Shown piece after piece: positions 1 through 64,000 of a stretch of 64,000 bases of DNA. The stretch comes from Escherichia phage pEC-M719-6WT.1: sequence record OQ845957.1. One strand, given 5' to 3'. Within the stretch, counting starts at the first letter, position 1, and each line of letters begins with the position of its first letter. Both the position numbers and the translations under genes were made by a program. The notes beneath the pieces are model-generated. The model did not search any database and was not told where the DNA came from. It was given only the letters and a program-made list of their open reading frames with translations.

Positions 1-1602
1 ATGGATTTAAATGCTATTAAGCAGAAGCGAGTGGAAGATGTAAGGAAAGTCCTAGCTGGAGAGTTGGGGCTTTCTGAAGAAGTAAAAGAAATTATCAAAT
101 CATTTGGTAAAGACCCGTCTAAATTCCTTCCTACTCAGATTCTGACTTTATTAAGATATTCACCAGACCAAGTAAGACTCATCTTTAAATTGATGACTGA
201 CAAGAACTACGTAGCTCCACAGCCTGGGTCTCAGGAAGTATTCTTGAACACTAATGCTGACTTGGTGCTATATGGTGGTGCTGCTGGTGCTGGTAAAACG
301 GCTGCCCTTTTAATGGACTCATTACGATTCATTGAAGACCCTAACTATAATGCTGTATATTTCCGTCGAAATACTACGCAGCTACAAGGTGGTTTATGGC
401 CTGCTGCTAAAAAGTTATTTGGTAAGTTTGGTGGTACTCCACACGAACAGAAAATGACTATTACATTCCCTTCAGGAGCTACTATTAAGTTTACTTACTT
501 GGAACTTGAAAAACACTCAGAAGGTCACCAAGGGATTGAATACTCAGCTATCTACTTTGACGAAGGTACACACTTCTCAGCTTCACAGATTTCATATCTA
601 CAAACACGTTTACGTTCTGGTGCTGAAGGTGATTCATACATGAAGATTTCTATGAACCCTGATAGAGACCACTTCATCTATGATTGGGTAGAACCTTTCC
701 TTGACGAAGACGGTTATCCAGACCCTGACAAGTGCGGTAGGATTCGTTGGTATGTTATGAATGATGGTGTGATGGTTTCTGATTGGGACAGAGACAAGAT
801 TCTTGAAATGTTCCCTCTTGAGATTCCTCAAACGTATACCTTCATTTCTGGTACAATCGATGATAACCCAATCCTTGACTTCTTGGAACCTAAGTATCGT
901 GGTAAGCTTGAAAACAACACTCCAGTTAACGTAGCAAGACTTCGTTTTGGTAACTGGAAAGCTCGTGCTGAAGGTTCTAGCTATTGGCAAAGACAATGGT
1001 GTGAGATTGTTGACAGTGTTCCACCAGATATCTTTGACGTTCGAGCATGGGACTTAGCGGCTACTTTACCATCTGAAGTTAACCCTAACCCTGACTGGAC
1101 AGCAGGTGTCAGAATGGCTAAATCTAAAAAAGATGGTTGCTATTATGTCATGAACGTAGTAAGATTTAGGGATAGACCTTCTGGAGTCGAGACACAAATT
1201 AACTTGACTGCTGAAAGCGACGGTAAGCGCACAGGTATTTTTATCCCTCAAGACCCCGGCGCTGCTGGTAAATCCTACGCAACATCCCTTATCAGAAAGC
1301 TTGCTGAGAAAGGCTACAGAGCAAGAGCAAAACCAACAAATAAAGATAAAGTCACCCGTTTTGCGGGTTTCTCTGCTGCTTCTGAAGCAGGATTGGTTAA
1401 GATTGTCAGAGGTAGCTGGAACGAAGCTTACTTCCAAGAACTAGAAGGTTTTTGTGGAGATGGTAAGACCAAGGATGACCAAGTGGATGCTACAAGTGAT
1501 GCTTTCAACAGTCTCAATGAGGTAAAACTGTTTAAGCCACCTTCAATGGGAACTCACACAGACTTAGTGAGAAATAACCCTTATGAGGGACTTAGACGCT
1601 AA
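1..1602 (+). CDS. Terminase large subunit (ATPase + nuclease); may be 5'-truncated by the window edge
   Basis: 533 aa; Walker A-like GGAAGAGKT near N-terminus; sits immediately upstream of portal gene. Confidence 0.8.
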   Translation: MDLNAIKQKRVEDVRKVLAGELGLSEEVKEIIKSFGKDPSKFLPTQILTLLRYSPDQVRLIFKLMTDKNYVAPQPGSQEVFLNTNADLVLYGGAAGAGKTAALLMDSLRFIEDPNYNAVYFRRNTTQLQGGLWPAAKKLFGKFGGTPHEQKMTITFPSGATIKFTYLELEKHSEGHQGIEYSAIYFDEGTHFSASQISYLQTRLRSGAEGDSYMKISMNPDRDHFIYDWVEPFLDEDGYPDPDKCGRIRWYVMNDGVMVSDWDRDKILEMFPLEIPQTYTFISGTIDDNPILDFLEPKYRGKLENNTPVNVARLRFGNWKARAEGSSYWQRQWCEIVDSVPPDIFDVRAWDLAATLPSEVNPNPDWTAGVRMAKSKKDGCYYVMNVVRFRDRPSGVETQINLTAESDGKRTGIFIPQDPGAAGKSYATSLIRKLAEKGYRARAKPTNKDKVTRFAGFSAASEAGLVKIVRGSWNEAYFQELEGFCGDGKTKDDQVDATSDAFNSLNEVKLFKPPSMGTHTDLVRNNPYEGLRR

Positions 1603-1618
1603 TGAAGCGGTGAGATGA

Positions 1619-3085
1619 ATGACAGATATTACAGAAACACAAGAAAGCCTACCACCATTTAGAATGGGTGAGGTTGGGAGTCTTGGTATCAAAGTTCGTA
1701 ATGGAAGAATCTATGAAGAACCTAGACAAGCCTTAAGATTCCCAGAAAGTATCAAGACTTTCCAACTTATGATGCGTGACCCTGCTGTAGCAGCATCTGT
1801 AAACATTATTAAGATGTTTGTTAGAAAAGTCAACTGGAGATTTGTTCCACCGAAAGGTAAAGAGCAAGACCAGAAGATGATTGAGCGAGCAGACTTCTTT
1901 AACTCTCTGATGGATGACATGGAACATGATTGGGCTGACTTTATTAACTCTGTAATGTCATTCTGTACTTACGGATTCTGCGTGAATGAGAAAGTTTACA
2001 AGAAGCGTCAGGGTAATAAAGGGAAATATCCTTCAAGATATAATGACGGATTAATTGGTTGGGCTAAACTCCCAATTAGAAATCAGTCAACTCTTGATAA
2101 GTGGTATTTTGACGAAGATTACAGAAAAGTAATTGGTGTTAGACAGAACCTTAGAAATGTTTCACATATTGCTGGAGCAATTAATCTTGGAGAAAGACCT
2201 CTGACAAGGAAACTTCCAAGAAGTAAATTTATGCTGTTCAAATATGACGATGAATATGGAAACCCAGAGGGACGTTCACCATTACTTAATGCTTATGTAC
2301 CTTGGAAATATAAAGTTCAGATTGAAGAGTATGAAGCTGTAGGTGTTTCCAGAGACTTAGTAGGTATGCCAAAGATTGGTTTACCACCTGATTATCTGGA
2401 TGAGAATGCAGAACCTGAAAAGAAAGCTTTCGTAGAATACTGCAAAGCTGTAGTAAATGATATGATTGCAAATGACCGAGCAGGTTTAATCTGGCCTAGA
2501 TTTATCGACCCAGAAACTAAAGAGGATATTTTCGAGTTCTCCCTAGTTTCTAGACAGGGTGCTAAAGCATACGACACAGGGGCTATCATTGACCGTTATT
2601 CAAAACAGATTATGATGGCGTTTATGTCAGATGTACTTGCAATGGGACAATCAAAGTACGGTTCATTCTCTTTGGCAGATTCTAAGACAAGCTTACTGGC
2701 AATGTCTGTAGATATTCTTCTGAAACAAATTAAGAACGTTATTAATCGTGACCTAGTAGCACAGACTTATGCTCTTAATATGTGGGATGATGAAGAACAC
2801 ATAGAAATTGTCTATGACGATATTGAAACTCCAGACCTAGAAGCTATCGGTGCTTATATTCAGAAGACCGTTGCAGTTGGTGCTATGGAAGTTGACAAGC
2901 AATTGTCAGACAAGCTTAGAGAGAATATTGGCTTGCCACCTGCTGATGAATCTAAACCTGTGTCTGAAGCTTTATCTCCAAATACTCAGAGTCGTTCTGG
3001 TGATGGTTATAAGACTGCTGGAGAGGGAACTGCTAAGACTCCTTCAGCAAAAGACCCAAGTACAGCTAATAAGGCAAACAAATAA
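1619..3085 (+). CDS. Portal protein
   Basis: 488 aa ORF directly after terminase and before protease/capsid genes; size and position typical of portal. Confidence 0.75.
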   Translation: MTDITETQESLPPFRMGEVGSLGIKVRNGRIYEEPRQALRFPESIKTFQLMMRDPAVAASVNIIKMFVRKVNWRFVPPKGKEQDQKMIERADFFNSLMDDMEHDWADFINSVMSFCTYGFCVNEKVYKKRQGNKGKYPSRYNDGLIGWAKLPIRNQSTLDKWYFDEDYRKVIGVRQNLRNVSHIAGAINLGERPLTRKLPRSKFMLFKYDDEYGNPEGRSPLLNAYVPWKYKVQIEEYEAVGVSRDLVGMPKIGLPPDYLDENAEPEKKAFVEYCKAVVNDMIANDRAGLIWPRFIDPETKEDIFEFSLVSRQGAKAYDTGAIIDRYSKQIMMAFMSDVLAMGQSKYGSFSLADSKTSLLAMSVDILLKQIKNVINRDLVAQTYALNMWDDEEHIEIVYDDIETPDLEAIGAYIQKTVAVGAMEVDKQLSDKLRENIGLPPADESKPVSEALSPNTQSRSGDGYKTAGEGTAKTPSAKDPSTANKANK

Positions 3086-3585
3086 TGGCAGAAGTTATCT
3101 CTATTTCCAATGCTACGAGAGTGCATTCTTATAGAGGTGTCTTAGTCATTACTGACAATTTAACTGTGGAGGCTGGCTCAAGGGTCAGCCTTACAGGGTT
3201 TGTTAGTGATGGTGGAACCTCGAACGTTTTCACAATTTGCAGGTTACTTGATGCTCCAATGAGCGGAAAATCGTTTATTCCACAAAATTGTTACGAAATT
3301 GTTAAAATTCCATTTGACAGTTCATGCCTTTTGGGTGTAAAGTTATATAACTGTGAGAACAAACGTATTAACGTTAACAGCGTTGAAGCTGCTTTCATTA
3401 CCATTGACACAGCATTTCAATCTCCTATGACAGTAAACAAAGAGACTAACAGACTCGAATACATTTTTTCACAAAATGATTACAAAGTACTTGTCAAAGG
3501 TAAAGTTTATGATATGATTGTAAATGTGGTGGATGAATCTGGTAACCATTCAACAGTCCTTAAACAGAAAGTAAGGTTTAATTAA
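3085..3585 (+). CDS. Hypothetical head-module protein
   Basis: 166 aa ORF, start overlaps portal stop (ATGA-type coupling). Confidence 0.5.
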   Translation: MAEVISISNATRVHSYRGVLVITDNLTVEAGSRVSLTGFVSDGGTSNVFTICRLLDAPMSGKSFIPQNCYEIVKIPFDSSCLLGVKLYNCENKRINVNSVEAAFITIDTAFQSPMTVNKETNRLEYIFSQNDYKVLVKGKVYDMIVNVVDESGNHSTVLKQKVRFN

Positions 3586-3917
3586 TGGGAACATTAACTA
3601 TTGATGGTAAGAATAAAATCCTAGCCACACTAACCCCGACGACAATTGTTTTACACAATGTAGACCCAACGGCAGACCCTACAGCAAACAAGGTTACTCA
3701 GCCAGTGGCTATTCTATTTTCAGAACCTAACAACGGGCTAATTGCCTCAGAAGATACAGTTAATATTACTGTACCAGCTTCTGCTACGGTTTCTCATTAT
3801 AGCCTGTGGGATGACAATAACAAGTGCATGGCAACGGGTGCTTTAAGTAGTCCTCAATTCTTTGCTGAAGAAGGTATTTATGTTATCTCTTCAGTATCTG
3901 TGGATTTAAACAAATAG
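3585..3917 (+). CDS. Hypothetical head-module protein
   Basis: 110 aa ORF, coupled to upstream ORF. Confidence 0.5.
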   Translation: MGTLTIDGKNKILATLTPTTIVLHNVDPTADPTANKVTQPVAILFSEPNNGLIASEDTVNITVPASATVSHYSLWDDNNKCMATGALSSPQFFAEEGIYVISSVSVDLNK

Positions 3918-3928
3918 GGTGAAAAAGA

Positions 3929-5272
3929 ATGAGTTCGAATATCTTCAGACTTGCTGATAGATTATTCAACCAGCCTTTACTAGCCACAGAATCACTAGCT
4001 CACTCAGCAGCGACTTATGTTAATAACCGTCTGTTAGGTGAAGTTCAAGCAGCAGTAAACTTTGACAAACCTAAAGGTGAAGCAAGAAGTCTTTTAAAAG
4101 TAAAAGATGACATTGCTATTATTCCTATTATGGGTGGCCTTACACATCGTATGACCTTTATGGATGCTATGTGTACTGGTGGTCTAAGTTCTTATGAAGG
4201 TTTACGCAGAGGCTTCGACGAAGCTTTAGCAGATGAATCTATCAATACTATCTTGCTGCATGTTGATTCAGGTGGTGGTGAAGCGTCAGGTTGTTTTGAG
4301 TTGGCACGTCACATCATGGCCTCAAGAGGCAAAAAGAAAATTATTGCTTATGTAGATGAGTTCGCATGTTCCGCTGCATATGCTCTTGCATCTTCTGCTG
4401 ACGAAGTTATTGCTTCTCCAGATGCTGATGTTGGTTCAATTGGTGTAATTATGGTTCACCAAGAATTAACTAAGGCATTTGAAAAGAATGGCGTAACAAT
4501 TAACGTTATTAAAGCTGGAGAATTTAAAGGTATGGGTTCCCCATTCCAAGCTCTCTCAGAAGAAAGTAAAGCAAGACTTCAGAAACGTATTGACGACACC
4601 TACTCAACCTTTACAGGTTTTGTTGCAGAAGCTCGTGATATCTCTGAAGAAGCTGTAAAGAATACTGAGGCGAATGTTTATTCTGCTCAGGAAGCTCTTG
4701 AACTTGGTTTAATTAATTCAATCATGTCTCAAGATGATTTCTTAAATTACTTACAAGGTTCTGAAGAAGCTCCTGTAAGTTTAAACGTTAACAATTCAGG
4801 TGAAGAAATGACTGAACAAGAAAAGCAAGAACTAGAAGCTTTGCGTCTTCAGGTTGCTCAAATGAAAGCTAAAGAACAAGAAGCTGCTCTGTCAGATTTA
4901 ACTGGCAAGATTTCTGCTTCTGCTGAAGCTTTTGGGTTTGACGCAACAGAAGCTGCTCAGGCTATCTTAGGCGCTGGTCTTGACAACCCTCTGAGTGTTC
5001 TCTTTATGAATGCTATGGAAGGTGCTAACCAGAAACTAAATGAAACTATCGCGGCTCATGCTTCTGCATTGTCAGAGAAAGATTCCGAAATCACTAAGCT
5101 AAAAGAAACTGCTGGTGCTGTTCTGGAACACTCTAACGCAATGGAAGAAATGGGTAATGACGGTGAAGCAGAACTGGTTGACGAAGAAAAACCTTCTGAA
5201 AACGCATCTGATGACACCGCAGAACAACGCAAACTGGCTCTCCAGAATGCTTTGAAATCTCTTATCAAATAA
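3929..5272 (+). CDS. Prohead protease (S49/SppA-like, lambda gpC-type) fused to coiled-coil scaffold-like C-terminal domain
   Basis: 447 aa; N-terminal peptidase-like region, C-terminal E/A/Q-rich coiled-coil; lies between portal and capsid genes. Confidence 0.7.
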   Translation: MSSNIFRLADRLFNQPLLATESLAHSAATYVNNRLLGEVQAAVNFDKPKGEARSLLKVKDDIAIIPIMGGLTHRMTFMDAMCTGGLSSYEGLRRGFDEALADESINTILLHVDSGGGEASGCFELARHIMASRGKKKIIAYVDEFACSAAYALASSADEVIASPDADVGSIGVIMVHQELTKAFEKNGVTINVIKAGEFKGMGSPFQALSEESKARLQKRIDDTYSTFTGFVAEARDISEEAVKNTEANVYSAQEALELGLINSIMSQDDFLNYLQGSEEAPVSLNVNNSGEEMTEQEKQELEALRLQVAQMKAKEQEAALSDLTGKISASAEAFGFDATEAAQAILGAGLDNPLSVLFMNAMEGANQKLNETIAAHASALSEKDSEITKLKETAGAVLEHSNAMEEMGNDGEAELVDEEKPSENASDDTAEQRKLALQNALKSLIK

Positions 5273-5284
5273 GGAACACAAATA

Positions 5285-5662
5285 ATGGCATATGAAGGTT
5301 TTACTCACTTAGGTAACAGAGAACCATTGAATGATATCATTCTTTGGGAACAGATTACACCAACAGGTCACTCTCGTAAAGAGTACGCTCCAGTCGCTTC
5401 TACAGAATACCGTGTCGGTGAAGTCCTGAAAGCTGATGGTACTAAGGTAGCCGCTGGCGAAGAATCTCAGGCTGATTCTGTTTGTATCGTAAACTTCTAC
5501 GCAGACCTGCAACTGTCTTACCACGGTCAGTTGAAAGTTGTTGGTATCTACCGTGATGCTGAACTGAAAGACCTCTTAACTCTGGCTGAAGATGTTGATG
5601 CTGACGCAGTTAAGGCGGCTCTGAAAGCGAAAGGCATTGATTTCGTACCAACTGGCCTGTAA
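5285..5662 (+). CDS. Head decoration protein (lambda gpD-like)
   Basis: 125 aa ORF immediately upstream of major capsid gene; size/position as lambda D; highly-expressed-type codon usage. Confidence 0.55.
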   Translation: MAYEGFTHLGNREPLNDIILWEQITPTGHSRKEYAPVASTEYRVGEVLKADGTKVAAGEESQADSVCIVNFYADLQLSYHGQLKVVGIYRDAELKDLLTLAEDVDADAVKAALKAKGIDFVPTGL

Positions 5663-5692
5663 TAACAATAAGACATTCTGGAGAATTTTATA

Positions 5693-6805
5693 ATGGCATT
5701 AACTAATTCTGAAAAAAGCAGATTTTTCCTTGCTGACCTGACTGGTGAAGTCCAGTCTATCCCAAATACTTACGGTTATATTTCCGGTTTGGGTCTTTTC
5801 CGTTCTGCCCCAATTACTCAGACTACTTTCCTGATGGATTTAACTGAGTCTGACATTAGCTTACTGGATGCAGTAGACCGTACCAGCCGTAAAGCTGAGA
5901 CGAGTGCTCCAGAAAGAGTTAAGCAGATTAGCTTCCCAATGATGTACTTCAAGGAAGTGGAAAGCATTACTCCTGATGAAATTCAGGGTGTACGTCAGCC
6001 AGGCACTGCAAACGAACTGACCACTGAAGCTATCGTTCGTGCTCGTAAGCTGATGAAGATTCGTACCAAGTTCGATATTACTCGTGAGTTCTTGTTCATG
6101 CAAGCTCTGAAGGGTAAAGTAATCGACGCTAACGGTGTTCTGTACGCTGACCTGTTCAAGCAGTTCGACGTTGAGAAGAAGACTGTTTACTTCGACCTTG
6201 ACAATCCAAACGCTGATATCGACGCTGCTATCGAAGAACTTCGTATGCACATGGAAGATGAAGCTAAAGTCGGTACTGTAATCAACGGTGAAGAAATTCA
6301 CATCGTTGTTGACCGTCTGTTCTTCAGCAAACTTATCAAGCATCCGAAGATTCGTGACGCATACCTTGCACAGCAGACTCCGCTGGCTTGGCAGCAGATT
6401 ACCGGCTCTCTTAGAACTGGTGGTACTGATGGCGTTCAGGCGCACATGAACACATTCTACTACGGTGGTGTGAAGTTCGTTCAGTACAACGGTAAGTTCC
6501 AAGATAAGCGTGGTAATACTCACGTTCTGGTAAGCATCAACGGCGTAGCAAACACTGTAGGTGTTGGTCATGCGTTCCCTAACGTTTCTATGTTGGGTGA
6601 AGCTAACAACATCTTCGAAGTTGCATATGGCCCATGTCCTAAGATGGGTTACGCAAATACTCTTGGTCAGGAACTGTATGTATTCGAATACGAAAAAGAC
6701 CGTGACGAAGGTATTGACTTCGAAGCTCACTCTTACATGCTGCCATACTGCACACGTCCTCAGTTGCTGGTAGACGTTCGTTCTGACGCTGCACCACAAG
6801 ACTAA
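5693..6805 (+). CDS. Major capsid protein (lambda gpE-like family)
   Basis: 370 aa; strong GGAG-type RBS; biased codon usage typical of abundant structural protein; position after protease/decoration genes. Confidence 0.8.
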   Translation: MALTNSEKSRFFLADLTGEVQSIPNTYGYISGLGLFRSAPITQTTFLMDLTESDISLLDAVDRTSRKAETSAPERVKQISFPMMYFKEVESITPDEIQGVRQPGTANELTTEAIVRARKLMKIRTKFDITREFLFMQALKGKVIDANGVLYADLFKQFDVEKKTVYFDLDNPNADIDAAIEELRMHMEDEAKVGTVINGEEIHIVVDRLFFSKLIKHPKIRDAYLAQQTPLAWQQITGSLRTGGTDGVQAHMNTFYYGGVKFVQYNGKFQDKRGNTHVLVSINGVANTVGVGHAFPNVSMLGEANNIFEVAYGPCPKMGYANTLGQELYVFEYEKDRDEGIDFEAHSYMLPYCTRPQLLVDVRSDAAPQD

Positions 6806-6826
6806 TACTTGAAAGGAGGGTTATAA

Positions 6827-7279
6827 ATGTGTTATACAGGCGACCCCGCCAATAACCCTCTTGATAGAGTAAGAATCCTCTGCACCGACACCAATAACGA
6901 TGAACTTCTTATTGAACAGTCGGTGCTAGAGTGGTTCTATGTGGAATCTGGTAAAGACGAAAAGAAAGCAGCCATCAAAGCTCTTAAATATTTACTCTTT
7001 CAAGTAGCCAAGATGGGAGATGAGAAAGTTGGTGGTGTTTACTTACGTAACTCTTCCAGATTCAAGTCTCTAAAAGCTGTCTACGACGACCTGATTAAAA
7101 GTTCAGTGTCTGGTCTACCTTATGCGGGTGGGATTAGTCAGTGTGATATTGATATCAGGCGTCAACAGAATCCTTGCTCTGTCAAGAAATATACTGAATA
7201 TGGCGATGCTGCTAGATATCATGGTAGAGACTTCTGCCATAATGTCAATGGCGTATTTGTAATTGAGCGAGATGAATAA
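6827..7279 (+). CDS. Hypothetical head-tail joining/completion protein
   Basis: 150 aa ORF in head-to-tail junction region. Confidence 0.5.
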   Translation: MCYTGDPANNPLDRVRILCTDTNNDELLIEQSVLEWFYVESGKDEKKAAIKALKYLLFQVAKMGDEKVGGVYLRNSSRFKSLKAVYDDLIKSSVSGLPYAGGISQCDIDIRRQQNPCSVKKYTEYGDAARYHGRDFCHNVNGVFVIERDE

Positions 7280-7761
7280 TGGTAAAAAGGGTTATTCACC
7301 CCGCTAGAGCTAAATTAGTCGGGGCTATGAAGAACTTGCAAACGGCTAATGCTCAAGTTGGGTATTTTCAAGAACAAGGTCAACATAGCTCTGGTTTTTC
7401 TTATCCTGCTTTAATGTACTTACACGAAGTTATAGGGGTTCCCTCAGCTTCTGGTAAGGTTTATCGTAGGCTGTTTGAAATCACTATGATGCTACACAAA
7501 CAGACCTTGTTAGAGCAGACTAAGAAGAATCTCTATAAGCAACTAAACAGTCTTACTGTAGACCCTTCAAATACCTTGGAAGCATTTGCAAAGAGTGCTC
7601 AAGGGGCAATTAAAAGAGGTTTTGGTAATACTGCTATCCTTCCTCCTAACGCACCTTCCACAGTAGCTAAAAAAGGTTTTAACGCTCCACTTGTGGAAAC
7701 AGGTGACTTAAGAGAAAACCTTGCTTATAAAATTTCTACTAAAAAGGGCATTAAGAAATGA
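7279..7761 (+). CDS. Hypothetical head-tail connector protein
   Basis: 160 aa ORF, coupled start. Confidence 0.5.
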   Translation: MVKRVIHPARAKLVGAMKNLQTANAQVGYFQEQGQHSSGFSYPALMYLHEVIGVPSASGKVYRRLFEITMMLHKQTLLEQTKKNLYKQLNSLTVDPSNTLEAFAKSAQGAIKRGFGNTAILPPNAPSTVAKKGFNAPLVETGDLRENLAYKISTKKGIKK

Positions 7762-8159
7762 GACTCTTAAACAGACACAGCTTTGTAGTTAAACGCAAAG
7801 TATCTGAAGATGGCTATTACAATAACGATGGTGATTGGATTGCTTCTCAAGATATTGTTGAGGTAAACTGCAAAGGTAATATTCAACCCTATATTAAGGG
7901 TTCTGTAAAGAATGGTACGCAGATTGTTTTACCTGAAGGTATCAGACTGACAGATACAAGAATCCTTTTCACTGTAGCTCAACTGAGAACGTCTGATGAC
8001 GTTGATTGGACTGAAGCAGATATTGTAATGATTGATAGTCACGAATACGAAGTATTTATGACGATGGATTGGTCTAATCAGTTAGCTCACACATCCCATT
8101 ATGAATATATCATCATTAGAAGGGATAAAATGAATGCAGTTAGAAACAGCAGAACTTGA
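7758..8159 (+). CDS. Hypothetical tail completion protein
   Basis: 133 aa ORF, overlapping start/stop. Confidence 0.5.
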   Translation: MRLLNRHSFVVKRKVSEDGYYNNDGDWIASQDIVEVNCKGNIQPYIKGSVKNGTQIVLPEGIRLTDTRILFTVAQLRTSDDVDWTEADIVMIDSHEYEVFMTMDWSNQLAHTSHYEYIIIRRDKMNAVRNSRT

Positions 8160-8733
8160 GAAGGGTATTGTAAGAACTCTGGTAACAATTATTGGTCACA
8201 GGTTAGCTCGTGATAAGAATAACAGACCAAACGTTATCAGGGCATACCCATCTGACAACTCAAATGATAAAGGTCTAAAACCTGACCAGCCATTTATTAC
8301 AGTTTACTGTCAAGATGCTACAACACCTTATGGGTGGGTACTTGATAAATTCGTGGAAGATGATGTAGTTTGTTACAGAATTGCTTTTCAGATTCCAGTG
8401 TTAATTACTGTGAATGGTAAAGGTGCTCATAGTATTATGCTAGAGCTAAAACAGAGATTAGAGATGAGTTCCACAAGGGATTTATTAGCTGAGGAAACAG
8501 GAGCATCCGTTCTTGATACCGGAGCTATCCCAAATGATTACACTTATCTTAATACAGACTTTGAAAATTCTGCACCTCTTGTTGTAATACTCGTAAAAAA
8601 TTCAGTATTAAAAGATGAACGTGGAAGTATTATTGAACGTGTCATTGTTGATGGTGAGTTAGTTTATGAGGAAGGACAGGAGCCACCAGAATATACTATC
8701 CATCTAGATGTAGACTCCAAAGGGGTAAAATAA
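8134..8733 (+). CDS. Hypothetical tail protein
   Basis: 199 aa ORF upstream of sheath gene. Confidence 0.5.
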   Translation: MQLETAELEKGIVRTLVTIIGHRLARDKNNRPNVIRAYPSDNSNDKGLKPDQPFITVYCQDATTPYGWVLDKFVEDDVVCYRIAFQIPVLITVNGKGAHSIMLELKQRLEMSSTRDLLAEETGASVLDTGAIPNDYTYLNTDFENSAPLVVILVKNSVLKDERGSIIERVIVDGELVYEEGQEPPEYTIHLDVDSKGVK

Positions 8734-10086
8734 ATGTGGAATCCAATTGTTAATGTAGATATTACATTGAACACAGCAGGGACTACGAGAGAAGGTTTTG
8801 GACTGCCATTATTCTTAGCTTCAACAGATAACTTTGAAGAAAGAATTCGTGGTTATACTTCACTGACTGAAGTTGCCGAAGACTTTGATGAAAGTTCTGC
8901 TGCATACAAAGCTGCAAAACAGCTATGGAGTCAGACTCCAAAAGTAACTCAACTTTATATTGGTAGACGTTCTATGCAGTATACCGTTGCTGTTCCTGAT
9001 GCCGTTGCTGAGAGTACAGAATACTCTCTGACAGTTGCTGTAGGTGGTGGCGTATCTCAACCATTCCAGTACACAGCTAAGGCCGATGATACAGCCCTGA
9101 TTGTTCTAAATGAATTTAAAACTCAGATTGAAGCAAGCCCTGCTGTTAAAGATGGTGTTCAGGTCAATGTAACAGGTACTGGTGACTCAGCTACAATGCT
9201 TATCTCCAAAGCAGGTGATAATGATTTTGTAAAAGTTACTACAACTGGACAGACTCTTTCAATCTCTTCTACGACTGCTGACAGTGCTTCGACTGCCCTC
9301 TCTGCAATTGAAACGTACTCAACAGATTGGTACTTCATTGCTGCTGAAGACAGAACTTCACAGTTTGTCTTGGCGATGGCGTCTGAAATTCAGGCTCGTA
9401 AGAAGATTTTCTTCACAGCTAACGCTGATGTGAAAGCTCTACAAGGAACTGATTTAGCTTCTGCTACAGACGTACCAGCACAGCTTGCTAAATCCAAGTA
9501 CACTCGTACAGTCTGCTTGTGGCATCACACTGCTGAGTTTGATTACCCAGAAATGGCTTACATTGCTTATGGTGCTCCATATGATGCAGGTTCTATTGCA
9601 TGGGGTAACGCTCAGTTGACTGGTGTTGAAGCATCTTATCAGCCAGCTAACCAGAGACCTCTGACAAGCATTCAGAAATCTGCACTAGATGCACGTAGCT
9701 GTAACTTCATTGACCTTGATGGTGGTGTTCCGGTTGTGCGTAGAGGTATCACTTCAGGTGGGGAATGGATTGATATCGTTCGTGGTGTCGATTGGCTGAC
9801 TTCTGACTTGAAAACTTCTCTGAGAGACTTGCTAATTAATCAGAAGGGTGGTAAGATTACTTATGATGATACTGGTATTACTCGTATTCGTCAAGTCATT
9901 GAAACATCTCTTCAGAGAGCGGTTAACAGAAACTTTTTATCATCTTACACCGTTAATGTACCTAAAGCTTCTCAGGTTTCTTTAGCAGATAAGAAAGCAC
10001 GTATCCTGAAAGATATTACCTTCCACGGTATTATCGCAGGGGCTATCTTGGATGTTGACCTGAAAGGTACAGTGGCTTACGAATAA
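8734..10086 (+). CDS. Tail sheath protein
   Basis: 450 aa ORF immediately upstream of a ~150 aa tube-like ORF, chaperone pair and tape measure (P2-like order). Confidence 0.65.
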   Translation: MWNPIVNVDITLNTAGTTREGFGLPLFLASTDNFEERIRGYTSLTEVAEDFDESSAAYKAAKQLWSQTPKVTQLYIGRRSMQYTVAVPDAVAESTEYSLTVAVGGGVSQPFQYTAKADDTALIVLNEFKTQIEASPAVKDGVQVNVTGTGDSATMLISKAGDNDFVKVTTTGQTLSISSTTADSASTALSAIETYSTDWYFIAAEDRTSQFVLAMASEIQARKKIFFTANADVKALQGTDLASATDVPAQLAKSKYTRTVCLWHHTAEFDYPEMAYIAYGAPYDAGSIAWGNAQLTGVEASYQPANQRPLTSIQKSALDARSCNFIDLDGGVPVVRRGITSGGEWIDIVRGVDWLTSDLKTSLRDLLINQKGGKITYDDTGITRIRQVIETSLQRAVNRNFLSSYTVNVPKASQVSLADKKARILKDITFHGIIAGAILDVDLKGTVAYE

Positions 10087-10101
10087 TAGGAGTACTTTGG
10101 A

Positions 10102-10548
10102 ATGGCTATGTATCAGCAATATTCCCCTAAAGATGTAGTTTGTAGCTGGAATGGTATTGCCATTGAAGGCTTTGCTCCAGACTCTTTCCTACGTCTACAG
10201 AGAACGTCACCACTTGTTACACCAGTTGTTGGTGCAGGTGGTCAGGTAGCTCTGACAAGAAACGCAGATAAGACAGGTACTATTGAGATTGAGCTAATGC
10301 AGACCTCTCTATCTAACCAGATTCTTTCTGCGATTCAAGCTAAACAGGATGATATGGAACTTGAAGCAGATATCTCTTCTAACTTCGTAATCTATGACCC
10401 TTCAGGGTCTGTAATGGCAACTGGTATTAATGCTTGGTTGCAAGAACTTCCACAGGTTGAGTTAGGTCGTGACCAGAACTCTAAGACGTGGATTTTCGGA
10501 TGCGAACGTTTAGACTATACTTCTACAGTACCAGCGTCAAGCGTTTAA
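10102..10548 (+). CDS. Tail tube protein
   Basis: 148 aa ORF between sheath and chaperone genes; followed by strong terminator. Confidence 0.65.
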   Translation: MAMYQQYSPKDVVCSWNGIAIEGFAPDSFLRLQRTSPLVTPVVGAGGQVALTRNADKTGTIEIELMQTSLSNQILSAIQAKQDDMELEADISSNFVIYDPSGSVMATGINAWLQELPQVELGRDQNSKTWIFGCERLDYTSTVPASSV

Positions 10549-10561
10549 TAAAGCCTAATAA

Positions 10562-10595
10562 GGGGGAGACTGTAAAAGGTCTTCCCCTTTTGTGT
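10562..10595 (+). terminator. Rho-independent terminator after tail tube gene
   Basis: GGGGGAGAC-loop-GTCTTCCCC stem followed by TTTTGTGTTTTTG. Confidence 0.6.
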
Positions 10596-10626
10596 TTTTG
10601 TACACCAATAATTTTAAGGAATCACA

Positions 10627-11034
10627 ATGAAGACTCAAACCAAACATATTAACGGAAAGAAAGTAACTATTATTCTTTTAGGTGCAAGAGAAGGTATTAA
10701 AATGTCTATGAAGCTCGGTAAAGTAGTTGTACCGACATTTGCACAGATGCTTTCTAGTTTGACCGGAAATAAAGAAGCTGAAGAAGCTCCAAAGGTTCCA
10801 TTTAAAGAACTTGTAGAAGCTTGCTTTGACAGAATTGATGAGTTGGATATTGACTCAATGGCAGAATTACTATTTCAGGGGGCAACAGTTGATGACTTCC
10901 CACTGAAAGTTGACTCTTACTTCCAAGGAAACTACGGAGAATTTATTGACTTCTTAGCATTTGCTCTGGAGGCTAATTTCGGAAGTTTTTTCGAGGCAAG
11001 CATTTTCAAAAGCCTAACTTCTCAGGAAGCTTAA
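10627..11034 (+). CDS. Tail assembly chaperone (gpE/gpG-like)
   Basis: 135 aa ORF between tube and tape measure; contains T_TTT_TTC slippery heptamer near 3' end. Confidence 0.6.
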   Translation: MKTQTKHINGKKVTIILLGAREGIKMSMKLGKVVVPTFAQMLSSLTGNKEAEEAPKVPFKELVEACFDRIDELDIDSMAELLFQGATVDDFPLKVDSYFQGNYGEFIDFLAFALEANFGSFFEASIFKSLTSQEA

Positions 11035-11270
11035 GATATGCTATGCAGACCCCACTGACTGATGGGGCTGTAGAAGCAACTTATGAAGAAGCAGATGAGA
11101 TGAAATTTGTGCTTGCTATTTACGGTATGGAAGGGTGCAAAGAAACACTTGACCAACTTTTCTCTATGTCCTTCACTGACCTTCTATCATTACGTCAGTA
11201 TCTGGAAATCCAGAGGTCATACAAAGAGGAAATTGCTTACAACGAACTTAGAAAGGCAGGTAAAATTTAA
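10986..11270 (+). CDS. Tail assembly chaperone -1 frameshift extension (gpE'/gpGT-like); ORF track shows its ATG-delimited part as 11043-11270
   Basis: -1 frame open from slippery site T TTT TTC at 10986-10992 through stop at 11270. Confidence 0.5.
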   Translation, partial: FFRGKHFQKPNFSGSLRYAMQTPLTDGAVEATYEEADEMKFVLAIYGMEGCKETLDQLFSMSFTDLLSLRQYLEIQRSYKEEIAYNELRKAGKI

Positions 11271-13507
11271 TGGCACAATATACAGTTGATAGTTTTATTG
11301 TTGAGTTGGGCTTTAGTGAAAAGGTTGTGAAGGGTTTACAAAGAGTTGAAAAGATGGCTATGCAATCTGCACAACGAATTGAAAGAAACCTGAATAAAGC
11401 CTTTGATGTGAAGCCAAATAAAAACTCTCAAGAAGCTTTAAACAGACTTGTTAAAAACGCTCAGACTGCTTCGGGCAGAATCAATAAAGCCCTGAACAAC
11501 TCCCTTAACTTAGACTCCCAAGGTGCAAAGTCTCTGAAGAAATTAGAGACACAAGGTAAGAAGACTGCAAAGGAAATTAATAAAGCCCTGAGACAAGCTA
11601 TGAAAGTTGATGGTAAAGTTAATATCCGTACAGGTGGAAAAGGTAAAGGTGGGAATACTATTCCTCCTATTGGTGGTGGTTCACCAAGACCTACAAGACC
11701 TGATATTGCACAGAGACAGATGGAAAGAATGTTTAATAACAACTTCTATTCTGGTCTGACACGTCGCCTTGAAACTATTGGTGGACAAGGTAACCAAATG
11801 GCTACTTCTTTCAGAGGTAGCTTGCAGGGTATCTATAACAAGTACAAAGGTAGTGGTAAAGTTGGTGAATATGAGCTAGAAGTTAAAAAGCTTATTGATG
11901 TAACCAAAAGATGGGTAATTGCAGAAAATGCTAGACTCAAGGCAGTCAAAGAATCAGCATGGCTACAGGATAGAGCAAATTCTTCACTAAGACAATTAGT
12001 AGGTGGTTTTGTTTCTGCATATGCTATGCTAGAATTGGCTCAGAAGACTATTGATGCAGGTGTTAAAAGACAGTCTGCACAGTTAGCTTCTACAGCAATC
12101 TTTGGAGCAGATACACAGCAAGCTAGAATGTTCGCTGCATCGTTCGCTCACCAGATTGGACAGAACTACACAGACACTATGAAGCAGTATTCAAACTTTG
12201 CTGCTGGTGCTCAACCAACACTTGGTTTCCAAGGTACTCAAGAGTTCTATAAGAACGCTGCTATGTTTGCCCGTATTAGAGGGGCATCTGACGAAGACCT
12301 GAAAGGTATCATGGTTGCTTTCCAACAGATGGCTTCTAAAGGTAAGATTCAGGCTGAAGAACTTCGTGGACAGTTAGGTGACCGTTTAGCTGGTGCTGTT
12401 CAGTTGTTCTCTGACGCGATTGGTAAGACTCCACAGGAACTGGATAAACTGATGCAGGATGGTAAACTTCTTGCTAAAGACGTTCTTCCTCAAGTTTCTG
12501 AGAAGATGAGAGAGTTAGTAGAAGCAGCAGGTGGTATGAATGCTGTGTCTAAGCAGACAGCTACTTCTATGGGTCAAGCAAAAGCGATGTGGGATAACAC
12601 TCTTGTAGCATTGTTTAACAACTCTAGTGAAGGTATTTCACAGTTGTCTAACTCAGTTGCAATGTTCTTACAAGGCTCCCTTGGTACTGCTGAAGCTTTA
12701 GGTACTGGTATCGGATACCTGTTAAAAGGTGCTGGAAACTTACTTGATTTCATTACAGACATTATGTATAGAATCTCTGGAATGTACTACCTATCTATGG
12801 GGTATTTCAACGAATTAGATGCTAGTCAACAGAAACTAATCAAAGATTCTGCTGAGTTAGTTACTACATTCACTGCTATTGGTGTTTCAATTGCAGCTAT
12901 TACAAAAGTCGCTAAAATCTTTGGTGGTACTGTAGCGTTTGTCAAGAGTGTTTTTGAAGAAGGTATCTTAGCTAAGATTGCTCAAAAGCTTGGTCTGACA
13001 ACAGCAGCAGAGACAGCAGCTACAACGGCTGGTGTAACAGGAACTAGAATGGCTCTTGGTGTAGTCGGCTCTACATTAATGTTGTCTGGTTCATCTGACA
13101 AGAACGCTGGAAAGAGGTTTAACGAGGTTAATACACCTAACCCTTTCAATGAAGCTGTTTCAGAAATCACTAATCCAAAACGTCCAATGTTCTTTGACCA
13201 GAATGGGCAATTGAGGTTTGCACAATATACAGCTGACACTGATGGTAATATCCGAAGAGTTGATAAGGGTATGTCAAATTGGGATATCATTATGAGCAAT
13301 CTGGCACAGTCTCTGAACAACTTTGCAAATAAGTTCAATCAGACCCCTATGATGATGACGCCTTCTGGATTACCTATGCAAACTAAACAGACTCTTAATG
13401 TCACGTTTAACCTTGATGGTAACCAGATTGCTACTAAGATGGTTGATATTTCCAACAAGAACCAAGAAGATATTTTGTTAAACTCAGCTTACCCAGAGGA
13501 TAATTAA
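11270..13507 (+). CDS. Tail tape measure protein
   Basis: 745 aa, coiled-coil-rich N-terminus, Gly/Ala-rich hydrophobic segments; canonical position after chaperone pair. Confidence 0.8.
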
Positions 13508-14319
13508 TGTTATGGGATAACAACATGCAAATCAAGTACTCTGGAAAGGATGGTATTTATTTCCATCTTAGAGATAATGTAGACGCATTCTTGACATTAT
13601 CTGCAACAGAGCAAATGGAGTATGACTCACCTATGTTGGTGACTACTCAAGCAATGCAAAGTGGTCAGACTATTACTGACAACGTGCAACGTTCCCCTAA
13701 GACAATTTCTATTTCTGGTGTTGTGGTAGTTGGCTACGAAGGTAGCCTTCTACGCACTCGTCAAGGTCAATTAGTAGAAAACTTTATTTCAACTGTAGAG
13801 ACTTGGAGAGACCAGAAGCAGATTATTTCAATCGTCTGTAAAGATGGTATTAAGATTGACGACGCTGTAATTACCCAATTTAAAGCTTCTAAAGAACACA
13901 CAATTTCTAATGGTCTTCGTATTCAGATGACCTTCCAAGAAATTAACTTTAAATCCGTTGTAGGGACTACAGATGTTAGTGCAGCAACTGGTAAAACATC
14001 CACAACTAAAGATGACGGTGTAACTTCTAAAAAGAACACTGGTAATACTACAACATCTCTTGGAAGTGGTAAATTGAATTGTCAATTGCTTTATGATATC
14101 CAAGCAAGTGGTGTGAGGATTCTTTCTAGTGCAGAGCAAAAAGCACTAGGTAACTGTGGTTTATCTGCAAATACTAATAAGGGAGTAACCACATTTAGTG
14201 ACAAAGCTAATGCTGGAGCAGCTAATGCAATCAGACAATCCTCAGCCAACCAATCAGCAGGTAAAGGGAATGCTTTACAGACTCATTCAGTAAATCCTAA
14301 CAAGAAAGGAAATTATTAA
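13507..14319 (+). CDS. Hypothetical tail/baseplate protein
   Basis: 270 aa ORF, coupled start. Confidence 0.5.
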
Positions 14320-14660
14320 TGTCACAATATATTCCTGTCCCAGATACTGCATGGTCAACTCAAACAGTTACTTTAGATGGTTCTGTGTTTATTATTGAGT
14401 TGAAATACAAAGGTAGGCTTGACAGATGGTTCTTGACGCTCACAGATGTTGATGGTAATGTATTACTATCTGAAAAGAAATGTCTTGCTGACCAATCATT
14501 AACAGGCCGCTATGTAATCCCCTCCTTGGCTGGTGAAATCTTCGTTGAGAAAATCTATGGAACTGATAAGCAACCTACTAGAAATAATTTTGGAAGGGGG
14601 AAAGCCTTTGAACTTAACTATTATACGGCAGCAGATATGAGAATTATGGAGAACTTATAA
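14319..14660 (+). CDS. Hypothetical tail protein
   Basis: 113 aa ORF. Confidence 0.5.
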
Positions 14661-15637
14661 TGTCTATCCAAGATAACACTGCTGGAGCATCTTTCAGGTG
14701 TTATCAACTGGCTGTAGGGAGTGAATCTACAGCCTTTAATGATAAGCCTACAAGTCATGCAAAAGACTCTCAAGAGATGGTTTATTTCGACAATTTACAG
14801 TTCACATGTAATGTCTCTTACACGTCTCAAAAGAACAAGGTGACAACTGATGATACCACGTTTGAAATTTATAACCTGAATAAAGAGATGAGAGCAAAGT
14901 TTAAAACAGTTGGTGGTACGGTAATGCTACGTGCTGGCTATACAACTGGCTTCAAGAGAGACTCAAACGGTGATTTGATTATTGAATATGATAACCTGCC
15001 ACTCATCTACTTAGGCACTATTGAGTATGCTTATACTTATAGACGTGGTGTGGACATGATTACTAAGGTAATCTGTTCAAATGACAAAATGGAAAGAACC
15101 ACTATCAAGAGTTCTATTTCATATAAAGCTGGAACATCCAGACAGAGTGTTATTAAAGACCTAGTTTCAAGACTTGGTTTCACACTTATTGATGAAGACC
15201 TTTCTAATATCCAAGGTTACACTTACAAGAATGGTTACAGTGTTTGGGGAAGTACAGCAGAGGCACTAACAAAGGTCTGTGAAGAAAGCGGTTTAAGATG
15301 GTACACATTCAATAAGCAAATTAGGATTGTACCTTTCAATGCTAAAGCTAAACAATTATCTTGGGAGATTTTCCCATACAACGTTATTGACTTTCTTCAA
15401 GGTTACTACAGAAGAACTAGAAAGGTTCTGAAGAAACAGAATAAGACTGAGATTAAAGTTAAAACTGGTGTACGTTGTAAAATCCACCTTGACGGAAGAA
15501 TTAAGATGGGAGACAACGTGACTATTCGTGAAAGTGAAGACTTTGAAGGTCAATACAGAGTAAAAGGTTTAGCACACAGCCTAGATTATTCAGGTGGTGC
15601 TTGGACAACTGAATTAGATTTGGAGAAGGTAGAGTAA
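14660..15637 (+). CDS. Tail/baseplate protein (P2 gpD-like position)
   Basis: 325 aa ORF preceding baseplate genes. Confidence 0.45.
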
Positions 15638-16278
15638 TGAAATCCCCTGTAACAAGAATGTCAGGGTACGTTACTGAGTGTTTGGATGAATTTAAAAAGG
15701 AACTCTACACTGGTTTACCAGCTATTATTGTTTCCTATGATGCTAAAACACAATCTGCAACGGTAAGGCCATTATACTCTATTGATGGTCTTCCAATGCC
15801 AGAGATTACAGGTGTTCCAGTTCAATTCCCTAGTGGTGGTGGAGCATCTTTAACGTTCCCTGTAAAGACAAATGACAGATGCTGGTTAGCATTCTCTATG
15901 CTTCCACTTGATGACTATGTAGTTAATGACAAGAACGTACAGATGGAAACAAATCTAAGAAGAACACACGACATGACTGACTGTGTAGCTTTTGTAGGTA
16001 TCTGTACAAGAACTCAGAACTTTAATCCTGACCCAACAGCAGTAAGGTTACACTACGGAGATTCGGTATTAAGAATCACTGATGATGGTAATTTCTGGTT
16101 CACTGGTGATGTTCATATTTCTAAGAATCTTTACGTTGAAGAAGATGTAATTGCCAAAGGTGAAGTTCATGGTTCAGATTTTGTCAGTGATACTACAGGT
16201 GTTAGTTTCAATGAGCATAACCACCATTACTACTGGACTGACGGTGGCGGTGAAGCTGATACAACAGAGGCACAATAA
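15637..16278 (+). CDS. Baseplate central spike protein (gpV-like)
   Basis: 213 aa; size and position match P2 gpV-type spike. Confidence 0.5.
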
Positions 16279-16694
16279 TGAAGACAGACTTTGCAATTAA
16301 CCTTGGTGGAGACTACGTAGCTAAAATGGGTTCAGACTCTGTTTACGTAGCCCACGGAGATTTAAAAATTATTGGTAACCAAATTAGAATTATCCCTGAA
16401 GATGATAAAGCTACACAGGTTGCACAAAGATTACATATTAGATGTTTGCTAAGGGCTGGAGAAGTGTTCTTCAATACTTCTGCTGGATTCCCTTATTTGC
16501 AGCTTGCTAAGTTCAAGCAGAGAACATCTATTTTTGATAACTATATGAAAGGCTACCTTGTTGAGACAAGAGATGTGACAAATATCTACAATTACTCTTC
16601 AACAATGGATAGTGCCATGAGAAAAGTTTCAGTCAGCTTTAGTGCAACTACAACTGCTGATACTGTAGAAATTAATGAAGAGGTAAACATTTAA
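16278..16694 (+). CDS. Baseplate wedge protein (gpW/gp25-like)
   Basis: 138 aa ORF following spike gene. Confidence 0.5.
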
Positions 16695-18163
16695 TGGCTG
16701 GATTAACTACAACTGGTTTGCAGACAAAAAGATATCAAGAAATCTTAGATGATATTAAAGAAAGCCTATACAGAGATATTTCACCTAACCTTGATGTATC
16801 TGAAGATAGCCAGCTTGGACTCTTCTTAGCTTCTGTTTGTAGAGCCTTGGCAGATGCACATGAAATCTTGTCAGAAATCTATGATGGTGGTACTATTGAC
16901 AAAGCTGAGGGATTTAGCCTTGATGATGTAACAGCACTGAACGCTGTATACAGATATGTTGCACAAGCTACGAGAGGTCAGGCTGAGTTTACTGGTACAT
17001 CCGGTTCTCCAGTTCCCTCTACAACAAGACTAAGAAGTACAGCAGGTAATATTTTCTACCCTGTATCAACATTTACACTAACTCCGTCTTACTGCGTTGA
17101 AGCAAATTTGGAAGTTAACTCTTTACGTACTGACTCAAACTATGTTATTATTATTGATAACGTTGAATACTCATATCAACCAACAAGCTCAGATACTGTT
17201 ACAACACTTTTACAGCACTTAGCAGACTCTATCAATGGTGGTCTCGTTGCTAAAGCTGAAGTTGTTAATGATGGTTCTGTGTTGAAAATCTATAAAGATA
17301 CTGGAGATATTGTTGCCAGAACAAACCCTATGGTTGTAACTGCGACAACCTTCTTGACATTCACAAAGATTACTACGATTAATGATGTAGTGGCTGAACA
17401 GACAGGCGCTTTACCAACTCTGGCAGGAACACTTATTGAGATTGAAACAACTGTAGATGGTCTTGACGGTGTATTTAACAGATATGACCTAGTAACTGGA
17501 CGTGATGAAGAATCTGACACAGAACTACGTCAGCGTTACCTAGAATCTTTAGCAGTTACTGGTGTGGGTACTTTAGATGCTATCGTTGCTGCTGTCAAGA
17601 GAGTTCAAGGTGTATCTGATGCTTCTGGTGTAGAAAATGACACAGAGACTACTTCTTCTGGTGGGTTACCTCCAAAGTCTTTCAAGATTGTCGTTGTAGG
17701 TGGTCAGAACGACAACGTAGCACAGGCTATCTGGGATGCTAAACCTGCTGGTATTAGAGCATACGGCTCTATCTTTGGAACAGCTTATGACTTAGGTGAC
17801 TTACCACATAATGTCTACTTTAGCAGACCAATGCCTAAGTATGTTTTTGTCAAGGTAAAATACTCAATGTACGATGAAGAATCTTTGAACATCCCTGAAC
17901 AGGATATCCATGACAGAGTTGTGCAGGGTATTAACGCTTATGGTAGAACCTTGAAAGTTGGTAATGACGTTATCCCTAACAGAATCTATGGATATGTTTA
18001 TGACGTTATCCAAGGTATTGAGATTAATGAAATCAAAGTAGCCTTGGCAAATAACCAATCAGTACCTCCAGCAGATGACCAGTATACCACTGCAAGAATC
18101 ACAGTTGATGGTGACCAGTATACCGTATGGGAAAGCAGTCAGTATACCATTACTAAGGAATAA
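16694..18163 (+). CDS. Baseplate protein (gpJ-like)
   Basis: 489 aa ORF following gpW-like gene. Confidence 0.5.
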   Translation: MAGLTTTGLQTKRYQEILDDIKESLYRDISPNLDVSEDSQLGLFLASVCRALADAHEILSEIYDGGTIDKAEGFSLDDVTALNAVYRYVAQATRGQAEFTGTSGSPVPSTTRLRSTAGNIFYPVSTFTLTPSYCVEANLEVNSLRTDSNYVIIIDNVEYSYQPTSSDTVTTLLQHLADSINGGLVAKAEVVNDGSVLKIYKDTGDIVARTNPMVVTATTFLTFTKITTINDVVAEQTGALPTLAGTLIEIETTVDGLDGVFNRYDLVTGRDEESDTELRQRYLESLAVTGVGTLDAIVAAVKRVQGVSDASGVENDTETTSSGGLPPKSFKIVVVGGQNDNVAQAIWDAKPAGIRAYGSIFGTAYDLGDLPHNVYFSRPMPKYVFVKVKYSMYDEESLNIPEQDIHDRVVQGINAYGRTLKVGNDVIPNRIYGYVYDVIQGIEINEIKVALANNQSVPPADDQYTTARITVDGDQYTVWESSQYTITKE

Positions 18164-18166
18164 TTA

Positions 18167-19024
18167 ATGTTACAAAAAATTGACAACATCTATGAAAAGA
18201 CGTTGGACGAAAGAACTGTAACACAATTCAAAGACAAGTTTATTTACACAAGTCTATTGAAATCTATCACAGATGAGTTACAATTGATTGAGGATATTAG
18301 TTTTCAGTTATACACTGAACGCAATATTCGTACAGGTGTAGGTCAGCAATTAGATAACATTGGGGCTTTGATTAAAGTCCCTAGACCTATTGGTGCTACA
18401 GACGAAGCTTACAGAGCTATCCTATATATCCAAATCTTTCTAAGACGTTCTGACACGACTCCAACGTTTCTTCAAAAAGCTATTATGACTCTTTACAATG
18501 CTACATTCAGTCAAATCTTTGAGCATATTACTCCTATGACTGGAGGTATTGTTATCAGAGTTAACACCAGAAACAACGTTGTAGATACAGCATACACACT
18601 TTCAAAGATTGCTGCAACAACTATCGGTTCAGCAGTCATCTTGAGGGATGTTACTTTGAATGGTACTGCATGGACACCTGTAGAGGTTGCTGACTCAGCT
18701 TTAGCAATCACTGATGACAAGAATAACTGGTTCGTTACAGATAACAACAAAGGTCTTGTAACAAACAACACAGGTGGCTCTCTTGAGGCTAACTTATTAG
18801 GAAGTTTAGCAGATGCTGGTGTAAGGGACGGCTACATGAGAGTTGATAAAACTGGTGGAAGTACCAGTAAAGATTACTTCAAAGTCTCTAAGACAGCAAA
18901 CGGTAATGATTATTTCATTGCTGGTAAAGAAACAGTCACAGGTGGTGATTATGGTGTAATGGCTGAAGTTGCACAAATCATCAAGGGCAGAAAAGATAAA
19001 TCCCAACAAGAAGGAAGTTCATAA
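18167..19024 (+). CDS. Baseplate/tail fibre attachment protein (gpI-like)
   Basis: 285 aa ORF between baseplate J-like and fibre genes. Confidence 0.45.
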
Positions 19025-19326
19025 TGGCAGATTTAAATTGGGCTACAGACTCAGTAGATGCTGATGGTAACCAGCTTAAAGTATTACCACCACCAGAAGT
19101 TCAAGCAACTGGTCTTTTAAGGGGTGAACCTATGGGTCGTCAGTGGTTTAACTATATCCTAAACTATCTTCTGGTAAGAGTAAACGGGACGGTAGGTGAA
19201 GTCAAATCTTTTGCCACTGAACAACCTGATTTAGTTGCAAGTGGTTGGACTCTTATTAAAACAGAAACAGGTACTGCAACAACATCGACAACAAACCTAT
19301 ACACATATGAATATGTAGGGGGCTAA
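19024..19326 (+). CDS. Hypothetical tail protein
   Basis: 100 aa ORF. Confidence 0.45.
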
Positions 19327-19328
19327 TA

Positions 19329-20516
19329 ATGGCAGTTGGTGAAATTCAAATTAGTGCATTACCTCAAGCCTCTCTACCAATCGGGCTTAGTGATATTTTT
19401 CACTTGAAGCAGGGTATTGAGGATAAAAGGTGTACACTAGAGCAATTACTTGCTCCACACGCATCTTTAAAGAATAACCCACACGAAGTTACAAAAAATC
19501 AGGTTGGTTTGAGTAGTGTTATTAACGCACTCCAATTAGTTGCTGCTAATAACTTGTCAGATGTTGTTAATGTTCAGGAAGCTAGAACAAACTTAGGAAT
19601 CCTTTCAAGTGACCAAGTTAATGCTCTTATTCAGGCTCACATTGATGACAAGAATAACCCTCACAATACTACGAAGAGTCAAGTTGGATTAGGTAATCTT
19701 CAGAACTGGACATACTCTAATTCATACTCTGAAGATGCTGACAGATACGCCACAGCAAGGGCTGTAAATGCTCTGTATAGAGCTATTCAGGATAGCTACC
19801 CAATTGGGACAATCCACTTATCAGTTAACCCTGCAAACCCATCTTCATATCTTCTTTGTGGTGGTACTTGGGAGTTAGTTTCAAAGGGTAGGTCTCTTGT
19901 TGGTTATGATACTGCATCAAGACCTGTAGAGTCAACATTTGGTAGTCAGACTGTCACACTCGGTTCAAATAACTTGCCAGCACACACACACTCTGTGTAC
20001 TTAGCGGGTGGTTCACACAATCATGACGCAATTGTTAGTATCTCCGGTTTTGATTATGGTGTTAAATCATCAAGTTCATTTGACTATGGAACAAAAACAT
20101 CAAATTTAACTGGTGCTCATAAACACACAATCAGTGGTACTGCTGCAAGCAACGGTAGCCACTCACATACGTCAACAGACTACTTTATTAATGAAGTTGT
20201 GGCTGGAAATAACTATGCCTTAAATGGTGGTGGTGGGGGCTACCAACATATTGCAACAAGGGACACTAGCAGTGCTGGGTTACACACACACTCAATCAGT
20301 GGGTCTACTTCATCTTCTGATGCTCACGCGCATACTGTAAGCATTGGTGCTCACGAGCATACTGTAAACATTGGTGCTCATAACCACAATGGAAGTGTAA
20401 GTATCTCAAGTACTGACCACACTCACTCAGGTACAACTGGTGCTGCTGGTGCAGGGCAAGGATTCAGTATTGAACAACCATCTTACGTTGTTTACGTGTG
20501 GAAGAGAGTAGCTTAA
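19329..20516 (+). CDS. Tail fibre protein with His-rich HxH-repeat C-terminal tip
   Basis: 395 aa; many HTHS/HAHT/HEHT/HNHN motifs; shares SFDYGTKTSN.TGAH.HT.SG module with next fibre. Confidence 0.7.
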   Translation: MAVGEIQISALPQASLPIGLSDIFHLKQGIEDKRCTLEQLLAPHASLKNNPHEVTKNQVGLSSVINALQLVAANNLSDVVNVQEARTNLGILSSDQVNALIQAHIDDKNNPHNTTKSQVGLGNLQNWTYSNSYSEDADRYATARAVNALYRAIQDSYPIGTIHLSVNPANPSSYLLCGGTWELVSKGRSLVGYDTASRPVESTFGSQTVTLGSNNLPAHTHSVYLAGGSHNHDAIVSISGFDYGVKSSSSFDYGTKTSNLTGAHKHTISGTAASNGSHSHTSTDYFINEVVAGNNYALNGGGGGYQHIATRDTSSAGLHTHSISGSTSSSDAHAHTVSIGAHEHTVNIGAHNHNGSVSISSTDHTHSGTTGAAGAGQGFSIEQPSYVVYVWKRVA

Positions 20517-20562
20517 TTATTTTTAAGGGGGCTGTAAAGCCCTCTATTAAGAGGATTGATAA

Positions 20563-22914
20563 ATGGCTGAATACAAACTAAGTGAACTAAACAGTGTTGA
20601 TACAGTTCGCTCAGACGACCTATTACATTTGAGAGTTATTAAAAGACCTGAAATGTTAGGTGACGAAGACCGTAAAATTACTTACGCAAATTTTCTAGCC
20701 TCATTTAGACTTGAAAGATTCCTGCAATTATCTGGTGGAAATATGACAGGTAATTTGGGAATTGTGAAGTTAACTTACGGTGGAAAAGATTTATTTGACC
20801 CTACAAATTCTTCTGAAATTTCTATTGGGGATACTGCAAAGACTTTTAAAGTTAATGCAAATGGTCTTGCTTTAAAAGTTGCCGATGCAACAAGAACTGC
20901 ATTTGTTTATCACACTCTGAATAAACCAAGTCCAGCAGATTTGGGTATGAGAACAAATGCTGAAAATGATGCAAGATATGCTATTAAGAATGCAGAGAAC
21001 ACCTTTGCAGCTAGACAGATTGTTAATATTAACGGTGCTGGTATTACCCTGAAAAGTATCTTACCAGATACTGGAGCATATTTTGAAGCAAGAGACTCTA
21101 ACAATGCTTTGAGATTTACTGTAGGTAACTTGGATGCAAGTTCAGATGTTACTTTAGTGAACAGTAAAGGTGCTAAGTTGACTCTTGGTTCAAACTCTGT
21201 TAGTGTTGATAAGAGTTTTGTGATTACTGGACAAGTTCAACCAAGTGACTTTGCAAACTTTGATGCAAGATACTTCACTCAGAATGCTGCTGACCAAAGA
21301 TTTGTAAGACTGACTTCAAATAACACCTTATCGGGTGCTAACAATTTCACAAACTATCAGACAATCATTTCTGATGGGGCTTTGCTGAGATTGAAGCCAG
21401 CTACAGCAAATGGCGCAGTGTTTGTTCAAGCCTACGCAGGTTCTGGCTCAGAGTCTTGGTATCTTGGTCAACCTGACGGGACTAAGCAGGATGTTAACTT
21501 GTTTAACCAGATGACAGGTGCAACTATGAGACTCTCTACAGAGTTCTTCTTCAGTAAAGCACTAAACGTTACTGGACAGGTTAAGCCAAGTGATTTCTCT
21601 AATTTTGATTCAAGATATGTACCAAGTTCTCTGACAAGCGTTATTGCTAGAACTAACTCTGCAAACACTTTTAATGGTTATCAAGCTATTATTTCTGATG
21701 AAACTCCACTTCTTCTTAAGAATAGCACACTGAATGCTCCTTTGTACATCTCAGGTATTAATGCCAATAATGTAAGAAGATGGTATCTTGGTAATGGTAG
21801 CCCAAATAACCCAGAAAGTTTATTTTTATCTAATGATACAACTGGTGCAGCTATTGTATTAAGTAACACTATTAATGTAACTAAAACAGTGTCAATTACT
21901 GGTCAAGTTCAGCCAAGTGACTTCTCAAACTTTGATTCAAGATATTACACAAAAGGTGTTTCAGATTCAAGGTTTATGAATACAACTGCAATTGGTGCTG
22001 CTGCGGCTGCTGATGGTGGTGTTTTATGGAATGCTAAAACAGGTTTGTATAGCCTGACTACGGAAACTGGTGGTTCAACAGACTTACTTTTGCATCTATT
22101 CCAAGGAACATCTTCTACACCATCTGCACAATTAAGGGTAAGGTACAGAAACGGTGGTGTTTGGTATAGGAGTGCCAGAGATGGTTATGGTTTTGAAGAA
22201 TCTTGGACAAAAATCTACAACGAGCGCGACAAACCAACACCTGCTGAATTGGGGGCTTATACTAAAGCTGAAACTGACCAGAAGATTGCAACAGCTATCA
22301 CAAACTCTACAGACCTTAATATGATTTACCCTGTGGGTATGGTTACACTTTTTGCCTCTAATGTCAACCCTAACGTAGCCTTTGCAGGAACTACTTGGAC
22401 TTACTTGGCAAATGGACAGTTCAGAACTATTAGGGTAGCTGCTGAGGATGGTTCAGATGTTGGTTCAATTGGTGGTTCAGACTCTAGAACACTTTCTGTA
22501 GGCAACATCCCAAGCCATACACATAGCTTCTCTGCAACCACAAGCTCATTTGACTATGGTACAAAAACATCTAATACAACTGGTGCTCACACTCACACAG
22601 TAAGTGGTAGTGCAGGTTCTGCTGGTGCTCACACACACACAGTTAGTGGAGTATGGACAAGTAGTACAAAACGTAGTGGTGGTTCTGATTGGAATACTCC
22701 TTCTACTGTTAGTACTGTAACGTCATCATCATCTGGTGCTCACACTCACTCCGTTAGTGGTACTGCTGCAAGTAATGGTAACCATGCTCATACAGTTAAT
22801 ATTGGTGCTCACGACCACACTTTCAGTGGTAATACTGATGGTACGGGTTCTGGTGCAGCATTTGACGTCACTAACGCATTCATTAAATTGATGGCATGGG
22901 TTAGAACTGCGTAA
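20563..22914 (+). CDS. Tail fibre protein (long) with three internal ~110 aa repeats and HxH-repeat C-terminal tip
   Basis: 783 aa; TGQVQPSDF.NFD.RY motif three times; C-terminal GAHTHTVSG repeats. Confidence 0.7.
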   Translation: MAEYKLSELNSVDTVRSDDLLHLRVIKRPEMLGDEDRKITYANFLASFRLERFLQLSGGNMTGNLGIVKLTYGGKDLFDPTNSSEISIGDTAKTFKVNANGLALKVADATRTAFVYHTLNKPSPADLGMRTNAENDARYAIKNAENTFAARQIVNINGAGITLKSILPDTGAYFEARDSNNALRFTVGNLDASSDVTLVNSKGAKLTLGSNSVSVDKSFVITGQVQPSDFANFDARYFTQNAADQRFVRLTSNNTLSGANNFTNYQTIISDGALLRLKPATANGAVFVQAYAGSGSESWYLGQPDGTKQDVNLFNQMTGATMRLSTEFFFSKALNVTGQVKPSDFSNFDSRYVPSSLTSVIARTNSANTFNGYQAIISDETPLLLKNSTLNAPLYISGINANNVRRWYLGNGSPNNPESLFLSNDTTGAAIVLSNTINVTKTVSITGQVQPSDFSNFDSRYYTKGVSDSRFMNTTAIGAAAAADGGVLWNAKTGLYSLTTETGGSTDLLLHLFQGTSSTPSAQLRVRYRNGGVWYRSARDGYGFEESWTKIYNERDKPTPAELGAYTKAETDQKIATAITNSTDLNMIYPVGMVTLFASNVNPNVAFAGTTWTYLANGQFRTIRVAAEDGSDVGSIGGSDSRTLSVGNIPSHTHSFSATTSSFDYGTKTSNTTGAHTHTVSGSAGSAGAHTHTVSGVWTSSTKRSGGSDWNTPSTVSTVTSSSSGAHTHSVSGTAASNGNHAHTVNIGAHDHTFSGNTDGTGSGAAFDVTNAFIKLMAWVRTA

Positions 22915-23000
22915 TCAACTTATTGACTAATTGTTAAGATGGTGTTAATATTTCTTAGTAGGTATTCTCACCATCTTGGCTTAAGAAGTAAGGTGATTAA

Positions 23001-23195
23001 ATGCCAACTATCCTAGCAATCCTCTTAAAAAACCTTGGGGCATTCTTCTGGAAGCTTGCACTTTCTCTTCTAAGTGAATACATGATTGAAAAAGCGTTCT
23101 TCAGACTTGCAAGATACCTTGCGAGTAAGACTCACACGCCTATCGATGATGAATTTGTAGATAACTTGGAAAAAGCTTTTAAAGGTGAGAAATAA
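23001..23195 (+). CDS. Small hydrophobic protein (function unknown)
   Basis: 64 aa ORF with ATG and AAGGTGA RBS downstream of fibre genes. Confidence 0.45.
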   Translation: MPTILAILLKNLGAFFWKLALSLLSEYMIEKAFFRLARYLASKTHTPIDDEFVDNLEKAFKGEK

Positions 23196-23569
23196 TGAAG
23201 TGGTTAGAAGATGCTTTCAAGAATAATATCGGTGCAATTGTTGTAGGTATTTTCAGTGTAATTGGGATGTACACTACAATGCAGGTCTCTGACGGAAAGC
23301 AGGAAGTTTCCGTTTCGACAAAGTTACAACAGCTTGATAGTTACAGCAAAGGCAACTATTCAGCTATTCGTGATTTACAATCTGACATGAAACTCCTGCA
23401 ATTAGGCATGGAGAACCAGAAGGTTCAGTTAGAGAATGTAAAGGGTGAAAACGCCAAGTTGACCAAAACCCTTGATAAATTCTCTGACAGTGTTAACAAC
23501 CTAGCACAGTCTGTATCAGCTTTGCAAGCAATCACTGAACAGAACACTCAAAATGCTAAGAAAAAATAA
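23195..23569 (+). CDS. Membrane-anchored coiled-coil protein
   Basis: 124 aa; N-terminal hydrophobic helix (IGAIVVGIFSVIGMY) then coiled-coil. Confidence 0.5.
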   Translation: MKWLEDAFKNNIGAIVVGIFSVIGMYTTMQVSDGKQEVSVSTKLQQLDSYSKGNYSAIRDLQSDMKLLQLGMENQKVQLENVKGENAKLTKTLDKFSDSVNNLAQSVSALQAITEQNTQNAKKK

Positions 23570-23574
23570 GTTTA

Positions 23575-23601
23575 AGGCTCCCGTAAAAAGGAGCCTTTTT
23601 T
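23575..23601. terminator. Stem-loop terminator between convergent gene blocks
   Basis: AGGCTCC-CGTAAAAA-GGAGCCT followed by TTTTTT. Confidence 0.65.
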
Positions 23602-23608
23602 GTATCTA

Positions 23609-24505
23609 TCAACCTACTGACAAGGGAGCTTCAATCTTCCCTGCATGTCGATAGTCTTTGAAACCACCGATAAAGTCACTTGCAGTCATATGTTTGAGGT
23701 CATCCAGACATTTCAAATCTTGAACAATCTCAAACTTCGGTGCAGGAAACTCTTCATTACCTAAAAGCTGGAATACCTGATTCATGTGGTTCTGGTAAAT
23801 CTGAGTATCACCAAAAGTACCAATCAGATAACGAGGTGTATATCCAGTCATCTTGCAAAGCACTTCTAAGATAAAACCATAAGATGCAATGTTAAATGGC
23901 AAACCTAAGAAGCTGTCTACAGAACGTTGATACCATTTTAAATCCACTTCACCAGTATTCGAGATGTAAATCTGGAAAAGCACATGACAAGGTGGTAAAG
24001 CCATTGCATTAGCTGAGATATCAGCAGCATTCCAAGCATTAACCAGCATGTAACGGTCTGTAGGAGACTTTTTCATCTTGGTAATCAGATTGTCTAGCTG
24101 GTCAACTGTAACACCACCATGACCTTCTGAGGCTCTCCACTGTACACCGTAGATACGTCCACCTGCATCATCTAACCAATCTTGCTCGCTTGCATACGTT
24201 GTTTTAAGCCAGCGTCTAAAGTCATTTGTCCAGATTGTCCAACGCTCTCCATCGTTTTCTCCCCAAGTACGATAACGAAGATGACCAAGTTTATTCTCAC
24301 CGTTCAAGAACCATAAAGCTTCCCCGATAACTTGTCTGGTCAGAACCTGTTTAGAGGTCAGTAAAGGGAAACCAGTACGCATATCAAAACGAAACTCTGG
24401 AGGTGAGAACGTTGAAATTACAGAACCAGTTCTGGTTTTACGTTGCTCACCAACTGTTAAAACGTGGTTCAAGATATTTTTGTAGCTTACATCTGCTTGT
24501 GACAT
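23609..24505 (-). CDS. thyA: Thymidylate synthase
   Basis: 298 aa; LPPCH active-site motif and LGLPFNIASY motif present. Confidence 0.9.
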   Translation of the reverse strand: MSQADVSYKNILNHVLTVGEQRKTRTGSVISTFSPPEFRFDMRTGFPLLTSKQVLTRQVIGEALWFLNGENKLGHLRYRTWGENDGERWTIWTNDFRRWLKTTYASEQDWLDDAGGRIYGVQWRASEGHGGVTVDQLDNLITKMKKSPTDRYMLVNAWNAADISANAMALPPCHVLFQIYISNTGEVDLKWYQRSVDSFLGLPFNIASYGFILEVLCKMTGYTPRYLIGTFGDTQIYQNHMNQVFQLLGNEEFPAPKFEIVQDLKCLDDLKHMTASDFIGGFKDYRHAGKIEAPLSVG

Positions 24506-24506
24506 A

Positions 24507-25052
24507 TCAGAATCGTCCTCTTACTTGTGGAACATAAATGTTGAATACAACGCTGTCATCCTTCGATGGTTTTGACTGTATTCTAGCAAAGGTTGACTCA
24601 TCATACAAGTACTCAAAGAAACCCTTGTAAGGAAGCTTCACAGTTGCTTCTTCAGTGACTTCACGAATATATGTTTGGCAAACTGCATCTGCATATGGTA
24701 AAGCTTGGATTAGAATGCTTACCCCGCCAATTATACAAACATCTTGCTCGATACTATTATCAAGATGTTTTAAGAATGCCCCAAAAGCGTCTGAATGAAC
24801 CTTAGCAAACATTACATCTTCTCTACCAAAATCTATACCTTCATACGGTAATGAGTTTGTCAGAACAAGATTATCACGGTCTGGTAAAGGTTTGCTTCCA
24901 AGACTCTTGAAAGTGTCATTACCCATAACTACCAATTGACCTGTGGTAATCTTTTTGAACTCTTGCATGTCTTGCTTATTACGAGGCCAAGGCATACCAG
25001 AAGGGCAACCAAACTCCCCGTTAAGGCCATTTGCAAAAACTAATTTAATCAT
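24507..25052 (-). CDS. Dihydrofolate reductase
   Basis: 181 aa; DHFR-like N-terminus (GMPWP, VVMGNDTFKSLG, PLPDRDNLVLT). Confidence 0.8.
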   Translation of the reverse strand: MIKLVFANGLNGEFGCPSGMPWPRNKQDMQEFKKITTGQLVVMGNDTFKSLGSKPLPDRDNLVLTNSLPYEGIDFGREDVMFAKVHSDAFGAFLKHLDNSIEQDVCIIGGVSILIQALPYADAVCQTYIREVTEEATVKLPYKGFFEYLYDESTFARIQSKPSKDDSVVFNIYVPQVRGRF

Positions 25053-25321
25053 TGTGTGAACCCATTTACAATAAACCAGTTAGCAATATTCTTCACAGTT
25101 CTTACTGGATGGAACACTAAACGTGGTTGTGGTTGATAACTACCATAAGCCCAGAAAGAGATGATGTTATTACAATCAGTGCAACGTGTGTACTCTTCTG
25201 CTACATTACCTGTGACAATCTCTGTAACCTCACCTTGGAAATTTGTACCCCCACAATGGGGGCATTTTAAAGGTTCGCCGTCTTGACTGTAGCATTGCTC
25301 AAACTTCTCAAACAGTTTCAT
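25049..25321 (-). CDS. Small zinc-ribbon protein
   Basis: 90 aa; CPHCGG ... CTDCNN cysteine pairs. Confidence 0.5.
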   Translation of the reverse strand: MKLFEKFEQCYSQDGEPLKCPHCGGTNFQGEVTEIVTGNVAEEYTRCTDCNNIISFWAYGSYQPQPRLVFHPVRTVKNIANWFIVNGFTQ

Positions 25322-25839
25322 TTTTTATTCACCTTAAAAGTTTGCTGGATATCAACTACAAAATCTAAGTCATCATGTTCACTTGAACAGAAATCTGTAA
25401 AGTGTTTTGGAACAAAGCTTAGGAACTCCATAGAGCCATAATCACCAGTTAAGGTAATTGAATAGCCATTAGGACATTCAGCGTTTACCACATGTCTTCC
25501 AGCAATAGGCTTAACAATCTCTCTGATATCCTCTATGAAGATATTCAGCAGTGCTTTAAAGCTTTTAGGGTACTGTGTACCAGTGTACAACTCAATGCTT
25601 GCATCCAAACTCACAGTTATGGATTTAGAATCTCTCAACTCAGTTGTAAACAAATGAGATGGAAGAATGCACAGTGAGTCTCCAGTATCTGAATCAACAA
25701 AATCTATAGTTCCAGCATCATAGTTTGTCTCTATCAAAAACTCACCTTCAAGCAAGTTACGATTTTTTAAATGGCTAAGAATCGTACTTTTAAGCAAGAC
25801 TGCTTCGGGTTGCTCTAGTGTAGTTCCTATCTTCTGCAT
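25318..25839 (-). CDS. Hypothetical protein
   Basis: 173 aa ORF, overlapping (coupled) starts/stops with neighbours. Confidence 0.5.
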   Translation of the reverse strand: MQKIGTTLEQPEAVLLKSTILSHLKNRNLLEGEFLIETNYDAGTIDFVDSDTGDSLCILPSHLFTTELRDSKSITVSLDASIELYTGTQYPKSFKALLNIFIEDIREIVKPIAGRHVVNAECPNGYSITLTGDYGSMEFLSFVPKHFTDFCSSEHDDLDFVVDIQQTFKVNKK

Positions 25840-25840
25840 A

Positions 25841-26344
25841 TCAAACCTCTACAAATGTTTGCTTCACGTTATCGTATGAGTAGAATTTTATACACTTTTG
25901 AGTATTCCAGTCAACCTTTTCTTTGTAAGAGATACCTTTTGAGATTCTCTTACCAAGAGTTTGATAGATGATATCTCGCAGCTTTCTGTACTCAGGTGCA
26001 TCATCTAAAACTTTTGCATCTGTAGTTGCCTTGTAACCATCTATAGAACGTTGATTCCAATCCTGCTGAGTTGGTGACATTGGCTTGTAAAGCTGTGGTA
26101 GATGGTTGTAAAGCATGTTACCTTCTTCTAAAGCAAGCTTCAGTTGGTGAAGATACTCATTCAAACGACCATCCTCTTCAAGCCATTCATACAGAGACTG
26201 TAAAGCTCCTAGATTGTTATTGTAATGTGCAGCACGTTTCACAGAACCTTTGTCAGTACGATAAGGTGACTTTGGCAGACTCAGTATCTGACCTTTCAAC
26301 ACATTAAACCCAAAGACCAAATCTATTTTCATGGGAAGAGACAT
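25841..26344 (-). CDS. Hypothetical protein
   Basis: 167 aa ORF. Confidence 0.5.
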   Translation of the reverse strand: MSLPMKIDLVFGFNVLKGQILSLPKSPYRTDKGSVKRAAHYNNNLGALQSLYEWLEEDGRLNEYLHQLKLALEEGNMLYNHLPQLYKPMSPTQQDWNQRSIDGYKATTDAKVLDDAPEYRKLRDIIYQTLGKRISKGISYKEKVDWNTQKCIKFYSYDNVKQTFVEV

Positions 26345-26688
26345 TTGATATCCTCATTTTTAAATACAAAAGTTGTGTAGTTAGTACCTTCAACATCTAA
26401 CCAGATAGCAGTAGCATCAACACCATCAAGGTTGTTGAAAAGTTCTTTGATGAACGAGTTACGAACATCCTTTGCACAGGTTGTCTCAAGTTTAATGTTT
26501 GAGATTGCTGAACCAATTGCCATATAGCCTTTGACACGATTCTTCTCAGAATGCTTGATATCACCTTTCTGTAGTTTAGCAATCATCTCTACAAGAATCC
26601 CATGCCCCCATACCTTCTCAGCCTCTGTAGGCTTACTATAAAAACCAATTGCAAAGTTGCCTTTAAAGATTGCATTTTCACGTTTCAT
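26329..26688 (-). CDS. Hypothetical protein
   Basis: 119 aa ORF. Confidence 0.5.
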   Translation of the reverse strand: MKRENAIFKGNFAIGFYSKPTEAEKVWGHGILVEMIAKLQKGDIKHSEKNRVKGYMAIGSAISNIKLETTCAKDVRNSFIKELFNNLDGVDATAIWLDVEGTNYTTFVFKNEDIKCLFP

Positions 26689-26689
26689 A

Positions 26690-26989
26690 CTAATCTACCT
26701 TACTTAAGTTGAAGTTTAAGCCAAGTTTATCACAAACACTAATCATGTAGTCAAGAGATACTTTCCCACTACCATTCAGAATGTTTGAGACTCTGGCTTG
26801 AGATATTTCACAAATCTTTGCTACCTGAATCTGTGAAAGGTTGTTTCTTTTCATGTGGATGTTTAACTTTTCAGAGATGTAAAACTTCATCTCATCAACA
26901 TCCATTCCTGCTATATAAGCTTCCATTTCAGCCTCTCTATCTGCCCCCCAATCATCTTGAGGTGCATAAGGGTCAAAGATACTATTCAT
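26690..26989 (-). CDS. XRE-family helix-turn-helix DNA-binding protein
   Basis: 99 aa; LSQIQVAKICEISQARVSNILNG helix-turn-helix-like segment. Confidence 0.55.
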   Translation of the reverse strand: MNSIFDPYAPQDDWGADREAEMEAYIAGMDVDEMKFYISEKLNIHMKRNNLSQIQVAKICEISQARVSNILNGSGKVSLDYMISVCDKLGLNFNLSKVD

Positions 26990-27185
26990 CTTTCTTTCTC
27001 CGTTTACGAGAAGTGTCGATTAACGAATCAAGGTTAGTAGCTCTAACTTGTTCACGAGTACCATTGATGTAGTTATCAAGGGACTCTACAACAGTGTTGA
27101 AGTCTTTAGCCCAAACTCTGTAAATAACTACGCCGTCATCGTCAATAACTTCACCATAGTCTACTCTACAGATACTCTTCTTCAT
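26982..27185 (-). CDS. Small hypothetical protein, overlaps HTH gene by 8 nt
   Basis: 67 aa ORF, basic C-terminus. Confidence 0.45.
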   Translation of the reverse strand: MKKSICRVDYGEVIDDDGVVIYRVWAKDFNTVVESLDNYINGTREQVRATNLDSLIDTSRKRRKKDE

Positions 27186-27562
27186 TGTGGAAGACCCATG
27201 CAGTGACGGTTAATGATAAAGTGTTCAACACCGTCTAAAGCACCCTGAGAAACGTGCTCTTTCACAACTTCAATTTCAGCAATCTGCTCAGGGTTAAGAA
27301 CGTCAATGTTTTCTGTAACCATCATATCAGAAACATCAAGGTAGTACTGCCCCATTGTGTGGTAATTGAAATCAATTATCTTGTCAGTTAATTCATAAAC
27401 AGTGTCTTGAGAAATTGGCTTGGTCAATTCTCCAGCTTTAGAAACAACCTTTTTAGCAACCTGACAAGCTTCTACTCTGACGTTGTTGTAATCAATCTTT
27501 GGCATATCTGCATAAGCATTGAGGCTTAGTGCTGCAAAGAGACATAATGTAATCTTTTTCAT
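27182..27562 (-). CDS. Secreted/periplasmic protein
   Basis: 126 aa; N-terminal signal peptide MKKITLCLFAALSLNAYA with AYA-D cleavage-like site. Confidence 0.55.
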   Translation of the reverse strand: MKKITLCLFAALSLNAYADMPKIDYNNVRVEACQVAKKVVSKAGELTKPISQDTVYELTDKIIDFNYHTMGQYYLDVSDMMVTENIDVLNPEQIAEIEVVKEHVSQGALDGVEHFIINRHCMGLPQ

Positions 27563-27737
27563 AACTTACTCCTATATAATATTTTGTATATCTACGAGTA
27601 TAAAAATAAGCTATAACACCTGACTTGTCAACAGATTTTATAGCTTATTTGGCAGATTTTTTATAAGGCTACTGCCATCCTTCCATACCTTACCACACAA
27701 GACCAAACCATGCCGTACTCCACTTCACAGTACCAAG

Positions 27738-27775
27738 CATCACTTAAAAATCCTCTTAAAGACCCTTAAGTGATG
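27738..27775. promoter_or_regulatory. Palindrome CATCACTTAA-N18-TTAAGTGATG (copy 1)
   Basis: Perfect 10-bp inverted arms read directly from sequence. Confidence 0.6.
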
Positions 27776-27824
27776 TAAGTCTCATTTTAATGTAGCTGAG
27801 ACTAACTACCCATACCATGCCTTA

Positions 27825-27892
27825 CACCACCGAACCACACCAAACCACACCAAACCATACCAAACCATACCAAACCATACCATACCAAACCA
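27825..27892. repeat. Tandem ~10-bp repeat array (CAAACCA[C/T]AC x ~6-7)
   Basis: Direct reading: ccaccgaacc acaccaaacc acaccaaacc ataccaaacc ataccaaacc ataccatacc aaacc. Confidence 0.8.
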
Positions 27893-27916
27893 GAGCCTAC
27901 TATACCATACCGAACC

Positions 27917-27953
27917 TCACTTAAAAACCCTCTTAGAAGACTCTTAAGTGATG
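27917..27953. promoter_or_regulatory. Palindrome TCACTTAA-N19-TTAAGTGA (copy 2 of flanking palindrome)
   Basis: Near-identical to copy 1 including loop (AAAACCCTCTTAGAAGACTC vs AAATCCTCTTAAAGACCC). Confidence 0.6.
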
Positions 27954-28017
27954 CTGGTGAGTACCCGTTGGTTTATGCTGCTCAGTATACTCACCAAATT
28001 TTCTATGTCAACAACTT

Positions 28018-29118
28018 TTATTCATAATCTCGAATAACTAACCCAACAGGGAACTGTAAAGAACCCTTACGAGTCATCTTCTGGAACTGAACCGTTAAAG
28101 GTTTCCCGATAAACTCTTCAGGATGTTCAGCAAGATACTGTTTCTTCTCATGGGTAGTCTTCCATGAAACATCTACAAAGACATTAGGAAGAGTCTCTAC
28201 AACGAACTTACCATGACCACGCTTATCAGTCTTCACACCAGTTACTTTAAATTCCTCTGTGTGCATCTTCTTATGTTTAATCAGGAAGTAAGAACGGTGA
28301 CCACACTCATAGAAAGAATCTGCTGAAATGGAACGGTACATTGCCCCTTCAAACTTCAGCTTAACCCAATTATCATGGGCTTTGTCAAACTCTTCCCAAG
28401 AGTTAACACGTATAGTTTGAACAGGTACAACCTTGCAAGCATCGCCAAGTTCAACGATTGGTGAATTATCAATGATTTCACGTCGCTCAGGCCAAGACTT
28501 AGTGCTATCACAGATATCATACCAGTAGAACTTAAGAAGGTGACGGTCTGGATTGTCAGCATTCTTAATCATTGAAACAATATCTTCCAAATCCCAACCA
28601 TGAGCATAAATCTCACCATCGAAGTCTGCAACTTGTGGATGGCATTTAAGCAGTAAAAGTAAGTCTGGAATTAACTCTTCAGGTACGTTGTACACAGTAT
28701 TTTCACGGGAATAAGCTGTGAAGTTCACTGAGTCAACATCTCTTGAAATCCTGCAACGAACACCATCAAGTTTTGGTTGAGCGTCAGCAGGGAATTTCAA
28801 ATACTTTGCATGACTAACCTTGGAAGCATCATGAGCAAGCTGTACACCTACCTTTTCAGTATTCTGTGCAGACTCTTTTGTGTAAGCATAACCTTTGCGG
28901 TCAACTTGCTTCTTGTACTTAGCAGCAACTTCAAAGAGAGCTTGCTGTTCAGCGTTACGCTCATTCTTTTTACCGATGTTTTTCGGTTCTGCTGTGTACT
29001 CTTCAAACATCATCTTGCCATTCTCTTTACCATAGGTGGTAACAACTTTGTCACCTACAGCAACACATGACCAGACGTTAAAGGAACCATCTTTATTTTG
29101 TTTGTACAGAATTGTCAT
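28018..29118 (-). CDS. ATP-dependent DNA ligase
   Basis: 366 aa; nucleotidyltransferase motif I KLDGVRC (KxDGxR); size similar to T7-type ligase. Confidence 0.7.
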   Translation of the reverse strand: MTILYKQNKDGSFNVWSCVAVGDKVVTTYGKENGKMMFEEYTAEPKNIGKKNERNAEQQALFEVAAKYKKQVDRKGYAYTKESAQNTEKVGVQLAHDASKVSHAKYLKFPADAQPKLDGVRCRISRDVDSVNFTAYSRENTVYNVPEELIPDLLLLLKCHPQVADFDGEIYAHGWDLEDIVSMIKNADNPDRHLLKFYWYDICDSTKSWPERREIIDNSPIVELGDACKVVPVQTIRVNSWEEFDKAHDNWVKLKFEGAMYRSISADSFYECGHRSYFLIKHKKMHTEEFKVTGVKTDKRGHGKFVVETLPNVFVDVSWKTTHEKKQYLAEHPEEFIGKPLTVQFQKMTRKGSLQFPVGLVIRDYE

Positions 29119-29209
29119 TTATTTCTTTCCTCACAAGCTATGCAGCCTTTTGAATAGAAGGAGTGCCAAGCACATCCACCAAAGTCTTCTTCAATGATAC
29201 TATAAATCT

Positions 29210-29416
29210 TCATTGCCATTTACCCTTTAAGTGTACATTAACAATTTGGTGGTCGTAGCCAGTTTTCAGTTTGTGTTCAATAAATTCAACTTTGTGCTTC
29301 CAACCATCAATTTCAACAATCTCACCTTCTCGTGGGATTACCGGATTTCTTTGAGCAACGGTTGTAGTAGAGTGGACAACATCATAACGGTAGATATAGT
29401 TTACTAAAACTTGCAT
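29210..29416 (-). CDS. Hypothetical protein
   Basis: 68 aa ORF. Confidence 0.4.
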   Translation of the reverse strand: MQVLVNYIYRYDVVHSTTTVAQRNPVIPREGEIVEIDGWKHKVEFIEHKLKTGYDHQIVNVHLKGKWQ

Positions 29417-29425
29417 AGGTTTTCC

Positions 29426-29638
29426 TTAAAAGAATAAGTCAGATGCTTTTGGAGAATCTTGCACAATACTCCAACCAGTCTTCTGCCAATCATACCCACA
29501 ATACCATGAAGCCATTGGGTAACCCATCTCACATACAATCTTTCCATCTTTCATTTCAAAGAACTCATCAGATGTGAAGTTCTTGTTACGAACTTTCTTA
29601 CCTTTCTTCATTGCTTCAACAGCTTCTTCATAAGTCAT
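29426..29638 (-). CDS. Hypothetical small protein (start moved to ATG after TTGGAGATACCAAAA leader)
   Basis: ORF track start at 29653 is TTG; ATG at 29638 has conserved GGAG-containing leader. Confidence 0.45.
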   Translation of the reverse strand: MTYEEAVEAMKKGKKVRNKNFTSDEFFEMKDGKIVCEMGYPMASWYCGYDWQKTGWSIVQDSPKASDLFF

Positions 29639-29786
29639 TTTTGGTATCTCCAATATTCAATATCAATAAGTTCTTGTGCAATGCTTTTCAGATTACCTTT
29701 CGTAGTCTAAGCCCCTGCTCCAAGCGTCAGCGATTAAGGCTGTAGCTTTATCTTTGCTTCTGATAACTTCATCAGATTTTTCAATC

Positions 29787-29942
29787 TTACTGTTCACGAT
29801 GCTCTACCTCTCTGTATGTTTGTCGGTAATTTATAATAAGTTGTGCCAACTCGTTACTCTTGACGTTTGAACGTAGAAGTTGCCAATCAAAGCCTTTACC
29901 AACCCTGCCATATAAGCTAAACAGTTTTACCTTGCGTTTCAT
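29787..29942 (-). CDS. Small hypothetical protein (51 aa), not in ORF track
   Basis: ATG preceded by same leader TATTGGAGATACCAAAA as neighbouring gene. Confidence 0.35.
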   Translation of the reverse strand: MKRKVKLFSLYGRVGKGFDWQLLRSNVKSNELAQLIINYRQTYREVEHREQ

Positions 29943-29960
29943 TTTTGGTATCTCCAATAC

Positions 29961-30173
29961 TCAAAAGTCAATATTAATACGCTCACCCTTAAGGACTCCT
30001 GTACGGTCTCTTGCAATCTTACCGTCAACAATAAGGATATGTGCAGCCCTTAAAGAGTCACGATTAAAACCTTTTACAAACTTACTAGTCATCACCACAA
30101 TAAGCATCTCCTGAATTAAATCTGGAGTGTAGCAGTTGTCGTGGAGTTGTTGAATAACGTCTGCAAGTGTCAT
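29961..30173 (-). CDS. Hypothetical protein
   Basis: 70 aa ORF with AGGAGG RBS. Confidence 0.5.
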   Translation of the reverse strand: MTLADVIQQLHDNCYTPDLIQEMLIVVMTSKFVKGFNRDSLRAAHILIVDGKIARDRTGVLKGERINIDF

Positions 30174-30234
30174 ATGGCCTCCTATATAAGTTATTGTATA
30201 AGGTACTCTTCCATGAGCACCTTGTCAATACCAA

Positions 30235-32934
30235 TCAGTGTACCTCATACCAGCTTTTACCAACCTTACCAGTGCCAGTTACAAGCGTCTCACTCTTCAA
30301 ACCTAAATTCTTAGATGCCTGACCATACATCCAGTCAGTTATAGCTTTAACTTCTTGAGTCATACTTTCTGGGCATTCCCAACTGTTTTCATCGTGGTAT
30401 GCCAGCAAAAGTCTAGCACCGATTGCTGGTTTTCGTCCATTTAATTTTGTCAACCCTTCTTCACATGCCCTTCTACAAGCAAGGTTAATTGCCTCGTTCT
30501 GAATCTGGCTTTCCGAACCCATGAGCAAATAATTCAATAACTTATGTGGAGATTTACACCACAACCACGCTCCAGCAACCTGAACAAACCCACCTTTAGC
30601 AATTGCAGCAGTCTTCCCAAAGACCTCTTCAAGAGCCTTCTTAGTCGCTTTAAAATCAGCTTCTAAGTTATCAATCAGTTTCTTAATCTTCGGCAAACGA
30701 ACAAAGTAAGTCTGCTTAGTCAATGCACCTTCCTGAGTAGTTGCTGCTTTAATGGTCTTAGCAAACTTCTCATCACCTGCACCGAACAGCAGTGCATAGA
30801 TACCATTCTTAGCTTTCTTACGACCCTTACTAATCTCGTGAAGAAGATTTTCATCCTGTGTCATACGACAAGTCAAGATATCCTGCTCATCATTCAAGCT
30901 AAAGTAAATACTGTTCAGCGTGTGAGCATCAGTACCTGAATAAACTACGTACAAGTCGTTTTCAGAGTCATAACGCAGATACTTGTCAATTTCTGGATTA
31001 AGGTATTCGTCAAAGTGTTTGCAGTAATAGCGACCATCTTCTTGACGAATAAACTCAACCTCTTCCTTACCTTCTGTTACCGCTTTGGTGAACTCTTTGT
31101 CACCCATAAAGTTACACAGTAGAACAAGCTGTGCAGAGTTCATATCAACAGATACTACGTTGGTTCCCTCTTCACAAATCCAGACTGCCCTCATTGGTTC
31201 ACCGTAAACAGCAGCACCAGAAGGTACGTTTACAATACCATATTGTGTCATACGACCAGTTGAAGTACCAAACACCATTGCACCAGCACTTAAACGACCA
31301 TCTGGACGAATCTGGTTCAACCAACCTTTCTCATCATCCTTTGAGTTCTCAATAGTTCTGCGTCGGTGCATCAAAGTATAGTACTTCGCAATCTTCTGCC
31401 CAAGTTCACCTTCGATGGTATCATAAGAAGATTCAGTCAGTTTTGGTGAAGTACGAATCAAGCAAGGTTCAAGCACATCTGTGTATTTCTTCACAGACCA
31501 ATTATGCTCGATGTACTGTACCCCTTCATGCTCAACATAGTTTAAACCGCAGCGTTCAACCATTTCATCCCACTTAGGATGTTTACGAATCATCTTCTTA
31601 TTATCTTTGAAGCGACAAACCTTAACAGGACGACCATCTGAGTCTTTCTTGTAGTTCCAATCATCAGGAATCCAACCAACAGATTTCAGATACTCTTTAA
31701 CTACTGCAACCTGAGTCATGCGTGAAACTTCAAACTCAATTGGTGTATATGGTGCATCAATCAAACCTGTGTAACGACTTGACTCAAGTTCAAAGTGATT
31801 AACAACATGATTGTTGTAGTACTTGACAGTCTTAACAGTTTTAACTGGCTTCCAATCTTTGCACTTCTTGTCAACCTTCGCATTTAGCTCATTACATACT
31901 GCACGAGCATCTTTCATTGCCACGAAACCTTCTTTGTACTCTTCTCCGGTTACCGTGTTAGTTGGTGTGTAGCAGTTACGTTTCTCTACGCTGAAAATCT
32001 TGGTAGTTGGTTTACCAAATGGCTTAATAGGATAACTTTGCATTTCCCCATTACGAACCTGCTGACGATACTTTGTCTTAGGATACTTGGTAATGCGTTT
32101 CAAACCATCTGCTTCACCAAAAGTTTCAACATACTCATTCCAAGCTTTTGCAAATTCTTCACCAGTAACTTTCCCTTTTGTCTTGATAGTTGGTGGTAAG
32201 AATGGCTCAACATCTGAAGCAAGGTCAGCAGTCATCTTATCAAGCTCTTTAACACAACTCTTCATCATGTTAATGTCAGCTTTCCAACCATTGATAGCTT
32301 GCTGGCTCATCCAGAAAGATGTTTCTTTAGCTCGCATGTAGGTTTCGTAGGTATCCACACCACACTTCTTCAGCTTCACATACTCATTATCAAGGGCACG
32401 TTTAGTTTTGGCGTTGATTCGAATATCCTCAACAACACGAGTTAAGATTTCAGCGTTCCAAACTCCCCACTCTTCAATCTCAGGCTTACGGACACCGACA
32501 CGAGCACCCCATGCAGCCAAACCATGAGAACCTTTGTAACCTTTAGGTGTAGGTCTGTCCATCCACTGAACACGAGATTGGATAAGTGAATCTTGTAAGA
32601 AATTACCCCAAGGTTTGCATTTAGGGTTATCAAAGTTCCACAGGTCAGGTGCAATGTGGTTGAACACCCACCAGTCATAACCAAGACCATTGTGAATGCA
32701 AAGACGTTTCGCCTTTAAAGCAAACTCAACACCTTCTCTCAAGCCACCCTTGATATACTTGGTGTACTTGTGACCAAGAATAGGCTCATCAGTGAATACC
32801 CACACAGGTGGTTCGTCACTGTCATCTTTGTAATCTGCAAAAGCCATTACGTGAGCTTTAGTGAACTCAAGCAGTAATCCGTCAGTTTCTGTATCGCCTA
32901 CCAGATGCAAATTTTTAAAGTCTACGTTTTCCAT
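30235..32934 (-). CDS. DNA polymerase, family A (T7/PolI-like) with 3'-5' exonuclease domain
   Basis: ~899 aa; Exo motif DTETDGL near N-terminus; PolA motif KAKNGIYALLFGAGDEK; ORF-track start at 32940 is GTG, ATG at 32934 follows GAGGGAG RBS. Confidence 0.85.
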   Translation of the reverse strand: MENVDFKNLHLVGDTETDGLLLEFTKAHVMAFADYKDDSDEPPVWVFTDEPILGHKYTKYIKGGLREGVEFALKAKRLCIHNGLGYDWWVFNHIAPDLWNFDNPKCKPWGNFLQDSLIQSRVQWMDRPTPKGYKGSHGLAAWGARVGVRKPEIEEWGVWNAEILTRVVEDIRINAKTKRALDNEYVKLKKCGVDTYETYMRAKETSFWMSQQAINGWKADINMMKSCVKELDKMTADLASDVEPFLPPTIKTKGKVTGEEFAKAWNEYVETFGEADGLKRITKYPKTKYRQQVRNGEMQSYPIKPFGKPTTKIFSVEKRNCYTPTNTVTGEEYKEGFVAMKDARAVCNELNAKVDKKCKDWKPVKTVKTVKYYNNHVVNHFELESSRYTGLIDAPYTPIEFEVSRMTQVAVVKEYLKSVGWIPDDWNYKKDSDGRPVKVCRFKDNKKMIRKHPKWDEMVERCGLNYVEHEGVQYIEHNWSVKKYTDVLEPCLIRTSPKLTESSYDTIEGELGQKIAKYYTLMHRRRTIENSKDDEKGWLNQIRPDGRLSAGAMVFGTSTGRMTQYGIVNVPSGAAVYGEPMRAVWICEEGTNVVSVDMNSAQLVLLCNFMGDKEFTKAVTEGKEEVEFIRQEDGRYYCKHFDEYLNPEIDKYLRYDSENDLYVVYSGTDAHTLNSIYFSLNDEQDILTCRMTQDENLLHEISKGRKKAKNGIYALLFGAGDEKFAKTIKAATTQEGALTKQTYFVRLPKIKKLIDNLEADFKATKKALEEVFGKTAAIAKGGFVQVAGAWLWCKSPHKLLNYLLMGSESQIQNEAINLACRRACEEGLTKLNGRKPAIGARLLLAYHDENSWECPESMTQEVKAITDWMYGQASKNLGLKSETLVTGTGKVGKSWYEVH

Positions 32935-33131
32935 TTCCACTCCCTCTCAAACATATGACTCCATACCTTACTGCAAAACGACACAAAAAGCAAGTTGACA
33001 AATCACTTGACAGGGTGTTAGTCTTGTATGCAGTGGGTTTTAACTTAAAAGACTCCCTTTACAGATTAACTATACAGATTCTTTAAAACCCTTAAAAGAC
33101 TTTTAATAGCTTTTAAAAAGCTTTAAAGTAT

Positions 33132-33148
33132 TACGTATAGAATACGTA
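33132..33148. promoter_or_regulatory. Palindrome TACGTAT-AGA-ATACGTA in divergent intergenic region
   Basis: Perfect 7-bp inverted repeat read from sequence; lies between divergently transcribed pol and plus-strand genes. Confidence 0.5.
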
Positions 33149-33191
33149 AAGAAAGAGATTAAGACTTAATAGAAACTATAAAGAGGCTGCC

Positions 33192-33614
33192 ATGCAGAGA
33201 ATGTTTGTTCACCCTGACGTAGCAAATTTCCTAAAAGCTTTGGAGAAGTTAGAAGAACTTGACATAGCTGCTCAGAAAGAATATGCTTACCATCATCGTC
33301 GAATGGTTGATGTTCAACACGAGATAGAACTTTCAGAAGGTTACGACGAAGATTTGAAATGCTCTGTTTTCGAGCATATGAAAGAGATTGCTTCTGATAG
33401 GCGTAAAGCAAAAGATACATGTTTTTTGATAGATGCCTTAAAAAAGAAGTTGCAAAGTGGAACAGACTTGTGTAGTCTAGCAACACTTCTTCAGGATGTT
33501 GAGAGTTCTTGGGATAGACATTACTTCCCAAGGTCTGAAAAGACACTTGACTTCTCTTCACCGGAAGGATTAAAATTATCACGACTTACATTAAACAAAA
33601 TGAGAGAGAAATAA
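33192..33614 (+). CDS. Hypothetical protein
   Basis: 140 aa ORF with AAGAGG RBS. Confidence 0.55.
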   Translation: MQRMFVHPDVANFLKALEKLEELDIAAQKEYAYHHRRMVDVQHEIELSEGYDEDLKCSVFEHMKEIASDRRKAKDTCFLIDALKKKLQSGTDLCSLATLLQDVESSWDRHYFPRSEKTLDFSSPEGLKLSRLTLNKMREK

Positions 33615-33615
33615 T

Positions 33616-34416
33616 ATGAAAACTGTAAATGAAATGCTGGCAGAAAAGAACATCAACGAACAATTCCTATTAACTACTGTGGAAAGCCTTGCTGTAATTT
33701 TCCGTAGCAATACTTTCACTTCTGGCTTTATGCCAGAATCACTTAAAGTTACAGATATTGACAGTGACGAATCTTTCCGCTCAACTGTAGAGTTGCTTAC
33801 CAGCAATCGTAAAATTGCTCTGGCCTCTATCGTTGTTGGTGTTGACTCTCTGGCTAAATTTCTGTTTGAGAACATGCAGAGTGGTGATTACTCTAGCATG
33901 GATGAACAAAGCATTAATATGCTGCTTAACGAGATGACTGAACAGCAAATGGTAATGGGTATTGTTGGTGGAGTATCAAGTGTCATGGCTATGCTGGAAA
34001 AGCGTATGGAAGATAAATCTTCACGCTATGACAAACTTGATTGGGGTTTCAATGTAATTTCTGAACGTGCTAAAGCGCTGGCTATTGAAACTTACCAGAA
34101 ACTGGAAGACTTGACTAAACAGGATGTAGACATTAAACTTGATGACATTCAGGTGATGGTCACTGCTCTGACGCCTGCAATTATGGTTATCATGAATATT
34201 CACGCAATTCTTGAAGTTGCAGATTTGCTGAAGTCTCCACCTTCTTTCATTGAAGAAGTCAGTGGTGGTGCAAGTGTATCTGCTTTACAAGATGTTCTTA
34301 TGCAGACTAACGTAGCAATTGTACGTGAGAAAATTGCCATTAACTTTGGTGATGAGTTCTTGCAGCAGATTGAAGCAATGGCTGAAAAGAACGGTGAAGC
34401 TATTACAATCCACTAA
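33616..34416 (+). CDS. Hypothetical protein
   Basis: 266 aa ORF. Confidence 0.55.
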   Translation: MKTVNEMLAEKNINEQFLLTTVESLAVIFRSNTFTSGFMPESLKVTDIDSDESFRSTVELLTSNRKIALASIVVGVDSLAKFLFENMQSGDYSSMDEQSINMLLNEMTEQQMVMGIVGGVSSVMAMLEKRMEDKSSRYDKLDWGFNVISERAKALAIETYQKLEDLTKQDVDIKLDDIQVMVTALTPAIMVIMNIHAILEVADLLKSPPSFIEEVSGGASVSALQDVLMQTNVAIVREKIAINFGDEFLQQIEAMAEKNGEAITIH

Positions 34417-34431
34417 TTGTTAATACCCAAA

Positions 34432-34458
34432 TAGCCTCCTTAATTGGGGGCTTTTTAT
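34432..34458 (+). terminator. Putative terminator
   Basis: AGCCTCC-TTAATT-GGGGGCT followed by TTTTTATT. Confidence 0.45.
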
Positions 34459-34474
34459 TATGGAGAGACTAAGT

Positions 34475-35215
34475 ATGAAAAGTATTATTGCATTCACTGG
34501 TAAGGCTCGTTCTGGAAAAGACACTTCCTGTACTCTGGTAAGAAATGCCTTGACTGAGAAAGGTTACGAAGTTAAAGTTTTTGCGTTTGCAGATAACCTT
34601 AAAAACACTGCTGGAGATATCTTCAACCTGACTTGGGAAGATTTGTATGGAGACACAAAAGAAACTCCACAGGTCTTCACACTGACTCATGCAGCACTGT
34701 CTTCACAGGTTATTTGGGCTTTTTTCAGACACATGCAAGATAAGAATATCCATAAGGATTCAAAACTGTGTGGTGAATTAACCGATAAACTAATCAAAGA
34801 ACTGAAAAAGGTTGGTAAACCAACATTACTCACCAGACTCGGCTTGCGTAATGAATATAAAGTCTCTTCACGTCAAATCCAACAAGTTTGGGGAAGTGAA
34901 GTTGTCCGTAAAATCTTGGGTGAAAGGTTCTGGATTATTGACTTAGCAGAACGCATGGAGAAGTTCTTTGGTGAATGCCATACAGAAGACCATGAAGGTA
35001 TTGCACTAATCTGTGATTTAAGATTTGACATTGAGGCTGAGTTTCTGCAAAGTTATGACAGTCAAATCATTGAGGTGAAGAGAAGCAACGCTACACAAGT
35101 TGCTTCACATCATTCTGAGAAAGGTATTTCAACCTTATTTGAGCGTGACATTATTCAAAACAATGGCACAGTTGATGAGCTTGAAAGTAAATTAAAAGCT
35201 ATCGTTGGAATTTAA
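34475..35215 (+). CDS. Deoxynucleoside monophosphate kinase (T4 gp1-like)
   Basis: P-loop GKARSGKDT near N-terminus; GGAGAG RBS 7 nt upstream of this ATG (ORF track starts 15 nt earlier). Confidence 0.7.
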   Translation: MKSIIAFTGKARSGKDTSCTLVRNALTEKGYEVKVFAFADNLKNTAGDIFNLTWEDLYGDTKETPQVFTLTHAALSSQVIWAFFRHMQDKNIHKDSKLCGELTDKLIKELKKVGKPTLLTRLGLRNEYKVSSRQIQQVWGSEVVRKILGERFWIIDLAERMEKFFGECHTEDHEGIALICDLRFDIEAEFLQSYDSQIIEVKRSNATQVASHHSEKGISTLFERDIIQNNGTVDELESKLKAIVGI

Positions 35216-35231
35216 AAAGAGAGATATTAAG

Positions 35232-35423
35232 ATGAGAGTAGATAATTTAAAAGTAATTGACCACCGTTCTGTAGAACTCTCATCTCTTTCTAAAGAAGTA
35301 ATGATGGAGCGACTTGAAAGGGTCGCTTCACGAAGGAAAGAGATTGCTGAGGAAATTCATGAACTAGACAAGATTGAAAATGGTTTAAAAGCTGAACTGC
35401 AACGTAGAGGTGCTAATGTCTAA
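35232..35423 (+). CDS. Small coiled-coil protein
   Basis: ~63 aa from internal ATG with AAGAGAGA RBS. Confidence 0.4.
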   Translation: MRVDNLKVIDHRSVELSSLSKEVMMERLERVASRRKEIAEEIHELDKIENGLKAELQRRGANV

Positions 35424-37332
35424 AGGTCGTAAATTGAAAGAAGCTGGTCAGTTTGTTGGTCACTGTGCATGTCCTAAGTGTGGTTCATCAGATGCAGGGT
35501 CTATCTATCATCATGACGATGATTCTTATTCGATGACTTGCTTTAGCTGTAACAAAGGTTTTCCAGAGTGGGATTTTGATAAGGGTCAGATTGTGAGCAC
35601 ATATTCTACAGGTTCTGATAATAAGAATCGTACTTTCCGTGGTATGGATTTAGATGAAGTAAAAGAAAACCTTGAAGCAATGGATTTAAAAGACCGAAAG
35701 ATTCCTGCAAAGGTTCTTGAACGTCTTGGTATTAAGGTTGACATTGATGAAAACGGTGATATTGACGCTCACTTTTACCCAACTTATAAGAAAGATGAAA
35801 ATGGGAAGTTGAAACATGTTGGTTATCGTGTTCGCCACAAATACCCTGAAGACCACCCTAAAGAGCATCTTCGTGGCAAGTTAAAAGACTTCTCAGGTGG
35901 TGTAGGAGACATTAAAGGTGAACTGGCTATGTTCGGTTCATGGATTGCTCCAGAAGGTGGTAACCGTCTTTTCATTTGGGAAGGAGAGATGGAATGTGCT
36001 ACAGCAATCTATATGACTTCTTTGGCAATCAAAGATAAGTCACGTAGAAAGAATTACTGTCACGTTTCTGTACCATCTGGTGCAAACATTAAGTCTATCA
36101 AAGAAAACTATCAGTACATTACATCGTTTGATGAGATTTACCTGTGCTTTGATAATGACGAAGCTGGAGCCAAAGTAACTAAAGAAGCTGCTGGTATTCT
36201 GCCTATCGAAAAGGTTCGTTTATTCCAGTATCCAGAAGGTGTTAAAGACCTTAGCGAGTGGTGGACTAAATTCTTCAAAGACAAAGATACAGTCCTTGAA
36301 GGGTTTAAGCAGAGAATTTACAATGCACCTCGTTACTGCCCTGCTGGTATCAAGAACTTCGCAGATGGTTTTGAGGCTATGAAGAATCGTGGTCAGATTC
36401 CACTGATTCCCTTCCCAGATTCCTTCGGAGACCTTAACAGGTTGACTTATGGAGGTTATGGTTTAGGGGAAATCACAACTCTGGCTGCACCATCTTCAGT
36501 TGGTAAATCCGCATACACTCGTGAAATGATTTACACAGCTTGGAAAGAAACTGACTACAATATCGGTGTAATTCCTGTGGAAGACACCTATGAAGAGTTA
36601 ATGGAAATGCTCTGTGCAATTCACCTGAGTAAGCAGATTTCAGAAATTCCTTATGATGAACGTAATTGGGATGAAATCAAGGTTGCACATGCTGAATTGT
36701 CTGCTGGTCGCCGTATCCATATCGTTGACCACCAAGGAGCAATTGACCAAGATAACCTTCTGGAGTTTGTTGACTATCTGGTTAACAGTCTAGGTTGCAA
36801 GATTATTATTCTTGACCCTATTACGTTGGCACTGTCACGTTCTGATACAGATGAAGAAGAAGTTCTGTCTGAGTTACTTCGTCGTTGCAAGCGTTACCAA
36901 TATGCACAGGTAAACGTCTGTCACGTTCGTAAGAGTGCAGGTGGTCAGAAAGCTAACTCTGAAGGTGGTGATATTTCTGAAGAGGATATCAAGGGTTCTG
37001 GTGCATACTTCCAGATTTCCATGAACAACATTCTGTTAATGCGTAACAAGGTTGACCCAGACCCTGTGAAGAAAAACTTGACCAAAATCAAGTTAACTAA
37101 ATGTCGTCGTCATGGTAAGTCAACTGGTATTGCTGGTCACACTTGGTATAATCCAGATACAGGCCGTCTTATCAAGGCTGCTGGCAGTGGTGTTGATATT
37201 GATGGTGCAGCAGAGAATATTCGTCAGCAGTTTGGTATTGGTGAAGCCGATGACCACTATGATGATTCTATGTCACATTATGATGATGAAGCCTTTGACC
37301 GTGATACTGGAGAAATTTATACTCAAGAGTAA
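35416..37332 (+). CDS. DNA primase-helicase (T7 gp4-like)
   Basis: N-terminal Cys4 zinc finger CACPKCG...CFSCNKG; helicase Walker A AAPSSVGKSAYT; ORF track start at 35410 is GTG. Confidence 0.85.
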   Translation: MSKGRKLKEAGQFVGHCACPKCGSSDAGSIYHHDDDSYSMTCFSCNKGFPEWDFDKGQIVSTYSTGSDNKNRTFRGMDLDEVKENLEAMDLKDRKIPAKVLERLGIKVDIDENGDIDAHFYPTYKKDENGKLKHVGYRVRHKYPEDHPKEHLRGKLKDFSGGVGDIKGELAMFGSWIAPEGGNRLFIWEGEMECATAIYMTSLAIKDKSRRKNYCHVSVPSGANIKSIKENYQYITSFDEIYLCFDNDEAGAKVTKEAAGILPIEKVRLFQYPEGVKDLSEWWTKFFKDKDTVLEGFKQRIYNAPRYCPAGIKNFADGFEAMKNRGQIPLIPFPDSFGDLNRLTYGGYGLGEITTLAAPSSVGKSAYTREMIYTAWKETDYNIGVIPVEDTYEELMEMLCAIHLSKQISEIPYDERNWDEIKVAHAELSAGRRIHIVDHQGAIDQDNLLEFVDYLVNSLGCKIIILDPITLALSRSDTDEEEVLSELLRRCKRYQYAQVNVCHVRKSAGGQKANSEGGDISEEDIKGSGAYFQISMNNILLMRNKVDPDPVKKNLTKIKLTKCRRHGKSTGIAGHTWYNPDTGRLIKAAGSGVDIDGAAENIRQQFGIGEADDHYDDSMSHYDDEAFDRDTGEIYTQE

Positions 37333-37381
37333 CGTCAGAGTTCTACCATCCCACCAGTGTTAAACGAAGACGGAGAAGACG

Positions 37382-37660
37382 ATGACTGCCCGTTTGAAAC
37401 TGACTGATACGTATCTTAAGGAGGGCTTTACACCCTTCTATGAAGAAACAAATTCAGTAAAATTTAAAAAAGAGTGCTTGACTCGTATAGACGATTTCTG
37501 TAAAGTACTCATCAACAAAGGACATACGGTTGAGTTAGAATATAGAGAACTTGAGAGTGTCCTTGATGGAATCTTAGTTTCTGTTGATAATGATACCGGA
37601 TATATGTTTAGGTTAACTGACAAAACATTTGAATACGAAATTTATCGGAGAGTTGTATGA
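37382..37660 (+). CDS. Hypothetical protein
   Basis: 92 aa ORF. Confidence 0.45.
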   Translation: MTARLKLTDTYLKEGFTPFYEETNSVKFKKECLTRIDDFCKVLINKGHTVELEYRELESVLDGILVSVDNDTGYMFRLTDKTFEYEIYRRVV

Positions 37661-37879
37661 AACATTCTAAAGCGTTTGAAAAAGTATTTGGCGATTCACT
37701 GAAAGCAACTGCTGGTAAGTCTGCTGCACATTATGAAGCAAAGCGTGTTCGCACTGGTAAGACAGCACGTAAAGCAGCTAAGAAAGCTGCTTAAAAAGAT
37801 TTGACAAAGGAGTATGAAGTCTGTAACATTGTACTCCTTCAAGTTTGAAAGAAATAATTTTGAGAAAGAGGATTTAAGA

Positions 37880-38731
37880 ATGTCTAAAGTTGTTAAAATG
37901 AAATCTCCGGTAGAAAAATACAACGGTACTGAACGTCAGACTCTGCGTTACTTGCTGAAAGATGTTTGGTTCTACTACCTGAACACTATTCCACGTCCGG
38001 GAAAAGGTAAGTCAGTTGACAAGAAATTCCCAGGCAAAGACTGTAACTACAGCGTTTCGATTCTGGCAAAAGACGGTAACAAACTCTTCAAAGAGTTCAC
38101 CAAGTCTAAAAAGAATCCTGATGGTTGGGACAAGGTTACAACTGAAGCAGTTGATGCAGATGACTTCGAAGAGAAGTTTGGTTGCAAACCACCATTTGAA
38201 GCAGATACTTATCACATTCTGAAAGTAAGTCGTGCTGCTGCTTATAAAGATGGTGCAGTCTGGACAGCGAAACAGTCATTCCCTGTTATGCTGATTGAAG
38301 AAGTTAATGGTAAACGTGTTGCAGTTAAACAGCCGATGAAGAAAATCAAGGCTCAACATTCTGACAAACACGATGACGACAAAACTTATGATATTATTCA
38401 CCCAGATATCGCAGTCGGTAACGGTTCATTTGGTAGTGTGATTCTTGCAACTCACTTCTACACTTTTGAAAGCAACGTTCTGACGAAGCCGATTCAGGAA
38501 CAGTTTATCATTGATACTCTGGTTCCGTACACTGGTGGTACAGGTGGTAACGGTGAGCCTGAACTGGATGAAGATGAACTGGCTCTGCTTGGTCTGGATG
38601 GCGTTGAAGATAACGGTGAAATTACCGAAGAAGATGCGAAGGATTCTGAAGATACTAACTCTGACGATGACGACGATGATATGCCAGACCCAGATGACTA
38701 CGACGAAGAAGATTTCGATACTGAAGATTAA
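37880..38731 (+). CDS. Single-stranded DNA-binding protein (T7 gp2.5-like) with acidic C-terminal tail
   Basis: C-terminus DDDDDDMPDPDDYDEEDFDTED; GAGG RBS before this ATG; biased codon usage. Confidence 0.55.
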   Translation: MSKVVKMKSPVEKYNGTERQTLRYLLKDVWFYYLNTIPRPGKGKSVDKKFPGKDCNYSVSILAKDGNKLFKEFTKSKKNPDGWDKVTTEAVDADDFEEKFGCKPPFEADTYHILKVSRAAAYKDGAVWTAKQSFPVMLIEEVNGKRVAVKQPMKKIKAQHSDKHDDDKTYDIIHPDIAVGNGSFGSVILATHFYTFESNVLTKPIQEQFIIDTLVPYTGGTGGNGEPELDEDELALLGLDGVEDNGEITEEDAKDSEDTNSDDDDDDMPDPDDYDEEDFDTED

Positions 38732-38793
38732 TTCTCAGTAGTTACTACAAAGCCCTGTACTTAGTATGGGGCTTTTTCGTATTGGAGATACAA

Positions 38794-39834
38794 ATGGAAA
38801 AGTACACGTTAACAAAACTCCCAGATACTGTGACACATGTCTTTATTGACTCTGACAGCATCGCTTACAAGGGAGCCTGTGTCGTTGAGAAAGCAAAGTA
38901 CAAGTATGTGAATAAACTCACTGCTGAAGGGTCTGATGCCTTTGAAAGTGCTAAAGATGCTAATCAATGGCTATCTGACCAGAGAGTTCTGACAGAGGAA
39001 CTTGGTCTTGCATTCGATGAAGATGAATGGGAAAGACAATCTTGGAAAGAAGCAAAGAGTGAGAAAGAAGCTATTATGGCAACTCAACAAGTTCTTCAGG
39101 AATGGTTGAAAGTTGTCGGTAAAGAACGAACTTGGATGGGATACCTCACTGAGAAAGGTGTACATAAACACAAAGACATTAAAGGTCTTGAACACCAGTA
39201 TCAAGGTAACCGTAAAGAATCAGTAACCCCTACGCATTTAGTTGCTTGTCGTGAGTATCTTCTGTCACGACCTGAGTTTAAGCTTCTCAAAGGTGGCTTT
39301 GAAGCTGACTCCATTGTTATTGCAAAAGCTGAGAAGATGGGTAAGAAGGCTGCTCTTATGAGCATTGATAAAGACCTTCGCCAAGCGGAAGGAACTTACT
39401 GTATTGATATGACTTACGAGAAAGCCCCTCTTATTTTCATTGCAGATGGTAACGTAGGTAATATTTGGGATTGCCCTATCAAGTCTAAGCCGAAAGCTAA
39501 AAAGACTGTTGGTGTAGGCTTCAAATTCCTCTGCTATCAAGCTGTAGCAGGAGATAACGCAGATAACTACTTTGGCCTTAAGGGTGCAGGGAAAGTTGCT
39601 GTAATGAATGCTCTGGAAGGTAAAGAGACCTATAAAGAATGCCTTGATGCTATCTATGAACTTTACGCTAAGAAAGAGTCATACACTTATGAATCGTGGG
39701 ATGGTCAGGTGATTACAAGAACACCTCTTGAACTGATGCACCAGCACTTCTGGATTGCCTATCAAGAGCGTAACCCTAAAGATGATTTCACCTTTGCTAA
39801 ATATGGTTGGGAGCCTGTTATGAATGAAGATTAA
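38794..39834 (+). CDS. 5'-3' exonuclease / flap endonuclease (T7 gp6-like)
   Basis: VFIDSDSIAYKGA and SIDKDLRQ acidic motifs resembling FEN/gp6 metal-binding clusters; ORF track start at 38782 is TTG. Confidence 0.6.
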   Translation: MEKYTLTKLPDTVTHVFIDSDSIAYKGACVVEKAKYKYVNKLTAEGSDAFESAKDANQWLSDQRVLTEELGLAFDEDEWERQSWKEAKSEKEAIMATQQVLQEWLKVVGKERTWMGYLTEKGVHKHKDIKGLEHQYQGNRKESVTPTHLVACREYLLSRPEFKLLKGGFEADSIVIAKAEKMGKKAALMSIDKDLRQAEGTYCIDMTYEKAPLIFIADGNVGNIWDCPIKSKPKAKKTVGVGFKFLCYQAVAGDNADNYFGLKGAGKVAVMNALEGKETYKECLDAIYELYAKKESYTYESWDGQVITRTPLELMHQHFWIAYQERNPKDDFTFAKYGWEPVMNED

Positions 39835-40324
39835 AGGTTTTGGCAATTGCCCTGAATATGGACATTGGATTTCACTGTGCGGGGAGATTGACCCCGCTAA
39901 GTATTTTGGTTTCGTTTACTTAGTGTACTGCAAAAAGACTGGACAGTACTATTTGGGTAAGAAGCAGTTTAACAATGTCACCAAGAAGAAAGTAGCTGGA
40001 AAGACCAGACGTAAGATTGTGACAAAAGAGAGTGACTGGATGGTTTACCAGACCTCTTCTGAATACATTAAGAAAGATATTGAAACTTTCGGTGAAAAAG
40101 AGTTTGACTTCTATATTGTCCAAACTTATTATACGCGAGGTGGGTTGGTCTACGGAGAAGCTAACCTTCAGCATAAGTTTGACGTCATGACAAAAAGGAT
40201 TGACTCCAAGCTTCGACTCTTCTACAATGCAAACATTGCAGCAATCAAGTTTCTGACTAAAGAGACTTATGAAGATGCTGAGAAGAGAATCCATAAAATC
40301 ATGAAACTTAATGAGAGAGAATAA
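39824..40324 (+). CDS. GIY-YIG-like domain protein (possible nuclease)
   Basis: FVY-x10-YLG arrangement (FVYLVYCKKTGQYYLGKK). Confidence 0.4.
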   Translation: MKIKGFGNCPEYGHWISLCGEIDPAKYFGFVYLVYCKKTGQYYLGKKQFNNVTKKKVAGKTRRKIVTKESDWMVYQTSSEYIKKDIETFGEKEFDFYIVQTYYTRGGLVYGEANLQHKFDVMTKRIDSKLRLFYNANIAAIKFLTKETYEDAEKRIHKIMKLNERE

Positions 40325-40538
40325 TATGATATTTAACAAAATTAATAATGACCACGTAGCTAAGATTGACAGCCACATTGCAGCACTGAAAGATGCAATC
40401 GTAAAAGCGAAAGCAGCTACGGAGTCCGAAATGGAGGCTCTTGAGTCCCAGATTCAGCACCTGATTAACAAACGTGTTGAACTGAAAGGCCGACTGGATT
40501 ATATTGAGTCTCAGCAGAAACTGTTTCAGGAGGTTTAA
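40311..40538 (+). CDS. Small coiled-coil protein
   Basis: 75 aa ORF. Confidence 0.4.
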   Translation: MRENNMIFNKINNDHVAKIDSHIAALKDAIVKAKAATESEMEALESQIQHLINKRVELKGRLDYIESQQKLFQEV

Positions 40539-41293
40539 TGTTTAATTCCAGAGAATCCGTTTTAACTTGGAATCAGCGTTGTGGTAATACCCCGTTGACT
40601 CCTTATACACCTGAGTATTGGTCTTCAATGCATAGTCAAGCACTTTGCATGTTAGAAGAGGCAAAAGAGCTTTTGAAAGCCATTGATGAAAAAGACCCTA
40701 TTGAGGCTCTTGATGCTCAGGCAGATTTACAGTATGTTCTTGATGGACTGATTTACCTTTCACAGCATGACCATGACGGAGCTATGAAAGCAGTCTGTCA
40801 GAATAACAACCTGAAGTATACCGATAACTACGAAGAAGCTTTGAAGCGTCTTGCAGATATCGAGAAGCGTACTGGTGATGAATGTCGTGTACGTGCTTCA
40901 ATGATTGACGGAAAAGAATGGTACGCCATTGTCCGTGAATCTGATAAGAAGATTATGAAGCAGTCTAATCTTCCTAAAGTACAGCTTGCAGAGTTCATCG
41001 CGGAACTTGAAAGCAAAGAATTGTTCGTGGTAACATCTGACACATGTGTTATCTGTAAAGGTCTTGTAGGAAGTTTGAAAGACCTTGGATTGAGTGACTT
41101 CACAGAAGTTCGACCAATCAGTTCGAAAGCAGACAAAGACTTCTGCCGAGAAAACGGATTATGGCTTGCAGATATTGTTTACTATGACGGTGAGAAGTTC
41201 CATGTGACCTCATACCCGAAACTGAACTATGATGCAAATAACCTGAAGAATTGGTTAAAAGGGGTTGGTTATAATGGATTCACAGAACATTAA
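40538..41293 (+). CDS. MazG-like nucleotide pyrophosphohydrolase domain protein with C-terminal thioredoxin-fold-like region
   Basis: N-terminal LEEAKELL...DAQADLQYVLDG acidic-helix pattern; C-terminal CVIC and YYDGEKF motifs. Confidence 0.4.
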   Translation: MFNSRESVLTWNQRCGNTPLTPYTPEYWSSMHSQALCMLEEAKELLKAIDEKDPIEALDAQADLQYVLDGLIYLSQHDHDGAMKAVCQNNNLKYTDNYEEALKRLADIEKRTGDECRVRASMIDGKEWYAIVRESDKKIMKQSNLPKVQLAEFIAELESKELFVVTSDTCVICKGLVGSLKDLGLSDFTEVRPISSKADKDFCRENGLWLADIVYYDGEKFHVTSYPKLNYDANNLKNWLKGVGYNGFTEH

Positions 41294-41597
41294 TACTGAA
41301 GAGGTGGCTCCAAAGAGCCATTTCTCAAACTATAATCTCTCTATGACAGTGTTTATGAATGATTCACTGCTAGAGAAATATGGTGAGACTCCAGATACTA
41401 TTCTGGACAATGAGCAAGTCTTACGGGCAGTTCTTTACAAATATGGGCTAGATATTGATAAAGACTACTCTTATGAGATTTGTCAGCACAGAAACACTTT
41501 TGGTAAAGTTGTTCTGGCTCCACTATTCATGGGTGTTGAGCGCGTCGATGAACAGTGGACTTACTTAAAACGTAACTTGGATAGATACCATGTCTAA
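41265..41597 (+). CDS. Hypothetical protein
   Basis: 110 aa ORF. Confidence 0.45.
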   Translation: MVIMDSQNINTEEVAPKSHFSNYNLSMTVFMNDSLLEKYGETPDTILDNEQVLRAVLYKYGLDIDKDYSYEICQHRNTFGKVVLAPLFMGVERVDEQWTYLKRNLDRYHV

Positions 41598-41925
41598 AAC
41601 TAAAAAGTTGACAGTAGAAGAAATCAAATCGGGTGTTGAACTCGGTGTCGATAAGTTTGGAGAATCAATTCATTTCGGTGACTTTGTAATGTACACTCAG
41701 GACTGTAAAGGCCGTAGTAACATTTGCTTTGGTAGAGTTGTCTGTAAAGTTCGTGGTAACTTTGCAATAGCCAGAATTGATGACAACATTTACGAGAAGC
41801 TTGATAGGGTTATGGGTGAGAACTACGGATACTGGTATTGCAATGCAATGTCAAAAGGTTCTATCACCAAAGTCTCTCAGAAGTTTTATGAACTCTGGGA
41901 AAATAAAAAGATTTTTAGCATTTAA
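41590..41925 (+). CDS. Hypothetical protein
   Basis: 111 aa ORF. Confidence 0.45.
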   Translation: MSKTKKLTVEEIKSGVELGVDKFGESIHFGDFVMYTQDCKGRSNICFGRVVCKVRGNFAIARIDDNIYEKLDRVMGENYGYWYCNAMSKGSITKVSQKFYELWENKKIFSI

Positions 41926-41932
41926 TCTCTAA

Positions 41933-41957
41933 GGGGTCTCTTCGGAGACCCTTTTTC
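41933..41957 (+). terminator. Rho-independent terminator
   Basis: GGGGTCTC-TTCG-GAGACCC followed by TTTTTC. Confidence 0.75.
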
Positions 41958-41977
41958 ACCTGTAGGACTCTAAAATA

Positions 41978-44212
41978 ATGATTAAGACCATTCGCAAATC
42001 TGACGGTACAATCGTACCGTTCGAACCAGAACGTTTAAACAAATGGGCTTCATGGGCTGACAAACGAGGAATCATTTGGTCAGAAGTCACTATGGAAGCT
42101 ATGAAGCATATCTATGAAGGTTGCTCTACCAAAGAGATGCACCAAGCTATGATTGACGTTTGTATTGATAAGCAGACTCAAGAATACTCTGATATGGCTG
42201 GTCGATTACTTCTTGGTATCATCTACAAAGAAGCTTTTGGGGGTTTCACAAAAGTTCCTCAACTGTTTAACTTCGTCATGAAGATGGAGCAGATGGGTTT
42301 GTGGGAACACATGGATTACACTGAACAAGAGATTGACTATTTACAAGGTCACATTGTTCACTCAAAAGATATCTCTTACGGTTATGCAGTACTGAAACAG
42401 TTCCGTGACAAATACGGTATCCGAGATATCAAGTCAGGTCGTCTGTTTGAGTCTCCACAATTTATGTTTATGGGTATGGCTATGAAAGCCTTTGAGAGAC
42501 AACCTAAGCACCGTAGACTGGAAGATGTTATCAAACTGTACACTTACCTGTCTGACCTGAAGATTAACGCTCCTACGCCTTATCTGAATGGTTTACGTGC
42601 TACTAAGTCAGGTTATGCGTCATGTTGCTTAATCAAAGCTAATGACACTGCTGAGTCTCTTGGCATTGCTACTAAGGTAGCTTATGATATGACCACGAAG
42701 CAAGCTGGTATTGGTATGCTGATGGAGACCCGTACAATTGGTGACGGTATTCGTCAAAACACCATTGAACACATGGGTAAGCTGCCTTATTACAAGCTTG
42801 TACGTGCTGCTGTAGAGGCCAATAAGCAGAAGAGTCGTGGTGGTTCAGCTAACAACTTCTACACTGCCCTAGACCCGCAGATTGAAGATTTACTACGTTT
42901 GAAGCATCCTACAACGGTTCTTTCGAAGCGTATTAATGAGATGGACTATTCATTTGGTGCAAATGACTATTTCTGGCAGTGTGTGCAGTACGATACAGAT
43001 TGGTTGCTGTTCTCTTACAAGGACGCTCCAAAGCTTTATGACATGTTCTACACAGCATCTGCTGATGAGTTTGCTATGGCAGTTGGTCACGCAGTTCATT
43101 CAGGTGTTAAGCATAAGCGTGTTAAGGCTCGTGAAGTTGCCAAGCTGTTCATCCAGCAACGTTATGCTACAGGTCGTGTGTATCCGTTCTTTACGAACAA
43201 TGCAAACACTCACACACCGTTTAAAGAACCTTTGAAAATGTCTAACCTGTGTATGGAGATTGTATTGCCAGTTCATGGATTCGAAGATGAACGTGACCTT
43301 TACAGTTACACAGCACCTAAAGAAGATGGTGAAGTTGCTCTTTGCTTCTTGGCTAGTCTGGTAGCAGGGAGAATCACAGAAGATGAATACGCTGACGTTG
43401 CTTATTATGCTCTTGCAATGGTTGACTCCGTTATTGACCTTATGGACTATCCGTATCCGTCAATGCGTAACCACGTTCAGAAACGCCGTTCTGTTGGGAT
43501 TGGCCTTACGAATGTGGCTCACTACCTTGCGAAGAACTACGTGAACTATTCTTCAAGAGCAGGTAAAACGAGACTGCATGAACTTGCAGAGATGCACTCT
43601 TACTATCTGCATGAGGCATCATTAAGACTTGCAAAAGAACGTGGTGTACCTGAGTATATGCAGTTCACCAAGTATCCTGAAGGTTGGGTTCCTCCGAAGA
43701 CAGCTAACAGGAAGATTGATACAAAACACGATGCAAAACTTCGTTATGATTGGGATGACTTAGCAGACCGTATTAAGGCAAACGGTGGTATCAGAAACTC
43801 TGTGCTTGAGGCTTACATGCCTAACGAGAGTTCTTCACTGGCAACTAATACAACAAACGGTTTGTACCCAATTCGTGACTTCATCTTAACCAAGAAGTCA
43901 GCAACTGGTAACGTACTGTTTATCGTTCCAGACTACGAAGAGTTGAAGTATATCTATGAAATTGCTTGGGATATTGACACCTTTGATATGATTGATTGCT
44001 ATGCAATTGTTCAAAAATTCACTGGTCAAGCTATCTCTTCAGATTTCTATGTTGACTATTCAAAATCAAAAAAGGTATCATTAGAGCAAGCTTTGAAGTA
44101 CATGATTTATGCTAACTCAGTTGGGATGAAAACTATGTACTACCTTAACAGTCGTATTGGTGTTGGTAAGTCAGCACTTCAAGATGCTTACTGTGAAGGT
44201 TGTGGCGTTTAA
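41978..44212 (+). CDS. nrdA: Ribonucleotide reductase class Ia alpha subunit
   Basis: 744 aa; N-terminal ATP-cone-like region, C-terminal CxxC tail (CEGCGV), typical NrdA length. Confidence 0.85.
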   Translation: MIKTIRKSDGTIVPFEPERLNKWASWADKRGIIWSEVTMEAMKHIYEGCSTKEMHQAMIDVCIDKQTQEYSDMAGRLLLGIIYKEAFGGFTKVPQLFNFVMKMEQMGLWEHMDYTEQEIDYLQGHIVHSKDISYGYAVLKQFRDKYGIRDIKSGRLFESPQFMFMGMAMKAFERQPKHRRLEDVIKLYTYLSDLKINAPTPYLNGLRATKSGYASCCLIKANDTAESLGIATKVAYDMTTKQAGIGMLMETRTIGDGIRQNTIEHMGKLPYYKLVRAAVEANKQKSRGGSANNFYTALDPQIEDLLRLKHPTTVLSKRINEMDYSFGANDYFWQCVQYDTDWLLFSYKDAPKLYDMFYTASADEFAMAVGHAVHSGVKHKRVKAREVAKLFIQQRYATGRVYPFFTNNANTHTPFKEPLKMSNLCMEIVLPVHGFEDERDLYSYTAPKEDGEVALCFLASLVAGRITEDEYADVAYYALAMVDSVIDLMDYPYPSMRNHVQKRRSVGIGLTNVAHYLAKNYVNYSSRAGKTRLHELAEMHSYYLHEASLRLAKERGVPEYMQFTKYPEGWVPPKTANRKIDTKHDAKLRYDWDDLADRIKANGGIRNSVLEAYMPNESSSLATNTTNGLYPIRDFILTKKSATGNVLFIVPDYEELKYIYEIAWDIDTFDMIDCYAIVQKFTGQAISSDFYVDYSKSKKVSLEQALKYMIYANSVGMKTMYYLNSRIGVGKSALQDAYCEGCGV

Positions 44213-44230
44213 CTAAACAGGGGGCTGTAA

Positions 44231-44250
44231 AGCCCCTTTTGGAGAAACCA
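44231..44250 (+). terminator. Putative terminator/attenuator after nrdA
   Basis: GGGGCT-GTAA-AGCCCC-TTTT. Confidence 0.55.
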
Positions 44251-44525
44251 TGTTAGAACTCATTCAAGATGCAAGGAGCAGAGAACCAAACTGTGCTTTG
44301 TATCTGTATTATATTCCAAGGGAGTCTCTATATTATATCGCAGACTATCACCTGAAAGTTAAAATGCCAGATGGTTCTTGGAAAGAGCATCTCCGTTACA
44401 TTGATTGCTTTAATCCAAGCAACACTTATGCAAGGTCTCTTGACATGTTTAAAGTTGACCGTTGGCAAGTTTTAACAGCGTCAGAAGCCAGAGAATTTTA
44501 TGAAACAGGAAACCTACCATTATGA
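44250..44525 (+). CDS. Hypothetical protein
   Basis: 91 aa ORF between nrdA and nrdB. Confidence 0.45.
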   Translation: MLELIQDARSREPNCALYLYYIPRESLYYIADYHLKVKMPDGSWKEHLRYIDCFNPSNTYARSLDMFKVDRWQVLTASEAREFYETGNLPL

Positions 44526-45595
44526 TTAACCAACATCCAATCTTTTTAGGCGGTGAGCGAAAAACTTTTGACTCACTCAACAAACACTATCCAAAAATCT
44601 TTGAACTGTACAAACAGCAGAAAGCACAAGACTGGTCTGAAGATGAGTTCCCATTTGAGCAGTCACGATTAGATTTTGAAAGTGTTCCAGAATCAATGTC
44701 TGGTGTAATGCTTGAGATTCTTAAGTGGCAGTGGGAAGCTGATACACAGGTTGCTAAGAGTTTGGCATTTGCTTTTGCACCATTCATCTCTGATGATATC
44801 TACGCAACGGCAATTATGAAGCAATCTGAAATTGAGAACCTTCATGCCTTAACTTATTCAGAGATTGTTCGTCAGTGTATTAAGAATCCTGAAACAATCC
44901 TTGATGAGATTAACCAGAATGCTGCTGTACAAGACCGTCTGAAGACTGTGAACAGAGCACTGGAAGAACTACTTGACGAAGGTATCAACTATCGTCTAAG
45001 TTATGTTCGTGATTCACTGCTTGATAAAGACCCTTTACACTTCCACAAAGTGATTTTGAAAGGTCTCTTTGCAGTAACAGCCTTGGAAGGTGTATCCTTT
45101 ATGGCATCCTTTGCATGTACCTTTGCACTTGATGCACAAGATAAGTTCCAAGGTATTGCTCAGGCAGTACAGAAAATTATGCTTGATGAAATCCTTCACA
45201 CGAAGATTGACATTGAAGCACTGAAAGAGACTTTGAAAGATGAAGAATGGCAAGAAGCTTTCCGTCAGGTTCTTCCAGAAATCAAAGTAATTCTTGATGA
45301 AGTAGTTGAAAGTGAAGAGAAATGGTCTTATTATATTTTCTCTGAAGGTCGTGCCGTAGTTGGTTTGAATACAAAACTTCTGCATGAGTGGGTTTACTAT
45401 AATGCTGCACCATTGTATGATATGTTTGGTATTCCAAGAGACTTCGTAGCTCCTAAAGAACCACCTTTGAAATACATGATTAAGAAGATGGAAATTGACA
45501 AAGAGCAGAATGCTAACCAAGAGCAACAAAACGGTGCGTACTTGTTGAATACCGTTGTAGATGATTTAAACTCAGGATATTTAGAGGTTCCTTAA
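44522..45595 (+). CDS. nrdB: Ribonucleotide reductase class Ia beta subunit
   Basis: 357 aa; ferritin-like di-iron pattern (E...EILH), position directly after nrdA. Confidence 0.85.
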   Translation: MINQHPIFLGGERKTFDSLNKHYPKIFELYKQQKAQDWSEDEFPFEQSRLDFESVPESMSGVMLEILKWQWEADTQVAKSLAFAFAPFISDDIYATAIMKQSEIENLHALTYSEIVRQCIKNPETILDEINQNAAVQDRLKTVNRALEELLDEGINYRLSYVRDSLLDKDPLHFHKVILKGLFAVTALEGVSFMASFACTFALDAQDKFQGIAQAVQKIMLDEILHTKIDIEALKETLKDEEWQEAFRQVLPEIKVILDEVVESEEKWSYYIFSEGRAVVGLNTKLLHEWVYYNAAPLYDMFGIPRDFVAPKEPPLKYMIKKMEIDKEQNANQEQQNGAYLLNTVVDDLNSGYLEVP

Positions 45596-45837
45596 TGACT
45601 TACGTAATTTACTCCAAAACTGGTTGCCCTCAGTGCGAAACTGCAAAGAACTTTGCGAAGGCTCGTGGTATTGACCACGTTGTAAGAATGTTGGGGCAGG
45701 ATTATGAACTGTCAGACCTGATGGATATTGCACAGATGCCAGTTCGTCAGATGCCATTCATCATGAAGACTGACGACACTGTTCTGACTCCGGTTGGAAC
45801 ACTACAAAACTTTATGGCAGAGGTGAACAATACTTAA
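45595..45837 (+). CDS. nrdH: Glutaredoxin/NrdH-like redoxin
   Basis: 80 aa; CPQC active-site motif at residues 11-14. Confidence 0.7.
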   Translation: MTYVIYSKTGCPQCETAKNFAKARGIDHVVRMLGQDYELSDLMDIAQMPVRQMPFIMKTDDTVLTPVGTLQNFMAEVNNT

Positions 45838-46041
45838 GCGTTTGTGGGAAGGTTTCACAGTTGATGCACCGATGATTGTACTAGGTTTCTTCTTTGTGAA
45901 CCTGTTTATTGATATCAAACAAGGTGCTTTGTTTGGTGCTATGTTAGTATGGGTAATCTTTGAGATTCTAGAAATCCATCTTGACATTAGCGGAAAACTT
46001 AAAAAGTTTGTTGAGAAGATTTTCAAAAAGAATTAATATAA

Positions 46042-46064
46042 GGGTCTCTTCGGAGACCTTTTTC
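46042..46064 (+). terminator. Rho-independent terminator (identical stem to 41933 copy)
   Basis: GGTCTC-TTCG-GAGACC-TTTTTC. Confidence 0.7.
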
Positions 46065-46082
46065 GTATATAAAGGAGCACAA

Positions 46083-48224
46083 ATGGTCAAAGTACAAATT
46101 ATTAAAAAGAATGGCTCACTTGAAGAACCAGATATTAAGAAAGTCCTAGCAGCAGTTACAAAATCAGCTAACCGAGTTGGCTATAAAGAACTCCCGTTAG
46201 AAGTTGTTCATGCTCTTGAGTCAGCTTTTATGCGGATTCTTGTAAAGGCTTCTAACCAGAATGCTTTGCTGATTTCTGTAGATGATATTCACAGCATTGT
46301 TGAAGGGACTTTAGCAGAAGTTAATCACGAGATTTATGAATCTTATTCAACCTATCGTAACTACCGTAAAGAGGTTGCACAGAATTGGGATGAACTCTAT
46401 CAGAAGACTAAAGACACCCTCTTCTTAGGTGACCGTGAGAACGCTAACTTTGACAGCAGTTTAATCTCTACAAAGGGTTCTATCATTCGTGGATATCTGA
46501 CTAAAGAAATCTTCAAGCAGTATCACTTGACACCAGAAGAACTCGAAGCTATTGAAGCAGGTTTCATCTACATTCATGACCTGAGAGATTTGGTATTTGG
46601 TGGTATTAACTGCTGCCTGTTTGACATTGGTAAAGTCCTGAAAGGTGGCTTTGAAATGTCTGGTATTGAATACTGTGAACCAAAGTCTGTTCTGTCAGCT
46701 TTACAGGTTATTGGTGATGTTGTATTGTCAGCAACTGCACAGCAATTTGGTGGATTTACTTTAGCAGAGATTGATAAGGTGCTTGTACCGTATGCTAAGA
46801 AGTCTCTACGCTATCATGCTGAGAAAGCAGCATCTTACGGTATCCCTAAAGAACATTACCACAATTATGTCATGGAGCAGCTACAGATTGAATTAACTCA
46901 AGGTTTTCAGTCACTTGAGATGAAACTGAATACTGTACCTTGCAGCCGTGGTGACTTTGCATTCACAACTTTAACATTTGGTTTACTTGACTCAGACATG
47001 TCTAATGAAGACAACCGACTACAATACATGATTGCAAGCACTCTCCTAGATGTTCGTATGAATGGACAAGGTAAGAGCAAGAAGCCTGTTGTATTTCCTA
47101 AACTGGTTTATATCTATGACCAGAAGAGACATGATGAAAATATCTGTCAAGGACACCTGTACAGTAAAGCTATTGAGTGTTGCTCTAAAGCAATGTATCC
47201 AGACTTCTTAAGCGTATCTGGTCATGGTGCTGTAGCAGAAGCTTTTGAGCGTTCTGGCAAGGTAATTTCACCGATGGGTTGCAGAGCGTTTTTATCACCA
47301 TATCTTAACGAAGATGGTGAAGAATTTTATGTAGGTCGTGCAAACATTGGTGCAGTATCTTTGAACTTGCCAATGATTTACCAGTATGCTAGAGAGAATG
47401 GTTTAGACTTCTGGAGAGAGATTGACAAATACCTTGAAATGATTCGCAGTTTTCATAAGAAACGTTATGAGATGATTGCTAACATGCCAGCAAGTTCAAA
47501 CCCTCTAGCATTCACACAAGGTGGATTGTACAAAGGGAATAAGAAGCCAACTGATAAGATTGGTTGGGATACTGTGAAATCCTTCACAGCATCTTTCGGT
47601 GTAACTGCACTTGATGAGCTTTCTGTACTGGCTGGAGAAGGTAGACTGCATGAGTCTCAGAAAGTGATTGCACAGCAAGTTCTAGACTACCTGAATGACC
47701 GTCTGGCATACTTTAAAGAGCAAGATGGCTTCTTGTATGCCCTTTATGGTACACCTGCTGAGAGCCTTTGTGGGACGCAATTGAAGCAGTTCCGTAATAT
47801 GTTTGGTGTTGTGAAAGATGTGTCTGATAAAGAATACTTCACTAACAGCTTCCATATGAACGTTGCAGCAGATATTACTCCGTATCAGAAGCAAGACTTG
47901 GAAGAATCTCTGTTCCATAGCTGTAATGGTGGTCACATCCAGTACATTCGTCTGGCTAACCCAGAGAACCATAAAGCTATCAGGGCTTGTGTCTCAAGAG
48001 GCATGGGTAAAGGATTCTATCAAGGGGTTAACTTTGACTTAGCAATCTGTGAGAATTGTGGTCATCGCCCTAATTCAGATGTTGAAGAGTGTCCTAAGTG
48101 TCATTCACATGATATCTCAGTTATCAACCGTGTCTGTGGTTACCTTGGATGGACTAAGATTAAAGGAACCTCAAGAATGAATGATGCAAAAATTGCTGAG
48201 ATTCGTGACAGAAAATCTATGTAA
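46083..48224 (+). CDS. nrdD: Anaerobic ribonucleoside-triphosphate reductase
   Basis: C-terminal CENCGH...CPKCH zinc site and glycine-radical motif RVCGYLG; ORF-track start at 45981 is TTG, ATG at 46083 follows AAGGAG RBS. Confidence 0.85.
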   Translation: MVKVQIIKKNGSLEEPDIKKVLAAVTKSANRVGYKELPLEVVHALESAFMRILVKASNQNALLISVDDIHSIVEGTLAEVNHEIYESYSTYRNYRKEVAQNWDELYQKTKDTLFLGDRENANFDSSLISTKGSIIRGYLTKEIFKQYHLTPEELEAIEAGFIYIHDLRDLVFGGINCCLFDIGKVLKGGFEMSGIEYCEPKSVLSALQVIGDVVLSATAQQFGGFTLAEIDKVLVPYAKKSLRYHAEKAASYGIPKEHYHNYVMEQLQIELTQGFQSLEMKLNTVPCSRGDFAFTTLTFGLLDSDMSNEDNRLQYMIASTLLDVRMNGQGKSKKPVVFPKLVYIYDQKRHDENICQGHLYSKAIECCSKAMYPDFLSVSGHGAVAEAFERSGKVISPMGCRAFLSPYLNEDGEEFYVGRANIGAVSLNLPMIYQYARENGLDFWREIDKYLEMIRSFHKKRYEMIANMPASSNPLAFTQGGLYKGNKKPTDKIGWDTVKSFTASFGVTALDELSVLAGEGRLHESQKVIAQQVLDYLNDRLAYFKEQDGFLYALYGTPAESLCGTQLKQFRNMFGVVKDVSDKEYFTNSFHMNVAADITPYQKQDLEESLFHSCNGGHIQYIRLANPENHKAIRACVSRGMGKGFYQGVNFDLAICENCGHRPNSDVEECPKCHSHDISVINRVCGYLGWTKIKGTSRMNDAKIAEIRDRKSM

Positions 48225-48235
48225 GTAGTTGACAA

Positions 48236-48273
48236 GGTAGTGTAGGTCTTGATAGGCTTGCACTACCTTTTTT
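48236..48273 (+). terminator. Rho-independent terminator after nrdD
   Basis: GGTAGTG...CACTACC stem followed by TTTTTT. Confidence 0.6.
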
Positions 48274-48379
48274 ATTGGATGTTAGATATGGCAGAGAACA
48301 TCATTGGACTATTCATAGTTTCAATCTTACTAGGGTTCTTTTTAGGACTCCTTTATTGTGAATTAAGAGGAAAGTTAAA

Positions 48380-48778
48380 ATGTTTAAAATCTCAAAAGCG
48401 TTAATGGAAGTGCTGAAAGAATGCACGTTAGATGATGGAAAGTGTGAGAAAGAGCATCGTCGTGGTTCAAGCTTTTATCTCACCAGTGAACTCACAATCA
48501 CTCAAGAGCTAATTGACTCAATCAAAGAGGATGAAAACTTAGTAGTGCCTGATTGGTTACTTGATAAAATCATTACCATAACAGGTACTTGGGACGGTGA
48601 TTGGGGAACTGAGATTTTTGATATCTCATTCTACAGCTACATCCAGAAGATGAATCCTAAGTATGTGGCCTTGATGACTGCTGCGCAAGATAGTAAAATC
48701 TTGCAAGACTTCATTTACAAACACTGTCCAGAATATGTTATATCTTACGAAAAGATTGAAGTGGAGGTAGTAGAATGA
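48380..48778 (+). CDS. Hypothetical protein
   Basis: 132 aa ORF between nrdD and nrdG. Confidence 0.5.
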   Translation: MFKISKALMEVLKECTLDDGKCEKEHRRGSSFYLTSELTITQELIDSIKEDENLVVPDWLLDKIITITGTWDGDWGTEIFDISFYSYIQKMNPKYVALMTAAQDSKILQDFIYKHCPEYVISYEKIEVEVVE

Positions 48779-49260
48779 ATTTTATGGAAATTCGAGGATT
48801 CGATACAGCTAATGGTGAAGGTGCTCGTGTGAGTATCTTTGTAGCTGGTTGCAAGCATCACTGTGAAGGTTGTTTCAACAAAGAATCTTGGAAATTCAAT
48901 GCAGGTAAAGAGTTTACTGATTTTGATATGGCTGATATCTTAGCTATGTTGAAAGATGATGGTATAGAAGGTTTGTCAGTGTTAGGTGGGGAACCTTTAG
49001 AAGAACGAAACATTGACACTGTAGCGTATATCTGCAAGACTGTTAAAGAGCATTATCCAGAGAAATCTATCTGGCTTTGGACAGGTTTCCAGCTTCACCA
49101 AAAAATTCACCATGAAGTAATGGAATATGTTGACGTGGTGATTGATGGTAAGTATGATGCTTCTAAACCAACGAACAAACCGTATCGTGGTTCTGATAAC
49201 CAAAACCTTTGGAGAAAAGAATATGGCTGGCAAGGCGATTGTCAATGGCGTACAGAGTAG
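48775..49260 (+). CDS. nrdG: Anaerobic RNR activating enzyme (radical SAM)
   Basis: 161 aa; radical-SAM-like cysteine cluster CKHHCEGC. Confidence 0.8.
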   Translation: MNFMEIRGFDTANGEGARVSIFVAGCKHHCEGCFNKESWKFNAGKEFTDFDMADILAMLKDDGIEGLSVLGGEPLEERNIDTVAYICKTVKEHYPEKSIWLWTGFQLHQKIHHEVMEYVDVVIDGKYDASKPTNKPYRGSDNQNLWRKEYGWQGDCQWRTE

Positions 49261-49543
49261 TGGTGGATTCAAACGTGGCGAGATTGTTATGGTAACCTGT
49301 AACATGTCTCTGTTTGGTAGCTACAAAGTCAATCCAGAAACTCTCGAAGAGTGGAGAAACTACACAAAAAGCCTATTTGATTCCACTGGAATGATAGCCT
49401 TGAAGCAGATTGAGGACGCTGGAGTATTTAAAGTAAAATACAAAGCACATTTCTCAAACTTTTACGCGACAAACTTGAGAGTTGATGATAAAGTTGTCGC
49501 AGTTACCGAAGAAGAACTGAATAAGTTCTGTATTAAACTTTAA
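49223..49543 (+). CDS. Hypothetical protein
   Basis: ATG at 49223 preceded by GGAGAAAAG; ORF track extends further upstream. Confidence 0.45.
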   Translation: MAGKAIVNGVQSSGGFKRGEIVMVTCNMSLFGSYKVNPETLEEWRNYTKSLFDSTGMIALKQIEDAGVFKVKYKAHFSNFYATNLRVDDKVVAVTEEELNKFCIKL

Positions 49544-49559
49544 TAAGAGAGATATTAAA

Positions 49560-49817
49560 ATGGGAATTTTTAGCAATATGAAAGCTGGTTTCTTAGCGGC
49601 ACTGGCAAAAGCAGCAGCAATTGTTTCTATGACAGGTAAGCAAGTTGGTGTAGATGCTTCAGCAGTTGCACAGGTTCTTGCAAGCCAGATTGAAAACCAA
49701 CCTTACATTCACGTTGGACGTGGTAAAGGTGGTAAGAAGCAAGCTCACCGTCAGTCTGGTGCAGCAGCAATTAAACGTGCAGCTAAGAAAGCACGTAACC
49801 GTAAACGTAACAAGTAA
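49560..49817 (+). CDS. Small basic protein
   Basis: 85 aa; Lys/Arg-rich C-terminus. Confidence 0.45.
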   Translation: MGIFSNMKAGFLAALAKAAAIVSMTGKQVGVDASAVAQVLASQIENQPYIHVGRGKGGKKQAHRQSGAAAIKRAAKKARNRKRNK

Positions 49818-49828
49818 GGAAAATTGTC

Positions 49829-50140
49829 ATGAGCAAGATTTATAACACTCGTAAAATTCAGATTTTAGCACTGTGCCAGTTTATGTATGACAAACACAAT
49901 GCACACTATTGTGGTACAGGCTTTCAATCTTTTAGTGGTGAGTACACACCATTTAAAAAGGCTGTTGAGATGTACAACACTCAGGATGAATCTGATAAAG
50001 AACTGCATCAACTGAAGCTGACTTATGACAAAAAGCACAAGAAGATTGTATGCACAAACAACCTTGTCAAGCCATCTGAATCACTCAAGATGGATGTAAC
50101 CCAAGAAGGGTTTGTAAGAGTCTTGAAAAAGCTTCAGTAA
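49829..50140 (+). CDS. Hypothetical protein
   Basis: 103 aa ORF. Confidence 0.45.
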   Translation: MSKIYNTRKIQILALCQFMYDKHNAHYCGTGFQSFSGEYTPFKKAVEMYNTQDESDKELHQLKLTYDKKHKKIVCTNNLVKPSESLKMDVTQEGFVRVLKKLQ

Positions 50141-50152
50141 TTCGTTATGATT

Positions 50153-50180
50153 AGGGAACTGTAAAAGGTTCCCTTTTTAT
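50153..50180 (+). terminator. Rho-independent terminator
   Basis: GGGAAC-TGTAAAA-GGTTCCC followed by TTTTTATTTT. Confidence 0.7.
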
Positions 50181-50192
50181 TTTGGACAGAAA

Positions 50193-50708
50193 ATGTACTT
50201 ATCTAACTTGAAACGTGCTGCTGCAATGTCTGTTCTAAGACTTGACTTTGATGAACGTCAAGAGTTCATTGATTCCCATCAGTACGACCCTTCTAATTCT
50301 AATCACATGGTTCTTTGGAATCGTGGGAAGTTTCGTGACAGTTCCCTCTTTGCATACTACCCTCATTATACAATTGACAATCTTTATGAGTACTGTGTTG
50401 TCAAGAACACTATTGCAACTCTTAACAAGCTTTGTCATTATTCTGGCAAGCAAGCCTTTACATTAGGCCACCACAAACCCGTCACAAAGGGTGGTGAACA
50501 TCATTGCTCTAACTGGTTTATCCAGACTCAGCTTGATAACCAGAAGCAGGGAGAAACTATTCTGGACACTCCTAAGATGACTTATGAAGAACAAAAGGCT
50601 TATCTTAAAAATAATATGCCACCAATGCTTGACAAAGAATATGCAACTCTGGCAATATCTCTCTTGTTGAAGTTCGAGACAGTTTATAGGGCAACTTATC
50701 ATGGCTAA
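50193..50708 (+). CDS. HNH endonuclease (possible homing endonuclease)
   Basis: 171 aa; His-Me finger-like segment CHYSGKQAFTLGHHKPVTKGGEHHCSNWFIQTQLDN. Confidence 0.55.
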   Translation: MYLSNLKRAAAMSVLRLDFDERQEFIDSHQYDPSNSNHMVLWNRGKFRDSSLFAYYPHYTIDNLYEYCVVKNTIATLNKLCHYSGKQAFTLGHHKPVTKGGEHHCSNWFIQTQLDNQKQGETILDTPKMTYEEQKAYLKNNMPPMLDKEYATLAISLLLKFETVYRATYHG

Positions 50709-50988
50709 AGAGAAATGGGAAATCTTACAATTAATTAGTGATGCTGGCAATGGTTGTGAGATGTATATGATTCGTGGTCATGTACCAGACTCATTAGCTC
50801 TTGAGATGCTTGACCATCACACAAACGGATTCTACAAAGAACTATGTGAACTTGGTGAACCACGTATCCAACGCACTTGGACAAAACCAGTACCAGATGG
50901 CACAGGCAACTGTTCAGTCATCTATCACATTGTGAATCCACAAAAATGTAAAACAGCTATGGCTGTGACCTTTGTAACTTTTGATTGA
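50701..50988 (+). CDS. Hypothetical protein
   Basis: 95 aa ORF. Confidence 0.45.
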   Translation: MAKEKWEILQLISDAGNGCEMYMIRGHVPDSLALEMLDHHTNGFYKELCELGEPRIQRTWTKPVPDGTGNCSVIYHIVNPQKCKTAMAVTFVTFD

Positions 50989-51000
50989 GAGAGATTAAAG

Positions 51001-51882
51001 ATGAAAACTATTATTAGCGTACTGTTGCAATCACAGAAAAAAGGTGCTTACCAAGAAGAGTTCAACATTATCCAGTTCCCGTCTGGAGAAATTGGTGGTA
51101 ACTTCCCTGAAGACCTTGTAACCTATGCTGAAGAGAACGCTTCCCAGATTGAGAACGTAATCTTCACTGTACGGGGTTACGACAAAGACACTCTGTTTGC
51201 TTTAGCTCTGGCAAAAGAGGCAATCGACAAAATGATTCCTCAGAAAGCAACTATGAAGACTGTCATCTTTGCTTATCTTCCAAATGCTCGATATGACCGT
51301 CACATGTTTAAAGGTGATGCAGCAGCACTGAAAGTGTTTGCTAATCTGGTTAATGCAATGGATTTTGATGCAGTATGTGCTCTGGATGCTCACAGTGACG
51401 TTGCAGACAACCTGTTCAAATGCTTCCAGAACATCCATCAAAAAGATGTTGCAGCACACTATGCCAGTGAGCCTACCATTGATTTCTTGGTAGCACCAGA
51501 TGCAGGGGCAGCTAAGAAGATTGCAGAGACCGCTAAAGAGGTTGATAAGCCTTATGTAACAATGGCTAAGGTTCGAGACCTGAAGACTGGTGAGATTACG
51601 GGTATGCGTCTCCTTGATGATGTAGACCTGACTGGTAAAACTGTGCTAATCATTGATGATATCTGTGATGGTGGTCGTACATTCATCGAAGCAGCTAAGT
51701 ATCTACGTGAAGCTGGAGCAGCTAAAGTTGAATTGTATGTAACACATGGTATTTTCTCAAAAGGTGTTGAAAACCTGCTTGACAATGGGATTTCACACAT
51801 CTACACTACAGACTCTTTAGGTAGTGCAAAAGACCGTGGCATTACTCATTTCGGTCAAGTAACTGTAGCAAACATTGAATAA
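51001..51882 (+). CDS. Ribose-phosphate pyrophosphokinase (PRPP synthetase) family protein; candidate ADPR-pyrophosphate synthetase of a NAD+ reconstitution pathway
   Basis: Prs-like motifs FPSGEIGG, AYLPNARYDR, ALDAHS, VAPDAGAAKK, VLIIDDICDGGRTF. Confidence 0.8.
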   Translation: MKTIISVLLQSQKKGAYQEEFNIIQFPSGEIGGNFPEDLVTYAEENASQIENVIFTVRGYDKDTLFALALAKEAIDKMIPQKATMKTVIFAYLPNARYDRHMFKGDAAALKVFANLVNAMDFDAVCALDAHSDVADNLFKCFQNIHQKDVAAHYASEPTIDFLVAPDAGAAKKIAETAKEVDKPYVTMAKVRDLKTGEITGMRLLDDVDLTGKTVLIIDDICDGGRTFIEAAKYLREAGAAKVELYVTHGIFSKGVENLLDNGISHIYTTDSLGSAKDRGITHFGQVTVANIE

Positions 51883-51929
51883 AAACTTTAAAGGGGCTGC
51901 ATAGCCCCCACTTTGAGAGAGACAAGAAG

Positions 51930-53756
51930 ATGACTAAATCAATCTACGCAGTTCCAGCAGGTCTTAATGCAGATGCCTACAAAGCAGGTCACGTCTACCA
52001 GTATCCAAGTGCTACACAGTATTTGATGCTGAACCTTACACCTCGTGGTGATAAGTGGTTTAACAGCCCCTTAGAAGTTGACGGTGTAGTTGCTTTCGGT
52101 ATTCAACGTTTCGTTAAAGATTACTTAGTAGACCATTGGAACGAAACTTTCTTCGAACGTGATAAGAAAGAGGCTGTTGATGAAATCTTGGAAATCATGA
52201 ATGGTGTTCTTGGTGCAGATGCTATCAAGCGTCATCATTGGGAAGAACTTCACGACTTGGGTTATCTGCCAGTTGCAGTGTACTCTGTTGAAGAAGGTAC
52301 AATCGTTCCTATGCGTGTTCCAATGATTATCTTCAAAAATACCGTTGAAGGTTTCCATTGGGTAGCTGGTTATCTGGAAGATGCTTTCTCTGCTGAAATC
52401 TGGAAAGCTTGTACCATTGCCACTATTGCACTGCATTACAAACGTATCTGTAAGTCTTGGGCTGAGAAGACCTGTGACAATGACTTCCATCTTCCTTGGC
52501 AGTGTCATGACTTTGCAATGCGTGGTATGTCTGGCTTCACAGATGATGCTTTCAATGCTGTAGGTCACCTGACCAGCTTTAAAGGCACTGATAGCTTCCC
52601 TGCTGTGTATACTGCTAAACGTGCATATGGTCAGTTCATGACTGTAAGTGATATTGGTAACTCTGTTCCAGCAACTGAACATTCCGTTATGTGTGCAAAC
52701 ATTTCATGGAATATGAAAGACCTGACAGAAGATAACATTCACTCACAGTACATCATGCAGTCTGATAGCTTGCTGGATGCTAAACGCTGGCGTGGAGAGG
52801 TTCAAACCTTTAAGCACCTGCTGGTAGATGTTTACCCAACTGGTATTGCAAGTGTTGTGTCCGATACTTACAACTTCTGGCGTACAGTTACAGAGATTCT
52901 TTCAGAACTCCGTGAAGTAATCTTGAATCGTGATGGTAAGCTGGTAATCCGTCCAGATTCTGGTGACCCTGTACACATTGTTACTGGTTATCGTGCAATT
53001 GAATGGGAAAATGCTAAGAGCATGTATTACAAACACATGGCAACCATTTCTCCTGACAATACTTATCTGCTTGATGCAATCTTGAATTGTAACATGACAG
53101 ATATGGGTTACGGTTTCTCTGCTTGGCTAATCTCTGAAGGTTATGAGTTAGTTGTTGATGCAGAAGACTTTAACGTTGCCGATACAGTTAACCTGAAAGA
53201 GACTTACAAGACTGGTAAAGTTGTTGTTAAACGTATGCTGACAGCAGAAATTGATGGTGCTATCAAGACTCTGTACAACATCTTTGGAGGCACTGTAAAC
53301 TCTAAAGGTTACAAAGTTCTTGATGAACACATTGGCTTAATCTACGGTGATTCTATCACTCTGGAACGTGCTGAAGAGATTCTTAGCCGTCTTGCTGAAA
53401 AGGGCTTTGCAAGTTCTAACGTTGTCTTTGGTGTTGGTTCATACACTTACCAGTACCTGACTCGTGATACCTTTGCATTCGCTGTTAAAGCAACTCTTGC
53501 ACAGATGGATGGTGAAGAAATCATGCTGGCAAAAGACCCTAAAACTGACAGTGGTCTGAAGAAGTCTGCTTTTGGTGGTGTAGTCCCTATGTGGGATGGT
53601 GATAAGCTGGAAGCTGTAGATGGTTTTGGTTTTGCAGAGTTTGAAAGTGTACTGGATAACCCTCAGTGTGCTCTGAAGCTGGTATTCTGTGACTCTCAGC
53701 CATATGGCTACGTTAACCTTTGTGATGTACGAAATGTTATTGACAGAGAGCTTTAA
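51930..53756 (+). CDS. Nicotinamide phosphoribosyltransferase (NAMPT/NadV) family protein
   Basis: 608 aa; N-terminal DAYKAGHVYQYP resembling NAMPT DSYKVTHYKQYP signature; adjacent to Prs-like gene. Confidence 0.8.
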   Translation: MTKSIYAVPAGLNADAYKAGHVYQYPSATQYLMLNLTPRGDKWFNSPLEVDGVVAFGIQRFVKDYLVDHWNETFFERDKKEAVDEILEIMNGVLGADAIKRHHWEELHDLGYLPVAVYSVEEGTIVPMRVPMIIFKNTVEGFHWVAGYLEDAFSAEIWKACTIATIALHYKRICKSWAEKTCDNDFHLPWQCHDFAMRGMSGFTDDAFNAVGHLTSFKGTDSFPAVYTAKRAYGQFMTVSDIGNSVPATEHSVMCANISWNMKDLTEDNIHSQYIMQSDSLLDAKRWRGEVQTFKHLLVDVYPTGIASVVSDTYNFWRTVTEILSELREVILNRDGKLVIRPDSGDPVHIVTGYRAIEWENAKSMYYKHMATISPDNTYLLDAILNCNMTDMGYGFSAWLISEGYELVVDAEDFNVADTVNLKETYKTGKVVVKRMLTAEIDGAIKTLYNIFGGTVNSKGYKVLDEHIGLIYGDSITLERAEEILSRLAEKGFASSNVVFGVGSYTYQYLTRDTFAFAVKATLAQMDGEEIMLAKDPKTDSGLKKSAFGGVVPMWDGDKLEAVDGFGFAEFESVLDNPQCALKLVFCDSQPYGYVNLCDVRNVIDREL

Positions 53757-53770
53757 ATAAGTATTATAAG

Positions 53771-53793
53771 AGGCTCCTACTGGAGCCTTTTTA
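53771..53793 (+). terminator. Rho-independent terminator
   Basis: GGCTCC-TACT-GGAGCC-TTTTT. Confidence 0.7.
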
Positions 53794-53809
53794 ATTTCTG
53801 GAGAATGTT

Positions 53810-54145
53810 ATGAAAATTAAGCAGATGAATGTCAATCTTGTCTTGGAAGAGAATTGGGATGACATTAAGCGTCCAGAGGATGGTCACAAGTTCATTAACA
53901 GCCTGATAGTAGCAGCCAGAGATGAGCTACAAAGTGATATCCTTACCACAGTCACACTGAAAGTGTTTATTAAAGGTTTACCACAAAATCACCAATTAGC
54001 ACTTGACCAATTCTTAGACGGGTTCTATAATCCGAACAAGAAAATACTTGAAGACAGTTTTGCAGTTTCTTCAAGCATTGTCCATGACAGAAGCTTCACA
54101 CTTTATAAAACTGTTGGAGAAAAGTTATGCAAGGTTATTGGTTAG
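53810..54145 (+). CDS. Hypothetical protein
   Basis: 111 aa ORF with GGAG RBS. Confidence 0.5.
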   Translation: MKIKQMNVNLVLEENWDDIKRPEDGHKFINSLIVAARDELQSDILTTVTLKVFIKGLPQNHQLALDQFLDGFYNPNKKILEDSFAVSSSIVHDRSFTLYKTVGEKLCKVIG

Positions 54146-54306
54146 AAGTTGCTCTTTCACTAGGTTGCATTGTTGCTATTGCAGTGGTACTTTGTAAGTA
54201 CTTTGCAGAGACCGAACCTTGTGAAGAGTGTGAAGGAACTGGTGTAGTAGGTATGGGGCATTGTTGCCCTCACTGTAATGGTTCGGGAAAGAAATTTAAA
54301 AAATAA
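54127..54306 (+). CDS. Small membrane-anchored zinc-finger protein (CxxCxGxG x2), not in ORF track
   Basis: 59 aa: hydrophobic helix then CEECEGTG...CPHCNGSG DnaJ-like cysteine repeats. Confidence 0.4.
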   Translation: MQGYWLEVALSLGCIVAIAVVLCKYFAETEPCEECEGTGVVGMGHCCPHCNGSGKKFKK

Positions 54307-54370
54307 TTTGACAGGGCTATACAGTTTTCTGCATAGCCTCTTAACCAAAACAACATAGAGGAATATAGTT

Positions 54371-56746
54371 ATGCGCATGGTAAATGACCACGCAGAAGTA
54401 ATTAAGAGTTCAACCACGTTAGAGACTGCTCAAGCATCGATTACCATGACTCCTGAGATGTTTAGTCTTCTGAGTTCTGGTGTATACACACATAAGGAAC
54501 GTGCTGTAATTCGTGAGCTTTCCTGTAATGCTGTAGATGCTCATGTAGAAGCTGGAAATCCAGATAAACCATTCAGGGTTCACTTACCAACTCGTTTTGA
54601 ACCTTACTTTGAAGTACGAGATTTTGGGACTGGTTTAACACACGATAAAGTAATGTCTCTGTATCTCAACTACGGAGAATCAACAAAGAATGATTCTAAT
54701 GATTACATTGGTGCAATGGGTATTGGTTCAAAGTCACCCTTTGCAATTGCTCAATCATTCACTGTGTCAAGCTATGTAGATGGTGTTGTAAACAAGTATT
54801 CTGTATATCTGGAAAACGGTATTCCGAGGGTTACTAAACTGACAACTAACCCTACTGTTGAACCAAACGGATTAGCTGTACGTGTAGCAGTTTCTGACCA
54901 ACGTATCAGCAAGTTTGCAGATGAAGCAAGTAACGTATTCTCTTACTTCAAAGTAAAACCGGAATGTAACATTAAGTATCGTGATATCCTTGCAGAGATG
55001 ACTTCAATCTCTCGTGAAGCAAATGTCTACGATGCTATGAAGTACAAAGAGAACTGGCGTTCAAGCAACAACGTAGTTAACTTTAACGTGGTCATGGGTA
55101 ATATTGCATACCCTGTTGATGTACCAACTTTGTTTGAAGGTAACTATGCAGATGCTGTTCCACAGTTCTTCAGGAATGCAGTAGACCTTGTTAACATCTA
55201 TATGCCAATTGGTTCAGTAGCTATTGCTGCATCTCGTGAAGCACTACAGATGAATGAGGCAACTAAACAGAAGATTATTGATGCTGTTAACCGTATCACA
55301 GAGACTATTGTTGCAGACGTTATTAAGGCTGTTGCTGATAAGCCAACTTTGCTGGATGCTGCACAAGCTTATAGTGACATGTTTAAAGATTCTCGTGAAA
55401 TCTTCATGCACGTTCAAAACAAGCTTGAGTGGAATGGTCAGAACTTAGCAGAACTTGACAGAAAACTTAACAGTATTCGTCGTGGTCAGTTAACTGAAGC
55501 AGATGGTTCACCGTCATTTATGAAGAATGATGCAGGTGATTTCATGCTTGATAAAGATGGTAATAAGATTCCTAACATTGGGAACCTATATGAACCAGTA
55601 GCTTATTATAAGTTTAGCAGTCTTGAGAACCGTATACGTGCAACTTCAGCAACTTATACACAAGACTCTTCAATGTTCAATATCTTCAGTGGTATGAGCA
55701 AAGATAAACTGTATAACTACATGTTTATGATTAATGACCGTCGAAACAAAAACGGTACTGAGAAGACAACTGGTAAGAATCAGATTATCCGTGGAGCTTG
55801 CCGTGACCGTGAACTTGAAGAACCTAAGTTCCGTCGCTACAATGGTATAGTTTTCATGTTTAGTTCTGAAGAACAATTGGATGACTTTATCAAGCTTCAT
55901 ATGCTGGATAAGAGCTTGCTTAATATTGTCACAATGTCTTCTAAAGAGCACCACTATGTTAAGCGTACCGTTGTACGTGGTGTTGTTAAGCTGTATAAAG
56001 CATTCATGGATAGTACACCACGGATTGCCTATACAGAAGTGAAAGAGAACTTTGATGATATTGAAGAACCTCAATATTACATCAAGGCACAAAGTGATAC
56101 TGTTGTGGGTGATATCTTCAGTTGTTCCCCAGAGACAGCAGCAAAACTGACTGCTCAACTTATTGGACAACCTGTGTATGTCTTCCGTAAGGCTAACTGG
56201 AAGAAAGTACCTGAAGATTGGATTGAAATCAGTGACCAAGTTTTCAAAGATTTTATTGACAGCAGTTATTGGGTTGATTATAATCGCTACCTCACTCACC
56301 AGTACATGAGTGGAAGTAAAGGTACTAGCATTCTTGACTGTAATGTTATCTCAAGAAACTTCACATTTAAGGATAAGAAGATTTCTAAAGGTTACGTGTA
56401 CAGCAAAGACTTTGAGAAGGTAATGTTCCTTGAAGGGAATGAAGAAGCAATTGAGGATGTATTCGGTCGAATCGCCTACACTGCTGCACCTATTGCTTAC
56501 ATGTTTGAGACAAGTGTTTTAAATGACATTCGTCGTCACACAAAGAGTGGAAGCAAAATTAACAAGAGTCTAAAGAAAGCTAAGAACCATATGGAGAAGA
56601 AACTTGAAGTTTATTTCTCTAAAAGAAAGTCAAAAAACTTCTTGCTTTCACATCTTGATTGGGGTAAAGTAAGCCCTGTTGAAGTGAGTAACTTCTTAGG
56701 TCACCAAGTCCGGTCAATCCCTTCAGATACAACTGCTTGGGACTAA
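54371..56746 (+). CDS. rIIA: rIIA-like protein (GHKL-type ATPase N-terminal domain)
   Basis: 791 aa; N-terminal HATPase-like motifs (ELSCNAVDA, DFGTGL, GAMGIGSKS); size and pairing with downstream rIIB-like gene. Confidence 0.65.
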   Translation: MRMVNDHAEVIKSSTTLETAQASITMTPEMFSLLSSGVYTHKERAVIRELSCNAVDAHVEAGNPDKPFRVHLPTRFEPYFEVRDFGTGLTHDKVMSLYLNYGESTKNDSNDYIGAMGIGSKSPFAIAQSFTVSSYVDGVVNKYSVYLENGIPRVTKLTTNPTVEPNGLAVRVAVSDQRISKFADEASNVFSYFKVKPECNIKYRDILAEMTSISREANVYDAMKYKENWRSSNNVVNFNVVMGNIAYPVDVPTLFEGNYADAVPQFFRNAVDLVNIYMPIGSVAIAASREALQMNEATKQKIIDAVNRITETIVADVIKAVADKPTLLDAAQAYSDMFKDSREIFMHVQNKLEWNGQNLAELDRKLNSIRRGQLTEADGSPSFMKNDAGDFMLDKDGNKIPNIGNLYEPVAYYKFSSLENRIRATSATYTQDSSMFNIFSGMSKDKLYNYMFMINDRRNKNGTEKTTGKNQIIRGACRDRELEEPKFRRYNGIVFMFSSEEQLDDFIKLHMLDKSLLNIVTMSSKEHHYVKRTVVRGVVKLYKAFMDSTPRIAYTEVKENFDDIEEPQYYIKAQSDTVVGDIFSCSPETAAKLTAQLIGQPVYVFRKANWKKVPEDWIEISDQVFKDFIDSSYWVDYNRYLTHQYMSGSKGTSILDCNVISRNFTFKDKKISKGYVYSKDFEKVMFLEGNEEAIEDVFGRIAYTAAPIAYMFETSVLNDIRRHTKSGSKINKSLKKAKNHMEKKLEVYFSKRKSKNFLLSHLDWGKVSPVEVSNFLGHQVRSIPSDTTAWD

Positions 56747-56758
56747 ACAAAAGCTTGA

Positions 56759-56778
56759 CGGGGGCTGAAAAGCCCCTT
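56759..56778 (+). terminator. Stem-loop after rIIA (weak T-tract)
   Basis: GGGGGCT-GAAA-AGCCCC. Confidence 0.4.
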
Positions 56779-56824
56779 AGGATACGAAACACAAACTTTT
56801 AAACAATAAAGAGAGAGATTTAAA

Positions 56825-57934
56825 ATGACTACTAAGACTAAAGCACAAATTGATGCAGAAATCTATGCACTGGTTCAGGAAGGTAAACTGACCAAAACCG
56901 CCATTGCAATGAAGTATAACACTTCTACTCGTTCCGTTGGTCGTGCTGTAGAACGTCACGAAGCAACACTGAAAGGTGCTAAGAAAGCAACTTCCAAGCC
57001 AGCTAAACAGACTCTGAAACAGATTGCAAAGTCTGCTAAGAAGACGGCTACTAAGCCAGTTGCCAAGGCTGTTAAAGAGGCAGTGAAGAAAGAGCCTGTT
57101 AACCAACTGCACGAAGCAATGCAGAATGGTAACCAGATTGAGTACATGATTACTGGTGATTCTGTTATCATGACTTTCGGTGCAGATTCTGAAATCGTAG
57201 AGTCTACCCATCCGAACTACAAAGAAATCGTGATGGCTGTTGTAGGTGGTGAGTACAAGAAAGCTTTCGAACTGATGAACATTCGTAAGTCTATCGAGAA
57301 CTTCACTCAGGGTGCAATCACTATCAAAGGTGATAACCTGTACTACGGTGCTGTTCAAATGCGCTCCACTCTGGTAGACCGTATTCTGGACATGATGAAA
57401 GTTGGTGATGATGGCTTTAAACGTCTGGTAGCATTCTTCGAAAAACTGATGGAAAACCCATCCAAAGATTCTGTAGAACAACTTTGGGGTTTTGTGTCTC
57501 ACCTCGATGTTGAGATTGATGAAGAAGGTTATATCATCGGTTGGAAGAAAGTTACAACTCGTGGTGGTAAGCTGTTTGACTCCCGTACCTGCAAAGTTCC
57601 TAATGATTTGGGTAACGTTGTAGAGATGCCACGCTGGATGGTTGATAATGACCGTACAGTAACTTGCTCTCAAGGTCTGCACGTTGGTGCTTGGGGTTAT
57701 GTACGTAGCTTCTCTGGTGATACTATCCTGAAAGTTCGTGTACATCCACGAGACGTTGTATCTGTACCAACTGACTATAAAGATATGAAAATGCGAGCTT
57801 CCCGTTATGAAGTTGCAGCAATCGTGAATGGTCAGCGTCAGGTTGTCAAAGAGTGGGATGGCAAATCTGAAGCACTGCATATTGTTGTAGGTACTGCTGG
57901 TGAACTGATTTCTCAGCGTAAACGTGAAATCTGA
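56825..57934 (+). CDS. rIIB: rIIB-like protein
   Basis: 369 aa directly downstream of rIIA-like gene; strongly biased codon usage. Confidence 0.5.
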   Translation: MTTKTKAQIDAEIYALVQEGKLTKTAIAMKYNTSTRSVGRAVERHEATLKGAKKATSKPAKQTLKQIAKSAKKTATKPVAKAVKEAVKKEPVNQLHEAMQNGNQIEYMITGDSVIMTFGADSEIVESTHPNYKEIVMAVVGGEYKKAFELMNIRKSIENFTQGAITIKGDNLYYGAVQMRSTLVDRILDMMKVGDDGFKRLVAFFEKLMENPSKDSVEQLWGFVSHLDVEIDEEGYIIGWKKVTTRGGKLFDSRTCKVPNDLGNVVEMPRWMVDNDRTVTCSQGLHVGAWGYVRSFSGDTILKVRVHPRDVVSVPTDYKDMKMRASRYEVAAIVNGQRQVVKEWDGKSEALHIVVGTAGELISQRKREI

Positions 57935-57949
57935 TAAGTAAATTCTTAA

Positions 57950-57973
57950 AGGGCTGCTTCGGCAGCCTTTTTT
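57950..57973 (+). terminator. Rho-independent terminator
   Basis: GGGCTGC-TTCG-GCAGCC-TTTTTT. Confidence 0.75.
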
Positions 57974-58034
57974 ATTTGTGTTTTGTGCAGAGTAGTGTAT
58001 AATTACCCCTATGTTTAATAAAATAGGAGAACCA

Positions 58035-58583
58035 ATGAAGAAATTCATTTTAGGTTTGTGCTTACTTTTTACAGCACAAGTAGCTGTGGCAACTGACTGC
58101 CCTGAGTTAACTATCGGCCAGAAAGTAAACATGCTTAAAGCTTACAACTATGGCGAAAACAAAATGGGAAAAGGTTGGGGCATTACACTTGCAGCTATAG
58201 CCTTACAAGAGTCAGAGTTAGGTCTTAACCTAGAAAATAGAAAGACACATGATTATGGCATCTTCCAGAATCACTTGAAGACTGTTGTAAAGCGTAACAA
58301 AGTTAACCCTAATGTAGCTAGGAAGAAGCTTATCAGAGACTTTCAATATGCTGCACAGGAGACTCACAAAGAACTTGAATTCTGGACTAAGGTACATGGT
58401 ACACCAAAAGGGAAGAAGTCTCTTAAAAAGGTGTTAGCCTCTTACAATGCAGGATATAGCTACAGCATCCCAAAAGCTAGACAGTACTCTAAAGATGTGT
58501 ATAATAATATGAAAGTGCTTGCTCAATGTGAGTTTGCAACAAACATTCAAAAGGTAAAACATGAGCGTATTAAGTCAATCTGA
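58035..58583 (+). CDS. Lytic transglycosylase (SLT domain) with N-terminal signal peptide
   Basis: Signal peptide MKKFILGLCLLFTAQVAVA; SLT motifs AIALQES and DYGIFQ; AGGAGA RBS; TATAAT-like -10 upstream. Confidence 0.55.
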   Translation: MKKFILGLCLLFTAQVAVATDCPELTIGQKVNMLKAYNYGENKMGKGWGITLAAIALQESELGLNLENRKTHDYGIFQNHLKTVVKRNKVNPNVARKKLIRDFQYAAQETHKELEFWTKVHGTPKGKKSLKKVLASYNAGYSYSIPKARQYSKDVYNNMKVLAQCEFATNIQKVKHERIKSI

Positions 58584-59256
58584 TAGTGTCCTGTGTCATG
58601 CTTATGACATTCAACCACTTGACTTAGGTCTGAGTGCAGCAAGCTGGGCAGACTGGATGAAGGAAGATTTTGCAGACACCGCAAGGCTTGTTGAGTGTGA
58701 ATTTGAAGAGTTCCATTCACCAAAATCTTTTGTCTGTTGTATAGATGTGACAACTAGAAAGGTTGTATCTGTAAAGCGTGACAGTTTGATACTTGTCGCA
58801 AAAGAATTTGACGTTAAACGTAAGATGGTGCTTACTGATATTGACGGTGTGCTAACACGATTTGATAAGTCACTGAATGCAACTTACTTGCAAGATGGTA
58901 CTAAATCACAGTACACCAATCTGGTTGATTCTGTTCATGCAGAAGCTACTTATGTGTTTAACATCCTGAGAGCTATCTCAAAGAATGCTGATATTGGTGT
59001 ATTAACTGCTCGTGGTGATTCACAAAGAATCCCTACTGAGTTGTTTTTAAACGAACATCTTGACAGCATGTACTCACTCTTTATGCGAGGCTTTGGATGC
59101 AATAAGATGAGTGCAGAAAGTTTGAAAGTTCGTATGATTCAGTCTTGCATTCTCCCATACTATGACGTAGAATGTTTTATAGAAGATACAGTAAGGAATG
59201 TGCAGAAGGTTAATAGAATCCTTCCACATATTAAAACAATGATTGTTAAACACTAA
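58561..59256 (+). CDS. HAD-superfamily phosphatase-like protein (possible nucleotidase)
   Basis: HAD motif I DIDGV at residue ~93 (true start may be internal ATG at 58825), VLTARGD motif II-like. Confidence 0.45.
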   Translation: MSVLSQSDSVLCHAYDIQPLDLGLSAASWADWMKEDFADTARLVECEFEEFHSPKSFVCCIDVTTRKVVSVKRDSLILVAKEFDVKRKMVLTDIDGVLTRFDKSLNATYLQDGTKSQYTNLVDSVHAEATYVFNILRAISKNADIGVLTARGDSQRIPTELFLNEHLDSMYSLFMRGFGCNKMSAESLKVRMIQSCILPYYDVECFIEDTVRNVQKVNRILPHIKTMIVKH

Positions 59257-59266
59257 GAGAGAAATC

Positions 59267-59731
59267 ATGCAAAACATTATCACTGTAGCAATTGATGCAA
59301 CTGGTAACAAATCACAAGTTGTACGTAACATCATCAAGGAAAACTTTGATGGTAAAATCTTTCGTGCAGTAAACGTTAAAGCTGACGGAGAAATCCGTGA
59401 ATATCGTGCAATGCTTAACGTTACTAAGCATGTCAAAGGTGTCGGTTCTACTACAGCACATAAAGAAAACCTGATGACCATCTATGACATGGGTATGGCT
59501 TCAGAGTTGGGTGCTAAAGGAATTGTACAGTCCGGTGCTCCGTACCGCTCTTTCAATCTGGAAACTGCTCTTATGCTTTCCTTTACAAGTGGTTCACAAA
59601 CTACCACATATCTCTTTACTGATGCTGCAACGGTATCTGCCATTAAGGATAGCACTATCAAGGCTGGTGTAGCTGCTGCTGCAAAAGCTTCAACGATGGC
59701 TGCAAATGTCCTTGCTAAAGTCCTCGGTTAA
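59267..59731 (+). CDS. Hypothetical protein
   Basis: ATG at 59267 after AAGAGAGA RBS; ORF-track start at 59243 is TTG. Confidence 0.5.
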   Translation: MQNIITVAIDATGNKSQVVRNIIKENFDGKIFRAVNVKADGEIREYRAMLNVTKHVKGVGSTTAHKENLMTIYDMGMASELGAKGIVQSGAPYRSFNLETALMLSFTSGSQTTTYLFTDAATVSAIKDSTIKAGVAAAAKASTMAANVLAKVLG

Positions 59732-59742
59732 GGTTACTATAT

Positions 59743-59765
59743 AGGCTCCTTCGGGAGCCTTTTTC
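59743..59765 (+). terminator. Rho-independent terminator
   Basis: GGCTCC-TTCG-GGAGCC-TTTTT. Confidence 0.75.
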
Positions 59766-60071
59766 GTTTATGTAAGGGGGTACATTATGATTAAAGTTAT
59801 CAAGATAATACCATCATTGGTAATGCTTATAGTAGGAGTAGGTATAATACTTATGCTTTGCCCTGCTTTTTGGCCTTTTATCTTATAAGATTCTAGGAGA
59901 TTATTATGAAGTACAAAGTCTACATTGTAATACAAGGTGTTGAGATTGCTATTGATATCTACTCTGACACAGATTCTGATGATGCTTATGAGCTTGAAGA
60001 AGAACTTAGAATGAAAGCCAAACTATTATTCCCACATGCAGAATGCTGTTATCTTTAAGAGGGTGAGTTAA

Positions 60072-60419
60072 ATGACATTTAAAGAATTTTGTCAAGCTGC
60101 TTTCATAGTTGTTTTTCTGATTGGTGTAGGTGTCTGGGGAGGTTATTCTTACAAGGATTACCAAGTCACTCAGACAGAGTTGGCTAATCAGAAACTTATC
60201 AGTGTTGCTAAGGATGCTTACCAAGAGGGTTTAGCAAATCTTAGCTCCAGTTACAAAAATGATTTGAAAGACGTGCTTGCTAAAAACAAACACACAAAAG
60301 AGGTATTGACATATGAAAAGACTAAGCCAGAGTTTTATAACATTTGTGCTACTGATACTTATGTCAGGGTGTTCAACGAACAAAGCGAACTTTACGTTCA
60401 AAAACTCCCAAGTAAGTGA
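60072..60419 (+). CDS. i-spanin (Rz-like): N-terminal TM helix plus periplasmic domain
   Basis: 115 aa; TM segment AAFIVVFLIGVGVWGG; contains embedded lipoprotein ORF in +1 frame. Confidence 0.55.
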   Translation: MTFKEFCQAAFIVVFLIGVGVWGGYSYKDYQVTQTELANQKLISVAKDAYQEGLANLSSSYKNDLKDVLAKNKHTKEVLTYEKTKPEFYNICATDTYVRVFNEQSELYVQKLPSK

Positions 60420-60582
60420 AAGTGATAAGTACACTCAAGAAGAATCACGCTATGTTGTCAAGGGTAATACAGGCACAGACCTGTCACAAGCCCTTGAATT
60501 TTATCGTGATGGGTACTATCAATGTACGATGAAAGCAAATAATTTGATTGATATGATTTTGTTAGGGAATAAGCAGCAATGA
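60313..60582 (+). CDS. o-spanin (Rz1-like outer-membrane lipoprotein), overlapping/embedded in Rz-like gene
   Basis: 89 aa; lipobox LLILMSGC then Ser/Thr-rich mature N-terminus; classical Rz/Rz1 overlap architecture. Confidence 0.55.
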   Translation: MKRLSQSFITFVLLILMSGCSTNKANFTFKNSQVSESDKYTQEESRYVVKGNTGTDLSQALEFYRDGYYQCTMKANNLIDMILLGNKQQ

Positions 60583-60848
60583 GTCAAGAGACAGAACTGT
60601 TCTACACAGAAGGTTATCTACTTCTTCCAAGACCAAAAGATACTTACATGCGCATTGACTTTATGCCGATGGTTATGGATGATGTGATGTGCCATATCTT
60701 TATGAAGGGTATCACAACACAGTTGAAAGATACTGGAAGAGATTGCAAATTAAAGATTGACACTCATCCAGAAATCAAAGAGAATCACTACACATGGTTC
60801 TTAGAAGATAGCAAAGAAATTATGGCAGTTCTCAAAACGAGGAAGTAG
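60579..60848 (+). CDS. Hypothetical protein
   Basis: 89 aa ORF. Confidence 0.45.
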   Translation: MSQETELFYTEGYLLLPRPKDTYMRIDFMPMVMDDVMCHIFMKGITTQLKDTGRDCKLKIDTHPEIKENHYTWFLEDSKEIMAVLKTRK

Positions 60849-61006
60849 CATGTCAAGCAAAGAGAAGTTGATTAAACTCATTAAAGAATACGGTCAAGCA
60901 CGTTACAACGTTGCTGGAGAAAGCTGTTGTGGTGATATTGACAGTATGATGATGTGGGAAGAAACTTCAGAAGCAATTCTACAACAAATTGAAGAGGTAA
61001 TCTCTG

Positions 61007-61333
61007 ATGGAGTTGAACGGTAAAACCTTTGTAGCTGTCATTCAAGATAGTGAAAAAGATATTGGTGTAGCACAAGTCACATATGGTAACGGTGAGTTCC
61101 TTTATGGTGTTGTGGCAATGGTTGGTACAAGAGGTGACACACCAACCTTTCATGATTGTGTAGATAAACTCGAAGAGTCTGTCAGGAATTATTGGTGTCT
61201 TATCTGGATGAATGAGAAAGATATCAAAGAGCGATATGCTAAACTCGGTATTGACATTGCTGGCATAGAACATGTAGACTTGTATGAGTTGACAGAGAAA
61301 GTTCTCTTTGAAAAAGGTAAAGAAAATGGCTGA
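61007..61333 (+). CDS. Hypothetical protein
   Basis: 108 aa ORF with GAAGAGG RBS. Confidence 0.5.
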   Translation: MELNGKTFVAVIQDSEKDIGVAQVTYGNGEFLYGVVAMVGTRGDTPTFHDCVDKLEESVRNYWCLIWMNEKDIKERYAKLGIDIAGIEHVDLYELTEKVLFEKGKENG

Positions 61334-61526
61334 TTTTTGCAAAGACTGCTCTATCGAAATGTTTGGACGTGACACAGGAGACTTGAAAGGTCTTATCTCT
61401 GAAGAAGAGTTCAAAGCTGGTTATGCTATGCCAACACTCTGTGAAGGTTGTGGTGGAATCTGGGTAGACCACGAAGGACAGCGCGTGAAGCCTTCTAAAG
61501 ATAAAGAATCATGGGAGAAATGGTAA
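61326..61526 (+). CDS. Small cysteine-containing protein
   Basis: ATG at 61326; CKDC...CEGCGG pairs; ORF-track start at 61308 is TTG. Confidence 0.45.
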   Translation: MADFCKDCSIEMFGRDTGDLKGLISEEEFKAGYAMPTLCEGCGGIWVDHEGQRVKPSKDKESWEKW

Positions 61527-61527
61527 A

Positions 61528-62310
61528 ATGGGTATTGTAAAAGTCATCAAAGGTGATATCTTCGCAGACTTTGAGAAAGGTAAGTTTGATATCATCGGTC
61601 ACGGTTGTAACTGTATGAATCTGATGGGTGCAGGTATTGCTGACAAGATTTCTAAGGGCTACCCAAAAGCCTATGAAACTGATGCTGAAGTCTACCGTGT
61701 AGCAGGAGGAAGAGAGCATAAACCTTGTCAGAAACTGCTTGGTAAACTCTCTGTAGCACGTCTTAAACAAGGCCGTATTGCTAACCTGTACACTCAGTTG
61801 AAGACTGGTAAAGATGCTCGCTATGATGCTCTTGAGAGCGCTCTGTTGAGCCTTAACCAGTACTGCAAAGTGAATAGACTGAAGAAAGTTGGGCTTCCAA
61901 TGATTGGTGCAGGGATTGGTGGGCTTGACCCGAAAGCTGTTGTGGTGATTATGAATCACATCCTGAAAGATGTTGATGTTTACCTTTACGTGTTTGAAGA
62001 GGCAATGTTTAATACTCTGTCAACATGGGGTAATCACAGTGAGCCACAATACTTTGCAGGTGTAGCCGTTGTCAACGAAGATGGAGTTACCCTCTTCAGG
62101 CATCGCCAGTACAAGGTACATCGGAGTAACCCTCCGGTTGAGCGAATGTCTCTAAGTAACGCTCAAGTTACCCCGCCGTTGAAAGGTAGTATGCAACGTG
62201 CAGTGACATTTGGAAGTGAACCTGATGTGTACATTCTTGCAGCAAATGAGAAAGATGCTGAAGCAATTATAGACATTTCTAATATCAAGTTCTTAGCTGC
62301 AAAGAACTAA
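61528..62310 (+). CDS. Macro-domain protein (ADP-ribose binding/processing) with ~110 aa C-terminal extension
   Basis: N-terminal GDIFA...DIIGHGCNCMNLMGAGIADKI and later GLPMIGAGIGGLDP resemble macro-domain glycine-rich ADP-ribose binding loops. Confidence 0.6.
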   Translation: MGIVKVIKGDIFADFEKGKFDIIGHGCNCMNLMGAGIADKISKGYPKAYETDAEVYRVAGGREHKPCQKLLGKLSVARLKQGRIANLYTQLKTGKDARYDALESALLSLNQYCKVNRLKKVGLPMIGAGIGGLDPKAVVVIMNHILKDVDVYLYVFEEAMFNTLSTWGNHSEPQYFAGVAVVNEDGVTLFRHRQYKVHRSNPPVERMSLSNAQVTPPLKGSMQRAVTFGSEPDVYILAANEKDAEAIIDISNIKFLAAKN

Positions 62311-62343
62311 GAAACTCTGTAGCATATTCACAATAGACTAAGC

Positions 62344-62387
62344 CTTTCTTATCTGGTGAATTTTCAGGTAAGGAGGGCTTTTTCATT
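62344..62387 (+). terminator. Rho-independent terminator
   Basis: 13-bp stem CCTTTCTTATCTG/CAGGTAAGGAGGG (with G-U pairs) followed by CTTTTTC. Confidence 0.5.
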
Positions 62388-62578
62388 TTAAAATTGTGCA
62401 GGTAAAAGTCTGGACAGAAATCTGTAGAGAAAATTTTGAACTCCAAAGGGAAAATTCATTTTCAATTTGTGCAGGTGGACTCCAAAGAGATTTTTCATTT
62501 TCAAAACGTGCAGTCCCGGCGAGTGTCGGGCAAGAAAAATCATTTTAGAATTGTGCAGGTAGGTGGGTGCAGGTGGGG
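62382..62578. repeat. Array of four ~22-bp repeats TTCATTTT-N-AATTGTGCAGGT plus extra GTGCAGGT copy
   Basis: Copies at 62382-62403, 62455-62476, 62494-62515, 62539-62560; irregular spacing 73/39/45 bp. Confidence 0.75.
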
Positions 62579-62738
62579 ATGCCACCATTTCTCACAAGGC
62601 TACCACATCTGAAAAGAAAAGTCAACAGAAAAATTTGTAGTGGATTGAAAAATAATTCTTGATTGTAGTTCTGTTTTGTGATAGTTGCATGTGCCCGTCT
62701 CATTACAGTTTTTGCAAAAAATATTTTTAAAAATTTGC

Positions 62739-62767
62739 TTGACCTGTAAAACAAAGGCGTTTAGTAT
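62739..62767 (+). promoter_or_regulatory. Sigma70-like promoter TTGACC-N17-TAGTAT, bracketed by inverted repeat TGCCCGTCT/AGACGGGCA
   Basis: Direct reading; AT-rich UP-like tract upstream; inverted repeat arms at 62692-62700 and 62775-62783. Confidence 0.55.
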
Positions 62768-62816
62768 TTGCATCAGACGGGCAAGCAAGCCCACTTCCTA
62801 AACTGGAGATTCCAAA

Positions 62817-63023
62817 ATGTTATATCAACGCCAATTGATGATTGTAGACAATAACAAGACTAAAAAGCGCCGTTTCTTTATGCTTATCTGTGACGTGTGG
62901 CAAAGAATATCAGAAAAAGATTTTGATAAGTATGTTGATACGTCTATCAAGTCAGATTGTTACTTGACAAATCACACAAGACAGTTTACAAGACATACAG
63001 CAATTTACTACTATGACGTTTAA
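62817..63023 (+). CDS. Small early-type hypothetical protein
   Basis: 68 aa; conserved leader CTAAACTGGAGATTCCAAAATG. Confidence 0.5.
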   Translation: MLYQRQLMIVDNNKTKKRRFFMLICDVWQRISEKDFDKYVDTSIKSDCYLTNHTRQFTRHTAIYYYDV

Positions 63024-63202
63024 AAGGTCTTGACAATGATTAAAGAAGACTATGTAATAAAATACAAAGGTAGTGACGGATACACAAAAATAGGTCGCGT
63101 CTTCTACCTTTACAAGTCAGTTACGGGTAATGACTGCATAGCTCTAACAAATGGCGACAAAATAACCATGAAAGATTTTATAAAAATTATTTCATAAAGT
63201 AC

Positions 63203-63231
63203 TTTACATGGGGTTTAGAGTTCGATAGTAT
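63203..63231 (+). promoter_or_regulatory. Sigma70-like promoter TTTACA-N17-TAGTAT overlapping hairpin TGGGGTTTA/TAAGCCCCA
   Basis: Direct reading; same -10 hexamer and spacing as 62739 promoter. Confidence 0.55.
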
Positions 63232-63281
63232 AAGCCCCAGATAAAGAGCTTTACCAACAATCCTAAACTGGAGAATCTAAA

Positions 63282-63665
63282 ATGAAAAAATACTACATGC
63301 CTAAATTCATCAAAAAAGAAAACTTTCGTGGTGCTCTGGAAAAATCTATGGGCGAACAATTCAAAGGCAAAATAATTGTTGTACACGCATATAATTTTAA
63401 GTATGATGTAAATGGTAACAAGATAAACCACTATAAAGCTACACTGTTAGATGGTACACTCTCAGGAGAAAAGGCTGTTATCCATGCACTTGCAGGACGT
63501 GGTAAGACGCTAATCCGTTGCGATAAACGCCGCTATCAAGGTAGTGCTTACGGTTATGAGGATGCAATCTATCATCTTGATAATATGGGTTACAACGTGG
63601 TAAAAGCTGGAGTATCCCAAATGATTGGTAGTGATGGTTACGTAACAATCTTTGAAATTAACTAA
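63282..63665 (+). CDS. Early-type hypothetical protein
   Basis: 127 aa; conserved leader CTAAACTGGAGAATCTAAAATG. Confidence 0.55.
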   Translation: MKKYYMPKFIKKENFRGALEKSMGEQFKGKIIVVHAYNFKYDVNGNKINHYKATLLDGTLSGEKAVIHALAGRGKTLIRCDKRRYQGSAYGYEDAIYHLDNMGYNVVKAGVSQMIGSDGYVTIFEIN

Positions 63666-63673
63666 TAAAGTGC

Positions 63674-63702
63674 TTTACATGGGGTTTATAAATTGCTAGT
63701 AT
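63674..63702 (+). promoter_or_regulatory. Sigma70-like promoter TTTACA-N17-TAGTAT overlapping hairpin TGGGGTTTA/TAAGCCCCA (second copy)
   Basis: Near-identical to 63203 module. Confidence 0.55.
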
Positions 63703-63754
63703 AAGCCCCAGATAAAGAACTTTATCCAACAACCTAAACTGGAGATTCAAAAAA

Positions 63755-64000
63755 TGGCTACTATCAAAAACATCATTGTTACTGCAAAATCTCGTGATGA
63801 TGCTCGCGCAACTGCTAAAAAATTAAATGGTAAAGTGGTTGACAATGGTAAAAATTCTAATGTAAGATGGGGTGTAAAGACAGACAAAGAATTAACCTTG
63901 AAACATAGCTCTAAAAACCTGTTTAAAGGTGTACAGACTATCGGTAAAACAAATGTATTTACAAAACAAGGTTACAAAATGCACTTGGCATTAACTGACA
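63755..64000 (+). CDS. Early-type hypothetical protein, 3'-truncated by window end
   Basis: ATG after conserved leader CTAAACTGGAGATTCAAAAAATG; open to window end. Confidence 0.5.

Follow-up and report, generated by a model that had tools for sequence, protein, structure and literature searches.

Iteron arrays have been described in the lambda origin (four O-protein sites), in the plasmids P1, F, R6K and pSC101, and in T4 oriE. In phage phi29, four p4 sites are located between the early and late promoters; these sites are inverted repeats, which overlap or adjoin the promoters they control. Asymmetric bipartite sites are also known, and are bound by two-domain monomers such as MarA/SoxS/Rob at the marbox and the winged-helix Rep proteins. 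The injection stop signal (iss) of phage T5 is an untranslated region of conserved repeats, which contains DnaA boxes (bioRxiv 10.1101/866236; NC_005859 annotation).

Among the classical typing phages of Salmonella are Felix O1 and its relatives, which are widely used in biocontrol and therapy. The Felix O1 genome paper listed other direct repeats, but not the array analysed here, and described temporal regulation in this phage as not understood. The DNA studied (the window) is a stretch of 64,000 nucleotides from Escherichia phage pEC-M719-6WT.1 (OQ845957.1), a Felix-O1-like phage of the subfamily Ounavirinae; the nearest relative is the Suspvirus SUSP2, to which it is about 84% identical here. 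No description of the array was found in the literature searched (the phiEa21-4 genome paper lay outside this set), and neither was any experiment or transcriptome on the array region. The array was not annotated in the records of relatives that were opened, and the carefully annotated ones mark this gap with a terminator and a promoter only. The array offers a precise mutable handle on the missing regulator or initiator, with 48 core bases to change. In phage engineering, the gap looks like a convenient non-coding insertion site; however, it is probably not neutral.

The repeat array and its motif

The array is located in a gap of 506 bp (62311-62816) without a conserved ORF, between a macro-domain gene on the left and an early gene of 68 aa on the right. 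Four copies of the motif were found on the plus strand, starting at 62383, 62456, 62495 and 62540, with spacings of 73, 39 and 45 bp; the copies, positions and spacing matched those reported in the first-pass annotation. The motif reads W4-TCATTTY-N6-GTGCA(G/T), and its regular-expression form is TCATTTTNRANNYGTGCAG. Copy 3 ends in GTGCAGTC, and not in GTGCAGGT. The four bases 5' of TCATTTY form an A4 or T4 block, which gives a site size of about 23-25 bp. Scored with a weight matrix built from relatives, the plus-strand copies are copy 1 (TTTT TCATTTT AAAATT GTGCAGGT; 62379..62403, 39.1 bits), copy 2 (AAAT TCATTTT CAATTT GTGCAGGT; 62452..62476, 37.4 bits), copy 3 (TTTT TCATTTT CAAAAC GTGCAGTC; 62491..62515, 33.0 bits) and copy 4 (AAAA TCATTTT AGAATT GTGCAGGT; 62536..62560, 32.5 bits). 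The array copies thus reach 32-39 bits, and the next best site of the window only 14 bits.

The shuffled sequences gave about 0.01 expected matches to TCATTTTNRANNYGTGCAG against the four found, and the motif is unique to the array in the 64-kb window. The pattern was composed after the copies had been seen, and because it was written post hoc, independent support has to come from the conservation in relatives. Two further elements had been connected with the array. The fifth GTGCAGGT half-site at 62567-62574 does exist, but it is not conserved; the tract varies between relatives, and the same position holds GTGTAGGT in L014 and a C-rich tract in Felix O1 and SUSP2. The GTGCAG element near 57985 is also present, but as a weak near-copy rather than a conserved part of the array. 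It consists of a terminator T-tract followed by GTGCAG and scores 14 bits, and one of 20 shuffled versions of the window reached 15 bits; the bare hexamer GTGCAG is found at more than 50 places in the 64 kb. This element is kept in Pr103Blw and is absent at the equivalent terminator of phiEa21-4.

Each site sits in a unit of about 38 bp with a GRACTCC-type block, and the units abut. The repeat search and the alignment of relatives placed the upstream block of unit 2 (GAACTCCAAAGGG) at 62438..62450 and that of unit 3 (GGACTCCAAAGAG) at 62477..62489, both on the plus strand. Analysis of A-tract phasing and curvature at the array showed no 10-11 bp periodicity, and the sole period was about 38 bp. 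A second type of repeat, AAAAGTCTGGACAGAAATCTGTAG (62404..62427, plus strand), has a partner with 75% identity, AAAAGTCAACAGAAAAATTTGTAG (62617..62640, plus strand), and the pair brackets copies 2-4; in Felix O1 this repeat type is present as the tandem TCTGTAGAGAAA/TCTATAGAGAAA. A CRISPR or regular tandem repeat was rejected, in agreement with the earlier view that the array is not CRISPR-like: the copies are irregularly spaced, relatives share conserved 'spacers', and no array was reported by TRF. A coding function was also rejected; close relatives have only a shortened form of the 66-aa ORF on the minus strand, Mordin has a frame-shift in it and phiEa21-4 lacks it, but the DNA core stays the same in all of these phages.

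Conservation among Felix-O1-like phages

The region was extracted from about 60 genomes and contigs for comparison, and the order of macro gene, terminator, array, variable tract and early promoters is constant in all of them. The array was found at the same place, with 3-5 copies, in Felixounavirus, Suspvirus, Mooglevirus and Kolesnikvirus (Erwinia phages), and in the distant metagenomic lineage L056. Absence of the motif from relatives, together with a lack of effect of motif mutations, had been named in the first-pass annotation as speaking against it; the motif was present, however, in these four genera of the Ounavirinae and in L056. A blastn search with the 506-bp gap alone matched 289 phage records, 237 of them with at least 80% coverage, and at least 289 database genomes carry the array. 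Among the records are 28 from Erwinia phages (Kolesnikvirus and relatives), and their sole blastn match to the gap was 62455-62557, that is, the array itself. The array is the best conserved non-coding element found in the gap.

The spacing of the copies is 73-77, 39-41 and 45 bp in the phages of E. coli, Salmonella, Shigella and Citrobacter; it is 37, 37 and 39 bp in the Erwinia and Hafnia phages, in which the right half is GTGCATAG. The Si3 group has three copies. The L056 lineage is a divergent 88-kb metagenomic phage without a close relative among isolated phages, and its neighbour proteins share 38-62% identity with those of the window; it carries five copies, one of them degenerate, after a short macro gene. 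The conservation of the array is deep. A logo of 45 distinct copies from 13 genomes gave W4-TCATTTY-(M R A W W Y)-GTGCA-K. The block 5' of TCATTTY was all A or all T in these copies, and the right-hand extension is GGT or TAG depending on the lineage. The half-site gap was 6 bp in all 45, which is partly circular, as the regular expression used for collecting the copies set that spacing.

Column identities were taken from an alignment of 26 sequences. The mean was 0.95 for the core bases, 0.77 for the N6 spacer, 0.72 between the units and 0.60 for the tract after the array. This contrast of a near-invariant core with drifting spacers and flanks indicates purifying selection on the array, as a putative bipartite DNA site. 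Weight-matrix scans of the complete Pr103Blw and phiEa21-4 genomes revealed no copy beyond the array, and no mirror array was found at the left terminal block. The two-copy pattern was not found in any named enterobacterial genome; in metagenomes, its matches outside Ounavirinae-like contigs were unrelated exact tandem repeats.

Genomic setting of the array

The gene on the left (61528..62310, plus strand) encodes a macro-domain ('Tk.4-like phosphatase') protein (Pfam Macro 5.8e-08; PHROG 335). It is the last gene of a long rightward operon and is always the gene 5' of the array; this synteny is kept in SUSP2, Felix O1, Mordin, phiEa21-4 and L056. The terminator scan found an intrinsic terminator hairpin of 17 pairs followed by TTTCATTTTA (62340..62380, plus strand), which agrees with the earlier placement of the array in the gap after the terminator of the macro-domain gene. 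This terminator is t13 in the Felix O1 list (PMC3185647). Its T-tract is also the left half of copy 1, and thus the unit could have begun as a duplicated terminator tail. On the other side of the array is the lineage-variable tract (62559..62610, plus strand), which is G-rich here and belongs to the most stable duplex DNA of the window; the tract is a C-rich polypyrimidine in Felix O1, SUSP2 and Mordin.

The first-pass annotation located the array 5' of an early-type promoter region, and the scan for sigma-70 promoters indeed places a clear early promoter at 62739..62767 on the plus strand (TTGACC-17-TAGTAT, with an AT-rich upstream element), which carries a promoter annotation in phage ASO1B. 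A possible extended -10 promoter at 62659..62687 (plus strand; TTGATT, 17 bp ending in TGA, TAGTTG) is our own reading of the sequence; this TTGATT...TGATAGTTG element was not called by the promoter scan, and the block is almost invariant in relatives. The end of copy 4 (62560) is 99 bp from the nearest -35-like hexamer and 179 bp from the clear promoter. The first small early gene (62817..63023, plus strand) is predicted to encode the 68-aa protein (PHROG 5293), and is missing in some relatives, such as Pr103Blw. The last 6-7 kb of the genome, up to its right end, form a block of small early genes, and the gap is the inner border of this block.

Short direct terminal repeats (DTRs) are typical of Felix-O1-like phages (PMC8303462, PMC6454146, PMC4837284). 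The repeat of UAB_Phi87 has 608 bp, as determined by Bal31 digestion and run-off sequencing (PMC4837284), and the DTR length according to PhageTerm is 581 bp in Pr103Blw and 613 bp in Ro111lw. The record of Pr103Blw places the DTR at 1-581 and 87841-88421; the array of this phage, at about 81.55-81.73 kb, precedes the right repeat by 6.1 kb, and the layout from the array to the right end is the same in Ro111lw and phiEa21-4. The terminal repeat holds a dense TGTTAAG repeat, distinct from the array motif. A terminal repeat, pac or cos site was accordingly rejected, as the DTRs of 581-613 bp are 6-7 kb downstream and contain other repeats. Several metagenomic contigs stop just past the array, inside the C-rich tract. 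Nextera adapter sequence was found on both sides of these breaks, and the ends of one contig join across the tract; a physical genome end at the array was rejected, and the contig breaks were read as coverage dropout.

A predicted protein-binding array and its alternatives

The array is probably a cis-acting DNA element, composed of tandem same-orientation sites for a sequence-specific DNA-binding protein; we estimate the probability of this reading at roughly 0.55. A bipartite core that is constant across genera, together with drifting spacers, is expected of a cluster of protein sites, whether regulator sites or iterons. The half-sites lie about 12 bp apart from centre to centre, approximately one helical turn, a geometry that would suit a protein or a pair of DNA-binding domains reaching into consecutive major grooves from the same side of the helix. 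Such half-sites, with an A/T-rich spacer between them and an A- or T-tract at the flank, are usual in asymmetric sites of this kind. As the units of about 38 bp abut, the bound protein would coat about 180-240 bp. A point against this reading is that the spacings of 37-45 bp correspond to non-integer helical turns, and thus neighbouring sites would be on different sides of the helix.

The first-pass annotation had suggested a cluster of regulator sites or iterons. The bipartite core kept across genera favours this suggestion; as to the choice between the two, there is neither a promoter overlap nor an adjoining AT-rich unwinding element. The sites neither overlap nor adjoin a regulated promoter, and their distance from promoters (99 and 179 bp) would be unusual for a simple repressor or activator. 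The array sits in a pocket shielded from transcription, with the operon-ending terminator 5' and the first early promoters about 100-180 bp 3'. A nucleoprotein complex at this place could insulate the first early promoters or set their activity. Such a boundary or regulatory role for the early block is the one preferred here, as a tentative guess, and whether the binder would be a phage or a host protein is likewise guesswork.

The binder proposed in the first-pass annotation was the HTH protein encoded at 26690-26989. This protein belongs to the Cro/C1-type HTH family (HTH_3) and is the only annotated regulator in the window. Its homologues were found in 258 records, none of them from Erwinia phages, and the best tblastn match in the complete phiEa21-4 genome had an E-value of 0.19. 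There is thus no detectable homologue in the Erwinia phages that keep the array, so the HTH_3 protein is not a universal binder, and it was rejected for this lack of co-occurrence. Comparison with the DnaA box TTATNCACA showed 8/9 matches for the Erwinia-lineage copies (minus strand CTATGCACA or TTATGCACG). The match is good only in the Erwinia and L056 lineages; the window copies (minus strand ACCTGCACA) agree with 5/8 of the specified bases. This likeness might be considered a lead, not a finding. Host consensus sites (sigma-E, sigma-54, CRP, IHF and Fis) were compared by hand, as were the marbox, EcoKI (AAC-N6-GTGC) and Chi, and none fitted consistently across copies and lineages.

The repeats might alternatively be the iterons of a replication origin, at which an initiator opens the nearby DNA or loads the T7-gp4-like primase-helicase. 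We consider this unlikely, although several features are suggestive. An iteron origin has at least three direct repeats of about 17-23 bp in one orientation, and the array, which occurs at a single transcription-shielded gap in each genome, has 3-5 such repeats, each about 23 bp long. The copy count of four equals that of the lambda origin. In L056, a 170-bp AT-rich tract full of TTAACA abuts the array, and the minus-strand DnaA-box match of the Erwinia-lineage copies also fits an origin. However, the window copies fit this box poorly, and neither the phased spacing (about 11 or 22 bp) nor the adjacent AT-rich unwinding element of iteron origins is found here. The spacing is irregular and out of helical phase, both here (73/39/45) and in the Erwinia phages (37/37/39). 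An AT-rich patch at 62700-62745 ranks with the least stable 1.5% of the 50-bp windows; whereas the DNA next to the array (62500-62600) belongs to the most stable 0.1-1% of the window, and stability is lowest elsewhere, at 33.0-33.2 kb, in the intergenic region from which the DNA polymerase gene and the rightward replication operon diverge. Scans with Pfam and PHROG covered the proteins of the flanking genes and the replication module, a part of all ORFs, and no Rep-like or origin-binding domain was found among them. The GC skew does not change sign at the array, though the skew merely tracks gene orientation here.

An RNA-level function is improbable. The array could act in a read-through 3' UTR, as a small RNA or protein sponge, or as a set of back-up terminators, since the T-tract of a genuine terminator runs into copy 1 and terminators of these phages commonly have TTTTTCATTT as their tail. 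The C-rich, G-poor tract after the array in most lineages could also be a Rho loading site; however, it is absent from the window and from L014/L018. Copies 2-4 have no upstream hairpin, and no promoter was called 5' of or within the array. The best Rfam match had an E-value of 1.3, and all matches were under the gathering score, so no family was assigned; the folding z-scores (-1.60 and -1.09) are not unusual. A known or structured non-coding RNA was rejected on these two grounds. Moreover, a block of either A4 or T4 suits DNA shape better than RNA sequence.

The distance to the genome end raises a further, very improbable reading, in which the array would be a DNA-entry stop or membrane-anchoring signal, so that a phage with a contractile tail would have a functional counterpart of the T5 iss. 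Entry would begin with the right-terminal 7-8% of the genome, which holds the small early genes, and would halt at the array until the early proteins were made, and the signal may act through recognition of the DnaA-like box in some lineages. The array is indeed 6.1-7 kb from the right end (7.6% of the Pr103Blw genome, about 8% of that of Ro111lw), and the stretch in between contains only small early genes with a promoter for each. A terminal early block is thus bordered on its inner side by conserved untranslated repeats, as in T5, where the iss comes after a terminator, at the inner limit of the 7.9% of the genome that enters first, and has DnaA boxes; the Erwinia-lineage copies are near-DnaA boxes as well. 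The other features of the iss are missing, namely the location inside a long terminal repeat, the palindromes, and the paired DnaA boxes TTWTNCACA. The array consists of direct repeats only, without the inverted repeats typical of the iss, and the agreement of the copies with the DnaA box is poor in the phages of E. coli and Salmonella. No report of two-step entry for Felix-O1-like phages was found in the literature searched, and the architectures are alike in outline only.

There is also a very slight chance that the array is a functionless tandem duplication of the terminator tail, kept by block recombination of the region. In our own alignment, the unit CAGGT...W5CATTTT...GTG could be matched to the terminator over its 3' arm and T-tract, and the copy number varies from 3 to 5. 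However, the core is near-invariant at 40-60% protein identity, while the spacers, the flanks and the adjoining tract have turned over, and the fixed bipartite pattern in every copy is not expected of neutral DNA. That the repeats are promoters (tandem sigma-70, alternative sigma, or for a phage-specific factor) is scarcely credible: the left half on the minus strand is -10-like (TAAAAT or GAAAAT) and GAACTC followed by TCAA is loosely sigma-E-like, but the scan calls no promoter between 62380 and 62738, the -10-like hexamers have no acceptable -35 at a distance of 16-18 bp, the two sigma-E-like blocks are separated by 18 bp in this lineage and by 16 bp in the Erwinia phages, whose -35-like block is poor, and a promoter class would recur genome-wide, whereas the motif occurs only at the array.

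The locus is classed here as a conserved direct-repeat array with predicted protein binding, previously undescribed in the literature searched. It might be compared with four known systems. The T5 iss is within a 10-kb terminal repeat, is made up of inverted repeats, palindromes and DnaA boxes in pairs, and belongs to a phage with known two-step injection, all unlike the array; the two share untranslated conserved repeats after a terminator, at the border of a terminal early block of about 8% of the genome, and a resemblance to DnaA boxes in the Erwinia-lineage copies. In comparison with the p4 sites of phi29, the array sites are asymmetric and at least 99 bp from any promoter-like element; however, both are sets of four T-rich protein sites (predicted for the array), intergenic and next to early promoters. 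Iterons recur at about 11 or 22 bp, whereas the sites in the array are 37-45 and 73 bp apart, without an abutting AT-rich unwinding element here and without a recognised initiator gene among the proteins scanned. Nevertheless, the array resembles the iteron arrays in having a few direct repeats of about 20 bp, in one orientation, at one non-coding place, which are better conserved than their surroundings. The individual sites are off the marbox consensus in a hand alignment; their design, with two blocks about one turn apart and an A/T-rich spacer in an asymmetric site of about 20 bp, is similar to that of the marbox and the winged-helix Rep sites.

Surroundings of the array

Megablast homology to the window begins exactly at the terminator-array junction (window 62364) in many relatives, namely Mooglevirus, SUSP1 and the Sf13 group. 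The array thus marks a mosaic boundary as well, with a divergent macro-domain gene on one side and a conserved control region on the other. The macro-domain protein of the window (61528-62310) has 260 aa, of which about 110 C-terminal residues match no Pfam family; its homologue in the divergent 88-kb metagenomic phage L056 (1170-1616, minus strand) has 148 aa and is confined to the macro domain. The array is retained beside both forms of the protein.

Directly 3' of the array, most lineages contain a C-rich polypyrimidine tract, CCCCTCTCCCCCTCTTACTCCCCCTCCCCCC, which is found at 1455-1515 in Felix O1 (L005) and also in the compared sequences L001 and L003. Its bottom strand carries at least four G-runs, and a G-quadruplex could form there. 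Several metagenome assemblies are interrupted within the tract (contig ends L015, L016, L045, L052, L087 and L089), and Nextera adapter sequence is present where they break. The window and the relatives L014 and L018 have instead a G-rich variant, which is unrelated to the C-rich tract. Copies 2-4 of the array are also bracketed by a second repeat, AAAAGTC..ACAGAAA..TGTAG, the two copies of which (window 62404-62427 and 62617-62640) are 75% identical; the Felix O1 form is a tandem TCTGTAGAGAAA / TCTATAGAGAAA.

Near-copies of the array motif

A sequence weakly similar to the motif, CCTTTTTTATTTGTGTTTTGTGCAGAG (14 bits against the weight matrix built from relatives), lies 3' of another terminator at window 57966-57992. 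It is present in the relative Pr103Blw (16 bits) and absent at the equivalent terminator of the Erwinia phage phiEa21-4. The second hit (13.7 bits) was found exactly 73 bp downstream, at window 58039-58065 within the next gene, and is not retained in Pr103Blw. Chance together with similarity of terminator tails is the probable explanation. Two 50-bp tandem units with TCATTTT-N6-GTGCAG also occur on the reverse strand of an unrelated viral contig of 10.2 kb (L048, the same as L117; 3880-3990), just 5' of a SAP-like gene that is followed by an apparent terminase gene; this sharing is likely to be a coincidence.

Terminal repeats and the least stable DNA

TGTTAAG / CTTGTTAG repeats, often spaced by 11 bp, densely fill the short terminal repeat together with its flanking DNA (Pr103Blw, L011, 1-581 and 600-1130); the opposite orientation reads TTAACA. 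Repeats of the TGTTAAG type also occur with TTCTAA repeats in the non-coding gap 3' of the early block of phiEa21-4 (L143, 16472-17660), and a TTAACA-rich tract directly adjoins the array in L056 (5604-5770, reverse strand). These repeats may be packaging or end-recognition sites, given that no small terminase has been recognised in Felix O1.

The duplex DNA of lowest stability in the window is the intergenic region, at 32941-33191, from which the DNA polymerase gene (minus strand) and the rightward replication operon diverge; this region contains direct and inverted CTTAAAAG-type repeats. Judged by composition alone, it is a stronger candidate than the array for an unwinding element or an origin.

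Early promoters and leader cassettes

The GCCCGTCT element (window 62692-62701), which lies 5' of the TTGACC-17-TAGTAT promoter, and AGACGGGC (62775-62784), at the transcript start of that promoter, are complementary. Relatives preserve this pairing despite changed sequence (CCCGTT / AACGGG). RNA that starts at the upstream promoter-like element could form a fold spanning the second promoter. In front of each small early gene lies a repeated cassette composed of a TTTACA-17-TAGTATAAG promoter, spanned by a GGGGTTT...AAGCCCC inverted repeat, and the leader CCTAAACTGGAGA followed by ATG (window 63184-63282 and 63655-63753; also 62790-62817). The cassette copies share 83% identity and are similar to the mobile promoter stem-loop cassettes found in T4-type phages.

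Follow-up and report, generated by a model that had tools for sequence, protein, structure and literature searches.

The repeated promoter modules at the end of the window (the whole 64,000-nt stretch of Escherichia phage pEC-M719-6WT.1, record OQ845957.1, that was analyzed) probably open an array of expression cassettes, each complete in itself, in a variable accessory region, of which they are the first three; judging from sequence comparison this array is likely to be a functional counterpart of the PeSL (promoter-early stem-loop) elements of T4-like phages. One cassette comprises about 85-90 bp and fills the gap between two small genes. Its elements follow each other in the order upstream stop codon (in AT-rich sequence), predicted sigma-70-type promoter, hairpin of a G-run and a C-run, leader with GGAG, and ATG. 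Two cassette types are found in the array, type A (window copies 2 and 3) and type B (window copy 1); all cassette features given below lie on the plus strand. Cassettes 2 and 3 are each bordered by a stop codon (63195-63197 and 63663-63665), with the corresponding ATGs at 63282 and 63754, and the same stop-to-ATG layout was observed across about 75 type-A copies. The two type-A copies of the window form a 99-nt direct repeat with 83% identity.

The phage belongs to the Ounavirinae (Felix O1-like), and its cassette region is 80-86% identical to that of ESh22, KMM4 and SUSP2. We compared the array in 13 relatives, for which counting the leader gives 11-16 cassette copies per genome, arranged as a single block 3' of a macro-domain gene. 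In these relatives the array runs on beyond the point where the window ends, the three window copies being its start. Roughly 1,500 copies were found across 287 phage records. Its left border is an intrinsic terminator on the plus strand (a hairpin with a T-run at about 62340-62390), which closes the upstream unit ending with the macro-domain gene and whose sequence is that of the Felix O1 terminator t13 (Table 2, PMC3185647).

Scanning IMG/VR for CTTTACA-N30-32-GATAAAGAG gave hairpin-bearing matches that were limited to Felix O1-like contigs of 85-90 kb; the remaining matches, about 80, have 0-2 pairs and look like chance hits. An Rfam search of positions 62250-64000 at E <= 1 returned no match. 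In the literature we found no description of a promoter-hairpin in Felix O1-like phages apart from a note on the leader in phage Mordin, although coverage of subscription journals was thin and an earlier description is possible.

Predicted promoters, leader and small genes

The initial annotation had proposed three repeated promoter modules, TTGACC-N17-TAGTAT at 62739-62767 and TTTACA-N17-TAGTAT at 63203-63231 and 63674-63702, and all of these positions were confirmed. In cassette 1 the -35 (TTGACC, 62739-62744) has AT-rich sequence upstream and is separated by a 17-bp spacer from the -10 (TAGTAT, 62762-62767). Cassette 2 carries TTTACA at 63203-63208 and TAGTAT at 63226-63231, and in cassette 3 the -35 TTTACA (63674-63679) is followed by an extended -10, TGcTAGTAT (63694-63702). 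The pattern TTKACM-N17-TAGTAT has 4 matches in the 64 kb compared to 0.00 expected, and 3 of the 4 fall inside this 1 kb; the modules, promoter-like sites together with the leader, are real repeats of which none is expected by chance.

For the relatives we analyzed 55 distinct type-A and 43 type-B copies. Type A follows the pattern CTTTACA-N17-TAnnnT, in which CTTTACA is invariant or nearly so; in the -10, the first T, the A and the last T are each kept in 53 of the 55 copies and the middle three positions hold 0.05-0.27 bits. Type B follows TTGACN/TTGCAA-N17-TAnnnT, with TTGACA, TTGCAA, TTGACT or TTGACG as variants of the -35 and TAAAGT, TAAATT, TAGTAT or TAATAT as variants of the -10. The fixed 17-bp spacing that had been pointed out is kept in both sets, even in type-A cassettes that are shorter by 1 nt. 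The identical -10 was a more limited observation: all three window copies do share TAGTAT, but the relatives conserve only positions 1, 2 and 6, and by this comparison the identity within the window is a local coincidence. A near-invariant -35, the constant spacing and TAnnnT support the proposal that each small gene is driven by a promoter with a shared leader, and the cassette sites are very probably sigma-70-type promoters of the host, each driving a small gene. Transcription is predicted to start near A62775 (cassette 1, placed by the usual distance of 7-8 nt), A63239 (cassette 2) and A63710 (cassette 3).

The shared leader CCTAAACTGGAGA was found without mismatch at 62797, 63262 and 63733, as annotated, and no other mismatch-free copy exists in the window. 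Leader and start codon span 62797-62819 in cassette 1 (GGAG 62805-62808, ATG 62817) and 63262-63284 in cassette 2 (GGAG 63270-63273, ATG 63282); in cassette 3 the leader occupies 63733-63745 (GGAG 63741-63744, ATG 63754), and leader plus gene extend over 63733-64000. The ORFs start 8-9 nt past GGAG, and CCTAAACTGGAGA stands 8-9 nt ahead of ATG in the three window copies as well as in the 11-16 copies per relative; nearly every cassette copy carries it. The announcement of phage Mordin reports the same 26-bp repeat upstream of 8 genes and calls it 'SAS-like' (PMC4611695).

Cleavage of the GGAG leader by a RegB-type nuclease was also considered and dropped. The phiEa104 protein gp007, annotated as 'T4 endoribonuclease RegB', is 44% identical to a homologue encoded in the window (58011-58583), and neither of the two matches RegB. 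For gp007 we observed a match to the SLT transglycosylase domain (23.2 bits, cut-off 21.3); the window protein scores 19.7 bits for the same domain, which is under the cut-off.

Each leader is followed by a small ORF, in agreement with the initial annotation: a 68-aa gene in cassette 1 (62817-63023, phrog_5293), a 127-aa gene in cassette 2 (63282-63665, phrog_4495) and, in cassette 3, a gene that begins at 63754 and is cut off by the end of the window (85 aa long in relatives, phrog_5089). Cassette 1 in addition includes a 53-aa gene without its own promoter (63036-63197, phrog_14219), which begins 12 nt after the end of the 68-aa gene. This 53-aa gene is missing in phage mio and Felix O1, the 127-aa gene in Felix O1 and Moogle. 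Pfam gave no match for 14 products of the array, and none for the ORFs behind the three window leaders, and all PHROGs matches were to families of unknown function. The host-takeover role suggested in the initial annotation is speculative for these products. In the texts on gene fitness (the Bas63 PhageMaP preprint and the SUSP1 CRISPRi-ART paper) the array genes were not identifiable. End-point RT-PCR in Felix O1 showed a peak at 5 min for the array ORFs 16, 20, 21 and 22 and at 25 min for ORFs 17, 19 and 23 (PMC3185647); because of the latter three, the term 'early' does not hold uniformly over the array. The authors of the Felix O1 genome detected no promoters in the region and stated that the passage of transcription past the terminators, and its timing, were unknown (PMC3185647).

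Hairpins of the two cassette types

At promoters 2 and 3 an inverted repeat, TGGGGTTTA/TAAGCCCCA, had been annotated. It is present in both copies, though merely as the core of a longer palindrome, which in copy 3 has 26-nt arms (63665-63690 and 63700-63725) with 85% complementarity. The predicted type-A structure has three tiers of 7, 5 and 11 bp, 23 bp in all, which are split by 1x1 and 2x2 internal loops. In cassette 2 the hairpin encloses the promoter (63195-63253; fold -24.5 kcal/mol, z = -3.5): the outer stem contains the stop codon of the upstream gene, the middle stem has the -35 in its 5' arm, the -10 extends over the loop and the inner stem's 3' arm, and the predicted start site follows immediately 3' of this inner stem. 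The hairpin of cassette 3, with the same stems of 7, 5 and 11 bp, spans 63665-63725 (fold -26.1 kcal/mol, z = -4.5) and likewise has the -35 and the extended -10 inside it.

Among the type-A copies the 23 pairs are paired to 89.6%, compared to at most 54% when the partner columns were slid, and pairing lies above the controls in all three tiers. The covariation score of 0.135 (0.058 in shuffles) was reached by 0 of 500 shuffles; the copies are related by descent, probably with gene conversion, so that the cell counts far overstate the number of independent compensatory events, an effect for which the shuffles do not correct. At pair 30-54, 49 copies have G-C, and the 6 with U-A all come from Erwinia phages (GGTG...CACC); pair 36-48 occurs as UA (19), AU (17), UG (12) and GC (2), and pair 32-52 as UG (32) and CG (21). 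The middle tier is invariant and gives no covariation evidence, because the same bases form the -35. On this comparative evidence the type-A hairpin is a selected structure, and the fact that pairing is kept by compensatory and wobble changes over four genera argues for selection on the structure itself.

The departures from symmetry show a clear strand bias. In the 20 core pairs we counted 981 Watson-Crick pairs, 98 G·T and 1 A·C, and the type-A variants from IMG/VR likewise depart from symmetry almost always by G·T. Pairing therefore appears to be selected on the sense strand only, that is, in RNA. This fits one option of the initial annotation, an RNA hairpin, and for the same reason disfavours the other, a shared operator. 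As a DNA operator the palindrome would be bound over the promoter by a dimeric regulator of phage or host that switches all cassettes together. It is indeed centred on the promoter spacer, spans the -35 and the start site, contains TAAAG-NN-CTTTA twice and GGGG/CCCC that is constant within a genome, and is common to many promoters; co-evolution of an operator with its protein would likewise produce symmetric half-site changes, for example the GGTG/CACC of the Erwinia phages. However, recognition of double-stranded DNA predicts no strand bias, and asymmetries that are almost all sense-strand G·T would be meaningless for it. The upper stem moreover varies freely within one genome and yet stays paired (all four combinations at pair 36-48), the type-B cassettes of the same array, with the same leader, have no palindrome over the promoter, and no candidate regulator was identified. 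We consider an operator very unlikely.

For promoter 1 the situation is different. The bracketing inverted repeat that had been drawn around it, TGCCCGTCT (62692-62700) with AGACGGGCA (62775-62783), is present in the window with 9/9 pairs, but it is only partly conserved and differs in kind from the repeats at the other two promoters: KMM4, SflM_004 and mio have 8 of the pairs, ESh22 has 6, and SUSP1, Moogle and Sf13 have about 4. The left arm is situated 5' of the promoter, and the repeat competes with a conserved local hairpin for GGGC. Being kept only in part, the bracket was rejected as a conserved structure; the conserved element is the local hairpin GGGCAAGCAAGCCC (GGGC-AAGCAA-GCCC, 62779-62792), with a predicted 5' UTR fold of -11.1 kcal/mol. 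It starts about 4 nt downstream of the predicted start site and would thus sit at the 5' end of the mRNA. In the relatives type B has 24 distinct G-run/C-run stems at a fixed offset, and in 35 of the 43 copies the distance from the -10 is 10 nt. These stems are short (4-8 bp) and are exchanged as pairs, GGGC/GCCC alternating with GGGA/TCCC and with GGGGAGGG/CCTTCCCC.

The cassettes do not look like intrinsic terminators. Downstream of the inner stem comes AGAUAAAG and downstream of the whole hairpin CCAACAAU, neither of which is a U-tract, and a terminator scan picked up the true terminator at 62340-62380 but none of the cassettes. The possibility held out in the initial annotation, that the hairpins act only as terminators, is thus disfavoured. 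Judging from its predicted position inside its own 5' UTR, a type-B hairpin is in any case incompatible with efficient termination. As a separate observation, the XTG1 record annotates the cassette hairpins as minus-strand terminators; on that strand the structure is weakened by A·C mismatches.

Gene gain and loss and the proposed role of the cassettes

Gene gains and losses among the phages start and stop at the cassettes, which by these alignments are the break points of gene exchange between related phages. Felix O1 lacks the window regions 63036-63195 and 63289-63658 as well as everything from 63754 onward, phage mio lacks 63037-63195, and the colinearity of Moogle with the window ends at the leader of cassette 2. 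Furthermore, one gene family is found behind a type-A cassette in one phage and behind a type-B cassette in another.

Such borders, together with the swapping of cassette types before the same gene, would also be expected if the cassettes were linker DNA, kept for recombination or selfish spread, with hairpins that have no regulatory role and palindromes that are by-products or recombination hot spots; for PeSLs, crossover points have been mapped within or beside the stem-loop (PMC2839356). Against this stand the compensatory and wobble pairing across four genera and a hairpin position that is fixed relative to the promoter to the nucleotide, and recombination needs homology alone and no hairpin. 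We see little chance that linker DNA accounts for the array.

In the explanation that we prefer, an array of independent expression units, host RNA polymerase would initiate at every cassette soon after infection, so that each small gene is expressed separately. The type-A hairpin would form only in read-through RNA coming from the upstream cassette and would insulate neighbouring genes from one another; this RNA could be attenuated or processed there, leaving a 3' hairpin that protects the upstream message. The type-B hairpin, at the extreme 5' end of its own mRNA, may shield this from 5'-end-dependent decay. The shared leader would provide the same translation start region for all array genes, and repeats of about 100 bp may let homologous recombination insert, delete and swap genes while leaving their neighbours undisturbed.

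A sharper version of this RNA-level role, compatible with it, takes the type-A hairpin as an RNase III site at which read-through RNA is cut into single-gene messages with a protective hairpin stub. Sites of RNase III in phages such as T7 have the look of an interrupted helix. The type-A hairpin resembles them, with 23 bp in tiers of 7, 5 and 11 and 1x1 and 2x2 loops, corresponding to about two helical turns; it sits exactly between cistrons, all of its tiers pair above controls, and since it has no U-tract it is not an intrinsic terminator. On the other hand, cleavage goes beyond what the sequence can show, the never-varying middle tier contributes no covariation, and the type-B hairpins are too small, so that the two types would need separate explanations. 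We therefore treat RNase III processing as a possibility that is more doubtful than probable.

Still more speculative, and in our view unlikely, is an extended reading in which the type-A element of about 60 nt is doubly coded, as a host promoter in DNA and as a processing or insulation hairpin in read-through RNA. In this RNA the -35 would pair with the first transcribed bases and the -10 with the spacer. The invariant leader would form a second, small hairpin with the Shine-Dalgarno sequence in its 3' arm; the possible forms are CC-UAAACU-GG, CCU-UAAACU-AGG in one variant, and CCUU-AUA-AAGG and CCUC-AAA-GAGG in Erwinia phages. The array would then be a phage-wide 'early regulon', which a phage factor could shut off as a block after transcription, in the way RegB and RegA act on early messages of T4.

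The cassettes provide a testable map of about a dozen predicted host-type promoters per Felix O1-like genome. Phages of this group are widely used for typing and biocontrol of Salmonella and E. coli. For their engineering, the cassettes mark natural sites of insertion and offer expression units that are ready to use.

Comparison with known systems

In the early region of coliphage T7, strong host promoters precede RNase III sites that separate the early genes. Like it, the array has predicted host-polymerase promoters for its small accessory genes, and in both cases the read-through RNA contains long, imperfect hairpins between its cistrons. However, T7 has three promoters clustered at the start of the operon and separate hairpins, whereas here each gene has a promoter that is the same DNA as the hairpin.

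A second comparison, to the SAS (start-associated sequences) of cluster K mycobacteriophages, was drawn by the authors of the Mordin announcement (PMC4611695) and concerns a conserved RBS-containing sequence before a subset of small genes in one arm of the genome. We likewise found CCTAAACTGGAGA with its RBS just upstream of the start codons. SAS is a purely descriptive label; sequences, hosts and phage groups are unrelated to the Felix O1-like array, and the sigma-70-type promoter that always accompanies the leader here is absent from the SAS description. Pope and co-workers reportedly described an extended SAS in 2011, in which an inverted repeat precedes some of the copies.

The closest likeness is to the PeSLs, described in the T4-like phages RB49/phi1, T4/PST and KVP40/nt-1 (Arbiol et al. 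2010, PMC2839356; Comeau et al. 2014, PMC4122927). A PeSL consists of a stop codon in an AT-rich region, a sigma-70 promoter, a stem-loop with G-T pairs, an SD sequence and ATG; the stem-loop is mostly located between -35 and -10 or over the -10, and the elements cluster ahead of orphan genes and are associated with indels (PMC2839356, PMC4122927). The Felix O1-like cassettes have an identical order of parts, from stop codon through predicted promoter to ATG, and a G_N-loop-C_N stem-loop with G-T pairs, which in type A sits between -35 and -10 or over the -10 and in type B downstream of the -10. In both systems, moreover, about 100 bp are conserved, many copies cluster ahead of orphan genes in variable DNA, and the cassettes bound indels between close relatives. 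The T4/PST consensus TTTACW-N17-TAYWAT (PMC2839356, PMC4122927) is the same as that of type A.

Several differences were observed as well. The lineage is another one (Ounavirinae, about 88 kb), with no similarity in sequence by blastn; type A is a 23-bp three-tier hairpin whose -35 is itself paired with the first transcribed bases; the leader CCTAAACTGGAGA is far more conserved, and the copies form one contiguous array instead of lying in several regions as in T4-like phages. Terminator activity and formation of mini-circles have been demonstrated for PeSLs (PMC2839356, PMC4122927), but termination of this type is not predicted for our cassettes because their hairpins lack a U-tract; together with the location of type B in the 5' UTR, this speaks against simple termination. 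By the comparison of layouts, the cassettes match the PeSL class by design and not by descent, and the promoter-plus-stem-loop design of Felix O1-like phages is apparently of independent origin. The finding is solid but only moderately novel, since the cassette design was already known from the PeSLs. A promoter-plus-stem-loop cassette so far described only in T4-like phages thus recurs in an unrelated myovirus lineage, which lends further weight to the view that large lytic phages use cassettes of this kind as a general means of plugging accessory genes into and out of their genomes.

Predicted promoters, leaders and hairpins of the three cassettes

By reading the sequence between 61800 and 64000 we found all three promoter-like sites described in the initial annotation, namely TTGACC-N17-TAGTAT at 62739-62767 (copy 1) and TTTACA-N17-TAGTAT at 63203-63231 and 63674-63702 (copies 2 and 3). 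A degenerate promoter pattern matched the 64-kb window four times, whereas shuffled sequence predicts 0.00 matches, and three of the four hits fall within this 1 kb. The leader said to be shared, CCTAAACTGGAGA, is indeed exact in all three units, and a search of the window located it mismatch-free only at 62797, 63262 and 63733. An ATG ORF begins 8-9 nt past each leader; the three products had no Pfam match and all belong to PHROGs families of unknown function, in line with the small ORFs originally proposed. Over a direct repeat of 99 nt, copies 2 and 3 share 83% of their bases. The cassette of promoter, hairpin and leader is a real, non-random and conserved feature.

For comparison we drew on the corresponding stretch in 13 phages, which represent four genera, and distinguished type A, in which the promoter lies inside a long hairpin (copies 2 and 3), from type B, in which the hairpin follows the -10 element (copy 1). 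Type A has the form stop codon - AAAGTRCTTTACA - N17 - TAnnnT - AAGCCCCAGATAAAGAGCTTTAC - ... - CCTAAACTGGAGA - N8 - ATG. CTTTACA is invariant or nearly so across 55 distinct copies of identical geometry, and in the hexamer 17 bp downstream the first T, the A and the last T each occur in 53 of the 55, the three positions between them carrying 0.05-0.27 bits. Judged from the aligned sequences, this conservation has the hallmark of a sigma-70 -10 element; the hairpin does not account for it, because T1 and A2 sit in the loop. Fifteen type-A copies are 1 nt shorter, keeping the 17-bp spacer and lacking the base after the -10. In type B, TTGACA, TTGCAA, TTGACT, TTGACG or TTGACC is followed after N17 by TAAAGT, TAAATT, TAGTAT or TAATAT, and then by a G-run/C-run hairpin (GGGC-AAGCAA-GCCC at 62779-62792 in the window). 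Of the 43 type-B copies, 35 have this hairpin beginning 10 nt past the -10, and the set comprises 24 different stem-loop sequences. The identity of the TAGTAT hexamers holds within the window but is local, as the relatives read TAAGAT, TAAAGT, TATCTT or TACCAT.

The inverted repeats reported for each promoter are present, but in copies 2 and 3 the palindrome extends well beyond what was first seen, with 26-nt arms that are 85% complementary (63665-63690/63700-63725 in copy 3). The bracket around promoter 1, TGCCCGTCT/AGACGGGCA, pairs at 9/9 positions in the window; however, it is not the conserved element of this cassette type, with about four pairs in SUSP1, Moogle and Sf13 and no matching upstream arm in other type-B cassettes.

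Structure and possible roles of the hairpins

Folded as RNA, both type-A units of the window give a hairpin with three tiers, at -24.5 kcal/mol (z = -3.5) for copy 2 and -26.1 kcal/mol (z = -4.5) for copy 3. We tested a 23-pair model (outer stem 7 bp; middle stem 5 bp, including the -35; inner stem 11 bp, including the 3' half of the -10) on a gapless type-A alignment. Paired cells made up 89.6% compared to at most 54% with slid partner columns, and the covariation score was 0.135 compared to 0.058 in shuffles (reached by 0 of 500), the copies sharing descent and probably gene conversion, so that independent events are far fewer than cells. Pair 30-54 is G-C in 49 copies and U-A in six, all from Erwinia phages (GGTG...CACC); pair 36-48, whose column 48 is -10 position 5, is UA in 19, AU in 17, UG in 12 and GC in 2. 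Pair 32-52 is UG in 32 and CG in 21, and pair 17-67 is GC in 49, GU in 2 and UA in 2. The middle stem is invariant across the alignment because it is also the -35. The initial annotation had left the choice between an operator and an RNA hairpin. The 20 core pairs comprise 981 Watson-Crick, 98 G·T and 1 A·C cells, and in further stem variants from IMG/VR contigs most departures are likewise of the G·T kind. Such one-strand wobble of the G·U type is predicted by RNA pairing of the transcribed strand, but neither a double-stranded operator nor a cruciform should give rise to it. The hairpin is a selected structure, and it most likely acts in sense-strand RNA.

With the usual 7-8 nt from the -10, type-A transcripts are predicted to start just 3' of the inner stem (~A63239 and ~A63710), so that the full hairpin would occur only in read-through RNA from the previous cassette, where it is predicted to fall between two cistrons; the upstream stop codon lies in or at the outer stem. 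The type-B hairpin, in contrast, would be the 5'-terminal stem-loop of its own mRNA, beginning 2-4 nt past the predicted start. Neither type has a U-tract after the stem (the following sequences are AGAUAAAG, CCAACAAU and AACAAU), and a terminator scan flagged the real terminator at 62340 and none of the cassettes. For type B, an efficient terminator is ruled out by the position of the hairpin inside its own 5' UTR. On these grounds we infer that type-A hairpins may shield adjacent units from one another in RNA, through attenuation or processing, the upstream message keeping a 3'-protective hairpin, and that type-B hairpins may stabilise the 5' end of their own message. Cleavage of the 23-bp type-A hairpin by RNase III would be an appealing, more specific form of the RNA-level role.

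The leader (62797-62808, 63262-63273, 63733-63744, and in relatives) could also fold into a very small hairpin of its own, whose 3' arm contains the Shine-Dalgarno sequence. It occurs as (U)CC-UAAACU-GG(A), as CCU-UAAACU-AGG, which has a paired insertion and is present in at least 35 copies, and as CCUU-AUA-AAGG and CCUC-AAA-GAGG in Erwinia phages, which suggests conservation as a structure, albeit from very few independent changes. In the record of phage XTG1 cassette hairpins are annotated as minus-strand rho-independent terminators (L010 9350-9370, 10215-10235, 11769-11789 and 12930-12950); these sites have no minus-strand genes, and the minus-strand stem contains A·C mismatches.

Extent of the array, gene exchange and neighbouring regions

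Felix O1-like phages of the Ounavirinae (ESh22, KMM4, SUSP2 and others, 252 records) match the region at 80-86% identity. In SUSP2 the homologue of the window end runs on for ~5 kb as small genes in series, with spacers of ~64-94 bp (mostly 86-94 bp), and closes at a canonical terminator. The leader is present 11-16 times in every phage of Escherichia, Shigella, Salmonella or Citrobacter, and four times in the incomplete stretch of Felix O1. Since the array of the relatives continues past the homologous point, the window holds only the first three units, cut at base 64000. The cassette was not found beyond Felix O1-like contigs in an IMG/VR scan, domain searches recognised no domains in the array proteins, and Rfam gave no match.

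A gene-order map of 13 arrays revealed a conserved backbone in which some phages lack units that others have, and the cassette in front of gene families 8, 13, 16 and 6 can be type A in one phage but type B in another. At the nucleotide level Felix O1 is colinear with the window up to 63035 and resumes only in cassette sequence, lacking 63036-63195, 63289-63658 and everything from 63754 on; in phage mio the missing piece is precisely 63037-63195, and Moogle loses colinearity at the cassette 2 leader. These alignments place the break points of gene exchange at the cassettes.

Upstream, a hairpin plus T-run at 62340-62380 is the Felix O1 terminator t13 (PMC3185647). The 430-bp non-coding gap from there to the first cassette contains four direct repeats of ~38-45 nt (62364-62576), whose core CATTTTNRAWWYGTGCAG (62384, 62457, 62496 and 62541) has four matches, all in this gap, versus 0.3 expected; further copies of GTGCAGGTGG come next, at 62567-62576. 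SUSP2 has kept the block (L001 12080-12260), which could be a set of protein-binding sites, either iterons or sites for a regulator. Beyond the SUSP2 array, ~1.6 kb of non-coding sequence (L001 18800-20400), dense in the short repeats CTTGTTAG, CTGTTAAG and CCCTATAAAG, extends to converging minus-strand genes. Several deposited genomes (KMM4, BPS17W1, mio) are opened in this post-array region, which might hold genome ends or a replication origin.

The 260-aa product of the gene directly upstream of the array (61528-62310) has a macro domain (Pfam Macro, E = 5.8e-8) and is labelled 'phosphatase' in relatives. The 'predicted T4 endoribonuclease RegB' of phage phiEa104 (gp007, L008 984-1496) proved to be an SLT-like protein without a RegB match, and the public annotation is probably wrong. 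Its SLT transglycosylase domain scores 23.2 bits (cut-off 21.3) versus 19.7 bits, under the cut-off, in its 44% identical window homologue (58011-58583); by eye, both have a hydrophobic N-terminal stretch resembling a signal peptide.

Comparison with known systems

The Felix O1 genome paper lists five promoters elsewhere and none in the array region, and states that transcription past the terminators and its timing are not understood; its RT-PCR dates the peak of array ORFs 16, 20, 21 and 22 to 5 min and that of ORFs 17, 19 and 23 to 25 min (PMC3185647). The leader part of the cassette has already been noticed in print: the Mordin genome announcement describes a 26-bp repeat, CCAACAATCCTAAACTGGAGAATCTA, before eight genes, which its authors likened to mycobacteriophage start-associated sequences (PMC4611695). 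Our literature search, of incomplete coverage, found no earlier description of the promoter-hairpin unit in Felix O1-like phages.

By its anatomy, which matches point by point, the closest known system is the promoter-early stem-loop (PeSL) cassette of T4-like phages (PMC2839356; PMC4122927). Both have a stop codon in an AT-rich stretch, a sigma-70 promoter (a predicted one in the present cassettes), a G_N-loop-C_N stem-loop with G-T pairs, and a later Shine-Dalgarno sequence and ATG; both are conserved over ~100 bp, cluster before orphan genes and form indel borders. The PeSL stem-loop mostly occupies the space from -35 to -10 or overlaps the -10, and sometimes lies downstream of it, and the T4/PST promoter consensus TTTACW-N17-TAYWAT agrees with type A. 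However, the Felix O1-like cassettes belong to a different phage lineage, show no detectable sequence similarity, have a longer three-tier hairpin and a much more conserved leader, lack a U-tract and stand in one contiguous array. Terminator activity and mini-circles are further properties of PeSLs, shown by experiment. For the present feature, the description that fits best is that of PeSL-like promoter/stem-loop/leader cassettes of an Ounavirinae phage.
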